IMG/VR virus record: IMGVR_UViG_3300030000_000409
Span: 1-10,283 of that record
Strand: one strand, 5' to 3'
DNA: 10,283 nt
Source of the DNA: a virus
Lineage: Duplodnaviria; Heunggongvirae; Uroviricota; Caudoviricetes
Shown here: piece by piece, positions 1 to 10,283 of the stretch
Layout of the letters: every line of letters starts with the position of its first letter
Position numbering within the stretch: the stretch's first letter is position 1
Notes under the pieces: generated by a model
What the model saw: the letters and a program-made list of their open reading frames with translations, nothing else
The model's database searches: none
What the model was told of the DNA's origin: nothing
Program-made: the position numbers and the translations under genes

Positions 1-1
1 C

Positions 2-1132
2 TTATGTCTTGTCATCTTTTATTATTTTGCCGAAATAATAAAAAAGAAGTATCCACAAGGATTCACCCTGTCAGATGTGATATCAAAAATTTATTCTAAA
101 AGAGTTCAAAACGTTTATTGGTTTACATTGATAGGATTAACCGTGTGTGCATTTGCTGTTCAACTTTTAGCAGGTGGAAAGCTCATAAGTGGTCTACTAG
201 ACATCCCGTATTGGTTAGCAACAGTGATCATTGCATTAATCCCATTAGGATATTCATTGAAGTTTGGTTTAAAATCTTCTATCTTAACTGATTTTATCAA
301 AATGATAGTTATATTATCGTTAGGTGTGATTCTTGTCCCATTAGTACTATTCAATTTAGGTGGTATTGATTCTGTTATTAATGGATTGGGCGGTGTTAAA
401 GGTAATTTTCTTTCTCCGTTCTCGAATGATTCCTTAATGTTATTTTTGACATTCGGTTTACCAACTGCAATAGGTTTAATATCTGGTCCCTTTGGAGATC
501 AAAGTTTTTGGCAACGTGCATTTGCAACAAGAACTGAAAGTGTTAAAAAATCATTTATCACTGGAGCATTTTTGTTTGGATTGGTTCCATTGATGATGGG
601 TATTATAGGTTTTGCTGCTGCTGGATCTGGATTAACAATAAATGATATTCAGATGGTTAATTTAGAAACAATTTCATCTACAACAGGTGTCGTAGGTTCA
701 TCACTGTTTTTGTTGATCGTGATGTCAGCTCTTACATCGATTATTGATTCAAAGCTGTGCTCAGTATCTAGTATTATTGGACACGATCTATCCAATAGAT
801 TCAATATTGAATCTATTTTCTCTGCTAGGATATCAATGATAGTACTTACGCTGTTTGCTCTTATTATTGCAAATCTTCCTGGGTTACAAATATTGTATCT
901 GTTTTTATTCTATGGTACTCTTCGATCTTCAACATTTATTATTACAGTTTTGACTTTGCTTGGGAAGAAACTGTCAGAATTTGCTGTGTTTTATGGTATC
1001 ATATCTGCTATCTTAATAGGTTTACCATTGTTCACATATGGTAACATAACAAAAAATACAACAATGATTGTAGCGGGGTCTCTTTCAACATTGTTACTAC
1101 CTTATATTTCTACATTGGTAAAAAGATCATGA
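2..1132 (+). CDS. Sodium:solute symporter (SSS family; urea/polyamine DUR3-like or PutP-like), 5'-truncated by the window edge
   Basis: The frame is open from base 2 (LCLVIFYYFAEIIKKKYPQGFTLSDV...), so the GTG at 77 is internal. The protein has many hydrophobic TM-length segments and SSS-type motifs: GFTLSDVI..IY, GPFGDQSFWQRAFA and SALTSIIDSKL. The substrate cannot be assigned. Confidence 0.85.
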   Translation, partial: LCLVIFYYFAEIIKKKYPQGFTLSDVISKIYSKRVQNVYWFTLIGLTVCAFAVQLLAGGKLISGLLDIPYWLATVIIALIPLGYSLKFGLKSSILTDFIKMIVILSLGVILVPLVLFNLGGIDSVINGLGGVKGNFLSPFSNDSLMLFLTFGLPTAIGLISGPFGDQSFWQRAFATRTESVKKSFITGAFLFGLVPLMMGIIGFAAAGSGLTINDIQMVNLETISSTTGVVGSSLFLLIVMSALTSIIDSKLCSVSSIIGHDLSNRFNIESIFSARISMIVLTLFALIIANLPGLQILYLFLFYGTLRSSTFIITVLTLLGKKLSEFAVFYGIISAILIGLPLFTYGNITKNTTMIVAGSLSTLLLPYISTLVKRS

Positions 1133-1560
1133 CACATAAAGCAACATTTTTCGTTTTCACTGATACATCATCACAACTTTCCACAAAAGGCATTGATCAA
1201 TTTGTTTCTGATTTAAAAAGTCTACATCACAATGTTAACGTTGAAGTGATAGATTTTCTATCTGCATGGAATCTTGGTGTTCTTTTTGAGTGCTTAGATA
1301 GATTTACAAATATTACATGTGCTTATCTGGGGTGTGTAAAATTCGCAAATAATGAAAAGTCATCATATTTACCACCAGATGAAATAGAAATCAAATTAGT
1401 AAAATACTTCAAGAGCAGGAATATTCCTACTATTCGTATAGAAAAAGATACATTAAGTGATTATTCCATTATTGAGATGCCTCAAGAATACATTCAACAT
1501 AGAATCATACATCTTAGAGAATCATCAATTACAACATTCATCACCACGTTCTTAGGCTAA
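1129..1560 (+). CDS. Hypothetical soluble protein, 143 aa
   Basis: The ATG overlaps the SSS stop (ATGA at 1129-1132), which implies translational coupling. No family motif was recognised. Confidence 0.7.
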   Translation: MTHKATFFVFTDTSSQLSTKGIDQFVSDLKSLHHNVNVEVIDFLSAWNLGVLFECLDRFTNITCAYLGCVKFANNEKSSYLPPDEIEIKLVKYFKSRNIPTIRIEKDTLSDYSIIEMPQEYIQHRIIHLRESSITTFITTFLG

Positions 1561-2606
1561 TCTGCTGAATACAATTTTGTGTCATTATCCCAGTAAATCT
1601 GTTGAATCCCATAATGTCTATTTCTTACAACATTATAAAGAGAACCAACTTTTACTTTTACTGCAAGATATTCACTCCATGATGGGTGAATTTTCTGTAT
1701 AAATGATCTCAAAGCAAACTTATAGGAATTTGCAGCAGGTGTTTCATTGAATCTTTTAAATGATTTTAGCATACTGATTTGTTGAAATCTTTCTGTGTTA
1801 AAAAATGTTTCAAAAGCACTAAGCTGTTTATGAGAAATATTATTTCCTGATTCGAATACATTCGTAAAGCAAAGTGTTCTTAATGAAACACTCTGCCATT
1901 TACATGTGAAATTTATCCACCATAAAAGGTCACTCATTTTTGTGAGTTTGAATGGGGCTTTGGTGATAAGTGAATTTAGTGAATCCATAAAATTAATTGA
2001 AGGATTCAATCCCAATGTAGATAAATACGATGAAATATTTTCATCAGAAATTAATCCATTTAGTAGCATCGGCATGATAGTTGGAAGTTGGAATATTTTG
2101 TCTGATCCAAATAACTGATCTGCATTCTCGCCCATTAGATAAATCGTGTCATTGAAATTCAAACCATTAAGACATTCATGTACATTTACCGTCTTATATT
2201 TTAGAACAATATCCCACCAACATGAAAGATTTTCATACATTGCATCTACTGATGTTGCTAAAGTTATCTGTTCTCTATCGAATCCTTCAGTCATTATGAG
2301 ATGGTTAAAAGCAACTAACAATCCGGTACTATCTAATCCTCCACTATAGAAAAGCGTAAGAGGTTTACCAGTTTGAAGCAATGACCTAGCACGACGAATC
2401 ATTTCATCAAAGAACATTTTGTCTGAGTCTCCATCATCTATCTGTGTTGGTATCTCCCAAACAATATGAGTGTTAAATGGCAATGTAAAACTATTAGTTC
2501 GATCCATAGCACTTGCATTTTTACCAACTAAATTCAGAAATGCTTTAGCTTCTGACATATGTTCATCATTTAGAACTCTAGGCATATAGTAAATTACTTT
2601 TTTCAT
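1557..2606 (-). CDS. Asparagine-synthetase-like PP-loop ATPase (AANH superfamily) without a glutaminase domain, about 349 aa
   Basis: PP-loop LFYSGGLDS (SGGLDS at 2328-2345), AsnB-like GENADQLFG (2106-2132; compare GEGADELFG) and C-terminal K..LR. The start is re-placed at ATG 2606 (MKKVIYY), which forms an ATGA overlap with the upstream stop. The track's 2651 start would overlap the upstream gene by 49 nt. Confidence 0.8.
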   Translation of the reverse strand: MKKVIYYMPRVLNDEHMSEAKAFLNLVGKNASAMDRTNSFTLPFNTHIVWEIPTQIDDGDSDKMFFDEMIRRARSLLQTGKPLTLFYSGGLDSTGLLVAFNHLIMTEGFDREQITLATSVDAMYENLSCWWDIVLKYKTVNVHECLNGLNFNDTIYLMGENADQLFGSDKIFQLPTIMPMLLNGLISDENISSYLSTLGLNPSINFMDSLNSLITKAPFKLTKMSDLLWWINFTCKWQSVSLRTLCFTNVFESGNNISHKQLSAFETFFNTERFQQISMLKSFKRFNETPAANSYKFALRSFIQKIHPSWSEYLAVKVKVGSLYNVVRNRHYGIQQIYWDNDTKLYSAD

Positions 2607-3214
2607 ATTAGACCAATTCCACCTGATATTACATTGACACTCTTTTTCCATTTCTCATAATCATCTTCATTGTCAACAGATAATAAGGATTTACAATGAA
2701 GCCATATGGCCATCTTACGGTGTTTATAAATGTTAAGGATGCTTTCCTTTTCAATTTTGAGTTGGTGAATAGCATCAGTTAAAATTAGCCCTACTGCTTC
2801 ACATAATTGAGGTGCCAAATCTTCAATATTAGGAAACATTTTTAAGTCATCTAATGTAAGAAAATATCCATTTGATGCAATGCCCAAAGTTCTACGAGTG
2901 ATATTAAAATTCACATACTCATATCCTCTACTTAGAAATTTTGCCTTGTTTCTTCTAATGTTATTATTTGACGTATTTGCATTTTCAGTTTTTACAAATT
3001 CCTCATTTATCCAACAAAATCTACCATTTAGAATTTGATTATCATTATCAACTTCATTTAAGGACATGAGTGCTTGGTTCCATTTATTAGTTGATACAGA
3101 AACTAAACGAGTATCTAATATGTTACTGTGTAGAAATTGTCCTATATCAGAATTTTTGGGTAGAGCAATTATCGCTCTACTGCCGGCATCATGCAGTATA
3201 AATTTCACATCCAT
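2603..3214 (-). CDS. Hypothetical protein, 203 aa
   Basis: Coupled on both sides: TAATG overlap at 3212-3216 and ATGA overlap at 2603-2606. No recognisable motif. Confidence 0.75.
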   Translation of the reverse strand: MDVKFILHDAGSRAIIALPKNSDIGQFLHSNILDTRLVSVSTNKWNQALMSLNEVDNDNQILNGRFCWINEEFVKTENANTSNNNIRRNKAKFLSRGYEYVNFNITRRTLGIASNGYFLTLDDLKMFPNIEDLAPQLCEAVGLILTDAIHQLKIEKESILNIYKHRKMAIWLHCKSLLSVDNEDDYEKWKKSVNVISGGIGLI

Positions 3215-4095
3215 TAAAGAACCTCTTTGGGCACCACTGATAATAACACATCAAATTTTGCTGAATATTTTGTTGATAAATGTTTTCTAATATCAGCGTT
3301 GAATTGTTTTCCGACCACTGTATCCCAATTGGTAGTTTTTTCTGTGAATATAAGTTCTTGACCCCACTCAGCCTCTATCATTTTTTGATTGCTGAAATAT
3401 GGATATGCTTTGGTTAGTAACGGACTATCCCATACCGTTTTTATGAGTTCAATACTAGATGAGTGGAAATAGTAATCACCATCTAAACCTGATTTTTTTG
3501 AATGAAGAAGATATGCTATTTCTGTACTTGAGATAGGAATTCCAAAGCCCGTGTCTGTACTAGATAGAACAGAATATGATTGTCCATCCTTATTTATATC
3601 GCCTTCTCCTATGATGATATGTCTATCAGCAGGAATTTTATCAAACATAAATGGGACAACAAGATATGTTGGTTTAAGTATTCTCGTTAGTTCAAATGAT
3701 GTTTCAGCAAAAGCAACCACATCATCTTTATTGAGCGTGATAATGTTAACTGGTGTAGAAAGAGCGGCTGATACTTTATTGACATTTTCTATCATATAGT
3801 CATTGATGCCAGGAATGTTCAAAAAGTACATTTCAAAATCAATGTTTAGTTTTTTACATTGGATTGCTATAATTTCACTATCTTTACCAGAAATGAATAC
3901 TGCTAGTTTATTTTTTCCAGAAGACACCAATGCATTCAACCTATTATTGATAGCAGTTTTGTAACTATCTGCGGGCGTAGAACCTGCAACACCAGTATAT
4001 GAAAATTTAAATACTGGCTTAGGTGATAAATCAGTGTATCCGGCTTCATCAACACCATTTATTGACCAAGAGATGTGTGGTAATTTGTTAAACAT
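3214..4095 (-). CDS. Divergent AANH/PP-loop-like protein, 293 aa
   Basis: A beta-strand is followed by SGKDSEII (SGKDS at 3877-3891), a one-residue-short version of SGGxDS. A later IIIGEGD resembles the AsnB GEG motif. There is a good RBS (AAAGGA) upstream. Confidence 0.65.
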   Translation of the reverse strand: MFNKLPHISWSINGVDEAGYTDLSPKPVFKFSYTGVAGSTPADSYKTAINNRLNALVSSGKNKLAVFISGKDSEIIAIQCKKLNIDFEMYFLNIPGINDYMIENVNKVSAALSTPVNIITLNKDDVVAFAETSFELTRILKPTYLVVPFMFDKIPADRHIIIGEGDINKDGQSYSVLSSTDTGFGIPISSTEIAYLLHSKKSGLDGDYYFHSSSIELIKTVWDSPLLTKAYPYFSNQKMIEAEWGQELIFTEKTTNWDTVVGKQFNADIRKHLSTKYSAKFDVLLSVVPKEVL

Positions 4096-4098
4096 TTT

Positions 4099-4109
4099 TC
4101 TTTCCTTTA
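4099..4109 (-). promoter_or_regulatory. Ribosome-binding site TAAAGGAAAGA for the 293-aa PP-loop gene
   Basis: The AGGA core lies 7 nt before ATG 4095. Confidence 0.65.
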
Positions 4110-4120
4110 CTTACAATAAG

Positions 4121-4567
4121 TTAGATAAACTTCATGACTCGTATATTCTCTTTAGAGAACCCTGTTGTTTCAATCTCCCCAAATGTGGTGAACCCATATC
4201 TAAGATAGACGTTTAATGCAGGAATTTTTGGATAGCTCCATAGAATTTTTGAACCATTCCATATTGCTTTAGCTTCTATCCCAGCAAATAATATTTGTGA
4301 TATGCCTTGTTTTCTATATTCCGGGTAAACAAAAATACCTCTCACCCTAAAATCTGTATCAGAAGATATGTGACCAGATATGACACCGAGAACGGTATCA
4401 TCGTCATGATACTTTAAAAAATATGGTACTGCTTTTTTGATGATTTTGTCATGACCACCATTGCGACACATTGAGTTAACAGGTTCAACATCTTCTCTAC
4501 CTGGCCAAAGTTCATTCTGCCATATTGGTTTTATTTCTTCCCATGTACAATTTGATAATTTAAACAT
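4121..4567 (-). CDS. GNAT-family N-acetyltransferase, 148 aa
   Basis: Acetyl-CoA binding motif A (RGIFVYPEYRKQGISQILF) and C-terminal ALNVYLRYGF. The start is re-placed at ATG 4567, preceded by GAGGT at 4572-4576. The track's 4720 start would overlap the divergent gene. Confidence 0.88.
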   Translation of the reverse strand: MFKLSNCTWEEIKPIWQNELWPGREDVEPVNSMCRNGGHDKIIKKAVPYFLKYHDDDTVLGVISGHISSDTDFRVRGIFVYPEYRKQGISQILFAGIEAKAIWNGSKILWSYPKIPALNVYLRYGFTTFGEIETTGFSKENIRVMKFI

Positions 4568-4676
4568 CTTGACCTCTAAACGTATTTTGTATTTATTAAT
4601 GTTTCCGTTAAACGTGATCTGATCTAGATGAAGGTAAATAAGATTACACAATTTTCCATACAATTTATAATAGCAA
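4568..4676. promoter_or_regulatory. Divergent promoter region between the minus-strand and plus-strand operons
   Basis: This is the only intergenic gap over 25 nt in the window. On +, TATAAT at 4666-4671 with ATTACA (4/6 match to TTGACA) at 4643-4648 and a 17-nt spacer, 5 nt before ATG 4677 (leaderless-like). TAAATA cores on - (4590-4595) and + (4635-4640). AT-rich DNA makes chance matches likely. Confidence 0.4.
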
Positions 4677-5528
4677 ATGATAAACGTTTTATGCACCAGT
4701 AAGCCCGTAGATGGGCTCATGTACTACAGTTATGAGTACACATCTTATTTGAATTCTATCGGTATATCTGCCCAAATGGTGATAATCCGTCATAGAAATT
4801 TCAATCATGAGGCATATCTTAATGCCATATCTCACAAGTATATTCATTGTAAAAATGTAGTGTTTGAATATGCTTCAATTAATGATGAAGATGTTACGCT
4901 GATCATGGGTCGCAGTATGATGACGCTATCTTGGTTTAATTTCAAAGACTATAATCATCGAGAACAGAAAATATTAAAACGATTATTTTCAAATAAGGTC
5001 ATTGCTGTTTATTCTGAAAATCATCCAATAGATTATGTCAATGCATTGAATTTTTATGCACCATCTAAAATCGTTGATGTGTGTGACTATGAGGTTTATC
5101 CACGCGGAACGGGTGAACATTTTGAAAAGAGAATAAATTTCGAAATTTACAAACCATTCGAAGACAAGATTCAATTCAAATATTTGTTCATGGGAACAAA
5201 TGATAAATATTATGCAACTGCTGAAAAAGTAATTAAATGTTTTCCTGATCATGGAATATTGACATATGATGAAAAATATATCAATCCATCTAACAATAAT
5301 GTTTTTGTGCCAATACAAAATCTTTTAGGTATTTTTGACACATACATTTACACAAAAGAAACATTTGATCCAGCCCCAAGACTCATACAAGAATGTAAAT
5401 ATTATGGGAAACCAATTTTATATCTTAGAGATAAATGTATCACGGATGGTGGAAGTGTTTACAATAAACGCCCCATCAAATCTTTAGACGTAACAGCCAT
5501 TATCAATTCAATTATTAAACTTGTATAA
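4677..5528 (+). CDS. Divergent GT-B-fold glycosyltransferase-like protein, 283 aa
   Basis: The C-terminal FDTYIYTKETFDPAPRLIQECKYYGKPIL (5337-5417 from the first D) aligns by eye to the GT4 signature D.fv.ps..EgfglvllEAma.GkPvi, giving DX7E. FMGTNDK resembles the F.GR...K donor-binding loop. Confidence 0.55.
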   Translation: MINVLCTSKPVDGLMYYSYEYTSYLNSIGISAQMVIIRHRNFNHEAYLNAISHKYIHCKNVVFEYASINDEDVTLIMGRSMMTLSWFNFKDYNHREQKILKRLFSNKVIAVYSENHPIDYVNALNFYAPSKIVDVCDYEVYPRGTGEHFEKRINFEIYKPFEDKIQFKYLFMGTNDKYYATAEKVIKCFPDHGILTYDEKYINPSNNNVFVPIQNLLGIFDTYIYTKETFDPAPRLIQECKYYGKPILYLRDKCITDGGSVYNKRPIKSLDVTAIINSIIKLV

Positions 5529-5530
5529 CT

Positions 5531-6319
5531 ATGAAAATAAAAGATATCGAATTATTCCCAGATGAGGTAATGACATTAATTGACTCACAGGAATTTATAG
5601 GAATTCGTTTAAGTGGTGGAAGTGATTCAGCATTACTATGTCATATAGTATTGAAATATTTCCCTCATATAGAATTGCTACCAATCATAATGTTTAACAG
5701 ATTGAGACCAGCAGCAGAACAATCAGTTAAAAACGTATTAAATGCGCTCAATGCACTTAACCCCAATAATAAACTGATGACTCCAGAAATAGGATATTTT
5801 GATACTACTGGATGGCCAAGTTATATAGATGGAGTCAAACAGAAAAATCCAAAAATGATTTTTCAGCCTGAATTTATTAGAAGTGTGTTTGCCAAATATG
5901 ACACTAAATTAAACTTTATTTTGTCTGGTGAGACATTGAATCCACCTATCGAAGATCAAATTGTGTTAGGCGTTGAACAAAGATTTGTTAAAAATAGAAA
6001 TTTAAAGCGTATTAATTTATGTCATGAGTATGATGTTAATGGTGTTACTAAATGGGAGTATAGTCCATTTAGAAATTCTAATAAAAGAGAAGTAGCAGAG
6101 ATTTATAAAGAATTAAACTTAATGGAGAGTTTGTTCCCATTAACAGAAACTTGTGAAACTGAACCTCATGTTTATGAAATTTTTGGTGTTGATAATAATA
6201 TAACCTACACAGCTCCAGGAATTGAACCATGTCAATGCTGCTGGCCTTGCAGAGAGAAATATTGGGCATATGGGGTTTTTGATTTCAATACTAAAAATAG
6301 AACAACACGACTAAAATGA
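5531..6319 (+). CDS. QueC-like PP-loop ATPase with C-terminal Cys4 zinc site (probably not a true QueC)
   Basis: IRLSGGSDSA (SGGSDS at 5612-5629), SPF...NKREV, and TETC (Cys at 6152) followed by CQCCWPCREK (6230-6250, CxxCxxC). The canonical QueC motifs YGQRH, VPxRN and YPDC are not seen. Confidence 0.75.
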   Translation: MKIKDIELFPDEVMTLIDSQEFIGIRLSGGSDSALLCHIVLKYFPHIELLPIIMFNRLRPAAEQSVKNVLNALNALNPNNKLMTPEIGYFDTTGWPSYIDGVKQKNPKMIFQPEFIRSVFAKYDTKLNFILSGETLNPPIEDQIVLGVEQRFVKNRNLKRINLCHEYDVNGVTKWEYSPFRNSNKREVAEIYKELNLMESLFPLTETCETEPHVYEIFGVDNNITYTAPGIEPCQCCWPCREKYWAYGVFDFNTKNRTTRLK

Positions 6320-6600
6320 AACTCATACCAAAATGTCTAAACTTTGATTCACCTGACAGGAAACCAGCAGCATATACATCTGATGGATTTATGTTACCTT
6401 GTTGTTGGGTAGATACCCCATATGAAGATGAATCATTAAAAGCTCTTGGGATGAGAGATGAAGAGTTGAAGGTTGCTAATAATGAGAGTTTGATACAAAT
6501 TTTTACATCTGATCAATGGGAAAGATTTTTTAATGTATTAGTACATGATTCTGATTCGGCACCTTTCGCGTGTAAGTATAAATGTGGGGTAAAAGAATAA
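6316..6600 (+). CDS. Stand-alone SPASM/Twitch-type iron-sulfur binding domain, 94 aa
   Basis: Pattern C7 ... DGFMLPCC (C29, C30) ... N.ESLIQIFTS..W ... C86KYKC90, typical of radical SAM auxiliary-cluster domains. ATGA overlap with the upstream gene. Confidence 0.75.
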   Translation: MKLIPKCLNFDSPDRKPAAYTSDGFMLPCCWVDTPYEDESLKALGMRDEELKVANNESLIQIFTSDQWERFFNVLVHDSDSAPFACKYKCGVKE

Positions 6601-6605
6601 TTGAT

Positions 6606-7337
6606 ATGACTAGAATTACAGACGAATACGTAAAGCGACAGCAATTTTTAAATCCAAATCTTGATATTTCACATAGGTGTATCATCAGATGCCCGTTATG
6701 TATCAGACAGAAAATGATAAGTCAAAACAAAATTAAACGATCTTTTGATATTGAGGAAAAAGATTTCCGTAAAATTTTAGATTTTTATGTTAAAGATATT
6801 GCTTTCTGTGGACAAATTTCTGATCCAATTTATCACCCAAATTTTCTATCATTTTTAAAAATCTGCAATGATACCAATAGACAAGTCAGAATTTCCACCA
6901 ATGGAACTGGTAAAGATTTAAAGTGGTGGGAAGAAGCTTTTAGTTATGGTAAAAGTAACAATGAATGGTGGTTTGGAGTAGATGGCATAGATAATAAAAG
7001 TGAACTGTATCGTGTCGGATCTAATTTTGAAAATGTGTGGGAGATGATGAAGCTTGGGAAAAAATTAGGCAATGTCATTGTTTGGCAATTCATCATTTTT
7101 AAATATAATGAACATGAGATAGATGAAGCTATAGAAATTGCTAAGCGTGAAGGATTTGCATTAAAATTTGTAAAATCTGATAGGGTTTTTAAGCTAAATA
7201 AATATGAACTTAGAAAGGGTGTAAAAGTAGATTTATTACAGCCATCTACTGAACATTTATCTGATAGGATAAAAACTGAATATTGGGGTAATAAAACTCC
7301 TGAATTGGATTCTTGGGATAAAAAACGTAAAATTTAA
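6606..7337 (+). CDS. Radical SAM enzyme (core domain only, no C-terminal SPASM cysteines), about 243 aa
   Basis: CIIRCPLC (6678-6701), FCGQISDP in the GGEP position, STNG and FGVDG motifs. There is no Cys in the C-terminal half. The start is re-placed at ATG 6606, 5 nt after the upstream stop. Confidence 0.88.
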   Translation: MTRITDEYVKRQQFLNPNLDISHRCIIRCPLCIRQKMISQNKIKRSFDIEEKDFRKILDFYVKDIAFCGQISDPIYHPNFLSFLKICNDTNRQVRISTNGTGKDLKWWEEAFSYGKSNNEWWFGVDGIDNKSELYRVGSNFENVWEMMKLGKKLGNVIVWQFIIFKYNEHEIDEAIEIAKREGFALKFVKSDRVFKLNKYELRKGVKVDLLQPSTEHLSDRIKTEYWGNKTPELDSWDKKRKI

Positions 7338-7345
7338 AGGAAAGA
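7335..7345 (+). promoter_or_regulatory. Ribosome-binding site TAAAGGAAAGA for the DegT aminotransferase
   Basis: The AGGA core lies 6 nt before ATG 7348. The 11-mer is identical to the site at 4099-4109. Confidence 0.7.
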
Positions 7346-7347
7346 CA

Positions 7348-8421
7348 ATGATTGCATATGAAGGATGGGATAAGGATTATCAAGAAAATAGACAGGCATA
7401 TTTAGATGCATTTGATAAATTTATGAATCAGTGTAATTATCAAAACACTGAGGCATTTGATAAAGATTTTGCTGAAATGATGGGACGTAAGTATGCTGTG
7501 TCAGTTGCCAGCGCAACAGATGCTTTGTATTTCTCTCTTCTTAGTTATGGAATTGGTGAAGGTGATGAAGTATTGGTGACAGATTTCTCTTGGATTTCTA
7601 CTGCATCATGTATCTCAATGGCTAAAGCCACACCAGTATTCTGTGATATTGATTTAGATTCTTATCATGTGAGTTTGGATAGTATCAAGAGAATGTATAG
7701 TGAGAAAACAAAAGCAATAATCTATACACACTTATTTGGTAGTATGTCAGATATGACTGCTATTAAGGATTTCTGTAAAGAGAAAAATATCGTTCTTATT
7801 GAAGATGCTGCACAAAGTTTAGGTTCAAGTCTGAATGGTGTTAAGGCTGGAACTATTGGTGATTGCAGTTCATTCAGTTTCAACACGAATAAAGTTGTTG
7901 CCGGTATTAATGGTGGTGGTGTATTTTTAACTGATGATCGTGCGCAAGCAGATTTAATCCGCAAAATTAGACAACACGGTAAAGGAAATGGATTTGAACT
8001 ACTGGGATATAATTCCAGATTGTATTCACTTAATGCTGAGATCATCAAAATAAGATTACAACAAAGAGAAAAATATCAAACTAAAAGACAACAGGTAGCT
8101 GATACATACAACGCAGCTTTTGAGAATCTAAATGTATTTGTTCAGCGGTCAGAGCCAGGGCTGGTTCACAACTATCATAAATACACTGTTAGATTTGAAA
8201 ATAAAGAGACTAGAGACCGTGTAAAGAATGTATCTGGTGCGTCAGTACATTATGATTGCCCTCTATCTTCAAATCTCATGTATGATAAATTGCAACATCG
8301 AAAAGATAATTGCGTTAATTCAAAACATGTAACTGACACAATACTTTCATTACCTATTCACCCTTGGCTTACTGATGATGAAGTTAATTTCATTATTGCC
8401 AATATCAAAAGTTCATTCTAA
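7348..8421 (+). CDS. DegT/DnrJ/EryC1/StrS-family PLP-dependent sugar aminotransferase, 357 aa
   Basis: VASATDAL, EDAAQSLG (PLP-binding Asp153), SFSFNTNK (Schiff-base Lys182 at 7891), GYNSRL and LSLPIHP. RBS AAAGGA at 7336-7341. Confidence 0.93.
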   Translation: MIAYEGWDKDYQENRQAYLDAFDKFMNQCNYQNTEAFDKDFAEMMGRKYAVSVASATDALYFSLLSYGIGEGDEVLVTDFSWISTASCISMAKATPVFCDIDLDSYHVSLDSIKRMYSEKTKAIIYTHLFGSMSDMTAIKDFCKEKNIVLIEDAAQSLGSSLNGVKAGTIGDCSSFSFNTNKVVAGINGGGVFLTDDRAQADLIRKIRQHGKGNGFELLGYNSRLYSLNAEIIKIRLQQREKYQTKRQQVADTYNAAFENLNVFVQRSEPGLVHNYHKYTVRFENKETRDRVKNVSGASVHYDCPLSSNLMYDKLQHRKDNCVNSKHVTDTILSLPIHPWLTDDEVNFIIANIKSSF

Positions 8422-8423
8422 AA

Positions 8424-9236
8424 ATGCCTATAAAAAATATCCATGAGTACAATGCATTAAACTATCGCACTGTTGATTTTTATCTAACCAAGTCATGTAA
8501 TAAGTCTTGTCACTATTGTACAGCATGGACAATAGAAATGAGAAACTTAACAGTTGATATGGACTTCCTTAGAAGGGTTGTTAAATACCTAAGTCCATAT
8601 AAAACGAGAATTTGTTTATTGGGTGGAGAACCAGGTCTTGTTAAAAATCTCGATGAGGTTATTGCTGAAATTAGAAAGTACCCAAATCTTGTAGTCCAAG
8701 TCATGTCTAATTCTTTGATTAGAAAATTCTATCCTCACGTCCTTGAGGATCCAGAAATACTTTATATTGAACATCTAGTCTTAGATTTTCAAGAAGACAA
8801 GATTGAGAAGCTTGGAAATTATGATTTCTTCGAATTGAATGATTTCAATAACTACAATCTTATTATCAAAACTCCAAATTATTTCAAACATAAAGAGAAT
8901 TTTGATATATCTTATTTAGATCACAAAAACACGATTCTAAAAGAATACAATTCTAGATCACCAACTTATGATGTAAAAGATTTAACATCAGAAGCAGATA
9001 GAAGAATGTGTGCTAAATTTCCATTAGTACCCGTATTCGATTTTGAACTTCAAAAGCTTAGACATTGCAGTAGGAAAGTCATCAATGGTTCTAGACAGTT
9101 TGACATCACTGAAGAAAATGTTAACAAAATGATGAATTATGAACTCTTCGAGTTCGAAGATTATTGTAGAGTTTGTACTGAAACAATTCCACCAGTTGCT
9201 GCTGAAAGAATTATCAAATTTATGAAGCAAATGTAA
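8424..9236 (+). CDS. Radical SAM enzyme with fused Twitch-like auxiliary cluster domain, 270 aa
   Basis: CNKSCHYC (8496-8519) and LLGGEP. Four C-terminal Cys codons at 9009, 9066, 9165 and 9174 give C-x18-C-x32-C-x2-C. Confidence 0.88.
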   Translation: MPIKNIHEYNALNYRTVDFYLTKSCNKSCHYCTAWTIEMRNLTVDMDFLRRVVKYLSPYKTRICLLGGEPGLVKNLDEVIAEIRKYPNLVVQVMSNSLIRKFYPHVLEDPEILYIEHLVLDFQEDKIEKLGNYDFFELNDFNNYNLIIKTPNYFKHKENFDISYLDHKNTILKEYNSRSPTYDVKDLTSEADRRMCAKFPLVPVFDFELQKLRHCSRKVINGSRQFDITEENVNKMMNYELFEFEDYCRVCTETIPPVAAERIIKFMKQM

Positions 9237-9240
9237 TCAC

Positions 9241-10283
9241 ATGAAAATTTTTTCGATAGCTCTTAACATGCATGACCACAATACTTATGATGGGGTTGTG
9301 CATCGTCAAGAGGAAAGGTACTCACGTAAGAAACACAATCTTGTGCATTCTGATCCACATGATCCATCACTTGCTAGAAAATTCTTTAGTGAACACTTCA
9401 TTCCTAATTTTGTCAATAGGAGTAAAGATACTATTTTTTCTTTTACAGGTTCAAATTTGGGAATAGAATTTGTAGAAGATTTAATTGAGTCAACATTAGT
9501 AGACAAAAAATTTTTAAACTTCAAACCAAATAATCTCTGGGACTATTATCAAACTGATGAGTTCTATTATATTGATCACCATCAAAGCCATGCAGCTTAT
9601 GCATTCTTAAGCTCCGGGTTTAATGAGTCGGATATTTTAGCAATAGATGGTAAAGGCTGGAACTTTTCATGTATCTTCATTGATAAAAATGGAAATATTA
9701 CAGATTTATCTTCTCAATTATCCATAGGAAGTATATGGAACAAAATATCCCAAGAGTTAGGTTTGGGATATTTAGGTGCCGGGAAGACTATGGGATTAGC
9801 AGCATTCGGTAAATACAATAAAACTATTCATGACATTATACTGGAACACATATCATCACTAGATTATCAACAGTTAACAGATTCACTAAATGAAGTGAGT
9901 GATATACCAAAAGAAGATGTGGCATTTACACTACAGTATGTAACTAATGAGTTGGTTAAAAAAATAGTTTATCCTCTAAAAACATCGGATAATATTTGTG
10001 TATGTGGGGGTGTTGCATATAATGGTTACATGAATGAAGAGTTAACAACACGATGGACTAATGTACACGTACCTCCTGCCGTTGGAGATGAGGGGCACGC
10101 AATGGGAACATATATGCATGCAGATTACATGCTAAATAAACATGTTCATATTCCAAGTGTTTATTCAGGTGTTGAACATTCCATCGACACTAATATATTT
10201 CGTTACTTAAAATACCAACAAAAATCATTTGATGAAATTTGTGTTTACGTTGCACACGCTATTGCTAATGGTAAAATTGTAGG
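9241..10283 (+). CDS. O-carbamoyltransferase (NodU/CmcH/TobZ family), 3'-truncated by the window edge; not in the ORF track
   Basis: Open from ATG 9241 to the end: MKIFSIALNMHDH...EERYSRKKH, IDHHQSHAAYAF (9577-9591 for HHQSH), AIDGKG, GAGKTMGLAAFG, CGGVAYNGYMN, VPPAVGDEG. It ends at AIANGKIV(G), where the YrdC-like domain normally begins. Confidence 0.95.
   Translation, partial: MKIFSIALNMHDHNTYDGVVHRQEERYSRKKHNLVHSDPHDPSLARKFFSEHFIPNFVNRSKDTIFSFTGSNLGIEFVEDLIESTLVDKKFLNFKPNNLWDYYQTDEFYYIDHHQSHAAYAFLSSGFNESDILAIDGKGWNFSCIFIDKNGNITDLSSQLSIGSIWNKISQELGLGYLGAGKTMGLAAFGKYNKTIHDIILEHISSLDYQQLTDSLNEVSDIPKEDVAFTLQYVTNELVKKIVYPLKTSDNICVCGGVAYNGYMNEELTTRWTNVHVPPAVGDEGHAMGTYMHADYMLNKHVHIPSVYSGVEHSIDTNIFRYLKYQQKSFDEICVYVAHAIANGKIV

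Follow-up and report, generated by a model that had tools for sequence, protein, structure and literature searches.

Gene content and operon layout

Seven plus-strand genes occupy positions 4677-10283 of the window (the whole 10,283-nt stretch of viral DNA analysed here), with spacings of -4 to +10 nt. They form a genuine, tightly packed operon, and the phage that carries it is large, marine, and T4-like. It extends beyond the window, whose edge, not the contig end, cuts the carbamoyltransferase gene; on the contig that gene continues to base 10761, and an eighth gene, which is methyltransferase-like, stops at 11380. The features are as follows.

2..1560, plus strand: sodium:solute symporter-family gene, 5' end cut by the contig end (PF00474, 2.4e-17; TIGR00813, 2.4e-22), and a 143-aa orphan
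1557..4720, minus strand: divergent four-gene operon (GNAT, two PP-loop-type genes and an orphan), made up of the next four entries
1557-2651, minus strand: PP-loop protein, 364 aa (SGGLDS)
2603-3214, minus strand: orphan, 203 aa
3214-4095, minus strand: PP-loop-like protein, 293 aa (SGKDS; weak TtuA-type match)
4121-4567/4720, minus strand: GNAT (Pfam matches up to 8.2e-8)
4677..5528, plus strand: compact GT-B (GT4-like) glycosyltransferase, 283 aa (AF2 model, fold searches)
5531..6319, plus strand: QueC-like PP-loop (AANH) ATPase, 262 aa (from motifs and Atlas neighbours)
6316..6600, plus strand: free-standing Twitch/SPASM-like cysteine domain, 94 aa (cysteine pattern, fused relatives, predicted complex)
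6582..7337, plus strand: radical SAM core lacking its own auxiliary domain, 251 aa (PF04055, 34.6 bits)
7348..8421, plus strand: DegT/DnrJ/EryC1/StrS-family PLP aminotransferase, 357 aa (PF01041, 1.2e-82)
8424..9236, plus strand: Twitch-type radical SAM enzyme, 270 aa (PF04055, 35.3 bits)
9241..10283, plus strand: O-carbamoyltransferase of the NodU/CmcH/TobZ family (Pfam); full gene 9241-10761, 506 aa
10742-11380: methyltransferase-like gene, 212 aa, overlapping the carbamoyltransferase end (class-I methyltransferase-like motif)

The 251-aa gene probably begins at 6606, because its orthologues start at residue 9. With this start the successive gaps are +2, -4, +5, +10, +2, and +4 nt, in agreement with the seven co-oriented, closely spaced genes described in the first-pass annotation. 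The motifs reported there were also seen: SGGSDS, two copies of CxxxCxxC, SFNTNK with the DegT lysine, and the carbamoyltransferase's HHQSH. All seven of its enzyme assignments hold, but their support is uneven. Pfam backs the aminotransferase, the carbamoyltransferase, and both radical SAM cores; the others draw on a fold model, on motifs and Atlas neighbours, or on a cysteine pattern.

The 283-aa glycosyltransferase has no match in Pfam, NCBIfam, or PHROG. Its AF2 model (pLDDT 94.2, pTM 0.91) has as best Foldseek matches PimA (6.4e-6), BshA (4.7e-5), and T4 AGT (1.2e-4); against Swiss-Prot models PimA reaches 3.3e-6, and the Atlas neighbours are GT4 clusters. D231-x7-E239 is unchanged in 25 homologues. 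The proposal that this protein is a GT-B enzyme is thus borne out by the model and the fold searches. In six related loci the glycosyltransferase is fused to the 94-aa domain (404-406 aa).

The next three genes appear, by comparison with relatives, to be the split form of a single enzyme. The 262-aa protein carries an SGGSDS PP-loop and a C-terminal C208...C233-x2-C236-x2-C239 pattern, and viral clusters with PF06508 QueC are its neighbours in the Atlas, by features and by structure. The QueC-like label agrees with the motifs and neighbours, but the sole family match is a weak one to TilS_N (E 0.003). PP-loop paralogues in relatives are fused to N_Twi_rSAM (744-778 aa, 287 bits versus a cut-off of 170) or to a core like that of the 251-aa protein (458 aa). 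In 20 homologues of the 94-aa protein, C7, G24, C29, C30, and C86 never vary and C90 is almost invariant; the spacing C-x16-G-x4-C matches the first half of the Twitch/SPASM motif. Related fused proteins place this type of domain N-terminal to a radical SAM core. The 94-aa protein is predicted to dock on the radical SAM core encoded by the next gene: the modelled complex has an ipSAE of 0.87 versus 0.01 for the best control (58 of 80 solved complexes attained the mark used, as did 2 of 110 mismatched pairs), three runs have at least 99% of their contacts in common, and partner pLDDT is at least 91. Cysteines, fused N_Twi_rSAM relatives, and the predicted complex all favour the earlier description of this ORF as a SPASM gene. 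The 251-aa core itself matches phrog_21308 (3.8e-24, profile positions 417-602 of 735) and, weakly, N_Twi_rSAM (28 bits versus a cut-off of 170); C25, C29, C32, and C68 are invariant.

The best solved relatives of the aminotransferase, whose PLP lysine lies in SFNTNK, are 7b0d (2.6e-63), QdtB (2.9e-54), and WbpE (1.2e-45). In the adjacent 270-aa radical SAM enzyme, seven cysteines (C25, C29, C32, C196, C215, C248, and C251) are kept in all of 23 homologues, whose mean identity is 74%. Its AF2 model is only moderate (pLDDT 74), with BtrN as the top Foldseek match (3.8e-4) and, by VIA-align, BlsE at the top (Z 10.9) and BtrN at Z 9.5; peptide maturases score level with these sugar enzymes (SuiB 10.2, PqqE 9.8, anSME 9.6). 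The cysteines and the best fold matches agree with the Twitch assignment made earlier. The aminotransferase and this enzyme are missing together in loci L005-L007, and distant homologues of the latter also adjoin a DegT gene (profile E 2e-26 and 8e-47). From gene content, the two appear to be functionally paired.

The full carbamoyltransferase contains both expected domains (PF02543, 8.1e-21; PF16861, 1.7e-64). An orthologue with 65% identity matches the solved enzymes GdmN (2e-54), TobZ (1.1e-52), and NovN (3.5e-51).

The four genes of the divergent operon have no match in cassette loci, so they are not conserved beside the cassette elsewhere; the relatives of the 364-aa PP-loop gene are only 25-28% identical and occur in five unrelated viral contigs. 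This operon is possibly a lineage-specific accessory amide-forming module. The symporter has more than 100 viral-contig homologues at 41-49% identity, and none of the 80 homologue loci fetched contains a cassette gene, so neither it nor the 143-aa orphan is supported as a cassette partner.

Conservation in marine phages

The order glycosyltransferase, Twitch ORF, radical SAM, DegT, variable insert, radical SAM, carbamoyltransferase, methyltransferase recurs on about 44 IMG/VR contigs, and Pelagibacter phage Mosig has it too. The cassette is thus carried by dozens of ocean phages that are uncultured and by a single cultured phage of SAR11. A search of 185,579 species genomes found it on only one contig, binned with a Pelagibacter MAG. 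Co-occurrence was counted in the 26 distinct IMG/VR loci that extend at least 9 kb downstream from the glycosyltransferase gene. In the same order and strand beside that gene were DegT (25/26), the 251-aa radical SAM type (24/26), the 94-aa type (23/26), the carbamoyltransferase (23/26), and the 270-aa radical SAM type (22/26); DegT, the latter, and the carbamoyltransferase were jointly present in 22 of the 26. The grouping exceeds chance. The first-pass annotation had proposed a single undescribed pathway, and the set is indeed widespread in IMG/VR neighbourhoods and in Mosig; the locus is phage-only, not part of an ordinary bacterial O-antigen or capsule cluster. Our literature search found no paper that characterises the cassette.

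The cassette lies within a known hypervariable island, the tail-fibre island, of pelagimyophage-like phages. This "host recognition cluster" has been described as containing glycosyltransferases and radical SAM cassettes beside the tail fibres (PMC7029224). Near cassettes there are fibre genes whose products have S74 or Mtd_N domains. In relatives, the cassette neighbours are of glycan-tailoring type: an SGNH-motif family, a DxD family (weak Glyphos_transf/GT2 matches), TauD, and AspH.

Proposed pathway and its alternatives

We give about an even chance to the reading that the cassette is a phage-borne, soluble, NAD-independent pathway for tailoring and transferring an amino sugar. From the families, folds, synteny, fusions, and joint loss described above we infer the following steps. 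With a host nucleotide sugar as donor, the compact GT-B enzyme would glycosylate an acceptor. The window encodes no enzyme that makes nucleotide sugars, which counts against the reading; the phage must therefore rely on the host for the donor. The 270-aa Twitch enzyme, via a 5'-deoxyadenosyl radical, may then oxidize a sugar hydroxyl to a ketone, or dehydrate the sugar to a keto sugar. It would stand in for the NAD-dependent dehydrogenase or dehydratase missing from the locus; no SDR dehydratase or dehydrogenase was matched among the window ORFs. The adjacent aminotransferase would convert the ketone to an amine, the TobZ/NodU-type enzyme would O-carbamoylate a hydroxyl, and the downstream methyltransferase-like protein would methylate. 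The QueC-like PP-loop ATPase, free Twitch domain, and second radical SAM core would act as one three-part enzyme, probably coupling ATP-dependent carboxylate or amide activation to a radical step.

The acceptor is probably a virion or envelope macromolecule. A virion protein such as a fibre is a tentative first candidate, and a host envelope glycan or lipid is distinctly less likely; what weight remains we assign to the rival explanations or to an unknown acceptor. That fibre genes lie close by says little about the acceptor, since unrelated auxiliary genes also gather in the island (PMC7029224). The earlier proposal of an amino sugar that would be built, carbamoylated, and attached is thus kept as the best reading, whereas its DNA (5hmC) target is weakened. 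Further observations count against this reading: peptide maturation, too, typically involves arrays of radical SAM/SPASM enzymes, PP-loops, and nitroreductase-like genes, and the TctA transporter and AMP-binding ligase of relatives equally fit a small-molecule pathway.

Somewhat unlikely, in our judgement, is a free small molecule (aminoglycoside-, aminocyclitol-, or hexopyranosyl-nucleoside-like) used against competitors or to manipulate the host. Glycosyl transfer, radical SAM chemistry, amination, PP-loop amidation, carbamoylation, and methylation would then combine as in butirosin, blasticidin, and gougerotin-type pathways. The top folds of the 270-aa enzyme fit this, being BtrN, a 2-deoxy-scyllo-inosamine dehydrogenase, and BlsE, which acts on cytosylglucuronic acid (PMC3715490). 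So does the natural-product origin of GdmN, TobZ, and NovN, as does the lack of a polytopic Wzx/Wzy-like protein in any locus. In relatives, the TctA transporter, the AMP-binding ligase, and a KedN5-type B12-radical SAM methylase adjoin the cassette. However, no scaffold enzyme was found in the window (no 2-deoxy-scyllo-inosose synthase or nucleotide hydrolase), neither an exporter nor a self-resistance gene was found, and the window's SSF gene is unlinked to the cassette elsewhere. Accessory genes also turn over fast among close relatives, as in surface-glycan diversification.

It is improbable that the radical SAM/Twitch enzymes, PP-loops, and relatives' nitroreductase-like proteins are peptide or protein maturases, RiPP-like and acting on a fibre or small peptide, with the sugar enzymes secondary. 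SPASM/Twitch enzymes are mainly peptide maturases, and SuiB, PqqE, anSME, SkfB, and EpeE score near BtrN and BlsE. Lasso cyclases belong to the AANH enzymes and azoline dehydrogenases to those of nitroreductase fold, and AspH-type protein hydroxylases often adjoin the cassette. Yet the gap-free operon leaves no room for a precursor-peptide ORF, the 94-aa ORF being a conserved partner domain rather than a precursor. The 270-aa enzyme is tied in evolution most closely to a sugar aminotransferase, and in six related loci the glycosyltransferase is fused to the Twitch domain.

Still less probable is DNA hypermodification, with 5-hydroxymethylcytosine as the substrate of the GT-B enzyme and subsequent amination and carbamoylation of the sugar or base. 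T4 AGT and BGT are the precedent for 5hmC glycosylation, and both appear among the fold matches of the glycosyltransferase, although PimA and BshA match better. The contig does encode a close homologue of T4 gp42 dCMP hydroxymethylase (27135-27878; E 6.7e-75 to 1b49, RSND kept). However, a separate operon at about 31-37.5 kb, 17-27 kb from the cassette, has its own T4 beta-glucosyltransferase-like, dNMP-kinase-like, and MazG-like genes. A thymidylate-synthase-family gene does not occur in complete Mosig, in the 262-kb and 118-kb carriers, or in any of 47 cassette contigs; no C5-methylase was found in Mosig or those two carriers, nor TGT/DpdA in the window's contig, Mosig, or the 262-kb carrier. 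A phage carbamoyltransferase of the same family carbamoylates 5hmC (PMC8670742), but carbamoyltransferases flanked by GT1 genes sat on unmodified contigs in the MetaGPA study (PMC8670742). Because this contig has a separate hmC/BGT operon and the largest other carriers lack a thymidylate-synthase-family or C5-methylase gene, DNA is unlikely as a general target.

Comparison with known systems

The closest counterpart is Mosig_00083 to Mosig_00090 in Pelagibacter phage Mosig EXVC030M (MT647606), where the same genes follow in the same order at 50-56% identity: glycosyltransferase, radical SAM, small cysteine ORF, DegT, radical SAM, carbamoyltransferase, and methyltransferase, between tail-fibre genes and VrlC. 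These genes bear automatic names only, such as "molybdenum cofactor biosynthesis enzyme." Relative to Mosig, the window gains the QueC-like PP-loop within the operon and the divergent GNAT/PP-loop operon, and lacks the nitroreductase-like genes.

BtrN with BtrS/BtrR (butirosin) and BlsE with BlsH (blasticidin S) likewise pair a small Twitch radical SAM enzyme with a DegT-family aminotransferase; the latter aminates the keto intermediate that the former generates on a sugar or cyclitol. The C-terminal four-cysteine spacing of the 270-aa enzyme (19, 33, 3) resembles that of BtrN, which we take to be 17-18, 45, 3. Sequence similarity is restricted to the radical SAM core (E 3e-3), no homologue of 2-DOI synthase or cytosylglucuronate synthase was recognised, and the setting is a phage rather than a bacterial antibiotic cluster.

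NCBIfam NF033640 (N_Twi_rSAM, with an N-terminal Twitch) has true members among the variable-part paralogues of related loci (294 and 287 bits versus a cut-off of 170). The window's order of Twitch ORF and radical SAM core mirrors this architecture, but in two separate genes and with a core scoring 28 bits; the family has no known function. The carbamoyltransferase shares with TobZ, NodU, NovN, and GdmN the Kae1-like and YrdC-like domains and HHxxH (E 1e-51 to 1e-54), and is shorter, at 506 aa versus about 570-700.

Some viruses glycosylate their own particle: chloroviruses (capsid glycans) and Mimivirus (fibril glycans, a viral PLP aminotransferase being among the enzymes) do so with virus-encoded machinery in the cytoplasm, and virion glycosylation also occurs in mycobacteriophages; to our knowledge, virion glycosylation has not been demonstrated in any T4-like marine phage. 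These systems use NAD-dependent dehydratases where the phage cassette has radical SAM enzymes, and sequence kinship stops at shared superfamilies. Like the cassette, they combine soluble sugar-tailoring enzymes with glycosyltransferases, and so offer an analogy for the favoured acceptor.

Layout of the operon and its surroundings

Seven genes on the plus strand (4677-10283) encode, in order, a glycosyltransferase (283 aa), a PP-loop protein (262 aa), a small Twitch ORF (94 aa), a radical SAM protein (251 aa; rSAM-251), a DegT-type protein (357 aa), a second radical SAM protein (270 aa; rSAM-270), and a carbamoyltransferase. We see about an even chance that this cassette specifies the tailoring and transfer of an amino sugar, with the Twitch radical SAM enzyme and the DegT protein forming an oxidation-amination pair. 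The likeliest acceptor is a virion or envelope macromolecule.

Judging by its orthologues, the start of the 251-aa gene is most likely at 6606. With this start the gaps between cassette genes are +2, -4, +5, +10, +2, and +4 nt, and the ORF map agrees with the first-pass annotation, which had noted seven co-oriented genes separated by -4 to +10 nt. The operon extends beyond the end of the window, where a 212-aa protein is encoded whose orthologue in Pelagibacter phage Mosig EXVC030M (MT647606) bears a methyltransferase annotation. Features at the operon end and to its left are as follows:

2-1132, plus strand: sodium:solute symporter-family (SSF) gene, by family match
4121-4720, minus strand: GNAT gene, longest ORF, overlapping the glycosyltransferase gene start by 44 nt
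9241-10761, plus strand: complete carbamoyltransferase gene, 506 aa, both family domains
overlapping the carbamoyltransferase 3' end, plus strand: methyltransferase-like gene, 212 aa, class-I methyltransferase-like G-x-G / acidic-loop motif

An internal Met of the GNAT ORF, with a start at 4567, would leave a 109-nt divergent intergenic region (4568-4676) that is likely the promoter region of both divergent operons. The T4 late-promoter box TATAAATA had one match, against 2.07 expected, no more than chance would give. The divergent GNAT/PP-loop operon was rejected as a conserved part of the cassette, as none of its four genes matched cassette loci; relatives of its 364-aa PP-loop gene elsewhere are just 25-28% identical. 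The SSF gene has more than 100 homologues on IMG/VR viral contigs (41-49% identity). It was likewise rejected as a pathway member: none of the 80 homologue loci fetched holds a cassette gene, or any other gene of the window.

The window is the leading 10.3 kb of a single viral contig of 81.6 kb (G+C 35%) that encodes T4-type topoisomerase II subunits, a 1191-aa tail fibre, a Ro60 homologue, and a canonical ThyA. Completeness was estimated at 23% (CheckV), so the phage genome is probably far larger than the contig. When the entire window was compared by megablast with 50,697 phage records, nothing matched; no cultured phage is similar at the DNA level. At the opposite end of the contig (G000:C1:78263-81596, in whole-contig coordinates) are genes of families f34, f28, and f28, then an open-ended gene assigned to a DxD family (hhalign probability 99.9, E 7.5e-38). 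The families in this stretch are those found directly upstream of the cassette in two related loci, L012 and L021. Both ends of the contig may border a single island within which the assembly broke off; they share no overlapping sequence.

Predicted enzymes of the cassette

The 283-aa protein has no Pfam or NCBIfam match at E 0.01 and no PHROG match. Its AF2 model, built from a 25-sequence alignment, is of high confidence (pLDDT 94) and has two Rossmann-like domains in GT-B topology. Foldseek matched it to PimA (6.4e-6), BshA, WbnH, and T4 AGT/BGT (probability 1.00, E 6e-6 to 5e-4, TM ~0.5), and its Atlas structure neighbours are GT4 clusters (TM 0.60-0.69). GT4 enzymes carry an E-x7-E motif; D231-x7-E239, invariant across the alignment, presumably occupies its place. 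The modelled fold identifies the protein as a predicted GT-B, GT4-like glycosyltransferase.

At the other end of the cassette, the 506-aa protein contains Carbam_trans_N (PF02543, 75 bits) and Carbam_trans_C (PF16861, 217 bits) and the metal-binding His motif HHQSH. A 65%-identical orthologue used as query matched TobZ and GdmN at E 1e-52 to 1e-54. By sequence, the last gene is a predicted TobZ/GdmN/NovN-type O-carbamoyltransferase (NodU/CmcH/TobZ family).

The 357-aa protein scores 278.5 bits against PF01041 (cut-off 19.8) and has a catalytic lysine, in SFNTNK, not the histidine of the dehydratase type. Its nearest solved structures are 7b0d, QdtB, and WbpE, the closest solved enzymes being aminotransferases; a search for literature on 7b0d, the best match, found nothing. 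The protein is clearly predicted to be a DegT/DnrJ/EryC1/StrS aminotransferase.

The 270-aa protein has CxxxCxxC plus C196, C215, C248, and C251, all seven cysteines being invariant in 23 sequences. The best Foldseek match of its AF2 model (pLDDT 74) is BtrN (3.8e-4), whereas VIA-align ranks BlsE (Z 10.9) ahead of BtrN (Z 9.5), with peptide maturases nearly as high. The fold matches span residues 12-266 and include the C-terminal domain. By its cysteines and this auxiliary-cluster domain, and by structural match, it is a Twitch radical SAM protein of the BtrN type. Context suggests a putative sugar or cyclitol dehydrogenase activity, through conserved adjacency to the DegT gene: distant rSAM-270 homologues, to profile E 2e-26, still adjoin a DegT gene, and in loci L005-L007 (IMG/VR 3300007516_000094 and relatives) both genes are missing together.

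The three remaining proteins appear to be parts of one enzyme. The 262-aa protein has the PP-loop SGGSDS (residues 28-33) and, toward the C terminus, C208 and C233-x2-C236-x2-C239; its paralogues retain CxxCxxC. Its Atlas neighbours are viral clusters with a QueC domain. No match to QueC (PF06508/TIGR00364) was obtained at E 0.01, so the protein is QueC-like, not QueC. Searches of this contig, Mosig, and a 262-kb carrier contig found no partner gene of the TGT or DpdA families. A sequence search of the PP-loop proteins against PDB chains yielded nothing usable. Close homologues of this gene (52-54%) occur only in L005-L007, where the order is glycosyltransferase, Twitch ORF, radical SAM, QueC-like PP-loop, carbamoyltransferase, methyltransferase.

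In the 94-aa ORF C7, G24, C29, C30, and C86 are invariant and C90 nearly so, a cysteine pattern that fits the first half of the Twitch/SPASM motif. The 251-aa protein consists of a radical SAM core and lacks any other cysteine domain; its profile has a sole match, GDGT-MAS (E 4e-4). Membership of the N_Twi_rSAM family (NF033640) is defined by at least 170 bits over the whole protein, with an N-terminal Twitch and then a radical SAM core in one chain. The window's rSAM-251 was rejected as a member, as it scores 28 bits and the Twitch-like part lies on a separate ORF. Relatives encode 412-503-aa proteins in the cassette's variable part; the tested 474-aa example is N_Twi_rSAM with an N-terminal Twitch (294 bits). 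Also encoded there are 744-778-aa proteins with a QueC-like PP-loop ahead of N_Twi_rSAM (287 bits in the tested example), and a 458-aa protein fuses a PP-loop straight to an rSAM-251-like core. These fused relatives, together with the order PP-loop, Twitch ORF, radical SAM core in the window, indicate that the window carries this fused enzyme in split form. Complex prediction supports binding between the 94-aa protein and the core: ipSAE is 0.87 against 0.01 in the best control, judged by a mark that 58 of 80 solved complexes and 2 of 110 mismatched pairs reach, with at least 99% of contacts shared between runs and a partner pLDDT of at least 91. In six loci the 94-aa domain is joined to the glycosyltransferase C terminus, tying the glycosyltransferase to the radical enzyme. 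The PP-loop/N-terminal-Twitch/radical SAM enzyme, in split or fused form, falls in NF033640, a family for which no reaction is known.

Much of this enzymology had been anticipated by the first-pass annotation. Its GT-B enzyme is upheld by the structural model and its Foldseek and Atlas matches, its DegT aminotransferase by the PF01041 score and catalytic lysine, its rSAM-Twitch enzyme by the invariant cysteines and BtrN/BlsE fold, and its carbamoyltransferase by both domains, the His motif, and the TobZ/GdmN matches. The QueC-like call stands as to PP-loop, Cys cluster, and Atlas neighbours; the QueC family threshold is not reached and no TGT-family partner was found in the three records searched, and the N_Twi_rSAM threshold is not reached either.

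Conservation and spread

A search with the glycosyltransferase gene retrieved 44 IMG/VR loci. Among 26 distinct loci with at least 9 kb downstream, DegT is present in 25, the rSAM-251 type in 24, the Twitch ORF and the carbamoyltransferase in 23 each, and rSAM-270 in 22, always on one strand and in one order. The set is conserved in other genomes. Between DegT and rSAM-270, relatives carry a variable insert of nitroreductase-like genes, PP-loops, and N_Twi_rSAMs. Most have one to four tandem nitroreductase-fold paralogues there (for example L012 13568-17311, L022, and L026), which are missing from the window.

Neighbouring families in relatives include an SGNH-motif family, TauD and AspH dioxygenases, a B12-radical SAM methylase, and the DxD family, which has weak glycerophosphotransferase/GT2 matches and gave nothing usable against PDB chains. 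These families fit glycan tailoring. Upstream of the cassette in L017, L024, L028, L029, and relatives is a conserved block of a TctA-family transporter, an AMP-binding ligase (acyl-CoA-synthetase-like), a further radical SAM gene, and several unannotated families. The transporter and ligase could serve organic acid uptake and activation.

Ocean metagenomes hold over 1000 clusters of the rSAM-270 family at 90% identity; at 50% identity (E <1e-30) there are only 14 among 1.84 billion representatives. Members occur on contigs as long as 330 kb and in a SAR11 phage in culture, so the cassette appears common in marine phages. The only cultured carrier is Mosig, where tail-fibre genes flank it on one side and VrlC on the other.

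Gene content makes a classical O-antigen route unlikely. Among 185,579 species genomes, the cassette was found only on one 7.6-kb contig (27% G+C; PAFP01000047.1) binned with the MAG Candidatus Pelagibacter sp. MED817. It carries the glycosyltransferase, DegT, rSAM-270, carbamoyltransferase, and methyltransferase genes (47-56% identity) and probably represents phage DNA that was placed in the bin of its host. Proteins with at least three predicted membrane helices are few in cassette loci (TctA, a desaturase-like family, a singleton ORF in L033, and the window's SSF), with three more, all small ORFs, elsewhere on this contig. A Wzx/Wzy-type O-antigen or capsule cluster, the ordinary bacterial setting that the first-pass annotation had said would count against its reading, was rejected on both grounds.

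Product and acceptor

Synthesis of a free small-molecule metabolite is unlikely. The TctA transporter and AMP-binding ligase of relatives leave room for such a product, but no 2-deoxy-scyllo-inosose synthase (DHQS-like), as the 2-deoxystreptamine aminoglycoside pathway requires, was found among the window ORFs. Maturation of a protein or peptide, for which maturases scoring almost like BlsE and BtrN against the 270-aa model would speak, is a good deal less probable.

Hypermodification of phage DNA is the least probable reading. The contig does encode a gp42-type dCMP hydroxymethylase homologue (G000:C1:27135-27878; E 6.7e-75, RSND motif kept), as the first-pass annotation had suggested looking for in the flanking genome. 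A separate operon (G000:C1:31034-37519) contains a T4 beta-glucosyltransferase-like gene, a CofD-HAD fusion, an NTP-transferase, a guanylate-kinase-like gene, and a MazG/PRA-PH gene. The DNA of this phage thus probably contains glycosylated hmC, produced by a pathway outside the cassette. The gp42-like gene is in this contig only and neither in the 47 cassette contigs nor in the complete Mosig genome, which weakens the DNA reading. A thymidylate-synthase-family gene occurs in none of the complete Mosig genome, the 262-kb and 118-kb carriers, and the 47 cassette contigs; C5-methylases are absent from the five largest records and TGT from the three searched (this contig, Mosig, and the 262-kb carrier). 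The study that discovered the 5hmC carbamoyltransferase found that enzymes with flanking GT1 genes were on unmodified contigs (PMC8670742). On these grounds DNA is unlikely as a general target.

Returning to amino-sugar transfer to a virion or envelope macromolecule, we offer a more specific proposal, speculative and somewhat improbable as a whole. Large marine T4-like phages, including SAR11 phages, would use radical SAM enzymes, not NAD-dependent ones, to make a carbamoylated, methylated amino sugar for their own tail fibres. Shuffled PP-loop/N-Twitch/radical SAM fusions and nitroreductase-like and SGNH proteins would diversify the coat (host range or anti-defence), and the three-part PP-loop, Twitch, and radical SAM enzyme would catalyze a reaction type not yet described.

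We found no paper characterising the cassette, including among jumbo-phage carbamoyltransferase/radical SAM clusters; it represents common, wholly uncharacterised marine phage biology. If our reading is right, no radical-SAM-based route to an amino sugar would have been seen in a virus before, and it would suggest that phages infecting the most abundant bacteria of the ocean decorate their host-recognition apparatus with glycans. Mosig and its host are culturable, making the question directly testable. In Mosig the cassette occupies what a published study of pelagimyophages describes as their hypervariable 'host recognition cluster', a region reported there to hold glycosyltransferases and radical SAM cassettes (PMC7029224).

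Follow-up and report, generated by a model that had tools for sequence, protein, structure and literature searches.

The phage DNA analyzed here carries a 94-amino-acid, cysteine-rich open reading frame directly upstream of a radical SAM core that has no C-terminal cysteines. We asked whether the small protein, which we call tw, could be the auxiliary Fe-S domain of that core, encoded by a gene of its own. SPASM/Twitch enzymes account for about 165,000 genes, and their auxiliary domain, the role of which is debated, is described in reviews as a C-terminal extension (PMC9012708). An initial annotation of this DNA had pointed out the split and had proposed that tw acts in trans as a separate subunit. 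Comparison of many related sequences gives us high confidence in the corresponding reading: tw is very probably the auxiliary-cluster (Twitch-type) domain of the core encoded just downstream, made as a separate polypeptide.

A small cysteine-rich gene next to a radical SAM core

The window, by which we mean the whole 10,283-nucleotide stretch of DNA that was analyzed, makes up the opening 10.3 kb of a virus record in IMG/VR that is 81.6 kb long. From position 4677 to its end it carries seven plus-strand genes with intergenic gaps of −4 to +10 nt:

4677 to 5528, plus strand: compact GT4-like glycosyltransferase (orf283, 283 aa), no Pfam match
5531 to 6319, plus strand: PP-loop (QueC/TilS-like) ATPase, weak match to the TilS N-domain (E 0.003)
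6316 to 6600, plus strand: tw (94 aa), putative auxiliary Fe-S domain of the Twitch/SPASM-like type as a free-standing protein, Cys 7, 29, 30, 86 and 90 conserved, G24-x4-C29
6606 to 7337, plus strand: radical SAM core (243 aa; C25x3C29x2C32) without a C-terminal Cys domain, PF04055
7348 to 8421, plus strand: DegT/DnrJ/EryC1-family sugar aminotransferase, PF01041 (1.2e-82)
8424 to 9236, plus strand: second radical SAM enzyme, unrelated to tw and carrying C-terminal cysteines of its own
9241 to 10283, plus strand: NodU/CmcH-type carbamoyltransferase, truncated by the window end, PF02543 (2.2e-21)

The Atlas model of the compact glycosyltransferase reached a TM of 0.69 to GT4 clusters, which we treat as a lead only. 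A search of this genome with the tw profile returned no second match.

The tw reading frame runs from an ATG to a TAA stop codon, and its ATG overlaps the stop codon of the PP-loop gene in the sequence ATGA (6316 to 6319). Its cysteines are residues 7, 29, 30, 86, and 90. The first ATG of the core reading frame is at 6582, the start that the initial annotation had used. However, the likely start is the ATG at 6606, where homology to the orthologues sets in and where a database protein of identical sequence (P0176, 243 aa) starts. This codon lies 5 nt past the TAA of tw and in another frame (6316 mod 3 = 1; 6606 mod 3 = 0), so that the description of tw and the core as two separate genes in different frames holds while the earlier start does not. 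Given such a tightly packed run of same-strand genes, the two are probably translated together.

In the numbering of the 243-aa protein, the core has the cluster motif C25-x3-C29-x2-C32, two further cysteines at C68 and C87, and none beyond residue 87, in agreement with its original description as a CxxxCxxC protein without C-terminal cysteines. The CX3CX2C motif was invariant in 41 orthologues. The core scored 34.8 bits against the Pfam Radical_SAM family (PF04055; gathering cut-off, 29.5), and its top NCBIfam matches were SPASM/Twitch-type enzymes without exception. Its orthologues formed 212 clusters, and since nearly all of these are 240 to 270 aa long, they too lack the auxiliary domain.

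Family, cysteine pattern, and predicted fold of the small protein

A word-indexed search recovered 27 clusters of tw relatives at 90% identity, 94 to 134 aa in length, and no longer relatives. When 1.84 billion representatives were searched exhaustively with HMMER, 270 clusters at 50% identity were recovered (E ≤ 1e-3), and it was here that fused forms emerged. Most members were free-standing proteins of 90 to 145 aa, 130 of the 148 retrieved clusters being no longer than 145 aa. We found tw on 194 IMG/VR contigs, and all of its Atlas neighbours came from Uroviricota. Two narrow patterns found no close relatives of tw in 185,579 prokaryote genomes (one per species). The protein of the cultured phage Mosig described below was recognized only with the HMM; a tblastn search of 50,697 phage records with tw as the query gave no match.

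Across 122 diverse members, in which mean column identity was 20%, residues P28, C29, C86, and C90 were invariant and P5, C7, G24, C30, D33, S65, W68, and F71 were at least 90% conserved. The gene therefore represents a real conserved family and is not a chance ORF.

Of the 122 members, 53 matched the Pfam SPASM family (PF13186) with E values of 0.01 or lower, the best being 8.6e-6, and it was the only family to recur. The window's own protein fell below the Pfam cut-off, with 14.8 bits against 21.5 (E 0.037). Its fused relatives gave subthreshold SPASM matches at the same profile positions, and SPASM was carried by 27 of the 30 Atlas clusters nearest to tw. The start of a SPASM domain has the form C-x(9-15)-G-x4-C. 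In tw the corresponding element is C7-x16-G24-x4-C29, with a first spacing one residue longer than that range and a G-x4-C part kept in at least 90% of members. G24-x4-C29 and the late C-x3-C pair fit the first half of a SPASM domain. A full SPASM domain has seven or eight conserved cysteines and tw has five, which allow only one fully ligated cluster; tw would therefore be of the Twitch type. The earlier description of the 94-aa ORF (C7, CC29-30, C86x3C90) as an auxiliary domain of the SPASM/Twitch kind is thus upheld, with the narrower label Twitch in place of full SPASM.

A pattern of four to five cysteines would also suit zinc, and the window's protein is under the SPASM cut-off, so we considered whether tw might keep the fold yet bind zinc or no metal and act as a structural lid for the core without a redox cluster. 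We think this very unlikely, in view of the cysteines found at SPASM profile positions in 53 members, the G-x4-C element among them, and of the constancy of C29, C86, and C90 (invariant) and of C7 and C30 (at least 90%) in a family this divergent.

Structure prediction was carried out on a fused relative. AF2 applied to tw alone, with an 18-sequence alignment, gave a pLDDT of 51, unusable for a fold search, and a profile search of PDB sequences with the 122 tw sequences returned nothing significant (amylases at E 0.18, a chance match, and BtrN at E 5.6). We therefore looked to P0095, a 348-aa single-chain paralogue with the tw domain last, and modeled it from a checked alignment with fused, tw-only, and truncated core-only rows. 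This domain-last protein was chosen over the domain-first P0032, for which MAFFT placed the core cluster motif onto the tw cysteines. The model had a pLDDT of 86.9 and a pTM of 0.84, with pLDDT values of 86 to 98 in the tw domain. In this paralogue the domain has the fold expected of SPASM/Twitch, a beta-hairpin with helices that pack against the barrel's open side. Its best PDB matches in Foldseek were BlsE, SuiB, SkfB, MoaA, EpeE, anSME, DesII, and BtrN. VIA-align gave Z scores of 18.6 for SuiB (267 residues aligned), 17.3 for SkfB, 16.6 for MoaA, 16.1 for DesII, 15.9 for both anSME and BlsE, and 15.0 for BtrN. Model residues 12 to 340 aligned with 3 to 327 of the MoaA chain and residues 13 to 333 with 1 to 238 of BtrN. 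Because these ranges run end to end, the fold match covers the auxiliary domain as well as the barrel. Together, the profile matches and the paralogue model support the assignment of tw to the SPASM/Twitch kind.

Pairing with the core and four gene layouts

The core was the next gene downstream of tw in all 79 informative tw loci. Eighty loci had been found with tw; in 78 of these automatic scoring gave the order tw, then core, locus L006 showed the same arrangement when read by hand (its ORF call was over-long), and L079 ends just past tw. The same held when we started from the core. Viral contigs encoding a core orthologue numbered 142, and tw lay upstream of the core in each of the 80 core loci kept, within 250 nt in 77 of them and at about 320 nt in 3. 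In those 77 loci, the tw match ended a median of 17 nt before the core match began.

Its unusual layout aside, the pair gives no reason to suspect a broken gene, a misassembly, or a chance reading frame, and we give this explanation practically no credence: hundreds of contigs, which come from many samples, keep the pair, with residues that do not vary and with start and stop codons of its own. Such conservation refutes a frameshift or pseudogene reading of the split, as the initial annotation had already argued from the frames and the gene order.

That annotation had also suggested a search for homologues in which the two parts are joined. These are present, with tw at either end, and we distinguish four layouts. 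In the first, shown by this window and most relatives, the two are split with tw first. In the second, a single chain has tw in front of the core. Residues 1 to 96 of P0031 (335 aa) and of P0032 (346 aa) are tw, and the core that follows is 49% and 45% identical, respectively, to that of the window. The two proteins share 52% identity and form a sister pair inside the window's clade (support, 97/93), and their fusion has therefore been maintained. They were found on five contigs from two sources. They are known from protein sequence, and a search of viral and metagenome contigs did not find the DNA of domain-first fusions. The order of tw and core in the window, which had been regarded as an oddity, is real but less odd in the light of these single-chain, domain-first proteins.

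In the third layout the fusion has tw last. It is found in radical SAM paralogues of 324 to 433 aa encoded in the same phage islands, the last 95 or so residues of which match the tw HMM (E 7e-16 to 9e-8) with the same Cys pattern, and also in P0093, P0095, P0116, and P0143. In the fourth layout the genes are split with tw last, as in a second pair in loci L019 and L020 and in genes 84 and 85 of Mosig, a cultured phage of Pelagibacter. The first of these, Mosig_00084, encodes a core of 211 aa; the second, Mosig_00085, encodes a protein of 112 aa that is annotated as hypothetical and matches tw at E 4e-25.

The clades of the core tree were well supported (100/99, 100/97, and 98/97), and split and fused forms were mixed in the Mosig-type clade. 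The tw and core trees had the same sub-clades, a match that would be expected in any case for linked genes. Where a contig also encodes a paralogue, its tw and the paralogue's tw domain never clustered together. From the trees, fission and fusion thus happened more than once, each tw staying with its own core lineage. The comparative data show tw and the core as the two halves of what would be one functional unit, joined or split and in either order.

A short, cysteine-rich ORF immediately before the gene for a radical SAM enzyme, in a clade rich in peptide maturases and with SuiB and SkfB among the top fold matches, could also bring to mind a substrate or scaffold, that is, a RiPP-like precursor modified by the enzyme. 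We regard this as extremely improbable and rejected it. Cores exist that have this domain covalently attached at one end or the other, and in the P0095 model it is a packed domain. It has no leader/core organization and no hypervariable region. The genes around tw encode sugar-tailoring enzymes, with no peptidase or transporter among them.

The other neighbours of tw were less constant than the core. Within 5 kb of tw, the GT4-like gene was found in 50 of 80 loci, the DegT gene in 46, and the PP-loop gene in 41. The GT4-like gene lies directly upstream of tw in most relatives. The PP-loop gene varies in position: it is directly upstream of tw only in this window and in L031 and elsewhere is downstream of the core or absent. 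The suggestion that tw might also serve the QueC-like enzyme that it overlaps was therefore not sustained, and we rejected tw as a dedicated partner of that enzyme, since the adjacency is not conserved.

Fusions to partners other than radical SAM proteins do exist, and on their account tw may serve more than the core. The GT4-like protein is fused at its C terminus to tw (404 to 406 aa) in 7 loci from different metagenomes, with the core still directly next, and in P0129 tw is joined to an unrelated domain of about 270 aa. These fusions may reflect a single complex made up of the three proteins, or the use of tw by several partners. Along with the overlap with the PP-loop gene in this window, they are what would favour tw as a free small Fe-S protein, a ferredoxin-like carrier or adaptor serving several cassette enzymes and not a dedicated subunit of the core. 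This is nevertheless a distinctly unlikely reading. The core is the only constant neighbour (79/79 and 80/80 loci) and stays next to tw even where tw is fused to the GT4-like protein, whereas the GT4-like and PP-loop genes come and go and change position. Moreover, tw is homologous to the in-cis domain of radical SAM paralogues. Pairing and fusions thus leave a subunit of the core, probably acting in trans, as the best reading.

Proposed function and comparison with known enzymes

Solved structures have the two termini of the core chain close to the barrel's open side. We propose that tw docks there, at the open side of the core's partial barrel and beside its first strand, as the fused domain does; tolerance of either order of tw and core would follow from the position of the chain ends. 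Four of the five conserved cysteines of tw would hold one [4Fe-4S] cluster. Once docked, tw would complete the active site and accept the electron given up by the substrate radical, a role that has been proposed for the Twitch cluster of BtrN (PMC9012708).

By analogy with BtrN, the pair might oxidize a sugar hydroxyl to a ketone that is then aminated by the adjacent DegT enzyme, a suggestion that we make tentatively and that may well prove wrong. It is the most economical guess because the DegT gene adjoins and no NAD-dependent sugar dehydrogenase or dehydratase is recognizable in the window. The aminotransferase is thus the enzyme that likely uses what the radical SAM pair makes, after which the glycosyltransferase, the carbamoyltransferase, and the remaining enzymes of the cassette would assemble the amino sugar and decorate it. 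In L031 a single ORF of 790 aa joins the core to the homologue of the window's carbamoyltransferase, which ties the core to the same sugar-tailoring pathway.

A bolder version, which we hold to be unlikely, makes tw an autonomous, dissociable Fe-S subunit that takes up the electron and then leaves or swaps partners, bridging the core and the GT4-like transferase. If so, one small redox module would couple two steps of a phage sugar pathway, and tw would be the first trans-acting, exchangeable SPASM/Twitch subunit.

As a subunit of the core, whether dissociable or not, tw would belong to a two-piece enzyme that is widespread in ocean phages. Its four layouts suggest a modular auxiliary domain that can fold and function wherever it stands with respect to the core. 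The literature searched contained nothing relevant on free-standing, N-terminal, or split SPASM/twitch domains, and as far as we found, the two-piece layout is visible in databases and has never been studied. Split in this way, the catalytic and auxiliary clusters could be made, isotope-labeled, and measured separately. In single-chain enzymes, separating the two clusters needs elaborate methods (see PMC10337720).

Among known systems, the Twitch enzymes BtrN (4M7T), MoaA (1TV8/2FB2), SkfB (6EFN), and BlsE (7VOB) share with the pair the combination of a core and one auxiliary-cluster domain, and the P0095 model aligns with both of their domains at Z scores of 15 to 17. The likeness to BtrN extends to the PLP aminotransferase that tw and the core also adjoin. 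The differences are that tw is a separate protein encoded upstream and that it has no significant sequence similarity to the solved enzymes. The SPASM enzymes (anSME, SuiB, and PqqE; PF13186) resemble the pair in the family matched by 53 of the 122 tw members and in fold (Z 15.6 to 18.6). They differ in having seven or eight cysteines for two clusters, against the five conserved in tw. Where the auxiliary domain is defined as a C-terminal extension (PMC9012708), tw falls outside the definition, being a separate gene upstream of the core.

The NCBIfam model NF033640 (N_Twi_rSAM) describes proteins in which, going by the name of the model, the N-terminal part is a twitch domain, and so has the twitch before the core, as in the pair studied here. 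P0032 aligned to it over residues 22 to 331 (positions 15 to 354 of 398; E 1.8e-8), a weak match at 33.9 bits against a cut-off of 170. The core of the window scored 27.3 bits against the same cut-off, over positions 182 to 310, and tw gave no match, so the two are not members. NF033640 also differs in describing single chains, whereas tw and the core are separate genes.

The closest parallel in a cultured phage is Mosig EXVC030M (MT647606), which infects Pelagibacter and carries the same cassette: GT4-like, core, tw, DegT, second radical SAM, and carbamoyltransferase genes, with the core and tw again separate. In Mosig the order is core and then tw, and its core, 35% identical to that of the window, belongs to another clade. 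Mosig_00084 and Mosig_00085 are annotated as "molybdenum cofactor biosynthesis enzyme" and "hypothetical protein." If the pairing proposed here is right, the molybdenum cofactor labels of Mosig could be corrected, hundreds of phage hypothetical proteins could gain names, and the tw/core pair would mark an unstudied amino-sugar pathway in relatives of the SAR11 phages.

Fusions of the radical SAM core or the Twitch/SPASM-like protein to other proteins

Relatives of the 243-aa radical SAM core (core) and of the 94-aa Twitch/SPASM-like putative Fe-S domain protein encoded directly upstream of it (tw) were found joined to other proteins in the following loci:

L031 (IMGVR_UViG_3300021137_000010), 5267-7639: core and a NodU-type carbamoyltransferase in a single 790-aa ORF
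L035, L038, L043, L044, L045, L047 and L055, about 4150-5372: GT4-like protein and tw as a single ORF of 404-406 aa

The first of these fusions ties both enzymes to one pathway. The second, found in seven loci from different metagenomes, is followed directly by the radical SAM core in all seven. A 352-aa database protein (P0129, ENA) instead carries an N-terminal tw followed by an unrelated domain of ~270 aa, which contains a DID motif, had no Pfam match and may be another enzyme partner of tw.

Extra or displaced tw genes and conserved core residues

L062-L066, 4989-5611: tandem pair of diverged tw genes (105 and 107 aa) before a single core

In L145, L156 and L158 (1855-2178 and 5463-5741), a distance of ~320 nt separates tw from the core downstream of it, so that the two do not abut, and a second tw-like stretch is present 2.2 kb downstream. 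The core itself (window 6606-7337) has an invariant FCGQISDP in place of the usual GGE-type SAM-binding motif. Its residues C68 and C87 are also conserved and could help in holding the partner's putative cluster.

Other genes of the window and the Mosig annotation

2-1132, +: sodium:solute symporter gene (PF00474, 2.4e-17), truncated where the contig ends
1557-4095, −, and 5531-6319, +: three distinct PP-loop-like genes carrying SGG-x-DS-type motifs

Either the phage carries the symporter gene as unusual cargo, or the gene points to host DNA at the record's end. The three PP-loop-like genes all lie within 5 kb, and two of them had no Pfam match.

The corresponding genes of Pelagibacter phage Mosig EXVC030M are as follows:

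L082 (MT647606.1): Mosig_00083 to Mosig_00085

Mosig_00083, a homologue of the GT4-like protein, is labeled in the record as a molybdenum cofactor biosynthesis enzyme, and the tw subunit, Mosig_00085, as "hypothetical."
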